Below are positions 1-64,000 of a DNA stretch of 64,000 nt, one piece after another; position 1 is the stretch's first letter; every line of letters begins with the position of its first letter. The notes beneath the pieces were generated by a model. That model was not told where the DNA came from, did no database searches, and saw only the letters and a list, made by a program, of their open reading frames with translations. A program made the position numbers and the translations under genes. This DNA comes from an uncultured bacterium (GTDB lineage: Bacteria > Chloroflexota > UBA5177 > JANWHV01): assembly GCA_963827235.1 (NCBI GenBank), contig CAWHAE010000019.1, forward strand, positions 160,001-224,000, read 5' to 3'.

Positions 1-423
1 AATGGCCACGACGTCGTAGATGACATGCGCGCACAGCACGACATCGGTTGGCTCGACGCGCGCGTCCTGCCACTTCTCCTCGACGACTGTGATGTTCGCG
101 ATGCGGTGGTGCGCCATCTGCTCCCGCAGTGCCCGCACCATGCCGGGATCGGGCTCGATCACGATCACCTCTTTGCACACGAGCGCCAGCGGCAGCGCAT
201 ACCGCCCCGCACCACCGCCGACGTCGAGCACGCTGGTCGCCGGCGAGACTGCCTGCAGCAGCCGATTGAGGACGGGGTCATCCGTCCGTCGCGGATCGGC
301 TACGAACATGCCGGCCACATAGCGGCCACTCTCGTCCGGCGCCCAGGCTGATTGCTCCTGGATCCGCCGTGATTGCTCGTGATGCGCTTCTACACGTGTT
401 ACCCAGGCCTCAACCGCGGTCAT
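1..423 (-). CDS. Class I SAM-dependent methyltransferase (partial, runs off left edge)
   Basis: Not in the ORF track. Hand translation from ATG at 423 (GGAGG RBS) gives MTAVEAW...SVLDVGGGAGRYALPLA...VIEPDPGM...DVVLCAHVIYDV: SAM motif I, acidic post-II residue and motif IV region. Confidence 0.85.
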   Translation of the reverse strand, partial: MTAVEAWVTRVEAHHEQSRRIQEQSAWAPDESGRYVAGMFVADPRRTDDPVLNRLLQAVSPATSVLDVGGGAGRYALPLALVCKEVIVIEPDPGMVRALREQMAHHRIANITVVEEKWQDARVEPTDVVLCAHVIYDVVAI

Positions 424-441
424 AATGCCTCCGCACCCCGT

Positions 442-615
442 CTACTCTGTCATCGTACCGGGCTCCGCCACGGTGGCACAGTCCACCCCGGTCACCAGGC
501 TGCGCTCCCCTACCTTCCCGTCGTGCAGATCGTCGTCACGGATCACCTCGTAGTCAGACTGGATGGGGTCCGTGAAGCGCTGCGCCAATTGTTGGAAGTT
601 TACCGACGCTTCCAC
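442..615 (-). pseudogene. 57-aa ORF resembling the N-terminus of a transposase/HTH protein (remnant)
   Basis: GTG start after GAGG; translates MEASVNFQQLAQRFTDPIQSDYEVIR...ERSLVTGVDCATVAE, which I recall as similar to N-termini of Chloroflexota HTH/integrase-core transposases. No catalytic domain follows. Confidence 0.4.
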
Positions 616-934
616 AACCTCGGCACCGGTTGTGTGCGCAGGTCAGGTGGATGGATGCCGTTAGTCTGGGAGTGTAGCATGCGCCCCGACAAAGGGCGGA
701 ATCTCGCCATCTACCGGCTAACAGCGGATAGGCGGAAGGACGGACGGTGTCCCTTGGACGCGCGTCTTCGCTAACCGATCGAGCGTGCGATCGTGCTGGC
801 TTCACGGGGTGTCCCAGCGGGAGCTGTCGCCAGAAGCCATCGCGCTTGTTCGCCATTTTCTGGACAGAATACGCTAGTCATGTATGTGGGGCAGTACGGC
901 CTACCGGCGCCGCCCTGAGCGAAACGGAGACCGA

Positions 935-1819
935 ATGATCGTGGTACCAGTGGCGTTCGCGGCTGTGCGCAGTGCCGATGGTGGCGACGTAGGCAGACAG
1001 TGGGTCGCCGCCCTGCCGGCGCTGGTGGAGAGGTTGTGTCAGCAATGGGGTCTCGAGGTCGAAGACCCGGCGCCGATGCACGGGTATTTCGGTCTTGTAG
1101 TTCCGGTGAAGCGGCGCGGCGAGCGGTGCGCTCTCAAGATCAGCTGGCAGGAGGATGTGACTGCAGATGAAGCCATCGCCTTGGCAACCTGGGACGGACG
1201 TGGCGCTGCCCGGCTACTCGCCGCGAATCCCGAAGCCGGAGCCCTGCTGCTTGAGCGATTGGATTGGCGCCGATCTTTGCGCCACCTGGAACTGCTCGAG
1301 GCGGCTGCAGTCGCCGGCGGGCTGGTGCGGAGACTAGCGGTGGCAGCACCCCCAGGTATTCGCACGCTGCATGACGTTGCGGACGACCTCGCCGCGTCCC
1401 TCCCCAGCCGTCAAGAGAAGCTGGGTCGCCCTGTCTCAAAGCGGTGGCTTGACGCAGCATGTGACCTAGCACGCGAACTTGGGCCACATGTGAGCGACCG
1501 GCTGGTTCATGGCGATCTGCATTACGGTAACGTACTTGCAGGGCAGCGTGAGCCGTGGCTGGCGGTGGACCCGAAGGCGGTCGCTGGTGACCCGGAGTTC
1601 TCGGTGCCCGAACTGTTGTGGACCCGGATCGACGAGGTGAGCGATGCCAGCGGGGTGCGTCGCTTGTTGGCCGTGCTGGTTGAGAGCGGCGCTCTACGCG
1701 CGGATATCGCGTGCGGCTGGGCGATCTTACGCTGTGTTGACTACTGGTTGTGGGGACTCGCCAACGGACTCACGAACGATCCGGTTCGCTGCCAACGAGT
1801 GCTCGAGGCAATCGCCTAG
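935..1819 (+). CDS. Aminoglycoside/hydroxyurea phosphotransferase family kinase (APH(6)-like)
   Basis: ALKIS lysine motif, EAIALATWDGRGAARLL, LVHGDLHYGNVL catalytic loop, WLAVDPK. Confidence 0.85.
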   Translation: MIVVPVAFAAVRSADGGDVGRQWVAALPALVERLCQQWGLEVEDPAPMHGYFGLVVPVKRRGERCALKISWQEDVTADEAIALATWDGRGAARLLAANPEAGALLLERLDWRRSLRHLELLEAAAVAGGLVRRLAVAAPPGIRTLHDVADDLAASLPSRQEKLGRPVSKRWLDAACDLARELGPHVSDRLVHGDLHYGNVLAGQREPWLAVDPKAVAGDPEFSVPELLWTRIDEVSDASGVRRLLAVLVESGALRADIACGWAILRCVDYWLWGLANGLTNDPVRCQRVLEAIA

Positions 1820-1919
1820 CTCCCTGAAGTGGCGCGTGCGGGCTGGGGGCACCTCACCCACTAGAACGTCCACAGCCCAGGCTGGATGCCGCCCTTCACG
1901 CGTCCCCTGAGCTGAGTCA

Positions 1920-1999
1920 GTTTCCCGCTTATCTGAACCGCCTTGGGCTTCAGCCCGCCCGTCCCGTGGGCCGAGCGTGTTTCCCGCTTCTGTGAACCG
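1920..1999. repeat. Pair of 21-bp direct repeats separated by 38 bp
   Basis: GTTTCCCGCTTATCTGAACCG (1920-1940) and GTTTCCCGCTTCTGTGAACCG (1979-1999), 19/21 identical. Confidence 0.7.
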
Positions 2000-2007
2000 T
2001 ATTGCGC

Positions 2008-5000
2008 CTAACCCCAGCGACTGGCGATGCCGGCATTGACAGACTTTCGAGCCTGTGCATCCTCAAGCGCATTGCCAGGGGAAAGCGTGGGTTGATGCGG
2101 CGTTCGCGCCAGTGCCTCACTCAGCGGCACCACCCGCCGTGCTCTCACCGCTACCGCTCCTGTCCGCCACTCCACGTTGCCCTCCACCAGCACCAAGGCC
2201 TCGCCCTTGATCACGCGCCGGTCGCGCTCGTAGACGTCCGGCATGACCACGATGTTGACGAGACCGGTCTCGTCGGAGAGCGATTCGAAGACCACGCCAC
2301 CGGCCGTCGGTGGCCGCTGCGTGCCGATCTGCTGCCCGGCGATGCGTACCGGCATGCCCGGCGGCAGCTTGGCGAGGTCGGTGGAACACGAGCAGCCCTG
2401 CGCATTGAGCCGCTCGCGGAAATGGGTGAACACGTGCTGCCCGGGACTCAGTCCCAGGGCCTGGCGGTCCAGCACCAGGTCCTCCAGCGGGGTGGTCGGC
2501 GCCAGCGCCACCGGCGGGTCGACCACCTCGACGGCACGCGGCAGCCAGCCCTCGCGCCGGGCCCGCGCCACTACCTTGGCCTGCCACATCGCCTGCCGCC
2601 GGTTCGGGATGAGTGCCCGCAAGGCACCCGAGCGCGCCAGGGCCAGGGCGTCCCCGGCATCCAGCTCCGCCTCGGTGCACAGGTCTTCGAAGGTTGTGGC
2701 AGGCCGCTCCCGGCGCATGGCGGCTACGATGCGGCTGCCGGCAGCCTCGCTCATGTCGCGAATCTGCCGCAGGCCCAGCCGCACGGCCCCGTCGGGCTCG
2801 ATGGTGCACGGCTCGCCACTGGCGAAGATGTCCACCGGCCGTACCGTGACGCCGTGCCGGACGGCATCCTGCACCACCAGTTCCGGCGGATAGAAGCCCA
2901 TGGGCTGGGCATCCAGCAGGGCGGCGGCGAAGACGGCGGGATGGTGCACCTTGAGCCAGCAAGAGACGTAGCTCAGATAGCCGAAGGCATAGGCATGTCC
3001 GCGCACGAAGCCGTAGCCGGAGAAGGCGGTCATATTGGTCAGGATGTCCTCGCCGGCCTGGTCGCCGATGCCCCGCTTGCGCAGCTGCTCGCGCAGCCGC
3101 TCGGTGAGGTGGGCCATGCGACTGGCACTGCGGGCACTGCTCATCGCCCGGCGCAGCTCGGCGGCCTCGGCAGGCTCCAGCCCGCAGGCCCGGCCCAGCT
3201 CGATCACCTGATCCTGGAAGAGCATCACGCCCAGGGTATCGGCGAGCACCGGCTCCAGCAGCTCTCGCCCCGCCTTCCCGCCGGGATAGGCGATCTTCTC
3301 CATACCGCGGCGCCGGCGCAGATAGGGCTGCACCACCCCGCCCTGGATCGGGCCGGGCCGGATCAGCGCCACCGCCACGGCGAGGTCGTGGAGCGTGCGG
3401 GGCTGCAGCATGGGCAGACAGGCGCTCATCTGGGCCCGGGACTCGAGCTGGAAGACCCCCACCGTGTCGCAGGCGCAGAAGGCGTCATACACCGCCGGGT
3501 CGTCACAGGTGAAGCCGTGCAGCTCTAAGCGCTCGCCGGTGCGCTCGGCGATCGTGGCGAAGCAACGCTGGATCACGGCGAGCATACCCAGGCCCAGCAG
3601 GTCGATCTTGGCCAGGCCGGCCAGCTCGGCGGAATCCTTGTCCCACTGGATGACGATGCGGCCCGGCATGCGGGCTCGCTCGATCGGCGCCACCTCGCCC
3701 AACGGCCCGGCGGTGAGCACCAACCCGCCGGGGTGCTGGCCCAGGTGGCGCGGCGTCCCTTCCAGGCGACGGCACAGATCGGGCAGACGGCCGGCGAGGC
3801 CGGGCAGGATGGGGAAGCGTGTGTGGTGCGAGAAGTGCTCCTGCTCATTGGCCAGGGCACCCTGCGCCTCGCGGTCCAGGCCCAGTGCCATGCCAACCTC
3901 GCGCGTGGCCAGCCGGGCGCGGAAGGTGATCGCGGTGCTCACCAGGGCGGCGTGCCCACGGTAGTGCGAGAGGGCGTACTGGATCACCGCTTCCCTCGCC
4001 AGAGTCGCGTCGCGGTCGCTGGGTAGGTCCAGGTCGATGTCCGGCGGATCGATGCGGCCGATATCGAGGAACCGGTCGAAGGAGAGGCGGTGGGCGAGGG
4101 GCTCGATGGCGCTGATGCCCAGGGCGTAGCACACCAGTGAGCCCACGCTGCTGCCGCGGGCCTGGCAGAGCATCCCCAGGCCGCGTGCGTGGCGGACGAA
4201 GTCCCAGACGATGAGGAAGTAATCGAATAGATCGTGGTAGGTGATCACCTCCAGCTCGTGTGCGAACCGTGTGCGCACCGCGTCGCTGTCCGCGGCATCG
4301 CCGTAGCGATCGCGCAATCCCTTCTCGGCGAGCTCGCGGAGATATGAGGCGCTGGTCTGTCCCTCCGGCACGGCAAAGGCCGGCAGCCGGGAATCTACTG
4401 AGGAAAGGTCGAAACGGCAGCGCTCCGCCAGCTCCTCCGTGCCCAGCAGAGCCGCGGGCAGGTCGGCAAAGCGGCCGGCCATCTCCTGGGGCGTGCGCAG
4501 GTGTGCGGAGGACCCGGGACGCAGGTGCGGGCGCGCTTCTTGTATGGAGACACGCTCCCGCATGCAGACCAGCACGTCCTGCAGATCGTGCTCGACGGGC
4601 TCGGCGAAGTGGGCGTCTCCCGTGGCCGCCAGGCCGACCCCCGCGCGGCGGGCCAGGCGGGCCAGGTTATAGGCCACCACCTGCTCGTCCGCCAGGCCGG
4701 GCAGCTGGATCTCTACCCAGGTATGGGCGCGGCCGAAGATCTCCACCAGGCCCGAGAGGGCGCGAAAGGCGGCACGGCGGTCGTCGCGCAGCACCGCGGC
4801 GGCGACCGGACCCTTGCGGCAGCCTGTGAGGCACTCGATCCCGGCGCTGTTGGAGTCGAGGTCGGCAAATGTAGCCAGTGGCGCGCCTTTCTCGCCGGCG
4901 AGCTGGGATGTGGAGACCAGGCGGCAGAGCGAGCGGTAGCCGTCCTCGTCGCGGGCCACGAGCGTGAGGTGCGTGCCGTCGCTCATGGTCAGCTCCACGC

Positions 5001-5211
5001 CGGCGATGGGCACGATGCCGGCGGCCTGGCAGGCGCGGGCATGGGCGACCAACCCGGCCAGCGAGTCGTGATCGGTGATCGCCAGGGCGCGATAGCCCAA
5101 AGCGGCGGCCCGTTTGACCATGGCCTCGGGGCTGGAGGCGCCGTCCAGCAGGGAGTAATGCGTGTGCGCGTGCAGCTCGCTCCAGCTCACCGATCCCGTG
5201 CCGTGAATCAT
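2008..5211 (-). CDS. dnaE2: Error-prone DNA polymerase III alpha subunit DnaE2 (ImuC)
   Basis: PHP domain ELHAHTHYSLLDGASSPE / LAITDHD, RGSSVGS, PDIDLD, HLGQHPGG, KIDLLGLGML, QPMGFY, C-terminal OB fold QRPPTAGGVVF; 1067 aa; SOS box upstream. Confidence 0.95.
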   Translation of the reverse strand: MIHGTGSVSWSELHAHTHYSLLDGASSPEAMVKRAAALGYRALAITDHDSLAGLVAHARACQAAGIVPIAGVELTMSDGTHLTLVARDEDGYRSLCRLVSTSQLAGEKGAPLATFADLDSNSAGIECLTGCRKGPVAAAVLRDDRRAAFRALSGLVEIFGRAHTWVEIQLPGLADEQVVAYNLARLARRAGVGLAATGDAHFAEPVEHDLQDVLVCMRERVSIQEARPHLRPGSSAHLRTPQEMAGRFADLPAALLGTEELAERCRFDLSSVDSRLPAFAVPEGQTSASYLRELAEKGLRDRYGDAADSDAVRTRFAHELEVITYHDLFDYFLIVWDFVRHARGLGMLCQARGSSVGSLVCYALGISAIEPLAHRLSFDRFLDIGRIDPPDIDLDLPSDRDATLAREAVIQYALSHYRGHAALVSTAITFRARLATREVGMALGLDREAQGALANEQEHFSHHTRFPILPGLAGRLPDLCRRLEGTPRHLGQHPGGLVLTAGPLGEVAPIERARMPGRIVIQWDKDSAELAGLAKIDLLGLGMLAVIQRCFATIAERTGERLELHGFTCDDPAVYDAFCACDTVGVFQLESRAQMSACLPMLQPRTLHDLAVAVALIRPGPIQGGVVQPYLRRRRGMEKIAYPGGKAGRELLEPVLADTLGVMLFQDQVIELGRACGLEPAEAAELRRAMSSARSASRMAHLTERLREQLRKRGIGDQAGEDILTNMTAFSGYGFVRGHAYAFGYLSYVSCWLKVHHPAVFAAALLDAQPMGFYPPELVVQDAVRHGVTVRPVDIFASGEPCTIEPDGAVRLGLRQIRDMSEAAGSRIVAAMRRERPATTFEDLCTEAELDAGDALALARSGALRALIPNRRQAMWQAKVVARARREGWLPRAVEVVDPPVALAPTTPLEDLVLDRQALGLSPGQHVFTHFRERLNAQGCSCSTDLAKLPPGMPVRIAGQQIGTQRPPTAGGVVFESLSDETGLVNIVVMPDVYERDRRVIKGEALVLVEGNVEWRTGAVAVRARRVVPLSEALARTPHQPTLSPGNALEDAQARKSVNAGIASRWG

Positions 5212-5229
5212 GATGCCGCACGCAAATAG

Positions 5230-5245
5230 TAGAACATTAGTACTA
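5230..5245. promoter_or_regulatory. LexA (SOS) box upstream of dnaE2
   Basis: TAGAACATTAGTACTA = GAAC-N4-GTAC with palindromic TA flanks, about 20 bp upstream of the dnaE2 ATG; minus-strand TTGACA at 5282-5287. Confidence 0.8.
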
Positions 5246-5581
5246 ATATCTGCGCCTATCCTCCCACACGTGCTTCCGCCGTGTCAAGTGGTCTATCGTG
5301 ATTGGATTCGACTCATCCACCGCGTGGCCGGCGCGAACCGTGCCTGGCAACCATGGACGGTTTGGGCTTCAAGATGGTCACAAGCGCATTCAGACAGTGT
5401 TGTTCCGAGCACAGCGCAGCTTTCACGCACGGCGGTCTCTCCCCACGCTCGCGGTGCGGATCGCCAAAGTCGCGCAGGTCGGCGCGGACGACGTGCTCAC
5501 GGGCCGGTACCCAGCAGTACCCCATCCGCGGGCACATTGCCTCTGCACGCGTAGTGCGCAGGAGGGTCCACGAAGGGGCCC

Positions 5582-5734
5582 ATGACTGACCGCATCGTCG
5601 CGACGAGCGAGTTACCTATCGAACGCGCGAACGAGGTGGCCGCGACCCTGCTGGAGCCGGTGATGATCAATGCCGAAGAGTGGGTGTGTGACTTCCCCGT
5701 CGAGATCCAACGTGATACGCTGGTTCGGCATTGA
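5582..5734 (+). CDS. Small hypothetical protein (50 aa), possibly truncated
   Basis: ATG after GAAGGGG; MTDRIVATSELPIERANEVAATLLEPVMINAEEWVCDFPVEIQRDTLVRH has globular-looking composition and coding-like codon use. Confidence 0.35.
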   Translation: MTDRIVATSELPIERANEVAATLLEPVMINAEEWVCDFPVEIQRDTLVRH

Positions 5735-5812
5735 CGACCCTGATGGTAACGGGATGCGATGGCACCGCGCGTTGACCGGCGATACTCAAGTGTCGGGCGA
5801 AGGACAACAACC

Positions 5813-6232
5813 ATGAACAACAGAAACAGCGGCTCGCAGGCCGGGGAAGGAGGAGACTCTCCCTCCCAGCTGATCGATGCGAGAATCAAGGAGCTGAGTG
5901 ATTGGCGGGGCGAGACTCTCGCTCGGGTCCGCTTGCTCATCAAGCAGATCGACCCGGACGTGGTCGAGGAGTGGAAGTGGCGAGGGGTTCCGGTGTGGTC
6001 GCACGCCGGCATGATTTGCACCGGTGAGACGTACAAGCAGGTCGTGAAGGTGACCTTCGCCAAGGGCGCCGCGTTGGAGGACCCTGCAGGCCTCTTCAAC
6101 TCCAGCCTCGAAGGCAACACCAGGCGTGCCATCGATTTCCACGAGGGCGACCAGATTGATGAACAGGCGTTGCAGGGGCTTATCCGCGCCGCCGTGGCAT
6201 TGAACACGTCCTCAGTTGCCCGGCGGCGATAG
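5813..6232 (+). CDS. DUF1801 (YdhG-like) domain protein
   Basis: SPSQLIDARIKELSDWRGETLARVRLLI...EEWKWRGVPVWSHAGMICTGETYKQVVKVTFAKGAALEDPAGLFNSSLEGNTRRAID; AAGGA RBS. Confidence 0.85.
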   Translation: MNNRNSGSQAGEGGDSPSQLIDARIKELSDWRGETLARVRLLIKQIDPDVVEEWKWRGVPVWSHAGMICTGETYKQVVKVTFAKGAALEDPAGLFNSSLEGNTRRAIDFHEGDQIDEQALQGLIRAAVALNTSSVARRR

Positions 6233-6608
6233 CGCCGGGCAGCAGGAGCAGGCTGGAGAGGGCGATGACCAGGATCGCCTCAAGGGCGCCGCAACGCGTC
6301 GCCCCGTCCAGAATCGTCCAGGCCTGGGCGGCGGTGAGGGGACTGGCGATGGTCAGGGTGCGCAGATCGACGCCGGCCGCGACGAGCGTTGCCCGCCCGT
6401 GCCATCCACGCCGGCATACTCGATCGCGCTGCCGCGTGGCAGGCCGCCGGCGAGCAGATCCAGGCCGAGCGAGCCGGTAGAGAGCGGGGGCTGGCCTTCG
6501 ACGGGGATACGGGAGAGAGGTCCGCGGCGAAACGAATGGTCTGAGCACCAAACCGTTTCCGCAGGTTGTCCAGGGCGGCAACCAGGCGATCCGTCGCGAC
6601 CGCGTCAT
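6225..6608 (-). pseudogene. recA-like / ImuA-like recombinase remnant, frameshifted and internally deleted
   Basis: Three frames give LVAALDNLRKRFGAQTIRF (RecA N-terminal helix), LSTGSLGLDLLAGGLPRGSAIEYAGVDGTG (pre-Walker A) and AAGVDLRTLTIASPLTAAQAWTILDGATRCGALEAILV (to Walker B). ATG 6608 has a GGAGG RBS. Confidence 0.75.
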
Positions 6609-6624
6609 AGACCTCCCGAAATAC

Positions 6625-6640
6625 TAGAATAGGTGTTCTA
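6625..6640. promoter_or_regulatory. LexA (SOS) box upstream of the recA-like remnant
   Basis: TAGAATAGGTGTTCTA (GAAT-N4-GTTC), same TA flanks and similar spacing to the start codon as the dnaE2 box. Confidence 0.75.
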
Positions 6641-6774
6641 GACAACTAACGCTCCCGACCGGTTCGCATTGTCAGTGGGATTGTTGGCCAAGCGGTGCGC
6701 GGTCGCCCGAAAAGGAGGCAACCGATTGGCCTGAGCGGGGGCCGCATACGGTAGCAAGAACGAACCACCCTCGC

Positions 6775-7362
6775 TTACGACGCGCGGTTGATGCCGTTGA
6801 GGATCAGAGAGCAGACCGCTTCGAAGTCAGTATCGATAGTAGGCTTGGTCCACTCCGGCGCGTGCGCTGGGTTGTGAAAGAAGTTCGTCGCGAGTAGGAT
6901 TGCTCTTGCCGTGGTCGCCGGGTCAGCGACCATGAACTCACCACTGGCGACTCCGTCTTCGAGGATCCGCTTGATCTGATTGGCGAAGGTTCCAAGGTGC
7001 TCCTCGACGACTTCTCGCGCCTCCAATGTCAGCACGGCATAGGTGGCAAACATCTCTGGATCTTTAGTAGCAACATTGCGCTTGATCTCCGCTAGCTTAC
7101 GCAACCAGCGTCGTAAGCGCTCTGTGGCGGTCGCATTCTCGGTGTTGATGGTTCCGAGTTCTTGATCCACACGGGCTAGCCACTCCCTCATGACAGCGTC
7201 AAGCAACTCAGCTTTGCTCGCAAAATGCTTGTAGACACTGCTATGACTGACGCCGAGTACCCGCGCCATATCGACCACACTCGTTTTCGCGGGGCCGAAG
7301 CGGCGAAGGATATCTTCAGTCGCTTCGACTATTCGTTGCTTTGTGAGCACTGTGTCGGTCAT
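6775..7362 (-). CDS. TetR/AcrR family transcriptional regulator
   Basis: N-terminal HTH IVEATEDILRRFGPAKTSVVDMARVLGVSHSSVYKHFASKAELL; visibly lower GC than neighbours. Confidence 0.92.
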   Translation of the reverse strand: MTDTVLTKQRIVEATEDILRRFGPAKTSVVDMARVLGVSHSSVYKHFASKAELLDAVMREWLARVDQELGTINTENATATERLRRWLRKLAEIKRNVATKDPEMFATYAVLTLEAREVVEEHLGTFANQIKRILEDGVASGEFMVADPATTARAILLATNFFHNPAHAPEWTKPTIDTDFEAVCSLILNGINRAS

Positions 7363-7504
7363 GCTAGGTGTACGGCGGGCGACAGCACCGTCTCCAATGT
7401 AGCCTCGCCACGAGAATGCTCTGCGCTGATTCTCCCGAAATCGATCCGATCTGCCTTGAATCCGTTCAACATATCATTTCATCCCGCTCCGCCTGCACCA
7501 ACTT

Positions 7505-8131
7505 GTGCAGCCGATACAGCTCCGCGCCTTGCGCCTGAATGCTCAGCGCCTGGATACGGTGGTTCGGGAGCTGAAGCGCTGTGGTGCTCGTCGCGTGCTC
7601 GACCTGGGCTGCGGCGAAGGCCGCCTGCTGGTCGCCGACGGTTCCTTCACCCAGATCGCGGCACTCGACGTCTCCTACCGCGCACTGGAGCGGCTGCCGG
7701 AGCGCCTGCATCTGGATCGCCTGCCCGAGCGGCACAGTGCCCGTCTCACGCTTCTCCACGGGTGTCTCACCTATCGCGACAAGCGGCTGGCCGGCTACGA
7801 TGCTGCCGCCGTGGTCGAAGTGATCGAGCACCTGGATCCGGCCCGCCTGGCGGCCTTCGAGCGCGTGCTGTTCACCTGTGCCCGTCCGGCAACCATCGTG
7901 CTCACCACGCCCAATCGCGAATACAACGCCCACTTCGAGACGTTGCCGGCCGGGCTGTTCCGGCACAAGGATCATCGCTTCGAACGGACGCGCGCCGAGT
8001 TCCAGATCTGGGCGACTGCCACCGCGGCGAGCGCCGGCTACGCCGTCGAGCTTATGCCCATCGGACCCGAGGACGCTATGCTGGGTGCGCCTACGCAGAT
8101 GGCGGTCTTCACGCGGAAGGAACGGTCATGA
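7505..8131 (+). CDS. hen1: Hen1 3'-terminal RNA 2'-O-methyltransferase, C-terminal methyltransferase half only (possibly a pseudogene)
   Basis: LNAQRL...RRVLDLGCGEGRLL, LTYRDKRL, EVIEHLD, TTPNREYN, FRHKDHRFE, PTQMAVF. Stop overlaps the pnkp start (ATGA). The N-terminal half is missing. Confidence 0.8.
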   Translation: MQPIQLRALRLNAQRLDTVVRELKRCGARRVLDLGCGEGRLLVADGSFTQIAALDVSYRALERLPERLHLDRLPERHSARLTLLHGCLTYRDKRLAGYDAAAVVEVIEHLDPARLAAFERVLFTCARPATIVLTTPNREYNAHFETLPAGLFRHKDHRFERTRAEFQIWATATAASAGYAVELMPIGPEDAMLGAPTQMAVFTRKERS

Positions 8132-10710
8132 CCATCACCATACCCGAGCTCTCGCTGGTCGTGCTGATCGGTGCTTCCGGTTCGGGCAAGAGCAGCTTCG
8201 CACGCGCGCATTTCAGCTCCACCGAGATCCTGTCCTCGGACTTCTGCCGGGGCCTGATCTCCGACGACGAAAACAGTCAGGAGGCGACCGGCGATGCCTT
8301 CGAGGTGCTGCACTTCATCGCCGCCAAGCGGCTGGCTGCGGGACGCCTGACCGTGGTCGACGCCACAAACGTTCAGCCTTCGTCCCGGCGCCCGCTGATC
8401 GAGCTTGCGCGCGCCTACCACTGCCTGCCGGTGGCGATCGTGCTCGATTTGCCGGAGCGCCTCTGCCTGGATCGGAACCGCGGCCGGCCCGACCGCGACC
8501 TGGGCCCGCGCGTGGTGCTGCGGCAGATCACCGAGCTGCGGCGCACGATGCGCGATCTGCCACGGGAGGGCTTCCGCCACGTGTTCGTCCTCAGCTCGCC
8601 CGAGGAGGTCGCTGTGGCGGCTATCGAGCGCCAGCCACTGTGGAGCAATCTTGCGCACGAGCATGGACCATTCGACATCGTGGGAGACGTGCACGGCTGC
8701 TGCGACGAGCTGGAAGAGCTGCTCGGCCGGCTCGGCTTCGTGTCGACGGAACAGGTGAACGAGCTGGGCGGCGTGACGCCGCTCTACCGCCATCCCGAGG
8801 GGCGCAAGGCCGTGTTTCTGGGCGACCTGGTCGACCGTGGCCCCCGCATCCTCGATACCATGCGCCTGGTGAGGGCAATGGTGAATGCCGGTGTGGCTCT
8901 CTGCGTGCCGGGTAACCACGACATGAAGCTCATGCGGTGGCTGCGCGGGCGTGCGGTGCAGATCGCGCATGGGCTGGAAGCCAGCGTGGCGGAAGTCGAG
9001 GCGCTGCCCGACGACGTCCGACCAAAGGTGCGCCGCGATCTTGCCGAATTCCTGGACGGCCTGGTCAGCCACTTCGTGCTCGACGACGGCAAGCTCGTGG
9101 TCGCCCACGCCGGCCTCAAGCAGGAGATGCAGGGCCGCGGCTCGCGCGCCGTGCGCGAGTTCGCCCTGTATGGCGAGACGAGCGGAGAGATCGACGAGTT
9201 CGGGCTGCCCGTCCGCTACAACTGGGCGGCGGAGTATCGCGGCAAGGCGGTGGTGGTCTACGGGCACACTCCGGTGCCCGTGCCCGAGTGGCTGAACAAC
9301 ACGATCGACGTCGACACCGGTTGCGTGTTCGGCGGCGGACTGACGGCGCTCCGCTATCCCGAGCGCGAGGTGGTGACGGAGCCGGCCCGGCGTATCTACC
9401 AGGTCTCCAAACGACCGTTTCCGGCGGAGGAACCTGGCGATGACCTGACGGCACAACAGCGCCAGGACGAGCTGTTGGACGTCGAGGATGTGCTCGGCAA
9501 ACGCGTGATAGAGACCGCGCTGTTGGGCCGGGTGACCATTCGGGAGGAGCAGGCAAGCGCCGCGCTCGAAGTGATGAGCCGCTTTGCCGCCGATCCCAGG
9601 TGGCTGATCTACCTGCCGCCGACCATGTCGCCGAGCGAGACGAGCAAGCTGCCGCAGTTACTGGAGCACCCGGCCGAGGCTTTCGCCTACTGTCGCAAGG
9701 AAGGCGTGGCGTCCGTCGTCTGCGAAGCCAAGCACATGGGCTCGCGAGCGGTCGTCGTCTTGTGCCGGAGCGAGGACGCGGCACGAGCCAGGTTCGGTGT
9801 GGTGGGCCAGGGAAGTGGCATCGTGTACACGCGCACCGGCCGCCGGTTCTTCGACGAGCCGTGGCCGGAGCGCGACCTGCTCGCCCGCCTGCGCCGCGCG
9901 CTGGACCACATCGGGCTGTGGGAAGAGCTGCAGACGGATTGGCTGGTTCTGGATTGCGAGCTGATGCCCTGGTCGGCCAAGGCGCAGGATCTGCTGCGCC
10001 GGCAATATGCCGCCTCCGGGGCCGCCGCTACGGCGGCTCTGCACGAGGCAGTGCGTACGCTGCATCTGGCGACCGCGCGTGGTCTGGACACGGCCGCGCT
10101 GCTGGGACGCTTCGAGGGGCGCCAGACCATGGTCGCTCGGTACGTGGAGGCGTACGGCCGCTACTGCTGGCCGGTGCAGACCATCGACGACTTCAGACTG
10201 GCGCCGTTCCATCTCCTGGCGTCGGAGGGCAAGGTGCATCACGATCGCGGCCATCTCTGGCACATGGGAACACTATCCCAACTCTGCGCGGCGGACTCCG
10301 ACCTGTTCATACCAACGCCCCATCTCGAAGTGGAGCTTGCCGACGAGGCGGCAGTGGCCCGGGGCTTTGGATGGTGGGAAGAGTTGACCGCCACTGGCGG
10401 AGAGGGCATGGTGGTCAAGCCGTGCGACTTCGTCGCGCGCGGGCAGCACGGCCTGGTGCAACCGGCCGTGAAGTGCCGCGGCCGCGAGTATCTCCGCATC
10501 ATCTATGGCCCGGAATACACTGCGCCCGAGCACCTTGAGCGCCTGCGCGCTCGCAACGTGGGCGCCAAGCGGTCCCTCGCCCTGCGCGAGTTTGCCCTTG
10601 GCATGGAGAGCCTGGAGCGGTTCGTACGCCGGGATCCGCTGCGGCGCGTGCACGAGTGCGTGTTCGGCGTGCTGGCGCTGGAAAGCGAGCCCGTAGATCC
10701 CAGATTGTAG
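8128..10710 (+). CDS. pnkp: Bacterial polynucleotide kinase-phosphatase-ligase Pnkp (RNA repair)
   Basis: Kinase GASGSGKS / DATN; metallophosphoesterase GDVHG, GDLVDRG, GNHD, YGHTP; ligase motifs EAKHMGSR, LDCELMPW, EGMVVKP, VKCRGREYLR; C-terminal ESEPVDPRL. Confidence 0.95.
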   Translation: MTITIPELSLVVLIGASGSGKSSFARAHFSSTEILSSDFCRGLISDDENSQEATGDAFEVLHFIAAKRLAAGRLTVVDATNVQPSSRRPLIELARAYHCLPVAIVLDLPERLCLDRNRGRPDRDLGPRVVLRQITELRRTMRDLPREGFRHVFVLSSPEEVAVAAIERQPLWSNLAHEHGPFDIVGDVHGCCDELEELLGRLGFVSTEQVNELGGVTPLYRHPEGRKAVFLGDLVDRGPRILDTMRLVRAMVNAGVALCVPGNHDMKLMRWLRGRAVQIAHGLEASVAEVEALPDDVRPKVRRDLAEFLDGLVSHFVLDDGKLVVAHAGLKQEMQGRGSRAVREFALYGETSGEIDEFGLPVRYNWAAEYRGKAVVVYGHTPVPVPEWLNNTIDVDTGCVFGGGLTALRYPEREVVTEPARRIYQVSKRPFPAEEPGDDLTAQQRQDELLDVEDVLGKRVIETALLGRVTIREEQASAALEVMSRFAADPRWLIYLPPTMSPSETSKLPQLLEHPAEAFAYCRKEGVASVVCEAKHMGSRAVVVLCRSEDAARARFGVVGQGSGIVYTRTGRRFFDEPWPERDLLARLRRALDHIGLWEELQTDWLVLDCELMPWSAKAQDLLRRQYAASGAAATAALHEAVRTLHLATARGLDTAALLGRFEGRQTMVARYVEAYGRYCWPVQTIDDFRLAPFHLLASEGKVHHDRGHLWHMGTLSQLCAADSDLFIPTPHLEVELADEAAVARGFGWWEELTATGGEGMVVKPCDFVARGQHGLVQPAVKCRGREYLRIIYGPEYTAPEHLERLRARNVGAKRSLALREFALGMESLERFVRRDPLRRVHECVFGVLALESEPVDPRL

Positions 10711-10725
10711 GAGAGGAGCTTGCCG

Positions 10726-11094
10726 GTGGACGACAAGGATGCCGTCACCCTCCTGTACAGGCCGGTCGGCCGCGCGGAGTTGGATCTCATTCATGCCTCG
10801 GGTGACCGCGTCTTCCCGCCGAGACTGCCCGGGCAGCCGATCTTCTATCCCGTGCTGACCTGCGAGTACGCCTGCAAGATCGCGCGCGACTGGAACACGA
10901 AGGATGAGGCATCCGGCCACGTGGGCTACGTCACCCGATTCCGGGTGCGGACGGAATTCCTGGACCGCTATGCGGTGCAGACGGCCGGCGGCAGGCAGCA
11001 CCAGGAATACTGGATCCCGGCCGAGGATCTGCCCGCGTTCAACGAGAGCATCGTGGGCACGATCGAGGTCGTGGCGGAGTACCACGGCACGTGA
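10726..11094 (+). CDS. Small conserved protein with ADP-ribosyltransferase-like motifs (family often labelled ADP-ribosylation/crystallin J1)
   Basis: LYRPVG..EL..I..SG...FPPRLPGQPIFYPVL...YA..IARDWN...GYVTRF...HQEYWIPAEDL..FN..IVG.IEV; GAGGAG RBS 16 bp after the pnkp stop. Confidence 0.75.
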   Translation: MDDKDAVTLLYRPVGRAELDLIHASGDRVFPPRLPGQPIFYPVLTCEYACKIARDWNTKDEASGHVGYVTRFRVRTEFLDRYAVQTAGGRQHQEYWIPAEDLPAFNESIVGTIEVVAEYHGT

Positions 11095-11155
11095 GCGCGC
11101 CGGCAGCATGCCCGCACGGGGCGACCGGAAACGCAGATAACACAGATAGACGCAG

Positions 11156-12136
11156 TCATGAGCCGGACTCCGGCGCTGCTTCGAACCGGCTACACAACAG
11201 CTCCGTGCCCAGTCCGCTGACCAGCAGGCGCTCCTTCGCGTCGCTCAGTAGCTGCTGGGTCCAGGTGGTGAAACCGCCGTCCACAAGCTGAAACTCCTGC
11301 CCGCGGCCGTTGCCGGCGTGGATGTTGAAGCACGCTCCCGTATAGTACCCGCGACCTCTCTCGCGATCGGGATCCAATGCGCATTCGACGCCGGGATAGG
11401 CCGCTCGCAAAGGCTCGAGCACCTGCTGTCGCAGGGCGTCGCTTCGCCGTCCCTGCTCCAGGTCCGTGACGGTCAGGCGTATGCGATCGGCAGCGATGTC
11501 GAGCGAGCGCGCGGCAGCCAGCAGACGCAGGTAGAAGTCGATCTGCTGGTGCAACGTGGCCGTCTCGAACCGGAAGCTGCCTTCGTCGCCGCCTGCCGTG
11601 CACAGCGCGAAGAGGCGGAAGTGCGCCACCGCGTGCGGCGAGCTGTATGCCTGCGCTCGAAGCACGCGGTGGGACGCGCAAAGCCCCACGCGCTCATGGC
11701 TGTTCCTCTCGGCCTGCCGCTGCCGGCGGCGGCGAACCGCACATTCGAGCGCCAGCACGTTCGTGGTGTCGGCAACCACCTCGGTATTGCGGATCGTCGC
11801 CACCACCTTGTTCTGATCCACGGTCGCGACCGCAGCGTTGGTGCCGAGGGGGCAAAGCGGTGCCAGCTCGATTGCACTGAATCCGTTGGGCAACAGCGTC
11901 CAGGCAAGTCGGTCGCAGTCTGACAGCCGCGCCGGATCGATCTGGGACGGGCGCACGAAGCGGTCGTCCGCGTAGCGCTTGGCGAGTATGTGCGGCGTGA
12001 CTTTCGCCGCGCGCCGGCGATAGACCTCCAGCAAGAGTGACTGCAGATCCGTGGGTGACAGGCGCTCGGCCAGGATCTCGACGAGGTCGGGAACACCCGC
12101 TTCACGCTGGATTCGCTCCACGATCGGGTTGCTCAC
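11156..12136 (-). CDS. Uncharacterised class II aminoacyl-tRNA-synthetase-like catalytic domain protein (HisRS/HisZ-like)
   Basis: Motif-2-like HRVLRAQ...AHFRLF, RGRGYYTGACF, LVDGGF, motif-3-like SGLGTELL; no anticodon-binding domain. Confidence 0.6.
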   Translation of the reverse strand: MSNPIVERIQREAGVPDLVEILAERLSPTDLQSLLLEVYRRRAAKVTPHILAKRYADDRFVRPSQIDPARLSDCDRLAWTLLPNGFSAIELAPLCPLGTNAAVATVDQNKVVATIRNTEVVADTTNVLALECAVRRRRQRQAERNSHERVGLCASHRVLRAQAYSSPHAVAHFRLFALCTAGGDEGSFRFETATLHQQIDFYLRLLAAARSLDIAADRIRLTVTDLEQGRRSDALRQQVLEPLRAAYPGVECALDPDRERGRGYYTGACFNIHAGNGRGQEFQLVDGGFTTWTQQLLSDAKERLLVSGLGTELLCSRFEAAPESGS

Positions 12137-12527
12137 GTCGTGTCTCCCACCTGCAGCCGCTTTGCAGTTCCGTGGCGAAGACCGATCCGCGGATGTGCGT
12201 CGCGCCTAGATTCTCACCCAGTCTATCATCGGCAGCGGCGTCGCCGGCAAGCCGGTCGGGCTCGGCCTGCGCTGGGCGATGCGGTGCTACACTTGGGGAC
12301 ACGTGGTTTGCCCAGGTCTGTGGCGCGACGATCAGGTGGCGTGCCCGCATGTTTACGTCGAGGTGCAATCTGCCGCCCAGCTTGTCGCCCGGAATCTATC
12401 TCTACATCAAGACAACGTGAGTGCGCACCGTCGTTCTTGCAATGACGCGGCAGTGCTGCCGGGCGGCGCGGACCTTCACGATGTGGTCGTGCCGGAGCGC
12501 TGCAGCGGAGTTAGGCGAGGACAAGTG

Positions 12528-13103
12528 ATGGACGTGAACGAGAATAGCTCATACTGGACCAACGGCGTGATCGGGCTGCGCGCGTTGGAGCCCTCCGACT
12601 GGGAGGCCTATTTCGCCTGGAACCAGGACGACGATATGTCCCGCAGCATGTACGTTGTTCCCTTTCCGCAGTCGCAGGAGGCCGTGCGGAACTGGGCCGA
12701 GCAGGAAACTCTGCGCAAGCCGGGCGACGACAGCTTCCGCTTCGCTATTGTGGACTCGGCCGGCGCGCTGGTAGGCGATCTGACCACGCACCAGTGCGAC
12801 CGCCGCAACGGCACCTTCTCGTACGGCGTATGCGTCGCGAAAGCCAGCCGCCGGCGGGGCTACGCCCGTGCGGCGATCACGCTCGTGCTGCGCTACTACT
12901 TCCAGGAGCTTCGTTACCAGAAGGCGGCGGTGTCGATCTACAGCTTTAACGAGGGGTCGATTCGCCTGCACGAGGCCCTTGGCTTCCAGCGCGAAGGCCG
13001 GCTCAGACGTATGGGTTACTCGGACGGGGCGTACTTCGACCACCTCGTCTACGGGATCACGGCAGAGGAGTTCCGGGACGGCCGGTATGGTGCCAGGCAT
13101 TGA
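12528..13103 (+). CDS. GNAT family N-acetyltransferase (RimJ/RimL type)
   Basis: LRALEPSD, RRRGYA acetyl-CoA motif, NEGSIRLHEALGFQREGRLR; GAGGA RBS. Confidence 0.9.
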   Translation: MDVNENSSYWTNGVIGLRALEPSDWEAYFAWNQDDDMSRSMYVVPFPQSQEAVRNWAEQETLRKPGDDSFRFAIVDSAGALVGDLTTHQCDRRNGTFSYGVCVAKASRRRGYARAAITLVLRYYFQELRYQKAAVSIYSFNEGSIRLHEALGFQREGRLRRMGYSDGAYFDHLVYGITAEEFRDGRYGARH

Positions 13104-13152
13104 CGCCTCGGTGAAGCGCGGCTCGCACCTCTTGCTGCCGCGGGATGGGCGC
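12989..13152 (+). repeat. Diverged direct repeat, copy 1 (GNAT 3' end plus decayed DUF429 start)
   Basis: Gapless alignment to 16835-16998, about 123/164 identical by hand count. Confidence 0.85.
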
Positions 13153-13240
13153 GGGACTGACGGTGAATCGATGCCATGTCCGAGTCGGCGCCATCGCGGA
13201 ATCTCGACGGCTGCGGGCGCGGGCTGAGACGCCCTGGCCG

Positions 13241-13726
13241 CTACTGTGCCTTGGCAGTGCTCGTGGCCCCGCTTCGATGTGCGGTGACCTCGGGCAGGCG
13301 GTAGAGCGTACCGATCTGGCCAAGCAACTCGGCGTCCTCGATGGGGCCGCACATGTATGCATCCGTGCCTGCCTCGAACGCGGCGAGCAATTCGGCCTGG
13401 CCGCCTTCCGGGAACACCGTCAAGATGGGCGACGTTATGCCGGCGGTCCGAAGCCGGCGGCACAGGGAGAGGCCGGATTCGAACGCACCGGTCAAATCCA
13501 GCACGATCACGTCGAAGCGGCCGCTGATTGCCAGGGCGCCGCCTGTCGGGTCCGGGTACCCCGTCGACACCGTGAACCTGCGCATGAGCAGCATGGCCCG
13601 CCAGTGCCGCGCCCGCGGCGTGTCTGCGGACAAGAGGAGGAGATGTGCAGGTATGGGTTTTCGCGAATACTCGAGTGCTCTGCTTGGGCTGACCGGCGAG
13701 AGCCACGTTACTGCCATGAGACACAT
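13241..13726 (-). CDS. Single-domain response regulator receiver (atypical)
   Basis: FDVIVLDL..GLSLCRRLR...PILTV...AFEAGTDAYM; conserved Lys replaced (YMCGP); start uncertain. Confidence 0.7.
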   Translation of the reverse strand: MCLMAVTWLSPVSPSRALEYSRKPIPAHLLLLSADTPRARHWRAMLLMRRFTVSTGYPDPTGGALAISGRFDVIVLDLTGAFESGLSLCRRLRTAGITSPILTVFPEGGQAELLAAFEAGTDAYMCGPIEDAELLGQIGTLYRLPEVTAHRSGATSTAKAQ

Positions 13727-14100
13727 GCCTTTCTTTGAATGCGCACACCCGGCGAATCGCTACGCACGGTCGTCATCGGTAGGGCTGGCAGGAGGCGGGA
13801 GAGGGGCATTCCGTGGTTCGGCCCTCCGTGCTTCATCACTCTCATCGTAGGATCGGGGCATGACGGCTCCATGCGCGCCGGGTGACAGTATTGTGACCGC
13901 CGATCGCGTGGCCGGAGTCGTCGAGGCGCGCCGGAGAACGTGCCTGCGGGCACGGCGGTTGCCAATGTGCCTTGTCGTACTCCGCTCGAGTCGGCATCGC
14001 ACAGACGAACGCTTATGGCTCTGGGTCCGCGGACCGACCCTCGCCGGACGGCGTTAGTCGCAGCCTCAGGCGCATGATAATATGGTCCGGGGGATAATCC

Positions 14101-16800
14101 GTGTTAGCACGCCGACTGCGCATCTTGCTCGCCCAGGATACCGCCTTCGACGCCGACCCGTTTCTGGGGGAGCTGAGGCATCTGGGATATGCGCCGCTCT
14201 GCGCGCGAGCGGAGACGGTGCATGCGCTGAAGGCCCGGATCGCGGCCGAACAATGGGACGTTGTTCTGGCCGGCTCACCGTTCTGTGGACTGAGCAGCAC
14301 GGACTTCCTGGCGCTGCTCCGGGTGCGCTGCCCGAGTGTGCCGGTTATCGTGCTGTCCGATGACCCGAGTCCAACTGCCATTCTTGCGGCGATGCGTGCC
14401 GGGGCGCGGGACTATCTATCCAGCGAGGACACCGGAGGCATGGCGGCAGCGATCGATCGCGAGGTGTCACGATCCGTGTGGACGGCTGCGACGGAGGCGG
14501 CCGGGCGCGATAGCGGCCGTGCCGAAGTCCGCGCTCCCAGCCCACGCTTGCCTATGGCCGACGACATGCTGCATACGCTGTCGCGAGCCATGGAGCAGAG
14601 TCCGGTCTGCGTGGCTATCGCCGATCCCACCGGCACCATCGAGTATGCGAACCCCAGTTTCTGCAAGCTGACCGGGTACAGCGCAGCCGAGCTGAACGGG
14701 CAAAGTCTGCGCGCCCTGACCTCCGGTCACACTTCGCCCGACGATCGCACCGGGGCGTGGCGGACCGTGGCCGCCGGCGGCACCTGGACGGGAACGCTTG
14801 CAGGCGAGAAGAAGAACGGCGAGGTCTACTGGGAGCAGGCAGTAATCAGCCCAGTCCGCGAGCAGTCGGGCGCCGTCACGCGCTGCATCGCGGTCGTCGA
14901 GGATATCACCGAGCGATTACAGGCCCAGGCAGTGCTGCGGGAGAGCGAGCGGAAATATCGTCTGCTCGCGGAGAACGCCACCGACATTATCTCGCGGCTG
15001 GCGCCGGACGGCCGGATCCTGTTCGTGTCGGCCGCCTGCATGCCTACGCTCGGCTTCGCGCCGGACAAGCTCGTCGGACGTTTCCCGCACGAGCTGGCAC
15101 ATCCGGATGACGTCAAGGCCTTGGAGGGCCTGCATCAGATCATCCTCAGCTTGCGAGATGTGCAGACGGTGACCCGTCGTGTTCGGCACAAGAACGGTCA
15201 CTATGTCTGGCTGCAGACGACTGCTCGTGGCATCGTCGATGCCGCTACCGGAGCGATCGTCGAGCTGCAAACCGCGTCGCGCGACGTCACGGCGCAGCGC
15301 GCCGTCGATCGGGAGCGCGAGTGGCTATCGGCCATAGTAGCATCCTTTCCGGATGCTATCGCGAGTTGGTCGCCTTCAGGCCACATAGAAAGCTGGAACG
15401 AGGGCGCAGAGCGGCTGTATGGCTATACGGCGGCGGAGGCGATTGGCCTGCATGCCTCGACCTTCGTGCCGCCTGAGCTGCAGGCGGAGACTGAAGCCAG
15501 GCGAGCCCGCGTCTTGCAGGGAGAGCGCGTTTCGCAGCTCGAGACGGTGCGACAGCACAAGAGTGGACGCCACATCGAGGTCTTGGCCACCCTTGCCCCC
15601 ATCCGGGACGCACACGGCGAGATCGTCGGCGTCGCGTCTGTTACACACGACATCACGAAGCGAAAGCAAGCGGAAGCCGCGCTTCGCGAGAGCGAGTACC
15701 TGCTGCAGACGCTGCTCGACGCGATGCCGGACCACATCTACTTCAAGGATCGCGATTCGCGCATCATCCGCGCCAACAAGGCCCAGGCTGCCTACCTCGG
15801 CTTTCGGGATCCCGCCGAGGAGATCGGCAAGACCGACTTCGATTTCTATCCGCGCGAGTTTGCGCAGGTCCTCTACGACGCCGAGCAGCAAATCATACGC
15901 ACGGGGCAGCCGCAGCTCGGTGCCGTAGAGGATCACTCCGCCTTCGCGCACGCGCCCCGCTGGCTCCAGGCCACGAAGGTGCCAATCATGCAAGGCGGAC
16001 ACGTCACTGGACTGGTCGGGATCACGCGGGACGTCACCGACCTGAAGCGGGCTGAGGAGGTGCTCGCCCACCAGGCGGCGGCCGCCGAGGATCTCGCGCA
16101 GCTACGCAGCAGCTTTGTGGCCACGGTGAGCCATGAGCTGCGCTCTCCCCTCACGGCCATAATCGGTTACGCCGAGCTATTGGAAGCGCAGTGGGGCAGA
16201 CTGCAGGATGCGGAACGCCTCAAGATGATTCACCGCATCGTCGGCTCGGCAAACCGGCAGAAGCGCTTGGTCGAAGATCTGCTCCTGCTCAGCCGTCTTG
16301 AGCTGGGCGGTATCGTGGCCAGGACTGAGCGGGTAACCCTGGGCAGCCTCGTCAGCCGCGCGGCGGAGGAAATTCGCACAAGCTACCCGGGCCAGGGGAT
16401 CGATCTCGACGGACCGGCCAATCTCATGGTCATGGCCGATCCCGATCGCGCCCTGGAGATTCTGCTCAATCTGGTGGACAACGCGGCCAAGTACTCACCC
16501 GAGGGATCGCCGATTCGCGTGACATGGGCGCGCGAAGGCGCTTCCGCGGTCCTCTGGGTACGTGACTTCGGCGGTGGCGTCTCGGAAGAAGGCCGGCGGC
16601 ACTTGTTCACGCGCTTTGGCCGCGTGCCCGGCAGCCGGATGCGTGCCGGCCGCGTGGGCACGGGGCTGGGGCTCTACCTGGCCCGGAGCTTTGCCCAGGC
16701 TATGAACGGTGAGCTGGATTCGGCATCCACCGGCCCTGGCGGAAGCACCTTTCGGCTCTCACTCCCGGTTGCCAAGCCGGCTCAACCCGGAGAACGTTGA
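14101..16800 (+). CDS. Multi-PAS sensor histidine kinase with N-terminal pseudo-receiver
   Basis: REC-like N-terminus, four PAS/PAC repeats (DITER, DVT, DITKRK, DVTDLK), H-box SHELRSPL, N-box NLVDNAAKYS, DFGGG, GTGLGL. Confidence 0.93.
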   Translation: MLARRLRILLAQDTAFDADPFLGELRHLGYAPLCARAETVHALKARIAAEQWDVVLAGSPFCGLSSTDFLALLRVRCPSVPVIVLSDDPSPTAILAAMRAGARDYLSSEDTGGMAAAIDREVSRSVWTAATEAAGRDSGRAEVRAPSPRLPMADDMLHTLSRAMEQSPVCVAIADPTGTIEYANPSFCKLTGYSAAELNGQSLRALTSGHTSPDDRTGAWRTVAAGGTWTGTLAGEKKNGEVYWEQAVISPVREQSGAVTRCIAVVEDITERLQAQAVLRESERKYRLLAENATDIISRLAPDGRILFVSAACMPTLGFAPDKLVGRFPHELAHPDDVKALEGLHQIILSLRDVQTVTRRVRHKNGHYVWLQTTARGIVDAATGAIVELQTASRDVTAQRAVDREREWLSAIVASFPDAIASWSPSGHIESWNEGAERLYGYTAAEAIGLHASTFVPPELQAETEARRARVLQGERVSQLETVRQHKSGRHIEVLATLAPIRDAHGEIVGVASVTHDITKRKQAEAALRESEYLLQTLLDAMPDHIYFKDRDSRIIRANKAQAAYLGFRDPAEEIGKTDFDFYPREFAQVLYDAEQQIIRTGQPQLGAVEDHSAFAHAPRWLQATKVPIMQGGHVTGLVGITRDVTDLKRAEEVLAHQAAAAEDLAQLRSSFVATVSHELRSPLTAIIGYAELLEAQWGRLQDAERLKMIHRIVGSANRQKRLVEDLLLLSRLELGGIVARTERVTLGSLVSRAAEEIRTSYPGQGIDLDGPANLMVMADPDRALEILLNLVDNAAKYSPEGSPIRVTWAREGASAVLWVRDFGGGVSEEGRRHLFTRFGRVPGSRMRAGRVGTGLGLYLARSFAQAMNGELDSASTGPGGSTFRLSLPVAKPAQPGER

Positions 16801-16834
16801 TGCCCACCTCTTTCGCATGGCCTGCGAACTGCCG

Positions 16835-16998
16835 GCGCGAAGGCCGGCCGAGTGGCATGGGTCACGCGGATGGGGCCCGCTTCCACCACCTCATCTTCGG
16901 GCTCACGGCAGAGGAGTTCCGTGCCGGAAAGTCTCGCCGCGGGCATTGACGTCTCGGCCCGGCGCGGCCTGCATCTTGCGCTCCTGGGGGACGGGCGC
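16835..16998 (+). repeat. Diverged direct repeat, copy 2 (decayed GNAT tail plus DUF429 start)
   Basis: Translates REGRPSGMGHADGARFHHLIFGLTAEEFRAGKSRRGH*, matching the GNAT tail REGRLRRMGYSDGAYFDHLVYGITAEEFRDGRYGARH*. Confidence 0.85.
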
Positions 16999-17631
16999 AG
17001 GCTGGTGGGTGCGGTCCAGGTGCCGGATATCCATGCGGCACTGGTGTGGCTGGCGGATCATGCCGCGAGCGCTCCGGTCGGCATGGACGCTCCCCTGGGC
17101 CCACGGCTGCCGCTTCTGCGCGACGCGGCGACGAGAGCCCTTGTAGCGCCTCCTCCGCCTGAGGGGCTGTATCACCGCTATCGCGTGTGCGACTACCAGC
17201 TGGCGCGCCGCGGCATCAGTCTCTATCTCTCGCCACTGGCTGGAGAGTCGCCGCCGGACTGGATGGCGGTAGGCTACGCGCTCGCCGCCGCCCTGCTGGC
17301 CTCCGGACGGCGCGCGCCTCGGCACGCGGATGACCGCGCGGCCACGCTGTTCGAGGTGTACCCTTACGCGGCATTCGTGACTCTGCTTGGAGGCATCCCG
17401 CCGCGGAAGTCGATGCCCTCCGGGCGCGCGGCCCGCCTGAGAGCGCTGGCGGACATCGCCGGTCTGGAAGCTGCCGGCAATCACGATCTGCTCGATGCCG
17501 TCGCGGTCGCACACACGGCGGCCGTGTTCGCGGCAGGCGGCGGCTGCGCGGTGGGCGACGCGACAGAGGGCCTGATCATGCTGCCGGTTGCACGCTCGGG
17601 AGTGCGCGACCGCTACATGCGCCTGGCTTGA
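16921..17631 (+). CDS. DUF429 domain protein (RNase H-fold predicted nuclease)
   Basis: AGIDVS, VGMDAPLG, RVCD, FEVYPYA, HDLLDAVAVA, EGLIMLP; GTG 16921 after GAGGAG. Confidence 0.8.
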   Translation: MPESLAAGIDVSARRGLHLALLGDGRRLVGAVQVPDIHAALVWLADHAASAPVGMDAPLGPRLPLLRDAATRALVAPPPPEGLYHRYRVCDYQLARRGISLYLSPLAGESPPDWMAVGYALAAALLASGRRAPRHADDRAATLFEVYPYAAFVTLLGGIPPRKSMPSGRAARLRALADIAGLEAAGNHDLLDAVAVAHTAAVFAAGGGCAVGDATEGLIMLPVARSGVRDRYMRLA

Positions 17632-17820
17632 AGCCAGGCGGGCCTCCCGCCGGGCACACACGGCGGCCGTGTTCGCGGCAGACCGCCACCGGCGAGCGGG
17701 CGCCCCACGGTCGCGGCCGGAGGTGTGGCCCCATGCTTCATCGCCCTGTTGATGCTCCTGATGCCTCGGGACGCCCAGTGCCCAAGCTCGTGGGAGCGTC
17801 CGGGGACACGCTTGCGAGTG

Positions 17821-17935
17821 CCGCCAAGCGCGGAGTTCACTCCTCCCCTGGGGTTCCACCTTGGCCCGAGTGCATTGTGAGGCCACGACGAGACCTACAC
17901 GGTGCGACGATGCCCCGGGATTCATTCCGCCCGTG
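17821..17935. repeat. REP-like dispersed repeat, copy C
   Basis: CCGCCAAGCGCGGAGTTCACTCC (17821-17843) is identical to 27331-27353; followed by GATGCCCCGGGATTCATTCC, similar to 25785-25802 and 59884-59906. Confidence 0.75.
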
Positions 17936-17987
17936 CGTGTTTCACCGTGGCTCGAGTATAGCTGTGCCTGGAAAGCGAGCAAGCATG

Positions 17988-18030
17988 GCCGCGCTCCCTG
18001 GGATGTCTTGCGAGTCCCAGGGAGCGCGGC
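17988..18030. terminator. Perfect 16-bp inverted repeat between convergent genes
   Basis: GCCGCGCTCCCTGGGA / TCCCAGGGAGCGCGGC with an 11-nt loop; no U-tract. Confidence 0.5.
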
Positions 18031-18053
18031 GCCAGGAGTACTGGGATGGAAGG

Positions 18054-18500
18054 CTAGCAGAGGCCTTCACCCACGGTCACGTACACCACGTTGCTGCGGT
18101 TGCCGTTAGTGAGATCCACGGCACGAACCGACACGCGCTCCAGCACGCACTTCACGACCCGCGGCGGCATGCTGACCGCGATCCTGCCACCAGGTATCAC
18201 CAGGTCGTACTGGCATGGGTTCGAGGAAGAGCACTTGGGTGGCGGTGGCGGGGGCAGGATGATGGCGCGCGTGGCAGTGGTGAACACCCGCTGGCCGAGC
18301 GAGTCCAGGACCTCTACGCGGTCGCCGGAGCCGAAACCGTAGCCGGAAACATGAATGGTTGTTCCGCTCGTCACCGAGGCACTGATCTCGGGCAGCCCGG
18401 ACGCGTGAGCCGCCAGGGGCTGGAGCGCTGTGAGCCCCAGAACTGCACTGATTGCCAACCCACCGAGAAACCGTGACCGAGAACCGTGTAGTGCTGCCAT
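18054..18500 (-). CDS. Secreted hypothetical protein with a polyproline stretch
   Basis: Signal peptide ending PLAAHA; Ig-like VSGYGFGSGDRVEV; PPPPPP; RBS AGAGGG. Confidence 0.65.
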   Translation of the reverse strand: MAALHGSRSRFLGGLAISAVLGLTALQPLAAHASGLPEISASVTSGTTIHVSGYGFGSGDRVEVLDSLGQRVFTTATRAIILPPPPPPKCSSSNPCQYDLVIPGGRIAVSMPPRVVKCVLERVSVRAVDLTNGNRSNVVYVTVGEGLC

Positions 18501-18795
18501 GACTCGACCCTCTTTCTGCTGCGCTTGCACCTCTCATCCGGTGCATAATGCAACTCTAGAGCCGAGATATTGCCTGGCCGTTTCCGAGATACAAGCGATA
18601 ATAAACAGTTTGTAATAGTTTTATTCAGTCGCCGGCAGGGCGTGGTAGAGCTGAACGACCGCGCTCTGGCTGCGGCGCCCGCGCTCAGCGTCCCAGACGG
18701 AGACGTGCTTCGGGCAGGCAGGTGAACCCGGTTCCGCCTTCGCGTGGCAAACGTCTCGGGCAGCTGCCTCCGCGGCTGATCCAGCACCTCGAAGC

Positions 18796-19749
18796 TCAGC
18801 GATAGAGCGCCAGCGTATCGATCAGGAGGTCGTAGAAGACGTCCACGTCGATATCCATGCCGACCTCTGCCGTGGCAGGCTCGCCGGTTACGTGCCGCAG
18901 GTCGCAGAGGGTGCGCCCGTAGGACGGGCCATGGCTGATGTCGATCTCCACGTGTGCCGGCCGCGTCCGCACGATGCCCGGGCGAATGACCTGCGCCACC
19001 GCGCAGGGGTCGTGCAGCGGCGGCCCGGCCAGCCCGTACGTCTCGCGATAGCGCCCGCCGAAAAAGTCGAGCCACCCGATAACCAGCGCCGCGATCGGCG
19101 TGTTCAGGACGGCGATGCGGGCCAGGCGGTCCGGCTTGGCGATCGTCTGCAGCGTGACGTCGAGTCCGACCATGGTGAGGGGCACGCCGCTGCCGAACAC
19201 GATGTGCGCTGCCTCGGGGTCGGCAAAGATGTTGAACTCCGCCGCGGGCGTGGTGTTGCCCAGGCCCGCGGAGCCGCCCATCAGCACGATTCGCTCGATG
19301 CGGCCCAGGATCGCCGGATTCAGCCTCATCGCAACGGCGACATTCGTGAGGGGTCCGGTTGGGATCAGTGTGATCGGCCGCTCGGACTCCAGCAGGGTGG
19401 CAATCAGCAGGTCGACGGCATGGCGCGGCGAGGGTTGGATAGTGATCTCCGGCAGAGCCGGCCCGTCGAGCCCGGTGCGGCCGTGGATGTGGCCGGCTAC
19501 TATGCGCGACCGCACCAACGGCCGATCCATGCCGCCCGCCACCGGCACGTCGTGCACGCCCGCGGCGCTGAGCACGGCCAGCGCGTTGCGCAGCGTGTTG
19601 TCGAGCGTCTGATTCCCGGCTACGACCGTGACCAGGCGCAGGTCGAGCTTCGGTGAGCCGGCGGCAAGAAGCAAAGCGATTGCGTCGTCGTGGCCAGGAT
19701 CGCAGTCCATGATCACGGGAGTGGCGTCCGCGGATTTCTCGGTGCTCAC
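18796..19749 (-). CDS. Nucleoside hydrolase (RihA/IunH family)
   Basis: DCDPGHDD, GPLTN, MGG, AEFNIFADPEAA, LHDPCA. Confidence 0.95.
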   Translation of the reverse strand: MSTEKSADATPVIMDCDPGHDDAIALLLAAGSPKLDLRLVTVVAGNQTLDNTLRNALAVLSAAGVHDVPVAGGMDRPLVRSRIVAGHIHGRTGLDGPALPEITIQPSPRHAVDLLIATLLESERPITLIPTGPLTNVAVAMRLNPAILGRIERIVLMGGSAGLGNTTPAAEFNIFADPEAAHIVFGSGVPLTMVGLDVTLQTIAKPDRLARIAVLNTPIAALVIGWLDFFGGRYRETYGLAGPPLHDPCAVAQVIRPGIVRTRPAHVEIDISHGPSYGRTLCDLRHVTGEPATAEVGMDIDVDVFYDLLIDTLALYR

Positions 19750-20426
19750 TGGCAGTCTCCCGCGTGTACGACCCAGACCCAGGCGGCGAGGGAGGTGTCC
19801 AGGTCGGCCGGGGCAGCCTGCTCCTCAACCTGCAGGTCCATGTGCTTCCCCGATCGCGCTCGCAGACGAAGCGTGGTGGCGGGCTGCACGTGGAGCGCGG
19901 CATAGTCCCGCATCCACTCCGCGCGATGCTCCGCCAGCTCGGACACGGCGAGCACGCGCAGCCTGGCGGACAGCGGCGCCGTGGCCAGGGCAAAAGCACC
20001 CTGATCGCGAAAGTAGGCGGCGGCATCGAATCCCGGCCGCGGAATGGGATTGCCGTGCGGACAAAAACGGGGCTGCGAAAGCCGGCGGTCGATCTGTTCC
20101 TGGACCACATCGGTGAGCCCGCGCTCGAACTGCCGTGCCTGCTCGTGCGCTTCGGCCCAATCCACGCCCAGCACGTCGACCAGAAATCTCTCCGACAAAC
20201 AGTGGCGGCGCACGCCCTCTTCCGCGCGAGCCCGGCCGCTGTCGGTCAAGCTGATGTTCCGCTCCGCGTACTCGATCAAACCGTCTCGCTCGAGACGGCT
20301 GATGGTAGCGCCTGCCGCGGCGCGCGACACGCCGAACAGGCCTGCCAGGGTGGTAGCGTGCACCACGTGCCCTTCGGCTTGCAGCGAGTAGATTGCCTCG
20401 AGGTAGTCGCCCACGACCGTACGCAC
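19746..20426 (-). CDS. DtxR/MntR family metal-dependent regulator with FeoA-like C-terminus
   Basis: DYLEAIYSL, RRHCLSERFLVDVLG, AHEQA..FE, CPHGNPIP; overlaps the nucleoside hydrolase start. Confidence 0.88.
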   Translation of the reverse strand: MRTVVGDYLEAIYSLQAEGHVVHATTLAGLFGVSRAAAGATISRLERDGLIEYAERNISLTDSGRARAEEGVRRHCLSERFLVDVLGVDWAEAHEQARQFERGLTDVVQEQIDRRLSQPRFCPHGNPIPRPGFDAAAYFRDQGAFALATAPLSARLRVLAVSELAEHRAEWMRDYAALHVQPATTLRLRARSGKHMDLQVEEQAAPADLDTSLAAWVWVVHAGDCQ

Positions 20427-20515
20427 GCCTTTTGCCCCCTTACCGCCTCAGTATGGCCTTTCAGACGATTTGGGCGCAAGCACGAATCTTGGCAATAGGA
20501 AGCATTTGGGCGGCA

Positions 20516-20544
20516 TTGACGCGCTACGCGCGGCGGCCTATCCT
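20516..20544 (+). promoter_or_regulatory. Sigma70-type promoter of tRNA-Leu
   Basis: TTGACG-17 bp-TATCCT, 22 bp upstream of the tRNA. Confidence 0.65.
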
Positions 20545-20566
20545 GAATGGGCAACATTCTGTCCGG

Positions 20567-20649
20567 GCCGAAGTGGCGGAACGGTAGACGCGGCGGTCTC
20601 AAAAACCGTTGAGGACAACCTCGTGTGGGTTCGAATCCCACCTTCGGCA
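20567..20649 (+). tRNA. tRNA-Leu (CAA), CCA not encoded
   Basis: Acceptor GCCGAAG/CTTCGGC, D-arm GCGGAACGGTAGACGC, anticodon loop CTCAAAA, long variable arm GAGGACAACCTC, T-loop GGTTCGAATCC, discriminator A. Confidence 0.96.
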
Positions 20650-20672
20650 CTGCAACTTGCCGGCGGGCACCC

Positions 20673-20897
20673 CTACGAGCCGAGCTGCATGATGGCGACG
20701 ATCAGCGGAATGCCGATCGCCAGCAGCAGGATGCCGAAACACATGGTCACGATAGCCGTCCGCCGCCGGGCGAGCCTCAGGTGACGGTCGAGATCCGAGC
20801 CGTCGCCCACTGCCAAGGCCCGGCGAAGATTATGGACGCCGGCCACAAGGAAGAGCAGGCCGGGGAGCAGGATGGCGACCGGCATGTGCGCGATCAC
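20673..20897 (-). CDS. Small two-TM membrane protein
   Basis: Two hydrophobic helices; start overlaps the stop of the upstream GT9 gene (GTGA). Confidence 0.55.
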   Translation of the reverse strand: MIAHMPVAILLPGLLFLVAGVHNLRRALAVGDGSDLDRHLRLARRRTAIVTMCFGILLLAIGIPLIVAIMQLGS

Positions 20898-22096
20898 GGC
20901 TCGTGCCCCAGCACTGTGAGCGCCGCGCCCAGCACCTCGCTGACCGTGACGTCAATCATGCACGACGGCTGCCCGTAGGGGCACTCCGCTGTCGCGCGCA
21001 GCGTGTAGCACGGGCTGCATCCCAAACCCCGGCGGATGACCACCGCGGGCTGTCCTGCACGTGGCGTGGGTCCATAGATGGCGGGGTCGGTCGGACCGTA
21101 GATCGAGACCGTCGGTCGCCCTAGCGCCACGGCCAGATGGAGAGGCCCGCTGTCGCCGCTGATTACCAGGTCGCAGCGCGCAAGCACCGCCAGCAGCTCG
21201 TCCAGGTTCGTCTCTCCGGTCAGCACGATCGGCTGCCGGCACATGCGCGCCGCGATGTCGGCGGCGATGCCGCGCTCGCTTTCGGAGCCGGTCAGAATGA
21301 CTTTGAAGCCGTGTACACCGATCATGTCGTCGGCCAGCGCCGCCCAGTGCGAGGCGGGCCAGCGCTTGGCGGTGCCGTTGATCGCGCCTCCGTGAATGCC
21401 GACCACTACGTCGGCCTGACCGACGCCCAGGAGACGCAAGCGGTCCTGCATATGCTCCGCAGCCCGCCGGTCGACGCCAAGAACCGGCACGCGCGGTCGC
21501 CCATCCGCGCCCGCAGCCGCCGCCAGATCGAGATCCCAGCGTATCTCGTGCCGGCGACGGGCAAACCGCCCTCCCGCCACCGGATCGGTCAGCGCGAACG
21601 GGTAGGCTTCACGCCTGTAGCCCACCCGGCGGCGGGCGCCGCTTGCCAGTGCTAGCAGGCTTGCCATCCTGCCGTAGAGGCTGACGCAGAGGTCGAATCG
21701 TTGCCGGCGCAGCCGGGCAATCGTGCTCACGAATACCACGTAGGTACTTACCCTGCACAGGTTCCGTGGACTGCGAATGCTCTTCATATCCAGCACGACT
21801 GCCTCGTCGACGAAGGGGAACTGGCGAGGGATGGCCACCGTGTAGGGCTGGGTGAGCATAGTGATGCGCGCTGCGGGGTAACGCTCGTGCAGAGCTTCCA
21901 CGGCCGTCATCGAATTGAGCACGTCGCCCAGCAGATCGAGCCGGATGACCAGGATTCGCCGCATTGTCGCGGTGTCGATCGGTGTGCGCGGCCGGCCGAG
22001 GTGCCGCAAGCGGCCGCCGAATCCTACCGCGGCGATTAGCACGTAGAAAACTGCCTCCAGGAGATGCTTGAGCCGGAGTTTGAGGAAGCGTTTCAC
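20894..22096 (-). CDS. Glycosyltransferase family 9 (heptosyltransferase WaaF-like)
   Basis: ILVIRLDLLGDVL, KRWP, SGDSGPLHLAVALG, IYGPT, CSPC. Confidence 0.9.
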   Translation of the reverse strand: MKRFLKLRLKHLLEAVFYVLIAAVGFGGRLRHLGRPRTPIDTATMRRILVIRLDLLGDVLNSMTAVEALHERYPAARITMLTQPYTVAIPRQFPFVDEAVVLDMKSIRSPRNLCRVSTYVVFVSTIARLRRQRFDLCVSLYGRMASLLALASGARRRVGYRREAYPFALTDPVAGGRFARRRHEIRWDLDLAAAAGADGRPRVPVLGVDRRAAEHMQDRLRLLGVGQADVVVGIHGGAINGTAKRWPASHWAALADDMIGVHGFKVILTGSESERGIAADIAARMCRQPIVLTGETNLDELLAVLARCDLVISGDSGPLHLAVALGRPTVSIYGPTDPAIYGPTPRAGQPAVVIRRGLGCSPCYTLRATAECPYGQPSCMIDVTVSEVLGAALTVLGHEP

Positions 22097-22097
22097 G

Positions 22098-23285
22098 TCA
22101 GATCTCCGCCGCGGCCATCACGCTGCTGCAGGCGGCCAGCACGTCGTCGACCGCGATCGCCCGCATGCAGGGCGGCGGTCCGTCGGAGCCCGGCTCCAAT
22201 CGGCAGCAGTCGAGCCGGCGACACGGCCTGCACGGCAGCTCTGTGGCAACCACGACATGCCGCTCGCGATCGTCCCAGGGCCCGAACTGAGCCGGATCGG
22301 CCGGCCCGAACAGGACGACGCTGGGCGTGCCGGCGACAACCGCGAGATGAAGCGCCCCGTTGTCGACGCCTACGACCAGGCCGGCTCGCCGGAGCACGAC
22401 CTCGAGCTCTCCCCAGCTCAAGCGGCCCGCAAGGTTGAGCGCGCCGTCGGGCAGGCGGGCGCAGAGCTCGGCTGCCTTCTCGGCCTCGCCGGGGCTGCCG
22501 GTCACGACCAGGCGCTCGGCCAGCCGTTCCCGCAGCAGTGCCGTACCGAGCTCCGCGAAACGGTCCATGGGCCAAGACTTGAGCGCCGAGCCCGATCCCG
22601 GGTGGAGCACCGCATAGCGCGGCGTTTCCAGGCCGGCTTCGCGCAACAGAAGCGTTGCCTCCACGTCGTCGGCAAAGGTGGCGGCGGATACGAGCGCTGG
22701 TGGCCCGGACGCGTTCTCGCGCTCGCGGAGGGGCGGCAGACCAAGAAATGCCTCCACCAGATCCAGTGCTTCCTGGGCTGCATGACGCCCCGGCACGTAT
22801 GCCACGGCCTCGCTCAGGAAGGGCAGCGTCTCGTCGGTCGCGTACCCCATTCGCAGCGGAATACCGGCCAGTGCGGCTAGCCAGGCGCCCCACCAGTGGT
22901 CCGGCCGCAGGATCAGGGCGGCATCGAAGGAGTGCCGGCGGCGAAGCAGCAATGCCCAGGAGAGCAGCAGGCGGTACGGCCGCTCGTGCGAGCCGGCCCC
23001 GCGATTGAACCCGGGAAAAGGACAGATCAGCACCTCGAAGCCCGAATGCGTGCCCAGGGCAGCGCGGCTCCAGGGTCCCACTGCCACGGTAAGACGAGTG
23101 CGCGGTAGCGCCCGGCGCAGACGCTCGATCGCCGGGCGGCTGAGCAACACGTCTCCCAGGTGGTCGGGCCGGATCACCAGTACGGACCGCGGCGGGGCGG
23201 AGCCCCGGCCGCGGCCTCGCTGCACAAGGCGTAGCACGCGGCCGCAGCAGCGCAGCAGGGCCAGCCGCAGGCGTTGCTTCAGCAC
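22098..23285 (-). CDS. Glycosyltransferase family 9
   Basis: VLVIRPDHLGDVL, HPGSG..LKSWP, GVDNGALHLA, LFGPAD, CRPC; GTG start overlaps the upstream stop. Confidence 0.9.
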   Translation of the reverse strand: MLKQRLRLALLRCCGRVLRLVQRGRGRGSAPPRSVLVIRPDHLGDVLLSRPAIERLRRALPRTRLTVAVGPWSRAALGTHSGFEVLICPFPGFNRGAGSHERPYRLLLSWALLLRRRHSFDAALILRPDHWWGAWLAALAGIPLRMGYATDETLPFLSEAVAYVPGRHAAQEALDLVEAFLGLPPLRERENASGPPALVSAATFADDVEATLLLREAGLETPRYAVLHPGSGSALKSWPMDRFAELGTALLRERLAERLVVTGSPGEAEKAAELCARLPDGALNLAGRLSWGELEVVLRRAGLVVGVDNGALHLAVVAGTPSVVLFGPADPAQFGPWDDRERHVVVATELPCRPCRRLDCCRLEPGSDGPPPCMRAIAVDDVLAACSSVMAAAEI

Positions 23286-24454
23286 GGGCGGCCCTCCTGG
23301 AGAAGCTCGTGACAGGCGGAAGCTACCGTGGCGGCCGGCAGGCCGCGCATGCAGGCGTGCCGGTTTGGACAGGGGGGAAAGCGGCCGTGCACGAAGCACG
23401 GACTGCAGGGAATGTCGAGTCGCACGAGTCGCGAGCGAATGTCGTATGGGCGGTACAGATGCGCCGGCGTGGGCCCGAACACGGCCACCACCGGGCAGCC
23501 TACGGCAACAGCTAGGTGCATCGGTCCCGAATCGTTTCCCACGTAGAGCAGGCAGCGCTGGAAGAACGCCGCTCGCTCGGCAAACGGAATGGCACCGGTG
23601 AGATCGACAGGCGGCACGCGCATCGCCGCGCGCATCGCCCGGCACACGGCCTCGTCTTGTGGACCGCCCACGATCGCGATCTGCGCCCCTTCGGTCTCGT
23701 GCAGGTGGTCGGCGATCTCGGCGAAGCGCTCGGGCAGCCATCGTTTTTCGGGCAGGTCCATGCCCGGGTTGGTGCCGCCGCCCGGCGCGATGGCGATAAC
23801 CCTGGAGCCCAGGTCGCGCTGCTGCCAGAGCAGTTCGGTGGCTTGCACGGCCTGCGCTCCCGGCACAAAGCGCAGGCGCTGGCCGTCCGTCGGGCAGCCG
23901 AGCGCGCCGGCAACGCTGAGATACAGGTCTGCCTCGTGCATCGACTCGTTCCACGGCACACCAACATTGAGGGCGAACCCGCGTCCGGCGCTGTCGATGC
24001 CGGCACGCACCCCTATGCCGGCCAGCAGCGGCAGGACAGTGAACAGCGGCGAACGTTCCAGGACCAGGCAGATATCGTAGCGTCCCGAGCGCAAGCGCGT
24101 CAGGAGGCGGACCACGGAACGCCGGTCCCGTCCGGCGCCCGGTCCCGCGTCCACGATCGCGGCGACGTCCGGATGGCCCTCGATTGCCGGTCGAGCGTGG
24201 CGGCCCACGGCAAAGTCGATGGCGCATTCGGGAAAGCGCATGCGCAGGGCGGCGATCACGGGCGTCGCCATCAGCACGTCGCCCAGGCAGCACGGCTTGA
24301 TCACCACGATGCGGCACGGGCCCACGGGCATCCGAGGGTTGGACATGAACGGCCGGAGTACGGCGCGCAGGATGGTGAAACAGGTGGTGAGGAAGCGCTC
24401 ACGCCGGGGGCGGCCGGCGGCGGGTCGCACGATCAGGGGCCTGCACTCGTCCAT
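23279..24454 (-). CDS. Glycosyltransferase family 9 (heptosyltransferase II-like)
   Basis: IVVIKPCCLGDVLMATP, APGGG...KRW, GNDSGPMHLA, FGPT, CSPC. Confidence 0.9.
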   Translation of the reverse strand: MDECRPLIVRPAAGRPRRERFLTTCFTILRAVLRPFMSNPRMPVGPCRIVVIKPCCLGDVLMATPVIAALRMRFPECAIDFAVGRHARPAIEGHPDVAAIVDAGPGAGRDRRSVVRLLTRLRSGRYDICLVLERSPLFTVLPLLAGIGVRAGIDSAGRGFALNVGVPWNESMHEADLYLSVAGALGCPTDGQRLRFVPGAQAVQATELLWQQRDLGSRVIAIAPGGGTNPGMDLPEKRWLPERFAEIADHLHETEGAQIAIVGGPQDEAVCRAMRAAMRVPPVDLTGAIPFAERAAFFQRCLLYVGNDSGPMHLAVAVGCPVVAVFGPTPAHLYRPYDIRSRLVRLDIPCSPCFVHGRFPPCPNRHACMRGLPAATVASACHELLQEGRPC

Positions 24455-24620
24455 ACGTGCGGACAAGTGTACCGCACCGGCCGCGAAACCGGTCGCCCGC
24501 CGCTTGCTTGTCCGCTGCCGTGCCTGTAGAATCCTAGCGGACTGCCGGGGTCTACTCCCGCGCGCCGCGGGGCCGCCTCGAGCATGTGTCGCGCGTTTGG
24601 CTGCAACAAGGAGGCACGGC

Positions 24621-25640
24621 ATGGCCTCGTGGCTGCAAGCGCTTAACGAGGATCCTCTTCCCTGGCTACTGGAGGACAGCACACCTGCAGTCCGGCATCT
24701 GGCGCTGCGCCACCTCTTGGGGCGCACGGCGGACGATCCCGAGGTGGCCGCGGCCCGCGCCGAGGCGATGGAGACTGCTCCGATTGCTCCCATTCTCGCC
24801 GCCCAGAATCCGGCCGGTTTCTGGGTCAAGCCGGGCCCGGGCTACGGACCCAAGTATCGCGGCACGGTCTGGCAGCTGATCTTCCTTGATCAGATGGGCG
24901 CGGATGGCACGGATCCCCGGGTGCACGCTGCTTGCGCCTACGTGCTTGCGCATACACAGTCCGTGAGCGGCGGCTTCGTCGCGTCGGGGAGCACGACGGA
25001 GGCGCCTCCGCCGCCTTCCTTTGCCATCCATTGCCTGCATGGTAACTTGCTGCGCGCGTTGATCGGCTTTGGCTGGCAGGTGGACGAGCGCGTGCGGCAC
25101 GCCGTGGAGTGGCAGGCGATGGCGATCACTGGGGATGACTTTGGCTGGTACTTCCAGTCGGGCACGTCCGGGCCGCGATTCTCCTGTGCGGCAAACGGGC
25201 ATCTGCCCTGCGCATGGGGTGCGGTCAAGGCCCTCTCGGCACTGGCGCGGGTTCCGGCGTCGCAGCGCACGCCGCTGGTCGAGCGATCGCTCCGGGAGGG
25301 CGTCGAGTTTCTGCTCGGCGTCGACCCGCTCTCGGCCGCCTACCCTGCCGGCCGTCGCTCCACGACGCCGAGCTCGTCGTGGTTCAAGCTCGGCTTTCCC
25401 GGTGGCTACATCGCCGACGTGCTTGAGAATCTGGAGGTCCTGTGCGAGCTGGGGTATGCCGGGGATCGACGCATCGAGCCGGCGGTCGAGTGGCTCCTCG
25501 GCAAGCAGGATGGCCACGGGCGCTGGAAGAACGAGCATGCCTATACGGGAAAGACCTGGGAAAACATCGAGAGGCAGGGGCGACCCAGCAAATGGGTCAC
25601 GCTCCGCGCCTGCCGCGTGATCGCGGCGGCCCGCTGTTGA
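24621..25640 (+). CDS. Prenyltransferase/squalene-cyclase repeat (alpha/alpha barrel) protein
   Basis: DPLPWLLE, ILAAQNPAGFW, WLLGKQDGHGRW (QW-like repeats), PSKWVTLRA; AAGGAGG RBS. Confidence 0.75.
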   Translation: MASWLQALNEDPLPWLLEDSTPAVRHLALRHLLGRTADDPEVAAARAEAMETAPIAPILAAQNPAGFWVKPGPGYGPKYRGTVWQLIFLDQMGADGTDPRVHAACAYVLAHTQSVSGGFVASGSTTEAPPPPSFAIHCLHGNLLRALIGFGWQVDERVRHAVEWQAMAITGDDFGWYFQSGTSGPRFSCAANGHLPCAWGAVKALSALARVPASQRTPLVERSLREGVEFLLGVDPLSAAYPAGRRSTTPSSSWFKLGFPGGYIADVLENLEVLCELGYAGDRRIEPAVEWLLGKQDGHGRWKNEHAYTGKTWENIERQGRPSKWVTLRACRVIAAARC

Positions 25641-25802
25641 CCCGCTTGCCTTGAGGTCGGCTGGGCAGCCGTGGGTTCGGTCCGGAAGCCCACGGAGCGC
25701 TCACGCTCGGGCGGGGAACGCCGCACGCTGAGTGGCTAGATGCAAGCCACGCCGGGAGCGGCACTGGTGGCGAACACGCACTCGATGCCCCAGGATGAAT
25801 CC

Positions 25803-27304
25803 CTTATCATTGCCCACATTTAGCGAGCCGGCAAATGGGCGGTCTGGGGAGCGAACAGCGTGTAGAGGTCGACGAGGTGCGAGAGGTACTGGAAGCCGCG
25901 CCAGAGCACCTTGGGTCCGGGCTGGCCATCGCTCGTGCGGCCGATAAAGCCGCCGAGTTGGGCAATCCAGCGGACGGCCTGGGCCAGGGTCGGTGGGGAG
26001 GCGGGCAGGGTGGTGGTCTTGTGGATGGCGCAGTAGAGAGCCTGCCACTCCGCGGGGGCCAGCAGCACGGTACAGGGCTGGTCGGGGTGGCTGCGGGCCA
26101 GCAGGGTGGCCGAGAGCACCTTCCAGGCGATCACGCTGAAGAGGGCCAGGGCGCGCTGCAGGGCGGCCCGGCGCTCCAGTTGGCGGGCCTCCAGGGCACA
26201 GCCGCTCTTGAGCACGAAGTGCCAGCGCTCGATCACCCAGCGGCAGGCGTAGTCGTCCAGCAGCCCGGCCGCCGCTGCCCCGTCGGGGAGGGGTAGCGTG
26301 GTCAGCAGCAGCCAGTCCAGCGGCGCCACATCCGGCGGCGGCTGGTCTTCATGCGCCCACAGGACCCAGAGCGTCACCGGCGTCAAGGTGCTGCCGGCGC
26401 GCCGCTTGGGCGCCGGGAAGGTCAACTGCTGCCACCGGACCTGCAGCGTGGCCGTCCGGGCCGGGCGACCATCCTGGCGTTGCACCACCACCTGCCGGGT
26501 GCTGCCGACCGGCTGCGCGGCCAGGCTGGCCCGCAGGTGGCCCACCGCCGCGTCCACCCGACGGTCGTAGCTGGCCCGCACCAGCAGATCCACGTTGGGC
26601 GCGCGCTCGGCACCGAAGAGCTCGAAGACGTCCGCCTCGCGGTCAGCCACGCTGACGAACTGGGTCTGCGGGCACTGCACGGCCAGGGCATTCAGGCGCG
26701 CCAGGCCCGTCAGCCACTTCTGGCTCTCCTTCTCGCCGATCGGCCGCTGCTTGCGCTGGTGCTTCTTCCCCTTGCTGCCCGCCTCCCGCACCCAGTCCTC
26801 TTGCGCCAAGAGCCCGACCGGCACGCCGTCCGGTGCCACCGCCAGCGTGCTGTGCACCAGCAGCCCGTAGCCGTAGCCGTAGCCATCGCCGATGTACCCC
26901 AAGTCCCGTGTGGCCGGATGGTGCGAGTAGTCCAACGTCGTGGTGTCCTGCACCGCCAGCACCCGCGGGACCCCCTCCAGACGCTCCAGCGTCTGCTGGA
27001 CGTGGCTGGCCAGCATCGCCGCTGGCTGCACCGCCTCGTTCTCCAGCAGCCGGTACGCCGCCTTGAGTTGTGCCCCATCCCCGCAGGCCTCGGGCAGCGA
27101 GGCCGCCGGCCGCTCCCCGAGCACACTGGCCAGCTCGACCAACCGGTCCGTCCGCCGCAAATCCCCCAGCGCTGCGCCGCCAAACTCCTCGATCGCCCAC
27201 TCCGCCGCCCGCATCGTCCCTTGCCTCCCCGTGCTCGGTACCTCCCGCTTTCTCTCTACCCTACCACCCCATGCCGTACCTGCCGATTTGTGGGCAATCT
27301 TAAG
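25803..27304 (-). mobile_element. IS4 family (IS50/Tn5-like) insertion sequence, 1502 bp
   Basis: Terminal IRs CTTATCATTGCCCACA / CTTAAGATTGCCCACA (14/16); 10-bp target duplication GGATGAATCC at 25793-25802 and 27305-27314. Confidence 0.92.
25820..27214 (-). CDS. tnp: IS4 family transposase
   Basis: WAIEEFGGAALGDLRRTDRL DNA-binding domain, QDTT, ADREAD, YxxRWxIExWHxxLKSG (YREK), LGGFIGRTSDGQPGPKVLWRG dimerisation domain. Confidence 0.95.
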   Translation of the reverse strand: MRAAEWAIEEFGGAALGDLRRTDRLVELASVLGERPAASLPEACGDGAQLKAAYRLLENEAVQPAAMLASHVQQTLERLEGVPRVLAVQDTTTLDYSHHPATRDLGYIGDGYGYGYGLLVHSTLAVAPDGVPVGLLAQEDWVREAGSKGKKHQRKQRPIGEKESQKWLTGLARLNALAVQCPQTQFVSVADREADVFELFGAERAPNVDLLVRASYDRRVDAAVGHLRASLAAQPVGSTRQVVVQRQDGRPARTATLQVRWQQLTFPAPKRRAGSTLTPVTLWVLWAHEDQPPPDVAPLDWLLLTTLPLPDGAAAAGLLDDYACRWVIERWHFVLKSGCALEARQLERRAALQRALALFSVIAWKVLSATLLARSHPDQPCTVLLAPAEWQALYCAIHKTTTLPASPPTLAQAVRWIAQLGGFIGRTSDGQPGPKVLWRGFQYLSHLVDLYTLFAPQTAHLPAR

Positions 27305-27454
27305 GGATGAATCCTGGGGAGGCTCATGGACCGCCAAGCGCGGAGTTCACTCCGCCTCTGCGCATTCCATCCTGGCCAGGGCGTAGACAGCGACGCTCGG
27401 CTCGAGAGTCACGGCGGAACACGGACGGCGCGTCCTGCAGTGGGCAGCGCATGG

Positions 27455-29167
27455 CTAGCTCGTGGTAGAGTATCGCCGCTGGAAATCCGCCACGCCCTCG
27501 TCGACCATGTGGTAGATGTGGTCCTCGCCGATCGTCGTCATCGCGTCCGCACGGCGCAGCATGGCGAGCACGGGGTCGCGTACGCGCGCGAGCAGCAAGA
27601 CGATTCCGTCGGACTTGAAGTCCGCGGCCAGGTGGGCCAGGAGGTCGGCGCTTGAAATGTCGAGCGACATGGAGGCCTCCAGGTCCAGCAGGATAGCCCG
27701 GAGTGGCGTCGCAGAAGAATGCACGAGCCCTCGCAGCTTATCGCGCAGCAGCGCGTTGTTGGCAAAGAACAACTGGGCATCCAGGCGGACCACCAGCAGT
27801 CCGGGAATGGTCTCGTTCTCCGGGTGCAGGGTGAGGTCGGCATAGGTGCGCTCGCCGGGGAAGCGGCCGAGCACGGCGACGTGCGGCCGGCTCGTCCGGT
27901 AGATCAGGAGCGCGAACGAAAGACCGACCGCGAAGAGTAGCCCGGGAAGGACGTTCAGCACGAGCTCCCCCAGCAGGGCTGTGACCGAGATCAGGAATGC
28001 CTCCCTGCTGACACGGAAGAGTCGCCGCAGTTCGCCGACGTCGAAGATGTGCCAGATGGCGGCGATCACGATTGCGCCCAGCGTCGCCTCGGGCAGGTTA
28101 TGAAACAACGGAGTCAGGAACAGACCGGTGATGAGCACGAGCACGGCGGTGACTATGCCCGAGACCTGGCTCTGCGCCCCCGCGCTATCGTTGACCGTGG
28201 TCTTGGAGAGGCTTCCCGTGACTGCAAAGCCATGCAGGAATCCGGCAGCGAGGTTGGCGGTCCCGAGCGCGATCAGCTCCTGGTTGGGATCGAGCTCATC
28301 CTGCTTGGCGGAGGAGGTTCTCTGGATGGTGCCCAGATGCTCGGCATAGCCGACCAGCACGACGCCGAGCGCGGCAGGCAGAAGGGACGATATGTCACTC
28401 GACCTCATGGCGGGTAAGCCGGCAGTCGGCAGCCCGGCGGGGATGGTACCTGCCACCTTCACTCCGTGGTGCGCGAGGTCCAGGAGTGTTACTGCCAGCG
28501 TGCCGGCGGCGACGGCAACCAGGGCGGCGGGCGCGCGGGGAACGAACCGCCGCAGTCCGAAGAGGATCACCAGGCTGCCGCCGCCGATCGCCAGTGTCCA
28601 GCCGTTCGTTCCGTCTAGACGGTGCGCCAGACCGTTCAGCTTCTCGAAGAAGTTGCCTGAGGTGCCCGTGATGCCGAGCAGCTTGGGTACCTGCCCGATG
28701 GCCACCACCATGCTCAGCCCGAACATGAAGCCGGACATCACCGGCCGCGAAAGGAAAGAAGCGACGAAGCCGAGGCGGGCGAAGCCGCAGAGCACGGCTA
28801 TCGCACCCGCGAGCAGCGCCATCTCGGCGGTCAGCGCACCGTAGCGCGCGGCGCTGCCCAGCGCCATCGGCGCCACTGCGGCGGCCGACATGACCGCCAG
28901 GGCGGAGTCGCCGCCGACCACGGCCTGCCGCGACCGGCCGAGCAGCGCATAGGCGAGGAGCACTCCCGGAGCCAGCGAGAGCGCGGCCACGGCAGGCACT
29001 CCGGCGAGCTGCGCGTAGGCCACGCTCTCCGGCACGAGGATCGCCCACACGGTGGCGCCGGCCACCAGGTCGGAGCGCAGCCAGGTCGCCTTGTAGGAGG
29101 GCAGCCAGGTCAGGATCGGCACGTACCGCCGGATTGGCGCGGGCACACGCGACGTCCCTGCAATCAT
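27455..29167 (-). CDS. SulP family anion permease with STAS domain
   Basis: DLVAGATVWAILVPESVAYA, NQELIALGTAN, GSLSKT, LFFAN, STAS LDLEASMSLDIS. Confidence 0.93.
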   Translation of the reverse strand: MIAGTSRVPAPIRRYVPILTWLPSYKATWLRSDLVAGATVWAILVPESVAYAQLAGVPAVAALSLAPGVLLAYALLGRSRQAVVGGDSALAVMSAAAVAPMALGSAARYGALTAEMALLAGAIAVLCGFARLGFVASFLSRPVMSGFMFGLSMVVAIGQVPKLLGITGTSGNFFEKLNGLAHRLDGTNGWTLAIGGGSLVILFGLRRFVPRAPAALVAVAAGTLAVTLLDLAHHGVKVAGTIPAGLPTAGLPAMRSSDISSLLPAALGVVLVGYAEHLGTIQRTSSAKQDELDPNQELIALGTANLAAGFLHGFAVTGSLSKTTVNDSAGAQSQVSGIVTAVLVLITGLFLTPLFHNLPEATLGAIVIAAIWHIFDVGELRRLFRVSREAFLISVTALLGELVLNVLPGLLFAVGLSFALLIYRTSRPHVAVLGRFPGERTYADLTLHPENETIPGLLVVRLDAQLFFANNALLRDKLRGLVHSSATPLRAILLDLEASMSLDISSADLLAHLAADFKSDGIVLLLARVRDPVLAMLRRADAMTTIGEDHIYHMVDEGVADFQRRYSTTS

Positions 29168-29346
29168 GACGCCTCACAGCCCCGGATCTGGTGCGATAGA
29201 TGGCGCGCCGACGGCAGTTCCGTCACCCCCTGGCGTTCGCCATGCCAATTTGGCAGCCCGGTTCTGCAGCATCATACCACCGGCTGCCGGCCGGCGAAAC
29301 GACCTTTACGCATTACCCGGCGGTGCTACCGGCCTGAAAGGGCGTT

Positions 29347-30831
29347 TCATACTCCGGTCTGCGCCTTGATCCGTCCGCTAGCCGCGGCCGCCACGAGCGC
29401 CTTGTGGTCAAGAGCGTTCTGCGCGGCATAGGTCGCGGCGAAGGCGGCAATCGCCCGCTCGAAGGCGTCGCCGGTGCCCAGGTAGGCGGCGATGGCAACG
29501 CGATCGCCGGACCGCGCATGCGCCCGCGCGAGCGTCCAACCGCATAGTCGGCCATAGACGAGCAGGGCAGCCGGCTCGATCGTCTCGAGGTCCGCCGAGT
29601 ACTTCCAGTCCCAGAGCTGCCGCAGGTAATGGTCGCGCACGGTGCCGTACAGCGACTGCACGCGATCCCAACCCAGCAGGATGTCGGTAACGCCCTGGGT
29701 CAGCCGCTGGCCTTCCACGACGCGCTGCGCGTGATTGGAGTAGGCGCTCTTGCCCGCATACGGCTCCAGCACCGAAGCGCGGGCCTCCTTGACCTGCAGA
29801 AAGAGAGGATCGGTCTCGTCGCGTCCGAACAGCAGGATGATCCAGGTCTCGGTGCCCACGCTGCCGACGCCCACCACCTTGCGCGCCAGGTGCACGGGCC
29901 GGAAGCGCTCCAACAGCTTCCGGCGGTCGCCGAGCAGCGTGCGGCTGTAGCGGTCGAGCCAGGTCCGCACCACGTCCGCTATCCAGGCGGGATCGGCGGC
30001 CGGCATCAGCTCTTCGACGGGGACGAGGAGGGGCGGCCGGCTGACGATGCACACTTGCCCATCCACTCGATGCGTGAGCTTGGCAAGGGCATGTCTGTTG
30101 TCCCGCTTCTGGGCCAGCGTCATGCCTCTTTCGATACCGCGCGTCACCTCGGCGTGCGCTTGAGCGCCCCAGCGCGCGCGGATGGCCGCTAGATCCAGCT
30201 CGGCGTACCACACTGCGAGCTCCCGCATTGCCGCGAACTCGCGCATCGCCAACCGGTACTCTTCGACCAGCGCAAGCACGATCGCTCGGCGATCCTTGGC
30301 GCTGCAGCCGCGATCCTGGGCGGCAATCTCGGCGCTGGCCGCAAGCCGTTTGACGTCCCACTCGAACGGGCCTGGCAGTGTTTCGTCGAAGTCGTTGATG
30401 TTGAAGAGGAGATCCCGCTCGGGCGAGCCGAAGCCGCCGAAGTTGGCCAGGTGCGCGTCGCCGCAGAGCTGCACGCGCAACCCCGAGCTGGGAGTGCGCG
30501 CTAGGTCCGCCGCCATGATTCCGGCGGCGCCTCGATAGAAGGCAAAGGGCGACGCCAGCATGCGCCCATACCTGATCGGCACCAGGTCGGGCAGGCGGAC
30601 CGAGGCCTCGGCCTCGAGCAGAGCGATCGGATCCTGGCGGTCCGCCGCCGGCGCATAGGCTGCGTGGTCCGCACGGCGGGCCGTCGCGCGGGCGGCCTTG
30701 CCCAGCGCGGCGCGGTCCGCGACGGCGGCAGGGAGGCGTGCCTCCCGGGCGGTGCCGGGACCGGCCGGCGGCGCGGTATTCTCCTCCGGATTGGCGGGGT
30801 CACTGCCGGTGGGTTGCTCATGCATGGTCAC
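29347..30831 (-). CDS. DUF2252 domain protein (kinase-like)
   Basis: RYGRMLASPFAFYRGAA, CGDAHLANFG, INDFDET, WDVKRLAAS, KVVGVGSVG, LQVKEA, LARAHARSGD. Confidence 0.9.
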   Translation of the reverse strand: MTMHEQPTGSDPANPEENTAPPAGPGTAREARLPAAVADRAALGKAARATARRADHAAYAPAADRQDPIALLEAEASVRLPDLVPIRYGRMLASPFAFYRGAAGIMAADLARTPSSGLRVQLCGDAHLANFGGFGSPERDLLFNINDFDETLPGPFEWDVKRLAASAEIAAQDRGCSAKDRRAIVLALVEEYRLAMREFAAMRELAVWYAELDLAAIRARWGAQAHAEVTRGIERGMTLAQKRDNRHALAKLTHRVDGQVCIVSRPPLLVPVEELMPAADPAWIADVVRTWLDRYSRTLLGDRRKLLERFRPVHLARKVVGVGSVGTETWIILLFGRDETDPLFLQVKEARASVLEPYAGKSAYSNHAQRVVEGQRLTQGVTDILLGWDRVQSLYGTVRDHYLRQLWDWKYSADLETIEPAALLVYGRLCGWTLARAHARSGDRVAIAAYLGTGDAFERAIAAFAATYAAQNALDHKALVAAAASGRIKAQTGV

Positions 30832-31132
30832 ACCTCCGCCTGTATAGTCGCACCGGACGCTTCAGCCCGCAAGCCATGTGCGGACCGCTTCCGAGCTGTG
30901 CCACGGCACGGTACATGCCGGTCAATCAGATCTGGTAGCCTGTCATGTGCGTGCGCTGGCAGACTTGCCTGCACATCTGCCCCGCGGGCTCTCGCCGTGG
31001 TCCGCCTCCTTTCGCTTCTTGCGGCCGGACTTCGGCAATCAGCGTGGATGGAGTACGACACGACGTAGATCTGTCGCGCCCGTTGGCGGCGGACGTCTGC
31101 GGCCGAACGGCACGACTCCCTGGAGGTGAACC

Positions 31133-32488
31133 ATGGACGATCTGCTCCGCGATGCCGCGGAACGGGGAATTGCCTATCGGCGCTCGCTCGCCGAGAGGAG
31201 CGTTGCTCCTGCCGCGAGCGCTGTTGCCGCGCTCGACGCTCTGGATGGTCTGCTTCCGGATGGGCCTTCGGACCCATCCGATGTGCTGGCGTTGCTCGAT
31301 GATGTGGGCTCGCCGGCCACGATCGCCAGCGACGGTGGACGCTACTTCGGCTTCGTGATCGGGGGCTCGCTACCGGCCGCGCTGGCCGCGAGTTGGCTGG
31401 CCGGCGCCTGGGACCAGAATGCCGGCATGATCGCCTCTTCGCCGGTCGGCGCGCGGCTGGAGAGCATCGCGATCGGTTGGCTGCTCGATCTGCTGGGCCT
31501 GCCCGCCGGTTGCGGATGCGGCGTGGTGACCGGCGCAACCATGGCTAACTTTGCCGGTCTGGCCGCGGCACGGCATGCGGTGCTGGCCGGCGCAGGCTGG
31601 AACGTGGAGTCGCAAGGGCTGTTCGGCGCACCGCCGATCGCCGTGATCGTGGGGGATGAGGTACACGTCAGTGTGCTCAAAGCCCTCACCCTGCTGGGCT
31701 TCGGGCGCGATCGCCTTGTGCGCGTGCCCGTGGACGACCAGGGGCGGATCAGAGCGGACTCGCTGCCGCCGATTGCCGGACCGACCATCGTGTGCGTACA
31801 GGCGGGCAACGTGAATACCGGCGCCTTCGACCCGATTGCCGAGGTCGGCGCGGCCGCGCGGGCGGGCGGCGCCTGGCTGCACGTGGATGGGGCTTTCGGC
31901 CTCTGGGCCGCCGCGGCCCCGGAGCGGACTCATCTGGCACACGGCGTGAGCGCGGCGGATTCGTGGAGCACCGACGCGCACAAGTGGCTGAACACGCCGT
32001 ACGACTGCGGACTGGCCTTCGTGCGAGAGCCTGCGCACCTGCGCGCCGCCATGTCGACCAGCGAGGCCGCCTACCTGGTAGACGCCGGAAGGCGCGAGCC
32101 GTGGCACTACGTGCCCGAGATGTCCCGCCGGGCGCGGGGCATCGAAGTGTGGGCCGCGCTGCGCCAGCTCGGCCGGTCGGGCGTGGCCGACCTGGTAGAG
32201 CGGACCTGCCGCTACGCGAAGCGGTTCGCCGATGGCCTGCAGGCGGCGGGGTACCGTGTGCTCAACGACGTGGTATTGAACCAGGTATTGGTGACGTTCG
32301 GCGACGCCGAGACTACCAGGCGGGTGATCGCAGCGCTGCAGGACGACGGCACCTGCTGGTGTGGCGGCACGGTCTGGCAGGGTCACACTGCCATGCGGAT
32401 CAGCGTCTCCTCGGCTGCCACGACGGCGGAGGACGTGGAGCACAGCTTGGCAGCCATGATCGCGGTTGCCGGCCGGCACGCCGGATAG
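31133..32488 (+). CDS. PLP-dependent group II amino acid decarboxylase
   Basis: GNVNTGAFD, WLHVDGAFG, STDAHKWL (PLP lysine), EMSRRARG. Confidence 0.9.
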   Translation: MDDLLRDAAERGIAYRRSLAERSVAPAASAVAALDALDGLLPDGPSDPSDVLALLDDVGSPATIASDGGRYFGFVIGGSLPAALAASWLAGAWDQNAGMIASSPVGARLESIAIGWLLDLLGLPAGCGCGVVTGATMANFAGLAAARHAVLAGAGWNVESQGLFGAPPIAVIVGDEVHVSVLKALTLLGFGRDRLVRVPVDDQGRIRADSLPPIAGPTIVCVQAGNVNTGAFDPIAEVGAAARAGGAWLHVDGAFGLWAAAAPERTHLAHGVSAADSWSTDAHKWLNTPYDCGLAFVREPAHLRAAMSTSEAAYLVDAGRREPWHYVPEMSRRARGIEVWAALRQLGRSGVADLVERTCRYAKRFADGLQAAGYRVLNDVVLNQVLVTFGDAETTRRVIAALQDDGTCWCGGTVWQGHTAMRISVSSAATTAEDVEHSLAAMIAVAGRHAG

Positions 32489-32688
32489 CACCCGTGGCTG
32501 TGTCCCGCTCGGGCTAGCATCCAACCCGGACGGGTCGAACCGCCCTCGACCGGGCACAACGGTTCGACCGGGGCCTCCTTGCACCTGCCCGGCGCCCACT
32601 TGGAGGGGCATCTTGTAATGGTCTGGATGGTTCTGGCCACGATGTGCTGGTGCGTGTGCCTCGCGGCCTCTCGAGGATTGGGGAATCA

Positions 32689-33729
32689 ATGGCTGTGAAT
32701 CAGCGCAAGCTCATTCTCGCTCAAACCCAGTCGCCCGGCGACATCATCATGTTGACAGCCGCCGTACGCGATCTGCATCTTGCATATCCGTCGCGGTTTC
32801 TCACCGACGTTCGCACGCCGTCTCCCGCTCTCTGGGAGAACAATCCCTATGTGACGAAGCTCAGCGAGTCCGATCCCGGCGTTGAGGTCATCGACTGCCA
32901 GTACCCGCTCATCCATCGCAGCAACGTGGCGCCATATCATTTCCTACACGGCTTCATCCACTTTCTCAATGGGCGACTGGGAGTCTCGGCGGAGCCGACT
33001 CTCTTCAAAGGAGACATCCATCTCTCGGAAGCGGAAAGGGCCCAACCGTCCCGCGTGCAAGAGATCACGGGTGCGCCGATGCCGTACTGGATCATCGTGG
33101 CGGGCGGGAAGCGCGACTTCACGATCAAGTGGTGGGACCACTCTCGCTTCCAGGAGGTGGTCGACTATTTCCAGGGCAAGATCCTGTTCGTGCAGACAGG
33201 GCGGCCCGACCACCATCATCCTGAGCTGCATGGCGTGCTCGATCTCAGGGGCTACACGGACCTGAGGCAGCTTGTGCGCCTCGTCTACCATGCACAGGGA
33301 GTGCTCTGCCCGGTCACCATGCTCATGCATCTGGCCGCGGCGGTGGAGGTCAAAGGCGGGATACCGATCAACAGGCCATGCGTGGTCGTGGCCGGTGGAC
33401 GGGAGCCGCCGCACTGGGAAGCCTACCCCCACCATCAGTACATACATACTGCCGGTGCCCTGCTCTGTTGCGACAACGGTGGCTGCTGGAAGGCGCGGAC
33501 CGTGCCGGTGGGTGACGGCGACGCCAGGGATCTGCCTGAGAACCTCTGCGTGGACGTGCGCAACGGCCTGCCGCATTGCATGGACATGATCACATCGGCC
33601 GAAGTCGCGCGCCGGATTGAGCTCTACTTCGAGGGTGGCACGACTCGCTATCTGACGAGCAATGAGTACCTGCACGCGCGATTGGCGATCGAGAAGCCCA
33701 GGCCCGGCGCCGCGGGCGAGAGCTCCTGA
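32689..33729 (+). CDS. Divergent GT9-like glycosyltransferase with a Cys-rich C-terminus
   Basis: QSPGDIIMLTAAVRDLH, KRDFTIKWW, DLRGYTDLRQLVRL, MHLAAA, CCDNGGCWKAR...HCMDMI. Confidence 0.75.
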   Translation: MAVNQRKLILAQTQSPGDIIMLTAAVRDLHLAYPSRFLTDVRTPSPALWENNPYVTKLSESDPGVEVIDCQYPLIHRSNVAPYHFLHGFIHFLNGRLGVSAEPTLFKGDIHLSEAERAQPSRVQEITGAPMPYWIIVAGGKRDFTIKWWDHSRFQEVVDYFQGKILFVQTGRPDHHHPELHGVLDLRGYTDLRQLVRLVYHAQGVLCPVTMLMHLAAAVEVKGGIPINRPCVVVAGGREPPHWEAYPHHQYIHTAGALLCCDNGGCWKARTVPVGDGDARDLPENLCVDVRNGLPHCMDMITSAEVARRIELYFEGGTTRYLTSNEYLHARLAIEKPRPGAAGESS

Positions 33730-33859
33730 CCGCGTGAAGCGCCTTTGCCGGCCACCGGATTCCCGTGCGTGCTCGCAGGCTCCCGCCGCAACGTGCTGCT
33801 GCCGCTGGCGTGCGGAGCGACCGGAGCACCTTTTCGGCGGCTCCGGGACTATATACGGC

Positions 33860-33973
33860 ATGTCCACTTCGAGTAGTACCATAGGGGCGCCACGAGCTAT
33901 CGTCGCGCTGGTGATCATGGGAATCTTCGTCTCGGTCGTGCCGCCGGTGATTGTGCTCCTCGCCTGGCCTTAG
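33860..33973 (+). CDS. Putative small single-TM membrane peptide (37 aa)
   Basis: MSTSSSTIGAPRAIVALVIMGIFVSVVPPVIVLLAWP; weak RBS. Confidence 0.35.
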   Translation: MSTSSSTIGAPRAIVALVIMGIFVSVVPPVIVLLAWP

Positions 33974-34028
33974 AACTGGTACGGCGAGGTCGCGGCCGGT
34001 TTGATGTGCGGCCGAGCACATGTATTGA

Positions 34029-37804
<3,776 letters not shown>

Positions 37805-38376
37805 CCGCTCGTCGGTCCCGCCACGCCCGTGCGTCGCATCAGGCGCCGTGGGCGTGGCGGGCCAGCCTGGCGGCGCCCAGTCGGCGGCCTTCGTGCACGC
37901 CCTGTTCCCTATCCATCCGGGACCGCGGAGCCCCGTCTGCTGCCATCCGGCCGCCGTCGGAGCTACCCTGTGCCCCCTTCCATCCCTTTCACGGGTAGGT
38001 GTTCAAGCGCAGATCGGCGTGCTCGAACTTTGCATGGCAGCTGGGAGCGGCCAGTCGGGCGAGAGGAGTGTCATGCGCGGGAGGGGGCGGCTGGTGAGCT
38101 GGGTGGCGATAACCGATGAGCCAACCAAGGCGGTCCTGGCGGACGAGTCGGCGGCGGCTGGCGGGTGTGGCAGCGCCCCAGAGGGGCAAGCGGCCGTCCT
38201 GCTCGGTCGTGTTACCGATGGCGAGGAACATGAAGATGCACAAGGCCAGGGGCAGCCAGAGGCGCTAAGCGCCCGTGAAGGCTCCGCCCAATCATGTTAC
38301 CTATCGACCACCTGTGCTACAGTGAACCGAGGCGTTAGGTAACATGCAGAGGTGACGACGCCGATGGAGGGGAAAG

Positions 38377-41300
38377 GTGCCAAGGCGCGTGTCACACGCC
38401 GTGCGATGGCTTTCGCAGAGACAGTGCTATGTGCTCCAGTGCGGCGCCGACCCCGCGGGTCAGGTAGTGCTGCCCGGCGACGCGGCCTGGCTCGACTGGC
38501 TCGACCAGATCGCCTCCTTCTCCTTCCAGGGTCGATCCGGCAACTACTGCACCGTCCGACGGGAGACACTGCGGCGCGGCGGCGCTTATTGGTACGCCTA
38601 CCGCTCGCTGCAGGGACGAACGGTCAAGCGCTACCTCGGCCGGACAGCCGATCTCACCATCGCCCGCCTGGAAGAGGTCGCCGACCGCATCGCCGCCGCA
38701 TCGTCCGCCAGTCCGCGGACGGCGGCGGGAGTATCCGAGGGCCTCATAGCCGGCGGTTCTCGCGCCACTAACCCTGGCCGCCCCTCGGCGCAGCCGGCGT
38801 CGCTGCTGGCCTCCAAGCTCCATCCGCCTCGCCTCCCGGGGGCGCTGGTCCGGCGCCTGCGCCTGGTCGATCGGCTCGACACGGGCCGGCTGTGCAAGCT
38901 GACGCTGGTCGCCGCCCCGGCAGGCTTCGGCAAAACCACGCTGGTCCGTCAGTGGATCGAGGGGAGCGCGCCCGCCAGTCTGCCGGCCTGGGTCTCGCTC
39001 GATGCGGGCGACGACGACCCTATGCTATTCTGGCGCTACGTGATCACCGCCTGCCAGGCGCTGCAGTCCGGGCTGGGCACCTGGGCCCTGGCACAGCTTT
39101 CCGGCGCCATGCAGTCGCCCTTCGAGCCGCCGTCGCTGGAGGCCGTGCTGACGCCCTTCCTCAACGACCTCGCCCATCTGGCGCGGGAGGGACTGCTGAT
39201 CCTGGACGACTTTCATCTGATTACCGCACCCCGCATCCACGAGACGTTCACCTTCTTCGTCGATCACCTGCCGTCGACGCTCCATCTCGTGCTGCTGACG
39301 CGCCACGAACCGCCCTTGCCGCTTCCGCGCTGGCGGGCCAGGGCCGAGCTCGCGGAGCTGCACGCCACGGACCTGCGCTTCTCGCTGGAGGAGACCACGG
39401 CCTTCTTCCGGCATACCCTGCCCTTTGCACTCCCCGAGACGGCCATCGCCCAGCTCGACGCGCGCCTGGATGGATGGGCCGTGGGACTGCGCCTGTTGGC
39501 CCTGACCATGCAGGGATTGCCGGCGCCGCGCGACGTGGAACGCTACCTCGCCGGCCTGCACGAGGGCCCGGACGCCGCTCAGCCGCACCGGGCCATCCTC
39601 GACTATTTCCTCACCGAGGTCCTGCAGAAGCAGCCGGAGCCGCTCCAACTCTTCCTCCTGCAGACGAGCGTGCTTGACCGTCTCACCGGCTCGCTCTGCG
39701 ACGAGCTGACGGGCCGGCACGATAGCGCCGCGTTGCTCGAGGCGATGGAACGTGCCGGTCTTTTCCTGGAGTCACTGGACGATGCCGGACGGTGGTACCG
39801 CTACCATGCTCTCTTCGCCGACGCCATGCGGGCCACGGCGCGTCTCCGCTTGGGCGACGATGCCCTGCGCGCGCTGTCCCTGCAGGCCAGCCACTGGTAC
39901 GAGCGGCAGGGATTGCCGGCCGAGGCCATCGACGCCGCCCTGCAGGGCGGTGATGCCGAGCGCGCTGCCAGCCTGATCGAGCGCCTCGCCGACGCGAGCA
40001 ACCTCCGCTTCGACCAGGTCCATCCCCTGCGGCGCTGGCTGGAGAGCATCCCGGATGAGATCCGCTGGGCCCGCCCCCGCCTGTGCCTGGCCCATGCCGT
40101 GGCGATCGTCACTACCCAGCTACCGATCGCGCCGGCACCCGCGCTCATGGCGCGGGTGCATGAGGAGCTACGCCGGGCAGACGACGGCTGGCGCGCGGCC
40201 GGCGACCTGGCCGGGCGCGGCGAGGTGTGGACCTTTCGCGCCACGCTCGCCTGGCGAGAAGGGCAGATTGCTCAGGCGGCACGCGATGCCCGCCAGGCGC
40301 TCGCCTGGCTAGCGGACGGCGAGGACCGGAGCACCGACGGCGCCGGAGCGCTCCCCGCGCTGCTGGAATGGCACGCCATCATCACCGCCATCCTCGGCAA
40401 CGAGGCTCTGGAATCCGGCGACATGGGGGAAGCCCTGCGCCTCCTGCACGAAGTGAACCGGCGCAGCATCGCCACCGATAACCGGCCATTCGTGCGGCTC
40501 TCTCGGCTGCTGCTCGCGACCGCGCACGTCGCGCTGGGCGAGTTACACCAGGCAGAGGTCTACTATCGCCAGGTGCTACCCGATGCCAGGGACCAGGATG
40601 ATCAGGAGGATCTCGTATTTATCGGCATCGGCCTCGCCGAGCTGTGCTATGAGTGGAACGACCTCGATGCGACCGAGCGGCTGGTCGGCGAGGCGCGCGA
40701 TCGGGGCATATTGCCGGGCTTACCCGAGCTTGAGGAGCATCTGGCCTTCAGGCAGGCGCTTGTGTTGCACGCCCGCGGGCACACCGGGGCGGCCCTGCAG
40801 CAGCTCACCGGCATCCTGGCGCGTTTGCAGGCCATCTCCTCGCCACGGGCCGTCCAGGCTCTCCCCATCGTGCGGAGCTGGCAGGGCCGCCTGCAGCTCC
40901 TGGCCGGGGACCTCTTCGCGGCTCAGCGAGGCTTCGAAGACCTGGGCAGGGTCGAGGAGAACGACAGCCCCAGCTCTCGGGCCATGGTGCAGATTCTCGC
41001 CGCACGGGTGCTACTCTCTCAGGGGCAACATCAGGGTGCCCTGTCACGACTCGAGACCCTGCTGACCCTGGCCCAGGAGCAGCGCCGCGTGCGCCAGGCC
41101 CTGGAGATCCGCGTGCTCAAGTCGCTGGCCCTCGCCGCCTGCCGGAGAGGGCCGGAGGCCCGCCAGGAGCTGCACCTGGTGCTGGCGCAATGCTGCGGCG
41201 AAGGCTTCATGCGCCTGTTCCTCGACGAGGGCCCATCGCTGGCCGCCCTGCTGCGCTCGCTGCTGCCCTCTCTGCACGGGCCGGCGCTCCGTTCCTACGC

Positions 41301-41565
41301 GCGCTCCATCCTGCAGGCATTCGGCGCCGTGCCGGAAGCACCGGCGATGGCCGCGGCGGATACGCTGCCGATCGAGCCGCTTTCAACGCAGGAAGAGCGG
41401 GTGCTGCGGCTGCTGGCAGCCGGACGCTCCAATCCCGAGATCGCGGGCGAGCTGTTCGTCTCCGTGAACACGGTGAAGGGCCACGTCAAGAGCCTCTATC
41501 GCAAGCTCAACGTACGGCATCGCCTGGAAGCCGCCGACGCCGCGCGCCGCATAGCGCAGCGCTGA
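38377..41565 (+). CDS. MalT-like ATP-dependent LuxR regulator with extra N-terminal domain
   Basis: N-terminal WLDWL...YWYAYR...KRYLG module, SKLHPP, APAGFGKTT, LDDFH, WYRYHALF, TPR region, C-terminal LuxR HTH. Confidence 0.92.
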   Translation: MPRRVSHAVRWLSQRQCYVLQCGADPAGQVVLPGDAAWLDWLDQIASFSFQGRSGNYCTVRRETLRRGGAYWYAYRSLQGRTVKRYLGRTADLTIARLEEVADRIAAASSASPRTAAGVSEGLIAGGSRATNPGRPSAQPASLLASKLHPPRLPGALVRRLRLVDRLDTGRLCKLTLVAAPAGFGKTTLVRQWIEGSAPASLPAWVSLDAGDDDPMLFWRYVITACQALQSGLGTWALAQLSGAMQSPFEPPSLEAVLTPFLNDLAHLAREGLLILDDFHLITAPRIHETFTFFVDHLPSTLHLVLLTRHEPPLPLPRWRARAELAELHATDLRFSLEETTAFFRHTLPFALPETAIAQLDARLDGWAVGLRLLALTMQGLPAPRDVERYLAGLHEGPDAAQPHRAILDYFLTEVLQKQPEPLQLFLLQTSVLDRLTGSLCDELTGRHDSAALLEAMERAGLFLESLDDAGRWYRYHALFADAMRATARLRLGDDALRALSLQASHWYERQGLPAEAIDAALQGGDAERAASLIERLADASNLRFDQVHPLRRWLESIPDEIRWARPRLCLAHAVAIVTTQLPIAPAPALMARVHEELRRADDGWRAAGDLAGRGEVWTFRATLAWREGQIAQAARDARQALAWLADGEDRSTDGAGALPALLEWHAIITAILGNEALESGDMGEALRLLHEVNRRSIATDNRPFVRLSRLLLATAHVALGELHQAEVYYRQVLPDARDQDDQEDLVFIGIGLAELCYEWNDLDATERLVGEARDRGILPGLPELEEHLAFRQALVLHARGHTGAALQQLTGILARLQAISSPRAVQALPIVRSWQGRLQLLAGDLFAAQRGFEDLGRVEENDSPSSRAMVQILAARVLLSQGQHQGALSRLETLLTLAQEQRRVRQALEIRVLKSLALAACRRGPEARQELHLVLAQCCGEGFMRLFLDEGPSLAALLRSLLPSLHGPALRSYARSILQAFGAVPEAPAMAAADTLPIEPLSTQEERVLRLLAAGRSNPEIAGELFVSVNTVKGHVKSLYRKLNVRHRLEAADAARRIAQR

Positions 41566-41585
41566 GGCGCACCCTTCCCCCCGTT

Positions 41586-41614
41586 ACCACCCCATGACCA
41601 CCCGGCCGGATGGT
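41586..41614 (+). promoter_or_regulatory. Putative activator site upstream of the MFS gene
   Basis: ACCACCC repeated at 11-bp spacing (41586, 41597) followed by inverted GGATGGT (41608-41614). Confidence 0.4.
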
Positions 41615-41702
41615 GTGGCCCCACCCGCTTGTCCCCTACGCTCGGTAGGAGCCAATGATAGCGCGTGGATGACAACGAGGCACTTGGAGAAGGACACAAG
41701 AC

Positions 41703-43178
41703 ATGACTGCCGAAACCAGGCTCGCCGAGAGCGGCCAAAATCCAGCTGCGCCGCCGGGAACGGTGAAGAATGCCGACCCTACCCGCTTGACCCCTTGGCT
41801 GCTGGGCATCTTGGCCATCGTGATGATCGCGGACATGCTGGACCTCATAGACTCGCAGATCACCAACATCGCCGCACCGTCCATCGTGCACAGTCTGGGT
41901 GGCGGCGAGGCGCTGATCAAGTGGCTGGGCGCAAGCTACCAGATGGCCCTCGGCACGTTCCTGGTCATAGGCGGCAGGCTCGGAGACCGCTATGGCAAGC
42001 GCCGGCTCTACCTGATAGGCATCACCGGCTTCGTGGCCGCCTCGGCGCTCTGCGGCCTATCCGTCGACCCGGCCATGATCATCATCGGGCGGATCATCCA
42101 GGGCGCGTTCGGCGCCATGCTGATCCCGCAGGGCATCAGCATCCTCATGGCCAACTTCTCCCGTGATCAGCTGCCCCGCGCCTTCAGTGCCTTCGCCCCG
42201 ATCATGGGCATTGCCGCCGTCTCCGGGCCGATCGTCGGCGGGTTCATCATCTCCGCCAATATTGCCGGCCAGCACTGGCGTCCGGTGTTCCTGATCAATG
42301 TCGTGTTCGGTGGGGTTGGCCTCATCGCAGCGCTCAGGCTCCTACCGCATGACAAGCCCGCCTCCCATGAGCGCATCGACGCCATCGGTTCAGGCCTGCT
42401 GGGGCTCATGATGCTCACCCTCATCTTTGGCCTCATTCAGGGCTCGACCATTGGCTGGACCGCCATCCCGATCGCCGGCTTGGCCGCCGGCGCCATCTTC
42501 TTCGTCGCCTTCGCCGTACGCCAGCGCCAGGCTACCGACCCTCTGATCAAGCCATCGTTGTTCACCAACAGGGGGTTTAGCGCCGGGCTGGTTATCGCCC
42601 TGGCCTTCTTCGTGGCCATGGCCGGCCTCAGCTACGTGCTCTCGCTGTTCTTCCAGCTCATTCTCCACTTCACCCCCGACCACGCCGCGATCGCCATGTC
42701 ACCCATTGCGCTGGGCTTCATCGGTGGCTCCTTCGGCTGCTATCCACTCATTCAGCGCCTGGGCCGCACGATCGTCGCTAGCGGCCTTGCCGTGACCCTG
42801 TGCGGAGCGCTCGGGCTTTGGGCCACGGTCCTGGCGCGGGGCACCGGGGTCAGCGCGTGGCTGACGGCTCCCTCGATCTTTGTCTTTGGCCTGGGGATGG
42901 GCGCCTGCATCAGCAGCCTCTTCAACGTAGCACTCGGCGACGTCGCCCACGACGAAGCGGGGAGCGCCAGCGGTGCGCTCAGCGCCGCCCAGCAGCTCGC
43001 TACCGCGATCGGGTCTGCGGTCGTCACAACCGTCTTTTTCAAGGTCGATGCCAGTCACGGCGGCGCCACAGCCATGACTGCCACCGTCTTCGTCGTCGTG
43101 ATGATCTTCGCCGTCTGCCTCGGCCTGGTATGGCTACTGCCTCGCTCAGCCGCTCCGGAGGAGTTTCCCGTCGGATAG
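41703..43178 (+). CDS. MFS drug:H+ antiporter (DHA2, EmrB/QacA type)
   Basis: DLIDSQITNIAAP, GGRLGDRYGKRR, GPIVGG, WRPVFLINV; about 14 TMs. Confidence 0.92.
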   Translation: MTAETRLAESGQNPAAPPGTVKNADPTRLTPWLLGILAIVMIADMLDLIDSQITNIAAPSIVHSLGGGEALIKWLGASYQMALGTFLVIGGRLGDRYGKRRLYLIGITGFVAASALCGLSVDPAMIIIGRIIQGAFGAMLIPQGISILMANFSRDQLPRAFSAFAPIMGIAAVSGPIVGGFIISANIAGQHWRPVFLINVVFGGVGLIAALRLLPHDKPASHERIDAIGSGLLGLMMLTLIFGLIQGSTIGWTAIPIAGLAAGAIFFVAFAVRQRQATDPLIKPSLFTNRGFSAGLVIALAFFVAMAGLSYVLSLFFQLILHFTPDHAAIAMSPIALGFIGGSFGCYPLIQRLGRTIVASGLAVTLCGALGLWATVLARGTGVSAWLTAPSIFVFGLGMGACISSLFNVALGDVAHDEAGSASGALSAAQQLATAIGSAVVTTVFFKVDASHGGATAMTATVFVVVMIFAVCLGLVWLLPRSAAPEEFPVG

Positions 43179-43179
43179 T

Positions 43180-43610
43180 CCTGGCCGCCAGGGTAGCCAG
43201 GGCCAGGTTGATTGGCGAGGATCATGGCGAGCATCGCGGATCCGAACGAGCCGCCGACCTGCTGCACGATCCGGGTTGTACTGCTGGCATGGGCCACTTC
43301 GTCCCGCGGGACTGCTTGGAAGGCGCCGGCCTTGACCCCGACGACCGCCCCAGACATACCGGCGCCACGGACGTAGGGCAATGTGGCCGGCAGCCACTCG
43401 TTCGAGGCAGAACCCGCCTGTGTAAAGGCCAGCGAGCCGAGCGCGATGAGGATCACTCCCCCGACTACCACGAAGCGCGGGCCAATCCGATCGGTGAGCT
43501 TGCCCTCGATGGTGCGGGGTAGAAGCGAGCCTATGCCCCGCGGCGCGAGAAATAGGCCAGTCAGCAGCGCGCTCTTGCCCAGAACGTCTTGGTAGTAGAG
43601 CTAGAGCAGA
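43180..43610 (-). pseudogene. C-terminal fragment of a DHA2 MFS transporter
   Basis: LL*LYYQDVLGKSALLTGLFLAPRGIG...GKLTDRIGPR...AHASSTTRIVQQVGGSFGSA; in-frame stop and no N-terminal half. Confidence 0.75.
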
Positions 43611-43717
43611 AGTGTGTCCGGTTGGCGAGTGGCATCCGGTGCCGCGAGACGCCGCAGGGGTCGCGGAATCAGCCATCGAACCGGCGAGCCAGGTCACGTA
43701 CGGTAGTCGCGGCCGCA

Positions 43718-44624
43718 TCAGCCGACCAGTAGAGCGAGCCTCCCGCGCACGTGACCGTTCTCACTGACGCGGTGCGCCTCCGCGATCTTGGCGAGCGCGA
43801 AGGTCTGCTCGACCGGGAGCGAGAAGCTGCCCGGACTCGATCAGCTCGCCGATCTCGGCGAGCGCGTGCATCGCGCGTCCGTCATCCCCCCTGCTGAACC
43901 TCACTCCGTGCTCCTGCGCGCCAGCGAAGTCGGAGAGCGTCACCACGTGCTCCGAGCCGCCCGCGAGCCCGATGAGCTCGGGCAGGACGCCGCTCCCGGC
44001 GACGTCGAGCGCCTCGTCGACGCCATCGGGCGCGAGCGCGCGAACACGCTCGCTGAGGCCCTCGCCGTAGGCGACGGGCTCGGCGCCCAGCGAGCGCAGG
44101 TAATCGTGGTTGCCGGGACTGGCGGTGCCGATCACGCGCGCGCCGCGCACCACGGCGAGCTGGACGGCAGCGCTACCGACCCCGCCGGCGGCGCCGTTGA
44201 CGAGCAGCGTGCTCCCGGCTCCGACGCCGAGCGCGTCCAGGGCGCGCGTGGCCGTCTCGATGGCGACGGGCAGCACAGCTGCCTCGGCGAAGCCAAGCGA
44301 CGGCGGGATCGGCGCGTAGTAGGAGAGCAGCGCCAGCTCGGCCGCGCCCGAGCCGTCGGGGGAGACGCCGAACACTCGATCGCCGACGGTGACGTCCGTG
44401 ACGCCCTCTCCGACCTCGTCGACGACGCCCGCTACCTCGCGACCCGTCGTCTGCGGGAGTTCCCCGCCATGCAGGCCCTTGCGCAGCTTCCAGTCGGTCG
44501 CATTGACGCCGACCGCGCGCACCGCGATCCGGATAAGGCCGGGCCCCGCGTGCGGCTCCGGAAGATCCACGATCTCGAGGACCTCCGGGCCCCCGAACCT
44601 GCTGAAACGGGCTGCCTTCATCAT
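43718..44624 (-). CDS. NADP-dependent MDR/quinone oxidoreductase, frameshift near 43830
   Basis: MKAARFSRFGGPEVL, GVNATDWK, VNGAAGGVG; the conserved tail VEQTFALAKIAEAHRVSENGHVRGRLALLVG* lies in another frame ending at 43718. Confidence 0.85.
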
Positions 44625-44829
44625 TCGCTCCTATCTAATCTAGACCACCCGGCGTCGCGCTTACTACGCGCTCGACGGTGTACGCTGTGCGCTGCGAACA
44701 TCATGATCTAAAGTCTGGTGCTTGATCTCCAACTGCGACGCTCTCGCTTGCGGATGCCGTGTTTGCTACGGTACCCATACCCTTTCGCGATCGTTTCATT
44801 TGCTTCAGTCGTTGGGAAGCCAGGATTCA

Positions 44830-44960
44830 GTGCCGCGCTGGCGTTGGTCAGCGACGTCGCCCGGCTGACCAGCTTTTGCGGCGCCGCGTTGATCAGGTGC
44901 GTGTTCAAGGGCATCATCATGCCGAGGACCACGCCGATGAATGGTCCTGACCGACGGTGA
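44830..44960 (-). pseudogene. Short fragment of a second DHA2 MFS gene
   Basis: GVVLGMMMPLNTHLINAAPQKLVSRATSLTNA resembles the late TM/loop region of LmrB/EmrB-like proteins. Confidence 0.5.
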
Positions 44961-45033
44961 CAGCCATGGTGGGTACTCCCGCTTCTTTCAAGTGTGTTCC
45001 CTGTTCCTCTAGTACAGCTCGGCAGTTAGTCGA

Positions 45034-45047
45034 TTACCGTGCGGTAA
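45034..45047. promoter_or_regulatory. Palindromic operator (TetR type)
   Basis: TTACCG-TG-CGGTAA just upstream of the tetR remnant; related CTACCG half sites at 45068 and 45081. Confidence 0.5.
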
Positions 45048-45108
45048 GTAAGTGACCTGCGCCCATCCTACCGAGCAAACCTACCGGTCGTCAAGTAATC
45101 TGAGATGC

Positions 45109-45690
45109 ATGACACAGCAACGAGCACATTCGTGTGGGATTGACGGCCACGTGGTGGCGCCGATCCTGACGGGCGCCGAGTCGGGTCCCGCGCAGTCGAC
45201 GCGCGAGCGGACCCTGGACATCGCCCTGGATCTCTTCGTGCGCAAGGGCTACGCGGAGACCTCGCTGCGCGAGATCGCCGTGGAGCTGGGCTTCTCAAAG
45301 TCGGCGCTCTACTACCATTTCGAGAGCAAGCAGGACATTCTCCTGGCCCTACACATGCGGTTGCACAGCCTTACGCAGGCCTGCTTCCGCTGCTCGAGGA
45401 AGGTGACATAGCCGGCGACACCTGGGAGCGATTGGTCGATCGGCTGATCGGCTTTGCCCTAGAGAACCGGCGGCTGATCGAGCTGCACCTGCGCAATCGG
45501 GAGCCGATCGCCGACCTGCATCGCGACGATGCGCTAAAGAGGCATGGCTCACAACAACATCGCGAGGAAGATCTGGAAGGTCTCGTCCAAGGTCTGCTCG
45601 CGGATCCGGCGATGCCGATCGAACGGCGCGTGAGGATGATGGCTTGCATGGTTGCGGTCGCCGGAGTCATGTTCGGAGCGAATTCCTGCC
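45109..45690 (+). pseudogene. TetR family regulator, frameshifted near 45378, C-terminus eroded
   Basis: TRERTLDIALDLFVRKGYAETSLREIAVELGFSKSALYYHFESKQDIL; continues LLPLLEEG...WERLVDRLI in another frame. Confidence 0.75.
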
Positions 45691-46173
45691 CGGCTCGCCG
45701 TAGCCTCGTCCTGGTTCCGATCGCGAGTGGCTGCTGTCCACCCCTCCGCCGCCGGCGTTCGCGCGGGTGCCCGCACGACCATTCCTGCCGCCACCGCGGT
45801 TACCTCACCCTGCTCTGCTCCCCTCTGGGCGAGACTGGCCACCGTCACAGTATTGCAGGCCGTTCAGCTACGTGGCGGTGACTGCAGCCTGCGGGCTTCG
45901 CCCGCTGTCCAGACCCCCTGCGTGCTGGAATGAGAGTCTTTGATAGTGCGCGGCCTGTAGCTGCGAGTGCCGCGGCACGTAACGTGGGTCCATCGGGCCG
46001 AAGGGCTCGAGCCGGTGGCGGGCGATTGGCGGTGACTCTCGGTCTGGCCATCGGGAAAGGTGTCGGAGGCATGCAGGGGATATTGGCTGTGCCGGCTTCC
46101 GGCCCGTGGCGAGCACTATGCGCGGTCACTGTCCTGAACAACAGGCGGAGCCGGGAGGAGTGGGAGACGATCG

Positions 46174-49100
46174 ATGCAGTGCCCAAGATGCGCTTACGTA
46201 AGCCAGTCCAGGAACATATCCTGCCCGAGCTGCCACGGCACGTTCGCCAGGACAGACCTGGAGGAACTGGACCATCTGACGTTCACGCGCGATCGACTGG
46301 ACCGTTGGACCATGGACGGCACCCTGGCGGCACAGGTCGGCGCCAGGCTCGTGGCACTTACCGACGCCGAAAGGAACCGATTGCTGGCTCACATAGACCT
46401 CCAGGCGGCGCCGAAGGTTCCCCGGTCCGGGCAGGTTGCAGCCGGGCCGGCACCTGCGGCGAGAGTGCAATGCGAGGACACGGTCATCGCGGCGAAAGCG
46501 GCGGACCGCTGTGCGGCGCCGGCCCTGGCAGGGCCGGGGTCTTCGGCGGCTGCGTCACGCGCCGGACCTCCTGCGCCGCGCCATGACCCGTCGAGTGGCG
46601 GCGCCCCGCTGCCGCCGCCGAGCAGATCCAACTCGGCAAGAAGGCTATCCCCGGGGCTGGCGGTACCGGCGCTGGCGCCCGCGCGCAAGCAGGTTCCTTC
46701 ATTTACCTGGAAGCAGGTAGGTACCTACCTGCTCTCTGAGCGCACGCTCAACGCACTGCTCGGCATGGGCGCCTTCCTGATCCTGGCTGCGGCAGTCGTG
46801 ATCTCCACAGTGAACCCTACCGGGCTCGGGCCGTTGACTCATCTGGCGGCGATGCTCGGCACCACCGCGGTCTTTTACGCGGCAGGAGTCGCCGTGCAGC
46901 ATCGGCTTGGCCTGCCCCGTACCGGCGCCGCACTGCTGGCTATCGGCGCCGCCTTCATCCCGCTGGATGCGTGCACGTTCGGACGGGACATTCTGGCTCT
47001 CGAGCCGCGCTCGATCTGGGTCGTGGCGTCGCTGCTCTGCTTGCCGATCTACCTCACCTCTCATCTCACGCTCTACGATCGCGCTTCTGCCGTTCTGACC
47101 TCGGTCGCCGGTGGCAGCCTCGTCATGTCGCTGGCGTACCCACTGGGTGTGGACCCCATCTGGGGTGGTTGCGCCCTGGTCGGCCTTGCCGGTATCTATC
47201 TGGTGGTTGCGCAGCGGATCCGTCACAGCCGCAAGAACCTCTACTGGTCGCTGTTCTGGGGTGCGCAGCTGGCGACGCCCATTTGCATGGCCGGCCTCCT
47301 GGCGCTGCGCTTCGCCCCGGGCGTGCTCGGCGCGTTTCCTCCACGAGCCTTCCTGAATGCGGTTGGCGCCCTGCCAGGCGCCTCCCTCGACTATGCCGTG
47401 GGTACGACCTGGTGGCTGGGGGCCGCGTACTACGCCCTGGCCGCGCACCTCATGGCGCGCCGCTCGTGTGCACTTGCTGCGGCGTGGATCATCCCCTGCG
47501 CCGTTCTCTTCACGCTCACCAAGTCTCCGCTTGGCGCCGAGTGGTACGGTGTGGCCCTGGCGGCGCTTGCCGCGCTCTACATGCTGTTTGGACGTCACGT
47601 CCAGGACGCGCTCAACGGCGCAGCCCGCCCGAGCCTTCTGCAGCTCATAGGCCGGCCCGCGTACCAGGTCGGCTTGACCCTGGCCCTGCTAGCCGCGATG
47701 TGGCCGCCCGCGATCTCACAGGCTCGGCTGACCTCGACCGGCGAGTCGATCGCACTCTGGATGCTCGTCGGTCTCTCAGCTTGGTCCGCTCTCACGTTCC
47801 GGCACGCCCTATTCCGCTACGCTGCGGCCTACCTGATCCTGGCCGCGCTGGCGAGCGCTCCGGCTGGGCAGGTGCCTTCGGTTCCCGGACAGCCGGGTCT
47901 CGGCTTGGCCGCCCTGGCGGCCTGCTACCTGTTGTTTGGCCGGTTGACCGGTGGACGGCACCTGAGAGGCGACCGCCGTGCAGCGTACGCGGGCCTGGCT
48001 CGCGATCCGTTCTTCCAGGTGGCCGCGTTGCTCACGGCGGTCGCCGCTCTGCGGCCGGCCCTCATCCCGCACACGACATTCGTGGCGCCGGCGGAGCTCT
48101 TGGCACTGGCCGCCGTGGCACTGGTGTACGGCGCGGCGGCATTCCTGCTCGATCAACGCGCCTGGGCGTACATCTGCATCGCTCTCGTTCCGGGGATCTG
48201 CGGCACGGCGATGGCATGGCAGGGCGTCGGCGGCGATACCGCGCTGCTCGGCTGGGCCGTGCTGGCTACCGTGCTCTGCACTGGCGGTGAGGTGGCGGCG
48301 TGGCGCACTGGAGAGGGCAGGCGACCTCTTGCCCGCACGCTGATGGGCATCGGCAGCTGGCGTTCTCGCTTCGGTTCGCCGCTCTTCGCCGGCGGCTATC
48401 TGGTGAGCGGGCTGGCCGCGTCTATGGGGCTCTCGCAGCGCGCCGATCTCTCCGCCATGCCGGGCCGGGGTGTGGCCGGCCTCTGCCTGGTCTGCGCGCT
48501 CTACGTGATCTCCTCTGCCGCCCGGCGGAGTAGCGTGTTCCTCTATCCCGCTACCTGGCTTCTGCTGCTCCCACTCACCGCCGTGGTGTCCCACGCCTAT
48601 GCGCAGCGGGGCATGGATTTTAGCGCGGCGCAGGATGGGCGCTTGCTGGCCATACTCGGGATTGGCTATCTGGCGCTCGCCTTCCCCGTGGATCGCGCGG
48701 GCGGTCACTACGCAAAGCCGCTCTATCTGGCGGCGTATGCTCTGGCAACCCTGGGCGTTGCTTTCGCTATTCCGGACCGCTCCCTCCTCGTACAATCGCT
48801 GGGCATAAGCTTGCTGGGCCTTATCTGGTCCGCTGGGCTCGTGCATGCCGGCCACCATCCATCGCACGCCTGGGCAATGGTGCAGTTCGTGGGTGACGGG
48901 TCGGCGACGGCGCTGGAGGCCGCTGAGATGCTCTTCCAGTACCTGGCCATCTGGCTGCTGCCCGTCTGGCTCGTCCTGCTGCAGAGTCTGCGACAGCCTC
49001 TGCCTGGTGTGGCGGACTATGGCCTTGTCCTGGCAGCGCTTGCGCCCACCTACGCGGCACTCGGTCTGCTCTTCCGGCGCATCCACGCGGCCTACCGGCT

Positions 49101-51150
49101 GCCCTGGTACCTGGCAGCATGTGTGCTATCGGCGCTCGGGCCCCTGGCGGCGCTGCCCGATCCGGGACTGCGCATCGCGGCGCTGGCAGTGTCCATCGCC
49201 CTCTACGTGGCGAGCGCCGTGAAGTCGCATCGCCACGAATGGCTCTGGTTGGCAGCGACGTTGGGTCCCGTTCTCCTGTTGGATTGCCTCCTCCGCACCG
49301 GTGACCCGGCTCACTCCTCCGGTGTCGCCTTGCTTGCACTGAGCTTGTGCTACGGCGCGATCGGCATGATCGTGCGGCGTCGCTGGTTCCACGGCACAGC
49401 CACGACTCCGCGCGCGGCATCCGATCGCTTCGCTTTGCCGTTCTTCGCGGTTGGGCAGGCTCTGTGCTTGATCGGACTCGCTCTCGCGGTGATGGTGCTG
49501 AGTGCGGATCTGGCTGTGCTCGGTTTTGCCCTGGCGGCCGTCCAGTACGGATGTGCGGCGGCCATCTCGCGCCGCCGCGTGTTCGCCACGCCGCTCGCCC
49601 TGACTTTCGCGGCGGCGTACTGGAGCGGAATGCTGGTCTGCGGACTGCCGATCGACGCGTACGGCCCTGCCCTTCTGCCTGCACTTGCCGCCTTCCTGAT
49701 CGTTGCGGAGCTCTTCCGCCTTACCGTCGGCGCCGCGGACGTCGTGGCAGAGCGCAGACGGCGACCGTACGCCCTCACCTGGGCCCTGCCCTTCGAGGTC
49801 TGCGCCCATTTTTCTGCCGTGTCCGCTTTCGTGCTGAGCGCACAAGGCAGCAGCCAGGCGACTGCCTGGTGGGGAATCGCGGCCGTGTACTGCGCGTTGG
49901 CGGTGTCCCGCCGGCAGCCCGGATGGCTCTATGCCGGCGCCGGCTCGGCGCTCGCTGCCTATGCAGGCACGGGAATGCTGCTGGCTCCCGGTCTCACGCT
50001 GCCCGTTCGACTGCTCAGTTTCGTTCCCGCGGTCTACGCTCTCGGCGGTCTCGCAGAGGCCATCGGATGGCGGACGAGCCGCGAGCACGGATCGGAGCCC
50101 TGGTATCTGCGCCGGCAAGAGTCCGCCTCCGTTGCCTGGGCTTTGCCAGTGCTCGCATGGGGTGCCGTGGCAGCGACGGCGTCCCTGGTGCTCAGCGCGG
50201 GCGACGCCCTGCTCCAGTGCTCCGCGTCCGACCTCTACGTGGCAGTGGCCTATTTCTGGCTGGCGGCAGTCCTCTCGCTCACCTGGCATAGCCGGGCGCT
50301 GGTGTGGGCGGCGATCGTTAGCTGCGCCCTGGGCTTCGAGGAGGCGCTGGCACTCGCGGGCGTCGCCTGGATCAACCAGCCGGCGTGCTGGGCCGGCGCC
50401 GCGCTGTCAGGCACCCTCGCGGGCACCCTGTGCAATCGGTCGGACGCGAAGGCGGCTAAGCTCTGGGGAGGTCCACTCCTGGTGGTCTCGTACGCCGCCA
50501 GCCTGCCGGCACTCGTGGTCGCCGTCGCCAATCTCAGTATTGGGCAGCAGGCTTTGCCGCCGCTGGCGGTGACTCTCGCCCTCGCCGGTTCGTACTTCCT
50601 CGCGCATGGCCTGGCGGAGCGCCGGCACCTGCCGTGCTATGCCGGTATCGGCCTCCTCGACGGCGCCTATGCATGCGAGCTCCTCTACAGAGATGTGGCG
50701 CAGCCGCAAGCGTTCTCGCTGGTGCTCGGCCTCTCGCTGCTGCTGGCGGCGTACCTGGAGTGGCGCCGCGGCGCGACCACGTCAAAGGCGCTCCTGGAGC
50801 TGGCAGCGATCGGTGCCGTACTGGGCACCACTCTTGTGCAGGGTTGCGGCGGTCTCGGTGCAGGCGACGACCGGTTCAGCTATGACACGTTTTTGCTGCT
50901 CGAAAGCGTCGTAGTGTTCGGACTGGCTTCGGCCCTGCGCTGGAAGCGACTCTTCTTCGCCGCCTGCGGCGCTCTGGTTGCCGATACCGGCATCCTGCTG
51001 GTCGACCCACTTCGGTCGATGCCCGCGTGGTATCTGATGGCCGCCATCGGCTTTGCCATGATCGGCCTCGTGGTCTTCCTCGAGCAGCGAAGGCAGCAGA
51101 TTCCGCTCTGGATCGACGAGGTCCGCCTGCACCTGGACACGTGGGGGTGA
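46174..51150 (+). CDS. Very large polytopic membrane protein with N-terminal zinc ribbon (DUF2157/SCO7613-like)
   Basis: MQCPRC...CPSC, Pro/Ala linker, LLGMGAFLILAAAVV, then dozens of hydrophobic segments; 1658 aa; GGGAG RBS. Confidence 0.8.
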   Translation: MQCPRCAYVSQSRNISCPSCHGTFARTDLEELDHLTFTRDRLDRWTMDGTLAAQVGARLVALTDAERNRLLAHIDLQAAPKVPRSGQVAAGPAPAARVQCEDTVIAAKAADRCAAPALAGPGSSAAASRAGPPAPRHDPSSGGAPLPPPSRSNSARRLSPGLAVPALAPARKQVPSFTWKQVGTYLLSERTLNALLGMGAFLILAAAVVISTVNPTGLGPLTHLAAMLGTTAVFYAAGVAVQHRLGLPRTGAALLAIGAAFIPLDACTFGRDILALEPRSIWVVASLLCLPIYLTSHLTLYDRASAVLTSVAGGSLVMSLAYPLGVDPIWGGCALVGLAGIYLVVAQRIRHSRKNLYWSLFWGAQLATPICMAGLLALRFAPGVLGAFPPRAFLNAVGALPGASLDYAVGTTWWLGAAYYALAAHLMARRSCALAAAWIIPCAVLFTLTKSPLGAEWYGVALAALAALYMLFGRHVQDALNGAARPSLLQLIGRPAYQVGLTLALLAAMWPPAISQARLTSTGESIALWMLVGLSAWSALTFRHALFRYAAAYLILAALASAPAGQVPSVPGQPGLGLAALAACYLLFGRLTGGRHLRGDRRAAYAGLARDPFFQVAALLTAVAALRPALIPHTTFVAPAELLALAAVALVYGAAAFLLDQRAWAYICIALVPGICGTAMAWQGVGGDTALLGWAVLATVLCTGGEVAAWRTGEGRRPLARTLMGIGSWRSRFGSPLFAGGYLVSGLAASMGLSQRADLSAMPGRGVAGLCLVCALYVISSAARRSSVFLYPATWLLLLPLTAVVSHAYAQRGMDFSAAQDGRLLAILGIGYLALAFPVDRAGGHYAKPLYLAAYALATLGVAFAIPDRSLLVQSLGISLLGLIWSAGLVHAGHHPSHAWAMVQFVGDGSATALEAAEMLFQYLAIWLLPVWLVLLQSLRQPLPGVADYGLVLAALAPTYAALGLLFRRIHAAYRLPWYLAACVLSALGPLAALPDPGLRIAALAVSIALYVASAVKSHRHEWLWLAATLGPVLLLDCLLRTGDPAHSSGVALLALSLCYGAIGMIVRRRWFHGTATTPRAASDRFALPFFAVGQALCLIGLALAVMVLSADLAVLGFALAAVQYGCAAAISRRRVFATPLALTFAAAYWSGMLVCGLPIDAYGPALLPALAAFLIVAELFRLTVGAADVVAERRRRPYALTWALPFEVCAHFSAVSAFVLSAQGSSQATAWWGIAAVYCALAVSRRQPGWLYAGAGSALAAYAGTGMLLAPGLTLPVRLLSFVPAVYALGGLAEAIGWRTSREHGSEPWYLRRQESASVAWALPVLAWGAVAATASLVLSAGDALLQCSASDLYVAVAYFWLAAVLSLTWHSRALVWAAIVSCALGFEEALALAGVAWINQPACWAGAALSGTLAGTLCNRSDAKAAKLWGGPLLVVSYAASLPALVVAVANLSIGQQALPPLAVTLALAGSYFLAHGLAERRHLPCYAGIGLLDGAYACELLYRDVAQPQAFSLVLGLSLLLAAYLEWRRGATTSKALLELAAIGAVLGTTLVQGCGGLGAGDDRFSYDTFLLLESVVVFGLASALRWKRLFFAACGALVADTGILLVDPLRSMPAWYLMAAIGFAMIGLVVFLEQRRQQIPLWIDEVRLHLDTWG

Positions 51151-51196
51151 TCGGCGCGGTAAGCGGCGCGGAAGCTCGCGCAGGCAGGCGGCCCGG

Positions 51197-52756
51197 TCAG
51201 CTCTCCGGGCCGCCTGCCTGCCTCGACATGGGCGCCGATCCCCCGGCGGCAGCCTCGCGCTCGCTAAGCGCCGCGGCAATGGTGTCCGATGCCCTGCGCT
51301 GCCAGCGGTAGAACGTGGCCTCGTCTTGCTGCAATAGCCAGTCGACGACTCGTTCCTCGTCTGCCTTCGGCGTCCCTTCCCTGGAGCGCCGTTCCTGGAG
51401 CCGGCGCTGCACGGCAGGTAGACGCCGCCGGCCGATACCCAGCACATAGGGGTAATAGAGGCAGTTGTAATACCGGTAGGCATCGCCGGTCACGCCGCCC
51501 GCGCGTCCCACCGGCCGCAGGCCGTCCAGGAGATCGATGAGCATCTCACGCAGCGCCGCCGTTCGATTCAGACGGTTGTCTTCTTGACCGCTTTCTTCGA
51601 GGTGCCTGCCCACCGCGCGTAGCTGCAAGAGCGGTGAGGTCGCCAGCCTGGTGGGGTCGGGCAGGTGGGTAAGGGCGCGCCGAACGGCATCTTCGAATTC
51701 CTTGCTCGTGGCCAGGGCAGAACTGATCCCGGTGGGCTGGGTCGCGAGCGCCTGCTCGTAGGCGCGTGCGGCCGCTCGCGCGTGCCGCACGGGAGGGGTG
51801 AAGAACAGCACGTCCAGACGTTCGTGCAGCGACTCGTGGAGCGTATAACCGGCGGTGATGGTTGCTACGACCAGCAGAACGGCCAGACACCGTCTCCCAT
51901 CGCCGAAACCGATAAGCCAGTCCATCACGGCCAGTCCGGGGATGAGCATGGTGGTAACGGCGGTAAAGCTGTGCAGGCAGTCGAGCCGCAGGTCCTTGCC
52001 CAGCAGCAGGGCGCTGCGCAGAGCTATGGTCACGCTTACGATGCCCAGACCGATCACCAGCGCCAGCAGACCGGGCCACTGATCCCAGTGCGTGTCTGCC
52101 AGCTCGTGCACGGTCAGGTAGCCGGCGCCGGCTAGGAAGCAGATGGCGGCGATCGCCAGCAGGCGTATCTCGCTCGATCGCTCGGGCGCTGCGCCGATCT
52201 CGGCTTGATCGCTCTGCACGTCCCGCGGAGTCACCGCCTCCATGCGACTGAGATTGAGGCAGGCTAGGCCGAGCGCTACCACCACATAGGTGACGTATAG
52301 AGCGAACAGCGGGCCGGAGCCTACCGGACGACTGGCAGTGGAGTGCGAGTAGTCGCGCTCGAGATCGGTGAACGTGCCGAGCACGGCGAGGATGCCGGCA
52401 CAGGCAATGTTTACGTATGCGACGGGCGTTCGCCAGCCGCTGCGCGCGGCGTGCGGGTCGAGCACGAGGCTGAGCTGCAGCCAGAGCGTTGCCGGCACGA
52501 TCGATGCCCACCAGCTGCAGCGATTGAGCAGCACCGCGGGATCTCCCGACAAGCTCTTGAGCCAGCAGTTGAAGAAGAAGAAGCAACACGTAGCTACCGC
52601 GGTCGCTCCCGTCAGATAGGCGGTCCGGCCGCGATCGCCGCGCGTAACGGCATAGAGGCCAATCCAGAGAAATCCGGCAAAGCCGGCGTAGTCAATCAGG
52701 TAGGTCGCGGTGTCTTCACCCACTGCCACGAACCCCTGACCGGATGACAACCGCAC
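51197..52756 (-). CDS. 7TM (HisKA_7TM-like) membrane sensor fused to a C-terminal putative HTH regulator domain
   Basis: About 8-9 TMs in the N-terminal 310 aa; VRRAL..L.DP..LA.SPLL, LREML, LYYPYV, EATFYRWQRRA; no H-box or ATPase motifs; start uncertain. Confidence 0.7.
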   Translation of the reverse strand: MRLSSGQGFVAVGEDTATYLIDYAGFAGFLWIGLYAVTRGDRGRTAYLTGATAVATCCFFFFNCWLKSLSGDPAVLLNRCSWWASIVPATLWLQLSLVLDPHAARSGWRTPVAYVNIACAGILAVLGTFTDLERDYSHSTASRPVGSGPLFALYVTYVVVALGLACLNLSRMEAVTPRDVQSDQAEIGAAPERSSEIRLLAIAAICFLAGAGYLTVHELADTHWDQWPGLLALVIGLGIVSVTIALRSALLLGKDLRLDCLHSFTAVTTMLIPGLAVMDWLIGFGDGRRCLAVLLVVATITAGYTLHESLHERLDVLFFTPPVRHARAAARAYEQALATQPTGISSALATSKEFEDAVRRALTHLPDPTRLATSPLLQLRAVGRHLEESGQEDNRLNRTAALREMLIDLLDGLRPVGRAGGVTGDAYRYYNCLYYPYVLGIGRRRLPAVQRRLQERRSREGTPKADEERVVDWLLQQDEATFYRWQRRASDTIAAALSEREAAAGGSAPMSRQAGGPES

Positions 52757-53152
52757 GAGCCGGCCGCCGGAGGCGGCGAGACGACGTCACGCTGCATCCC
52801 CGCTACATGCGGCGTCTCCTGCCGTGGCACGGCACCGATCGCCGCTCGTTTGCCGCAAGAAAGACCCAAGCGGCATTATAGTCCCGTGGCGGCGCCGTTC
52901 CAAGAGCAGAGCAGCACTCGAGGGCTGCTCGAGGCATGGAAAGGACGGGCGCGGGCAAGGCCGGGGACGCAGGCAGCGTACCTGCCTCGCATCGCACGTC
53001 ACCATGCCGGTGCGCGCGCCGGCTAGTCAACCCTGGGCGGCATGGCGCGCAGGCGGCTACCCTGGACCTCGGAGATGGTGGGAGCCGGAGGACGCCGCGG
53101 GGTAGATCCATAGGCAACGGCCGGCGGCGCCATTGCCTGCAAAGGAGTACAG

Positions 53153-54442
53153 GTGAGTTCGAGCGCAAGAGCCGACATCAGCCTTGGCGAGGCACGCGCC
53201 CTGGCGGTGGCCGCGCAGTGCCTCGCCGCCGTACCGGTTGCTCCGGTCGACAGCATGGCTGTACTGCGCACGATCGACCGTCTCGGCGTGCTGCAGGTCG
53301 ACACCATTAGCGTGGTCGAGCGTTCGCAGTATCTCGTGCTCTGGAGCAGGCTCGGCAGCTACGATCCGGGCTTGCTCGACTCTCTGCTCTTTCCGCGGCG
53401 GCTGGTGTTTGAGTGCATGGCACCGGTCGCCCTGATCGCTCCCATGGCAAACTACCGCTTCTACCAGCCCGGCATGCTGGCCGCCGCGGAGGAGGGCCGG
53501 CGGCGATCGCGGGAGTGGCTGGCAGAGCACCCGGACGCTCTCCTGGCGACGCTCGAAGCCGTGCGCAGCCGCGGTCCCATGGCTTCCGCCGACTTCGAGC
53601 GACCGGACGGAGCTACTCGAAGCGCGCCGTGGGACTGGCATGGGTCTAAACCGAGCCGGCGGGCACTCGAGATGCTGTACGGTTCAGGTGAGCTCATGGT
53701 GCACAGCCGTTGTGGCGGGCAAAAGCTCTACGACCTCCGTGAGCGCGTGCTGGCGGAGGCCTTCGGCGATGAGGCGCCGCGCGACGACGATTTGCCGGGC
53801 GCCGCCGAGCGCGTCGCATTCTTCGCCGCCCATGCCGCCGAGGCGCTGGGCATCGTGATTCCGGCCTGGTTGTGGGAGTACCACGCCCTGCGACCGGCGC
53901 GCGGCTCGGGTAAGAATCACCGTGACTCCGCCTTGGCTGCCCTGGAGGACTTGGTCGACGCCGGCAGGATGATCAGGGTCTCCGTAGATGGCCTCGAGGG
54001 GCCGGCCTACATGGCGTCGTCGCTGCGCGATTCGCTCAGCCGGCGGCATCGAAAGCGGGCTCCGGCGCGCACGACCTTGCTTTCGCCCTTTGACAGCCTG
54101 ATCTGGGATCGTGCGCGGACCCGAGCCCTGTTCGGCTTCGACGTCTGCTTCGAAGCCTACGTCCCGCCTGCCAGGCGCAGGTTCGGCTACTACTGCCTTC
54201 CGATCCTCCATGGGAACAGGCTGGTCGGCCGACTGGACCCCAAGATGGATCGAGCCTCTCGCCGTCTTCTGGTGCGGGCGGCCTACCTCGAGCCGGACGC
54301 GCGTATCGACGAGGCCCTGCTCGACGGGGTCGCAGCGGCCCTGCTTGACCTGGCGCGTTTCCTGGGCGGCAGCGGAGTGCACCTGGGCGATCGTGGCAGC
54401 GCCGAGTTGATAGAAGGGCTTGCAACGCGCCTGCGAGACTGA
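53153..54442 (+). CDS. ycaQ: YcaQ/AlkZ-family (HTH_42) interstrand-crosslink DNA glycosylase
   Basis: LGVLQVDTISVVERSQYLVLWSRLGSY (QxD catalytic motif), LLSPFDSLIWDRAR, FEAYVP..RRRFGYYCLPIL. Confidence 0.88.
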   Translation: MSSSARADISLGEARALAVAAQCLAAVPVAPVDSMAVLRTIDRLGVLQVDTISVVERSQYLVLWSRLGSYDPGLLDSLLFPRRLVFECMAPVALIAPMANYRFYQPGMLAAAEEGRRRSREWLAEHPDALLATLEAVRSRGPMASADFERPDGATRSAPWDWHGSKPSRRALEMLYGSGELMVHSRCGGQKLYDLRERVLAEAFGDEAPRDDDLPGAAERVAFFAAHAAEALGIVIPAWLWEYHALRPARGSGKNHRDSALAALEDLVDAGRMIRVSVDGLEGPAYMASSLRDSLSRRHRKRAPARTTLLSPFDSLIWDRARTRALFGFDVCFEAYVPPARRRFGYYCLPILHGNRLVGRLDPKMDRASRRLLVRAAYLEPDARIDEALLDGVAAALLDLARFLGGSGVHLGDRGSAELIEGLATRLRD

Positions 54443-54743
54443 CCCTCCCCGCCGGTGCCTGTTTCACCGACTCTTGAGTATAGGGCCTCGGCATCAGCGC
54501 TGCCGGCTCTCTGAATCTGGTTAAGTACCGGCACCGTAGGTGATAAGTGGGGGCGCTCCCCGGCCGGCTCGCCCAGCCGGCGCCGTCGTATGGAGAGAGG
54601 GGGTTGCTCAAACGACTGGTAGAACGCGGCGACATCACGGTCTGGGGCCGGCGTCGTCGCCGGTCTACGTTGCCTTGCCTGCTCTCGGCGCGCCTCTCGT
54701 TGCGCGCCGAGGCGATCGAACCACGAATCAACGGAGGTACAGA

Positions 54744-55247
54744 ATGACACTTGCGCCTCGCTGCGCGGCTACTGTCGGCGCGCTCGCCTTGGCCTTATCC
54801 GTCTATGGCGTTTCGGCGGCTGCGCCGGCCACTACCACCTTTCCCCTGCGCGGCACGCGGATGGCGAGCATGGCGCATGGGTTGGCGCAGATCACGCAGA
54901 CGGCGCCGGGCGACTACATGGTGACCGTCACGGTCGACAAGTTGCCCGCCCCGGCCACCTTGAAGACGACCCCCATCCGCCATGCCTACGTCGCCTGGGC
55001 GCTGGTCATGTCGAGCCAGCCGCGCTCAACCAGCAGCCAGAAGCGGCCGGCCGGCGCCCGACCACAGCTCGGCCCCCTGACGCCCATACGGCTTCATGCC
55101 ACCACGGCAGGTACCTACACGGGCAGCGGCGTGGTTATGATGAAGAGCGAGCCGTCCATCTTGATCACTGCTGAGGTGAGCGAGACGGTCGACAAGCCTG
55201 CCACGCCGTTGTGGGGCGTCTTGATTGGACGTCCGGGCAGTATGTAA
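54744..55247 (+). CDS. Secreted hypothetical protein (anti-sigma C-terminal/CHRD-like beta domain)
   Basis: Signal peptide, LPAP...AYVAW...ILITAE...PATP; GGAGG RBS. Confidence 0.65.
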   Translation: MTLAPRCAATVGALALALSVYGVSAAAPATTTFPLRGTRMASMAHGLAQITQTAPGDYMVTVTVDKLPAPATLKTTPIRHAYVAWALVMSSQPRSTSSQKRPAGARPQLGPLTPIRLHATTAGTYTGSGVVMMKSEPSILITAEVSETVDKPATPLWGVLIGRPGSM

Positions 55248-55304
55248 GAAGCGCTCTCCTCCCGGAGTTCGTGTTCGCAGCGCCCTGGGGATCGCGGCGA
55301 CCAC

Positions 55305-55340
55305 CCGTGCCTCGAGCTCAGGCTCGAGGCACGGCTGTTT
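55305..55340 (+). terminator. Intrinsic terminator-like hairpin
   Basis: CCGTGCCTCGAGC-TCAG-GCTCGAGGCACGG (13-bp perfect stem) followed by CTGTTTCTT. Confidence 0.6.
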
Positions 55341-55441
55341 CTTCCACGCCAGGTGCGTGCTGGTCATAGCTGCTCACGAAAGTCTCCCTCGACACTGACG
55401 AAATCCCCTTCGATCAGTAATCAGACTTGGCCATTCCCATG

Positions 55442-55450
55442 TGGTATGAT
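55442..55450 (+). promoter_or_regulatory. Extended -10 promoter of the metG leader
   Basis: TG-G-TATGAT; predicted +1 falls on the A of ATG 55458. Confidence 0.65.
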
Positions 55451-55457
55451 CGTAGCC

Positions 55458-55553
55458 ATGCAGACGAGCCTGATCTCCACGACCGCCGCCGGAGCGCTGA
55501 GCATGCCTATGTCCATGCGCCGGCCTCGTCTGTGCGCGCGAGGCGGGCCGTAG
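55458..55553 (+). CDS. Leaderless Met-sensing leader peptide (31 aa) of metG
   Basis: MQTSLISTTAAGALSMPMSMRRPRLCARGGP*: ATG codons at 55503, 55509 and 55515; tandem TAGTAG stop in a hairpin loop. Confidence 0.7.
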   Translation: MQTSLISTTAAGALSMPMSMRRPRLCARGGP

Positions 55554-55581
55554 TAGCCCGCCCGGCCGGTACCCAGAGCAG

Positions 55582-55620
55582 ACGAGGCGCCTTGAGTGAT
55601 CGAGGCGCCTCGTGTTTTTT
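55582..55620 (+). terminator. Attenuator terminator upstream of metG
   Basis: ACGAGGCGCCTTGA-GTGA-TCGAGGCGCCTCGT (14 bp, one G-U) plus GTTTTTT; 5' arm can instead pair with GCCTCGTCTG (55523-55532). Confidence 0.85.
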
Positions 55621-55631
55621 GTGGAGGACCA

Positions 55632-57392
55632 GTGAGCGAGCATGTCGGCGTCTTCGTAGCCTGGCCGTACGCGAACGGTGACATCCATCTCGGGCACGTA
55701 GCCGGCGCCTATCTGCCGGCTGACATCTTCGCTCGCTATCATCGGCTGCGCGGAGACCACGTGCTGATGGTCAGCGGAAGTGACGCTCATGGAACGCCGG
55801 TCAGTCTACAGGCCGAGGCCGAAGGTGTCTCGCCGCGCGTCTACTTTGAGCGCTTCCACCACCGGTTCCTGGACGACTTGCTTCACCTGGGTGCCGGCTT
55901 CGACCTCTTCACACACACGAACACCGATCTGCATGCCGCCGTGGCGCAGGACATTTTCCGCGCGTTGCATGAACGGGGCCTGATCCGGCCGGGCACGACG
56001 ACCCAGCTCTATTGCGAGAAACACCGTCGGTTCCTCCCCGATCGATACGTGGAAGGGAGCTGCCCGCTCTGCGGTGAATCTGGGGCACGGGGCGATCAAT
56101 GCGATGCCTGCGGGCACACACTCGACGCAGCGAATCTCGTCGAGCCCCGCTGCAGGCTGTGTGGATGTTCCCCGATATCGCGTGAGAGCACGCACCTGTT
56201 CCTCGACCTCCCGGTCTTCCAGGACGGCATCGCCGCCTACATCGAACGGCAGGCGCATTGGCGCCCTAACGTGCTCAACTTCGCGCGCAACTACGTCGGC
56301 GGCGGGCTGCGGCCGCGCGCCGTCTCACGCGATCTCGACTGGGGCATTCCGATCCCGGTGCCCGGCTATGAGGGAAAGGTGATGTACGTCTGGTTCGAGG
56401 CAGTTATTGGCTATCTCTCAGCCAGCATGGAGTGGGCGCGGACTCGGGGCGAGGCGGCCGAGTGGCAGGCGTGGTGGCGTAGCCCGGATGCGCGCGGTTA
56501 CTACTTCATCGGCAAGGACAACATCCCCTTCCATGCCGTAATCTGGCCTGCCGAGCTCATGGGCTGGGACTCGAGCCTGGCGCTGCCCTACGACATCCCG
56601 GCCAACGAGTTCCTCACCCTGGAGGGCAGACGGCTCAGCACCAGCCGCCGGTGGGCCGTCTGGCTGTCCGACTATTTGCAGCGCTATGGGCCGGACCCTC
56701 TTCGCTACTATCTGACCGGCATTGCGCCGGAGAGCGGAGACAGCGAGTTCACCTGGCAGGGCTTTCTCGATCACAACAACAACGAGCTGCTGGCTACGTG
56801 GGGCAACCTGGTCCAGCGCGTGATTAGCTTCGCGCACAGCCGCTGGGAAGGGCGAGTGCCGGTTCCAGGCGCGCTGGACCGGCGAGACGACGCGATGCTC
56901 GCTGAGATCGAGCAGGGATTTGCCACGGTCGGCGACCTCTATGCTCGCGTCAGGCCGGCCGCCGCGCTTCGAGAGGCCATGGCCCTGGCGCGCGCCGTGA
57001 ATCGGTACTTGGACGACAAGGCACCGTGGTTCCAGATTAGGCAGGATCGGGCGGCGGCTGCCACCACGGTCTTCGTGGCACTGATGGCCATCGACTCTCT
57101 GAGCATTCTTCTGGCGCCCGTGCTGCCGTTCACGAGCGAGCAGACACGCCGGTACCTGGGCTACGATCGGCCGTTGTTCGGCAGCCTGCGGGTCGAACAG
57201 AGCGAGGAAACAACGCAGCCCCACGCGGTGCTTCGTTACCTGCCTCACCCGGAAGAGGGGGTAATAGACCGCTGGCAGCCGAGCGCGTTGCCTGCCGGCC
57301 GTCCGCTCGAGCGGCCGATGGTGCTTTTCGAGAGGCTCGACCAGTGCATCGTTACCGAGGAGCGCGCTCGGCTCCGCGCGTGGTCTGGATGA
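55632..57392 (+). CDS. metG: Methionine--tRNA ligase
   Basis: AWPYANGDIHLGH (HIGH), SGSDAHG, zinc knuckles, SRDLDWG, YVWFEA, GKDNIPFH, RLSTS (KMSKS equivalent); GGAGG RBS, GTG start. Confidence 0.96.
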   Translation: MSEHVGVFVAWPYANGDIHLGHVAGAYLPADIFARYHRLRGDHVLMVSGSDAHGTPVSLQAEAEGVSPRVYFERFHHRFLDDLLHLGAGFDLFTHTNTDLHAAVAQDIFRALHERGLIRPGTTTQLYCEKHRRFLPDRYVEGSCPLCGESGARGDQCDACGHTLDAANLVEPRCRLCGCSPISRESTHLFLDLPVFQDGIAAYIERQAHWRPNVLNFARNYVGGGLRPRAVSRDLDWGIPIPVPGYEGKVMYVWFEAVIGYLSASMEWARTRGEAAEWQAWWRSPDARGYYFIGKDNIPFHAVIWPAELMGWDSSLALPYDIPANEFLTLEGRRLSTSRRWAVWLSDYLQRYGPDPLRYYLTGIAPESGDSEFTWQGFLDHNNNELLATWGNLVQRVISFAHSRWEGRVPVPGALDRRDDAMLAEIEQGFATVGDLYARVRPAAALREAMALARAVNRYLDDKAPWFQIRQDRAAAATTVFVALMAIDSLSILLAPVLPFTSEQTRRYLGYDRPLFGSLRVEQSEETTQPHAVLRYLPHPEEGVIDRWQPSALPAGRPLERPMVLFERLDQCIVTEERARLRAWSG

Positions 57393-57399
57393 TGATCGG

Positions 57400-57719
57400 A
57401 CCCCGCCCCTGCCCACGCCGCCGGTGACGCCGATGCCACGCTGCACGACAAGGTGCTGGCCCGAAACGGTTACTCTTGGCGCTCGACCGATAGGGACAGC
57501 GACGGAGGAGCTCACTGGACGCTGGCGGCGGGCGGTATTGCGGTCCCTCCCGCTCCGGGCGCCTTTCCCAGCGACGTGAGCGGCAGTTACTTCTACTCTC
57601 CCGCCTCCGGCTGGACCAGCGTCGTGATCGGTCCCGGACCGCAATTGAGCGGTCTCTACCACTCGATTGATGGCGGCCATGCCTGGAAAGCCCGGCATCC
57701 GTTGTTTGCCGCAGCCTGA
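57400..57719 (+). pseudogene. Fragment of a BNR/Asp-box repeat protein
   Basis: WRSTD(RDSD)GGAHW and LYHSIDGGHAWK Asp-boxes; no RBS or signal peptide. Confidence 0.5.
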
Positions 57720-57972
57720 TCCACGGTGCGGTGACGGCAGTGCCTGTGCATGGTGAACGCCCCGTGCTGTACCCTGTGGAGAAGGCGGCGATTCGCGGCT
57801 CGCCGGTCATTCGGTCGTTGGCAGCGCTCGAGTGCGGGCCGCGGCCGCGCGAGCAGACGAGGGACCCCGCGAGCGGGTACACGGCGGCGAACCGCGGGTC
57901 ATCAATGGCTACGACCATGACAGTAGTTGCTCACCGGCACGATGCCGGCGATCGCGCGTTGCGGAGGGATGC

Positions 57973-58047
57973 ATGCGCCTGCTCGCTCCCAGCCGCGACG
58001 ACGTAGTGCGCATTCGGATCGCACCACGGCGCGCCGCGCGCCGGTAA
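57973..58047 (+). CDS. Candidate branched-chain amino acid leader peptide of ilvD (24 aa)
   Basis: GGAGG RBS; MRLLAPSRDDVVRIRIAPRRAARR*; hairpin 58086-58106 just before the ilvD RBS. Confidence 0.35.
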   Translation: MRLLAPSRDDVVRIRIAPRRAARR

Positions 58048-58123
58048 ACCGGGCCCGGCTTGGCGAGCGCACATAGATTGGGCACCGGGACGTTCCTGGC
58101 GTCCCGTGTGAGGGGAGATGGAC

Positions 58124-59839
58124 ATGTCGACGGTTACCACGCGGCAAATGCGCTCAGACACGATCAAGAAGGGCTTCGAGCGTGCACCTCATCGGGCACT
58201 GCTCCGCGCTACCGGCGTGATCCGGGACGAGAAGGACTTTGAGAAGCCGTTCATCGCCGTGATCAATAGCTACGTGGACATTATTCCCGGTCACGCCCAC
58301 CTGCAGGAGGTCGCCAGGACCGTGAAGGCTGCCATTCGCGCGGCGGGTGGCGTGCCCTTCGAGTTCAACACCATCGGCGTGGACGACGGTATCGCCATGG
58401 GACATATCGGCATGAAGTACTCGCTGCCCAGCCGCGAGCTGATTGCCGATTGCGTGGAGACGGTGATCGCCGCCCACGCCTTTGACGGCATGATCTGTAT
58501 CCCGAACTGCGACAAGATCGTGCCCGGGATGCTGATGGCTACCATGCGCTTGAACATCCCCACTATCTTCTGCTCCGGCGGGCCGATGCGAGCCGGGCGC
58601 CTGGCCAGCGGGGCCAAGGCAGATCTGATCACCGTGTTCGAGGCGGTCGGCGCATACGCGCAGGGCAAAGTCAGCGACGAAGCGCTGCTGGAGCTGGAGC
58701 AGAAGGCCTGTCCCTCCTGCGGCTCGTGCTCCGGCATGTTCACGGCCAATTCCATGAACTGCCTGTGCGAAGCGCTGGGCATTGCTCTTCCCGGCAACGG
58801 CACCATCCTGGCCAGAACGCCGGAGCGTGAGGAGCACTACCGCCGCTCGGCCGCGCGCTTGCTGCATCTGGTCGAAGAGAACGTCCGCCCGCTGGACATC
58901 ATCACGCCGCCGCGATCGACAACGCCTTCGCCCTGGATATGGCGATGGGAGGCTCGACCAACACGGTGCTGCACACGCTGGCTCTCTGCCACGAGGGTGG
59001 GGTGGACTACCCGCTCGAGCGGCTGAACGAAGTCGCGGCGCGCGTGCCGTACATCTGCAAGGTGTCGCCGGCCTCCGCGAAGGTGCACATCGAGGACGTG
59101 CACCGCGCCGGCGGTATCAGCGCCATTCTGCACGAGCTGAGCCGCCGGCCCGGGCATCCTGCACCTCGACGTGCCGACGGTGACCGGCAAGACGCTGGGC
59201 GAGAACATCGCGCGGCTCTGCCGTCGCCGATTCCGCGGTGATTCGGCCGCTGGATGAGCCGTTCCAGGACCGCGGCGGACTGACGGTGCTCTTCGGCAAC
59301 CTGGCGCCTGATGGTGCCGTCGTCAAGTCCGGGCGCCATCGACGAGTCTGCCTGGAAGTTCCGCGGTGCGTGCCGCATCTATGAGAGCGGGGAAGCAGGC
59401 CCAGGCCGCTATTCTGCGCGGCGAGGTAGTGGCCGGCGATGCCGTGGTCATCCGCTACGAGGGACCCAAGGGCGGTCCCGGCATGCAGGAGATGCTCGGG
59501 CCGACCGGCGCCCTGGCGGGCATGGGCTCGGCGACGTCGGTCGCGTTGCTGACCGACGGACGCTTCAGCGGCGGCAGCCGCGGCATGGCCATCGGCCACA
59601 TCTCGCCGGAAGCGGCAGCCGGTGGACCCATCGCCGCGCTGCGCGACGGGAGACATCATCGTCCATCGACATCCAGGCCTGCCGGCTGGACGTCGAGCTG
59701 AGCGAAGACGAGCTGAGCCGTCGCCTCAAAGAGGCGCGACCGCCCGAGCAGCGTGCTGCCTGGTCGCTGGCTAAGGCGCTATCGGAGCCTGGTGACCTCG
59801 GCAAATACGGGGGCGGTACTGCGCGACCCGGACTACTAA
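58124..59839 (+). CDS. ilvD: Dihydroxy-acid dehydratase, with about 7 frameshifts in the 3' half (probable sequence errors)
   Basis: [94 protein letters not shown] across several frames. Confidence 0.9.
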
Positions 59840-59841
59840 AG

Positions 59842-59965
59842 GCAAGCCACGCCGGGACCCACGGTGGCGTCGAAGGCGCACTCGATGCTCCAGGATTCAT
59901 CCTGGGCAGAATCATGTCCCGCCAAGCACGGAGTTCACTCTGCCCCTGCGGGTTCCACGTTGGCC
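59842..59965. repeat. REP-like dispersed repeat, copy B (uninterrupted)
   Basis: Begins 3 bp after the ilvD stop; contains hairpins CCAGGAT-TC-ATCCTGG and GAGT-TC-ACTC; colinear with copy A. Confidence 0.8.
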
Positions 59966-60316
59966 TGGGTATAGGTGTGCCGGGGATGCTCGCGCTGCCC
60001 TGGGACCACCTGCGTCGCCGCGGAGCCACGCGGGCTGCTCCTCGAGGTGTGCCGCAGTCTGCGAGCCGGCCTTCCCGATAGCGTCTCCCGCCCGCGCGCC
60101 GCTGTGGTCTGTAGATAGCGACCGAGCCCGTTTGTCGCGCCGGCCACGGCCCGCGCCGCGGCACCACGCAGAAAGGCGTCCGGCTGGTGCTGATGCACGA
60201 GGGCAAGTGCAGGACACTGGGGAAGGTCGTAGGGGGTGTCCGCCGCTCGCGCGGCCGGTGTGCCCGCATGGGGCGCGGGCCATCCGGTCTCGAGCGTGCC
60301 GGGAAGCGGCAGACAA

Positions 60317-60853
60317 TCAGGCGGTAACCAGGGTGGGCTCTCCAGCTTTCCATCCGCACGCGGTGAGTCCGCCTGCCTGGATGGCCTTCAGAGACCGCAA
60401 TACTTCGTCGACGCTTCGACCGGTATCGAGGTCGTTCACGGCCACGAACCGGATCACGCCCTCGGGATCGACGATGAACGTGGCACGCAGGGCTACACCC
60501 TCCTGATGATCGAGGATTCCCAGTGCCATCGACAGCTCGCGCTTCAGGTCCGCCGCCATGGGGAACGGCAGATGACGGATGAGCGGGTTCTGCTCACGCC
60601 ACGCCAGATGCACGAACTCATTGTCTACGCTGACGCCGAGAATGTCTGCCTCAACCGCGCTGAACTCGGGTTGCATCTTGCCGAATCCTGCGATCTCGGT
60701 GGGGCATACGAAGGTGAAATCCTTGGGCCAGAAGAACGCTACCAGCCAACGACCTTTGTACTCCGACAAGGAGACGCGTGTGATGGTCGGATCCTCGAAA
60801 CCGTCGACTGCAGCCAAGTCAAAATCCGGGAAACGGTCGCCAACCGTGAGCAT
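60317..60853 (-). CDS. ahpC: Peroxiredoxin AhpC
   Basis: FWPKDFTFVCPTEI, ALRATFIVDPEG, GRSVDEVLR, C-terminal TACGWK; AAGGAG RBS. Confidence 0.92.
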   Translation of the reverse strand: MLTVGDRFPDFDLAAVDGFEDPTITRVSLSEYKGRWLVAFFWPKDFTFVCPTEIAGFGKMQPEFSAVEADILGVSVDNEFVHLAWREQNPLIRHLPFPMAADLKRELSMALGILDHQEGVALRATFIVDPEGVIRFVAVNDLDTGRSVDEVLRSLKAIQAGGLTACGWKAGEPTLVTA

Positions 60854-61069
60854 GTTGAACTCCTTGATCTTCCAGGGCAGCACTCTAGGTGTCCCATCCT
60901 AAGGGAAGGTAGAGGTTAGCACCGGGCACCGTCAAGCGCTGTGTGCGCTTCCGTTAAGGGATCGTAGTTGACGTGGTGGCCATGACCACGCAAGGTGCCG
61001 GGCCGGCCGTTTGCGGAAACGCCTACGGCGTATGATGGTACCTGCGCATGTTTCGTACAAGGAAAGATC

Positions 61070-61855
61070 ATGGAGAAACATCAGCAGGAATCGATCGACC
61101 GGCTCGTCGATCTGTTGGCGCGGGAGCCCGGCATCGTGGCGCTGATCCTCGGCGGCTCGATCGCACACGGATTCGCGACGGCGGATTCCGACATCGACGT
61201 GGCCATTGTCGTGGAGCCAGGCGAGTATCAGCGGCGACGGAACGAAAACAGGCTTGTGTACTTCAACCGGGAGTTGTGCCACTACGAGGGAGGCTACGTC
61301 GACGGCAAATACATGGATCTCGAGTTTCTGAGGCTCGTGGCCGCACGGGGAAGCGAGCCGGCCCGCTATGCATTCAAGGATTGCCACCTCCTGTTCTGTC
61401 GCGACGCGGAAGTGGAGCGAGTGCTCGCCGAGATTGAGCGCTATCCGTCAGAGCACGGTCGTGAAAGGATTGAGCGGTTTGCTGCTCAGGTCCTGGCGTG
61501 GAAGTGGTATTACGGCGAGGCTGCCAGGAAGCAGAATCTCTATTTGACCACGCTCTCGGTGCAGAAGCTGATCCTGTTCGGCGGGCGCATCGTTCTGGCG
61601 GCGAACGAGATGCTCTACCCATATCACAAGTGGCTACTCGAAGAGCTCAAGAAGGCCGCCAGGAAGCCCGAGCACCTGTTGGCCGATATCGAGACGCTCA
61701 TGACCGCTCACAGCCTCGATAAAGTCGATGCCTATTGCACGAAGATGCTCGCGTTCGCAGGATGCATCGCCGAGGATCTTCGCTGGCCGAATCAGTTCGT
61801 ACGGGATTCGGAGCAGAACTGGATAACCCACGAGCCGCCAATCGACGATCTATAG
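61070..61855 (+). CDS. Pol-beta superfamily nucleotidyltransferase domain protein
   Basis: LILGGSIAHG...DSDIDV, YVDGKY, helical C-terminus with LYPYHKWL. Confidence 0.8.
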   Translation: MEKHQQESIDRLVDLLAREPGIVALILGGSIAHGFATADSDIDVAIVVEPGEYQRRRNENRLVYFNRELCHYEGGYVDGKYMDLEFLRLVAARGSEPARYAFKDCHLLFCRDAEVERVLAEIERYPSEHGRERIERFAAQVLAWKWYYGEAARKQNLYLTTLSVQKLILFGGRIVLAANEMLYPYHKWLLEELKKAARKPEHLLADIETLMTAHSLDKVDAYCTKMLAFAGCIAEDLRWPNQFVRDSEQNWITHEPPIDDL

Positions 61856-61896
61856 ACGAGCGCGCTAGCACTTTCGTCGGCTGTCGCGTTGGGCGG

Positions 61897-62541
61897 CTAC
61901 AGCCAGATCAGCCCGCGTCGTGCGGCGACTGTCACCGCCTCGGTGCGGCTGCCGGCGTTGAGCTTGGCCATGATCGCCCCCACGTGGAATTTCACCGTGT
62001 GCTCGCTGATGCCCAGACGGCGGGAGATCATCTTGTTGCCCAGGCCTTCGCTCAGTAGCCGCAGCACCTCCAGCTCCCGTGGGGTCAGAGCCTCGCCCAC
62101 GCCGGCCGCGGCCGCCTCGACAATCGGCACGGACTGGCTGGGCAGCAGCGGACGGACGGCCGCCGCGTCCAGCACAACCAAGCCGTGAGCGGCGGCGAGC
62201 ACCGCGGCCGCCAGCTCGCCGCCCGACGCGTCGCGCGGCAATACACCCCGGACACCGGCGCGCAGGGCGTCCAGGGCCCAGCGTTCGGTCGTGTCACAGA
62301 CGACCACCGTGCCCGGGACCTGACCGCCGCCGGCTATCTGCCAAACGGCGTCGGTCATATCGTCGTCCGCGCTCTCGAGTTCCGCGAGCACCGCGTCCGG
62401 CTGCAATGAGGCGGCCAGCGCGGAGAGCTGCTCCGCGCTGGCCGCCTCGCCGATCACTTCAATGCCGGGCTGTTCCCGCAGGACGGCGGCCAGTCCGGCG
62501 CGCACCGTGGGAAATGCCGCGGCGACCAACACCCTGATCAC
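61897..62541 (-). CDS. NarL/LuxR family response regulator (atypical receiver)
   Basis: IRVLV..., LTPRELEVLRLLSEGLGNKMI..LGISEHTVKFHV; phosphoacceptor position reads E (AVLAELE); GTGA overlap with the protease gene. Confidence 0.9.
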   Translation of the reverse strand: MIRVLVAAAFPTVRAGLAAVLREQPGIEVIGEAASAEQLSALAASLQPDAVLAELESADDDMTDAVWQIAGGGQVPGTVVVCDTTERWALDALRAGVRGVLPRDASGGELAAAVLAAAHGLVVLDAAAVRPLLPSQSVPIVEAAAAGVGEALTPRELEVLRLLSEGLGNKMISRRLGISEHTVKFHVGAIMAKLNAGSRTEAVTVAARRGLIWL

Positions 62542-63476
62542 GGCTGCCCGTTCGGTCGCTGTCCGGGACCGGCGGCAGCGGTCTCTCGTTCCCCGAGGAT
62601 CGCCGTGACGTCCATCAGCGTGCCCGCCCGCATGATCAAGAGAGGCAACGGAGTACCGGCGGCGCACTGTCCGAGCACGCCGGCCAGCGCATCGTGATCT
62701 GTGAGCGGCCACTTCGCGGCGGCGACGAGGACGTCACCCGGCAGCAGGCCGTTGCGGGCTGCCGGCCCGCCCTCCACCACGGAGAGTACCATGAGGCCGC
62801 TTTCCTGCCCGATGCCATGGCGGGAGAGCCCGCTTCCTGCCAGGTCGACCACCTGTGTGCGCACGCCGAGAAAGGCCGGCCGCAGTTTTCCGGACACGAA
62901 GCGTTCCACCACGTTACTGGGAATGGCCAGCGCCAAACCACCGGCGACCATGCTGTTGATGCCGATCACCCGGCCGGCGGCGTCCGCGAGTGGTCCGCCC
63001 GAATTGCCGGGCAGAAGACTCAGATCTGCCTGAATCCAGCGGTCGCCGTGATTCTCCGGCCGGACCGAGGGTGCCATGTGAACGATCCCCATGCTCAGGG
63101 CGTCTTTCACGCCCAGCGGATGGCCCATGGCCAGCACGAGCTGGCCGACGCGCAGCTTCGACGAATCGCCGATTGTCGCCTGCTGAAGAGTATCGGCGGT
63201 CACGCGCACGGCCGCAAGGTCGAAGTCTTCATTGCGATCAAGGACACGCCCGGGCACGTGCCTGCCGTCGGACAGCACGACCTCGGCCCGGTCATCGCGC
63301 ATGACATGGTTGTTGGTGACGACCACGCCGTCGCTTCGCCAGACGACGCCCGATCCGTTGCCGTGTCCGTCGACCCGGATCTCCACCGTCGAGGCTCGTA
63401 GTTGGGCCGCGAGATGCGCGGCCGAAGCGTTCATGCCCGGTGCCCGGGCAAACTGTTCCTGCAGAATTGCCGTCAT
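62538..63476 (-). CDS. HtrA/S1C trypsin-like serine protease with PDZ domain (no signal peptide)
   Basis: GSGVVW, TNNHV, DLAAV, PGNSGGPL, PDZ GPAARNGLLPGDV. Confidence 0.92.
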   Translation of the reverse strand: MTAILQEQFARAPGMNASAAHLAAQLRASTVEIRVDGHGNGSGVVWRSDGVVVTNNHVMRDDRAEVVLSDGRHVPGRVLDRNEDFDLAAVRVTADTLQQATIGDSSKLRVGQLVLAMGHPLGVKDALSMGIVHMAPSVRPENHGDRWIQADLSLLPGNSGGPLADAAGRVIGINSMVAGGLALAIPSNVVERFVSGKLRPAFLGVRTQVVDLAGSGLSRHGIGQESGLMVLSVVEGGPAARNGLLPGDVLVAAAKWPLTDHDALAGVLGQCAAGTPLPLLIMRAGTLMDVTAILGERETAAAGPGQRPNGQP

Positions 63477-63506
63477 ATACGTGTTCCGATCGGGTATTAT
63501 TTGCTG

Positions 63507-64000
63507 CTACTGCCGCTCGCCCACCGTGACCGGGAGGGTTTTCAGCTCGCCTCCACGGATCAGCTTCGCCTGCAAGGTCTTTCCTGCACTGTCGGTGCCA
63601 AGCTGCGCCTGCACGTCGTCGGCGCTCGCGGTCGCGTGATCGCCGAGGGCGACGATGATGTCGCCGAGGAGCAGACCTGCATTGGCTGCCGGTCCGCCCG
63701 AATCAACCGTGACCAGGATGGCGGCGCTCGTCTGCTGCAAGCCCAGCTTTTGCACGAGGTCGGTGGGCAGTTGAACGGGCTGCAGCCCTATGCCGAGATA
63801 ACCGCGACTGACGCGACCGCGCGAGAGCAGGGCTTCGGCGACACGTTTGACCGTCTGCGACGGAATGATGAGCGAGTGGCCGCGCGAGAGGCCCGACGTG
63901 TTGATGCCCGCCACTCGTCCCTGGACGTCCACGAGCGGTCCGCCGGAGAATCCCGGGTAGAGTGTGAGGTCGGTCCGTACCAGGGCGTCAATCGTTCCCC
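63507..64000 (-). CDS. Second S1C serine protease with PDZ domain (partial, runs off right edge)
   Basis: LVRTDLTLYPGFSGGPLVDVQGRVAGINT, RGYLGIGLQ, GPAANAGLLLGD. Confidence 0.88.
   Translation of the reverse strand, partial: GTIDALVRTDLTLYPGFSGGPLVDVQGRVAGINTSGLSRGHSLIIPSQTVKRVAEALLSRGRVSRGYLGIGLQPVQLPTDLVQKLGLQQTSAAILVTVDSGGPAANAGLLLGDIIVALGDHATASADDVQAQLGTDSAGKTLQAKLIRGGELKTLPVTVGERQ

Follow-up and report, generated by a model that had tools for sequence, protein, structure and literature searches.

The question raised by this locus is whether a short open reading frame (sORF) rich in methionine codons, lying directly ahead of a methionyl-tRNA synthetase gene (metG), acts as a leader peptide that adjusts metG transcription to the supply of charged tRNA-Met. 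Textbook cases of leader-peptide attenuation concern Trp, His, Leu, Thr, Phe and Ile/Val; for methionine, T-boxes, SAM riboswitches or protein regulators are the controls normally invoked. The locus lies in a 64,000-nt stretch of DNA that we refer to as the window and, judged by its sequence, it is a real leader-peptide attenuator: very probably a ribosome-mediated transcription attenuator in the style of trp and pheST that monitors how much charged elongator tRNA-Met is available, and that most likely switches metG on when charged Met-tRNA is short. The parts of such a device had been proposed in an initial annotation, and all of them (the extended -10, the 31-aa sORF, the MPMSM cluster, the pairing segments, the hairpin and the terminator) lie where it had placed them:

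55305-55334, plus strand: terminator hairpin of 13 bp that ends the upstream 235-aa ORF and sets the 5' limit of the metG control region
55442-55450, plus strand: extended -10 element TGGTATGAT (TG-n-TATGAT), read from the sequence; the -35 is weak
55458-55553, plus strand: leader peptide ORF encoding MQTSLISTTAAGALSMPMSMRRPRLCARGGP, 31 codons plus TAG, read from the sequence
55461-55468, plus strand: segment 1, CAGACGAG, with 8-9 bp of complementarity to segment 2
55503-55517, plus strand: control codons, ATG at 55503, 55509 and 55515 (MPMSM), read from the sequence
55523-55532, plus strand: segment 2, GCCTCGTCTG, within the sORF, able to pair with segment 1 or segment 3
55542-55562, plus strand: apical hairpin GGCGGGC/GCCCGCC, with the TAGTAG leader stop in its loop, from folding
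55579-55588, plus strand: segment 3, CAGACGAGGC, the exact complement of segment 2 over 10 bp
55582-55620, plus strand: intrinsic terminator, with a 14-bp stem (55582-55595/55600-55613), loop GTGA, then G and T6 (55615-55620)
55623-55628, plus strand: Shine-Dalgarno (SD) sequence GGAGGA, ahead of the metG GTG start at 55632, read from the sequence
55632-57392, plus strand: metG, from GTG to stop, encoding a 586-aa methionyl-tRNA synthetase (MetRS) of the two-knuckle type, identified by Pfam

Just 7 nt separate the extended -10 from the leader ATG at 55458, and the leader mRNA is predicted to be leaderless, with its start codon at or adjoining the 5' end of the transcript. A consensus promoter scan found no two-hexamer promoter at the leader, so the promoter call is based on the extended -10 and its conservation in homologues. 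Three Met codons fall within 5 codons of the 31-codon ORF, at distances of 17, 11 and 5 nt from segment 2, and the leader stop is directly followed by a second in-frame TAG at 55554-55556. Segment 3 has two alternative uses, either as the antiterminator strand opposite segment 2 or as the lower 5' arm of the terminator, which has a dG of -27 to -28 kcal/mol; segment 1, through its pairing with segment 2, may serve as an anti-antiterminator and/or as a pause hairpin.

These parts suggest the following scheme. Transcription would start about 7 nt past the extended -10, so that the RNA begins with the AUG of the leader. Segments 1 and 2 would pair first, in a long hairpin that a 70S ribosome loading at the 5' AUG would melt. 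When Met-tRNA is plentiful, the ribosome would pass MPMSM and segment 2 and reach the stop codon in the apical loop, where it would sit between segments 2 and 3; segment 3 would then pair with segment 4, the terminator would form and RNA polymerase would halt at T6, just ahead of the metG ribosome-binding site. When Met-tRNA is scarce, the ribosome would wait at the first or second internal AUG with segment 2 exposed ahead of it, and the exposed segment 2 would capture segment 3 in a 10-bp antiterminator around the apical hairpin, so that no terminator forms and metG is transcribed. In this scheme we infer the transcription start, the translation of the leader, the stalling at its Met codons and the direction of the response; a look-up of sequencing runs for 55300-56500 listed none, of RNA or otherwise.

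Is the RNA capable of the folds that the scheme calls for? The minimum-energy fold of 55455-55635 consists of the 1:2 helix, the apical hairpin and the terminator, with a z-score of -3.53 (0/200 shuffles as stable). In the naked RNA the 1:2 state (-53.9 kcal/mol) and the 2:3 state (-55.8 kcal/mol) are near-isoenergetic and 1:2 is made first during transcription; the modelled gap of about 2 kcal/mol neither supports nor excludes a default ON state in the absence of translation. With a ribosome placed at Met1 or Met2, the free RNA folds into the 2:3 antiterminator (-41 kcal/mol), whereas placing Met3 in the A site leaves just part of the antiterminator helix (-27.9 kcal/mol). The third Met codon, 5 nt from segment 2, is closer than classical geometry allows, and a ribosome waiting there would, by the size of its footprint, occlude some of the antiterminator strand, so that the productive stalls are probably those at the earlier Met codons alone.

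An ATG-rich stretch, a terminator and a few complementary words might also have come together by chance, since GC-rich sequence offers many such words. Indeed, the 8-nt complement of segments 1 and 2, taken alone, arose in 149 of 5000 dinucleotide shuffles, and is weaker than the 10-nt match between the sORF and the terminator 5' arm (16/5000). Met clusters, defined as at least 3 ATG within at most 5 in-frame codons, occur in the 8-Mb source genome at 24.7 per Mb per strand (395 clusters in 355 ORFs), with roughly 0.007 expected per 300-nt leader. A stop within 40 codons together with a terminator within 130 nt is found for a single one of the 355 Met-cluster ORFs, the metG leader. The listed set of features is more than chance: no other site in the genome combines them, and the one that does belongs to metG. 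Given this rarity, the shuffle result for the 10-nt complement and the conservation in homologues and other lineages, a fortuitous arrangement is hardly credible.

The homologues come from metagenome contigs. Among 71 metagenome loci the 15 best were inspected, and six of these (L221, L222, L223, L224, L242 and L243) carry the same leader, upstream of MetRS genes whose products are 60-73% identical to the MetRS of the window; since the L224 leader is identical to that of L223, the six contigs yield five distinct leaders. All seven loci of the window type have TGnTAnnnT at a near-constant distance from the ATG, 7 nt in six cases and 6 nt in one, a spacing that supports the leaderless start suggested initially. 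The homologous leader peptides are 29-39 aa long, with 3-6 internal Met on alternate codons. Across the window-type loci the last Met codon always ends 5 nt short of segment 2, and the leader stop codon again falls within the apical loop; segment 3 follows the stop at 25 nt in six of them, the exception being L242 with 15 nt. The reading frame is uninterrupted, and an alignment read by eye shows that indels in the ORF are multiples of 3. From this agreement we take the leaders of the six contigs to be true homologues of the window leader; as anticipated, the orthologous leaders contain Met-rich sORFs and preserve the same helices.

Pairing across the six aligned leaders is close to complete in all four helices: 98.3% of cells in helix 2:3 (36-54% when slid), 93.8% in helix 1:2, 96.6% in the apical hairpin and 90.5% in the terminator, against 33-54% in the slid-partner control over the four helices. 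RNAalifold independently predicts antiterminator 2:3 from the alignment which, together with the exact 10-nt complement, bears out the antiterminator that had been proposed for segments 2 and 3. The anti-antiterminator proposed for CAGACGAG agrees with the preserved 1:2 pairing, from which its role would follow, and L242 retains segment 1 in a different reading frame. Within segment 2, CCTCGTCTG shows no change in 6/6 leaders in spite of encoding PRL and of a MetRS identity of only 60-73%; the conservation of segment 2 extends to synonymous sites. The expectation of covarying helices was borne out in part. Compensatory changes are present in the apical hairpin (C-G to U-A in L223) and at one pair position of the terminator (A-U in four sequences, G-C in two), whereas the antiterminator varies through one-sided wobble changes only, with no compensatory change among the six sequences (five distinct), and in this set changes on both sides of a pair are not significant against shuffle controls (164/500 to 237/500).

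Met leaders also precede metG in other lineages, where they appear equal in architecture and different in sequence. In the Chloroflexota family f8 (Anaerolineae-like), at least 3 ATG within 8 codons precede metG at 27/32 loci, with a terminator located by a terminator finder in 26 cases and by eye in one. Of 30 f8 leaders analysed, 27 have the ATG 6-9 nt past the -10, in further support of a leaderless start, and the stop lies 18-31 nt before the terminator. Segment 2 in f8 equals the terminator 3' arm and shows 88% pairing vs 30-46% when slid; the pairing is kept, with few changes on both sides. Outside f8, Met leaders were found at 6/91 loci (all three f52 loci, one f79 locus and two f32 loci), and an Ardenticatenaceae locus (L181) has the same leader architecture. 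Met clusters at two further loci, L178 and L182, were rejected because they arise from GATGAT runs, read out of frame, in the part of an upstream gene that codes for its acidic tail. A cross-lineage duplex-energy matrix was noisy, with the own pair first in its row in only 5/10 cases. Upstream of the closest MetRS relatives with genomes (66-70% identity), from Thermomicrobium, Thermalbibacter and Sphaerobacter (Thermomicrobiales) and from Ardenticatenaceae, no Met leader or terminator was found, which tells against the attenuator reading, and these relatives thus provide no comparative information. A search of 401 Chloroflexota genomes for the pattern CCTCGTCTG-N35-65-GACGAGGC gave 20 matches outside the source genome, compared with 23 for the reversed control; the 20 strings, judged by eye and out of context, do not look leader-like, and the window type was not found elsewhere in this sample.

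At L181, metG begins 148 nt past the terminator, with a promoter-like TTAGAATGG between the two. Such a layout would suit an sORF that encodes a small protein with a function of its own, the hairpin being its terminator and metG being promoted separately. In the window only 11 nt lie between the T-tract and the metG start, leaving no room for a promoter; the peptides are unconserved between lineages except for Met, and the synonymous-site conservation in segment 2 likewise argues against an independent protein, a reading that we regard as extremely unlikely.

The ORF could instead be incidental to a switch made of RNA alone or thrown by a bound protein: a divergent T-box-like element, or autoregulation by MetRS through CAU mimics of the tRNA-Met anticodon. 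The C that precedes several of the ATGs does create CAU triplets, and T-boxes occur in Chloroflexi, according to PMC3766115. However, the initial view that no T-box or SAM riboswitch is present was upheld by an Rfam scan of 54800-56200, which gave no match to the T-box (RF00230), SAM or any other riboswitch family at E<=10; its eight weak matches include sX11 and sX12, which cover the terminator hairpin only and score far below gathering. Further evidence against an incidental ORF is that the ATGs share one frame, that start and stop are conserved and indels are multiples of 3, that the spacing between -10 and ATG is fixed, and that some f8 ATGs have no preceding C. We therefore consider an RNA-only or protein-binding switch very unlikely, and a translated leader remains the preferred reading.

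It could still be asked what a translated leader would sense. Instead of elongator Met-tRNA, it might switch the terminator in response to the rate of leaderless initiation (fMet-tRNA/70S), to general translation speed, to an antibiotic or to nascent-peptide arrest (MPMSM contains Pro). Initiation at a 5' AUG itself requires Met-tRNA(fMet), the window type and f8 alike have Pro and Ser codons interspersed among the Met codons (ATGCCYATGKCCATG), and the 5-nt gap sets the last Met codon too near segment 2 for a classical stall. Against this, Met richness is the only peptide property common to the independent lineages, no conserved arrest motif was seen beyond it, and the controlled gene is always metG. 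Sensing of such other signals is, in our judgement, unlikely, and charged elongator tRNA-Met remains the signal that we favour.

What is new here is the nature of the controlled gene: an extra MetRS, horizontally acquired and located in a variable island of a genome whose native MetRS has an unusual HIGH motif. The window MetRS matches tRNA-synt_1g (PF09334, E 7e-142) and the MetRS anticodon-binding domain (PF19303), and has an intact HLGH; its KMSKS equivalent, LSTSR, is close to the FSTSR, ISGSR and LSSSR of clade members. None of the other 20 genomes in the class has this copy. The native MetRS of the genus have PS(A/T)GS in place of the HIGH signature, the copy in the source genome (G000) reading PSAGS. 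It is possible, though doubtful, that the attenuator gates a horizontally acquired back-up MetRS that would be expressed only upon a ribosome-sensed shortage of Met-tRNA, that the leaderless device could read both initiator and elongator tRNA-Met, and that it represents an undescribed, widespread class of Met-specific attenuators. Examples of what might trigger a back-up enzyme are a native MetRS that is too slow or one hit by a natural MetRS inhibitor; in the back-up reading, initiator tRNA-Met would be sensed by ribosome loading at the 5' AUG and elongator tRNA-Met by the internal AUGs.

A metG attenuator built on Met codons would extend the attenuator class to a further amino acid, and its several versions of unrelated sequence within Chloroflexota would mean that it has been invented or exchanged repeatedly. 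It would also offer a small and testable example of a leaderless mRNA under attenuation, in a phylum that, to our knowledge, has almost no regulatory genetics. The leader would mark an inducible second MetRS, an arrangement as seen for back-up or inhibitor-resistant synthetases, and could help annotators of these uncultured bacteria to recognise metG regulation and to predict start sites.

How does the window leader compare with known systems? The E. coli attenuators pheM-pheST, trpL, hisL, leuL and thrL combine an ORF of cognate codons with mutually exclusive 1:2, 2:3 and 3:4 pairings and an intrinsic terminator. The window leader resembles them in its short cognate-codon ORF, in the same set of exclusive pairings and in the final intrinsic terminator, and it resembles pheST also in that the controlled gene is the cognate aminoacyl-tRNA synthetase. 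It differs from them in its use of Met, whose codon doubles as start codon, in its apparently leaderless mRNA that has no SD, in its stop, which is placed in the loop of a hairpin enclosed by the antiterminator, and in a last control codon that comes within 5 nt of segment 2; the sequences are dissimilar, no Rfam leader family was matched, and the phylum is Chloroflexota. T-boxes and SAM riboswitches, by which Met genes are usually controlled at the RNA level, likewise place a terminator/antiterminator decision upstream of a Met-related gene, but the sensor proposed here is a translated ORF and not a tRNA- or ligand-binding fold.

The closest parallels are the f8 Met leaders, which share the leaderless start 6-9 nt past the -10, the Met cluster, a segment 2 within the ORF and metG downstream. 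Their helix sequences (GGCTGTCC/GGACAGCC) are unrelated to those of the window, and in most f8 leaders with the GGCTGTCC terminator segment 2 lies 10-13 nt past the last Met, compared with 5 nt in the window. Moreover, in one f8 genome (G025) no MetRS-sized match was found besides the controlled MetRS, whereas the window MetRS is a second copy. As the initial annotation had supposed, a Met-leader attenuator of metG was not found in our literature search, which did not extend to the 14-case list in table S9 of PMC4007540 or to Lopatovskaya et al. 2010 (Mol Biol 44:128); the available portions of PMC4833913, PMC2965389 and PMC3766115 do not mention metG. A predicted class of leaderless leaders of synthetase genes does exist: in Deinococcus deserti, leaderless leader peptides were predicted in 2014 upstream of aminoacyl-tRNA synthetase and amino-acid genes (de Groot et al., PMC4007540), in 14 cases, of which the main text, as far as available, names only cysS and trpEGD. 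The D. deserti leaders belong to another phylum and come with transcription start site data, whereas the window leader is known from its sequence. As far as that source describes them, they are like the window leader in that the transcript is taken to begin at the AUG of a short peptide with many cognate residues, ahead of a synthetase gene (cysS), with attenuation as the proposed mechanism.

All the elements that the initial annotation had described between 55442 and 55632 are present exactly where it had put them, as we found on re-reading the sequence. The leader is organised as follows:

55442-55450: extended -10 element TGGTATGAT, with 7 nt between it and the ATG at 55458
55458: start of the 31-codon leader ORF (MQTSLISTTAAGALSMPMSMRRPRLCARGGP), which ends at a TAG at 55551, directly followed by a second TAG
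55461-55468: segment 1, CAGACGAG
55503, 55509 and 55515: in-frame ATG codons Met1, Met2 and Met3, the putative control codons
55523-55532: segment 2, GCCTCGTCTG, exact complement of segment 3
55542-55562: apical hairpin GGCGGGC/GCCCGCC, with the leader stop codon in its loop
55579-55588: segment 3, CAGACGAGGC, exact complement of segment 2
55582-55613: intrinsic terminator of 14 bp, followed by G and T6
55623-55628: Shine-Dalgarno (SD) sequence GGAGGA of metG
55632: GTG start of metG, encoding a 586-aa methionyl-tRNA synthetase (MetRS; Pfam PF09334, E 7e-142)

Judged from sequence comparison, it is highly likely that these elements form a genuine and conserved leader-peptide attenuator that reads Met codons, in which pairing 1:2 would be the anti-antiterminator, 2:3 the antiterminator and 3:4 the terminator. 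The minimum free energy fold of 55455-55635 combines pairing 1:2 with the apical hairpin and the terminator, at a z-score of -3.53, and none of 200 shuffles folds as well. Of 5000 dinucleotide shuffles, 16 reached the 10-nt complementarity of the sORF to the 5' arm of the terminator, and 149 the 8-nt match of segments 1 and 2. Scanning the whole 8.0-Mb assembly for clusters of at least three ATG in five or fewer in-frame codons yielded 395 clusters in 355 ORFs (24.7 per Mb per strand); 165 of these ORFs have a stop within 40 codons, and exactly one, the leader before metG, combines such a stop with an intrinsic terminator within 130 nt.

Of 21 species-representative genomes of its own class, one carries the window MetRS, the genome holding the window (G000), and the others have no close relative of it. 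Scanning metagenome contigs gave 71 loci; upstream DNA was inspected for the best 15 by identity, and the same leader precedes metG in six of them (L221, L222, L223, L224, L243 and L242; MetRS identity to the window enzyme 60-73%); since the L224 leader is identical to that of L223, there are five distinct homologues. All seven window-type loci, the window included, share TGnTAnnnT followed after 7 nt (6 nt in L242) by an ATG that lacks an SD, an ORF 29-39 codons long in which the start is followed by 3-6 further Met codons, mostly at every second codon, exactly 5 nt from the last Met codon to segment 2, a stop codon inside the apical hairpin loop, a distance of 25 nt between that stop and segment 3 (15 nt in L242), and the order terminator, SD, metG. 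In the MAFFT alignment, indels within the ORF have lengths divisible by three, as judged by eye. CCTCGTCTG is unchanged in all six rows despite coding for Pro-Arg-Leu. Near its 5' end, L242 retains CAGACGG but reads it in another frame, which speaks for a constraint on segment 1 at the RNA level.

On the same alignment, paired cells amount to 93.8% for helix 1:2, 98.3% for helix 2:3, 96.6% for the apical hairpin and 90.5% for the terminator stem, compared with 33-54% when the 3' partners were moved by 1-3 columns. L223 shows a compensatory change, C-G to U-A, in the apical hairpin, and one pair of the terminator shows another (A-U and G-C); variation in the antiterminator is wobble only. The consensus that RNAalifold returned without an input structure contains the antiterminator 2:3 with 11 pairs, plus an inner helix and the apical hairpin. 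Of the Met-rich sORF and covarying helices that the initial annotation expected in related metG leaders, the sORF and the pairing are thus kept, and covariation was not significant in shuffle controls with five distinct sequences, so that the evidence is kept pairing rather than statistical covariation. In six of six window-type leaders, RNAalifold also has CCUCGU, the last part of the terminator 3' arm, pairing with GGAGG of the metG SD (55607-55627), which could mask the SD once the antiterminator has formed.

The same design recurs elsewhere in Chloroflexota. In the Anaerolineae-like family f8, whose sampled genomes carry this MetRS type in 60 of 61 cases, 27 of the 32 metG loci examined carry a Met leader (at least three ATG in eight codons). 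The finder called a terminator in 26 of these 27, and in the last, L064, one whose T-run is interrupted was recognised by eye. Five loci fall short of this number of Met codons (L055, L072, L073, L076 and L080); two are present in L076, and the terminator is retained in L072 and L073. The start codon lies 6-9 nt past a TAnnnT hexamer in 27 of 30 analysed leaders, and in most TTGACA is matched at 5-6 of 6 positions, 16-18 nt from that hexamer. Most f8 leaders with a GGCTGTCC terminator carry GGACAGC or GGGCAGC in the ORF, 10-13 nt past the last Met codon; this word equals the terminator 3' arm and is complementary to the 5' arm GGCTGTCC. This f8 helix is 88.3% paired in 27 leaders versus 30-46% when slid.

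Outside f8, a Met cluster with a terminator is found in 6 of 91 loci of the phylum sample (L037 in family f79; L048 and L050 in f32; L114, L124 and L139 in f52). Three f61 loci (L085, L089, L093) have just two Met codons (VTMVM or AMVM) and then two successive hairpins, the first complementary to the sequence directly 3' of the Met codons. The 74 named loci with sufficient upstream DNA include one clear Met leader (L181, Ardenticatenaceae) and a probable one (L157); L178 and L182 were rejected, their Met clusters being artefacts of an acidic tail. The complementary words vary by lineage (GTGGGAG/CTCCCAC, GCCAG/CTGGC, CGCCTGCGGTC/GGCCGTGGG), with complementarity intact in each. Among genomes, the closest MetRS relatives are those of Thermomicrobiales and Ardenticatenaceae (66-70% identity), and no such leader lies upstream of their metG.

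Two further observations concern other metG genes. In Candidatus Dojkabacteria (CPR; L189, MetRS identity 37%), metG is preceded by an ORF, MKTLNNSKLMMVMMMQNL, with five Met codons in a stretch of eight, and the finder called no terminator there. Six class-type metG genes (L016, L018, L024, L027, L029, L030) are preceded by a promoter-like TTGAC...TAnnnT and a short GC hairpin whose T-run ends 28-74 nt before the metG start, with neither a Met cluster nor an Rfam family upstream; this hairpin may be a different control element.

The window contig is, on sequence grounds, native to the genus; an AlkZ-like gene at 53153-54442 and the ilvD gene from 58118 on stand in the same order on contig C7 of the congeneric genome G001, at 73% and 82% DNA identity. 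The stretch between them (54443-58117) holds a 235-aa ORF without a Pfam match, the leader and metG in G000, and three unrelated ORFs in G001, which places the cassette in a variable island and makes its acquisition probable. A second MetRS-like gene of G000 (contig C9; L305 229-1854, minus strand) is common to the genus at 76-91% identity. In each of the four genus members seen (G000 and L306, L307, L308), this native enzyme reads PS(A/T)GS in place of the class I signature HIGH, where 16 other Chloroflexota enzymes of its type, including L026 from the unpublished genome G018, have PH(I/L/V)G(H/F). The window MetRS has HLGH and the KMSKS-equivalent usual for its clade. The predicted attenuator probably controls an acquired second metG of G000.

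Next to the cassette, measured against the intact ilvD of G001 (573 aa; L292 4987-6708), ilvD (58118-59840) is read in four or more different frames. Either it is a pseudogene or the assembly contains erroneous indels; in the second case, other parts of the window could also carry small indels. Directly past it, a dispersed repeat of about 140 nt (59837-59975) has more than 20 copies at 67-88% identity on many G000 contigs, and two short matches, in G001 and G002.

In good agreement with the earlier view that neither a T-box nor a SAM riboswitch can be recognised before this metG, cmscan against Rfam 15 (E<=10, 54800-56200) returned neither, nor any leader family; its eight weak matches are all far below gathering, and two are the terminator hairpin alone. 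Gathering-threshold Rfam scans of 36 related metG loci gave three tRNAs and nothing else. As the annotation had also supposed, full-text literature searches yielded no characterised Met-leader attenuator for metG. The passages searched in three comparative papers (PMC4833913, PMC2965389 and PMC3766115) do not mention metG. For Deinococcus deserti, de Groot et al. (PMC4007540) predicted leaderless leader peptides before aminoacyl-tRNA synthetase genes, and the synthetase case displayed in the main text is cysS. Within the literature searched, a methionine version of the leader-peptide attenuator is apparently unpublished.

We folded the RNA that a stalled ribosome of usual footprint size would leave free. 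A ribosome with Met1 or Met2 in its A site lets the complete antiterminator form (-41 kcal/mol), one with Met3 there a partial one only (-27.9 kcal/mol), and one at the stop codon the terminator alone. Hairpin 1:2 is the fold obtained for the nascent 5' part (-29.1 kcal/mol). As long as segment 4 has yet to be made, states 1:2 and 2:3 have almost the same energy (-53.9 vs -55.8 kcal/mol), so the order of synthesis and the position of the ribosome would decide between them. Transcription start, leader translation, stalling and the direction of regulation are all predicted here. The logic is that of the classical four-segment attenuator, from which the window leader differs in its predicted leaderless start and in having its stop codon within the antiterminator loop, because of which a terminating ribosome would be positioned between segments 2 and 3.
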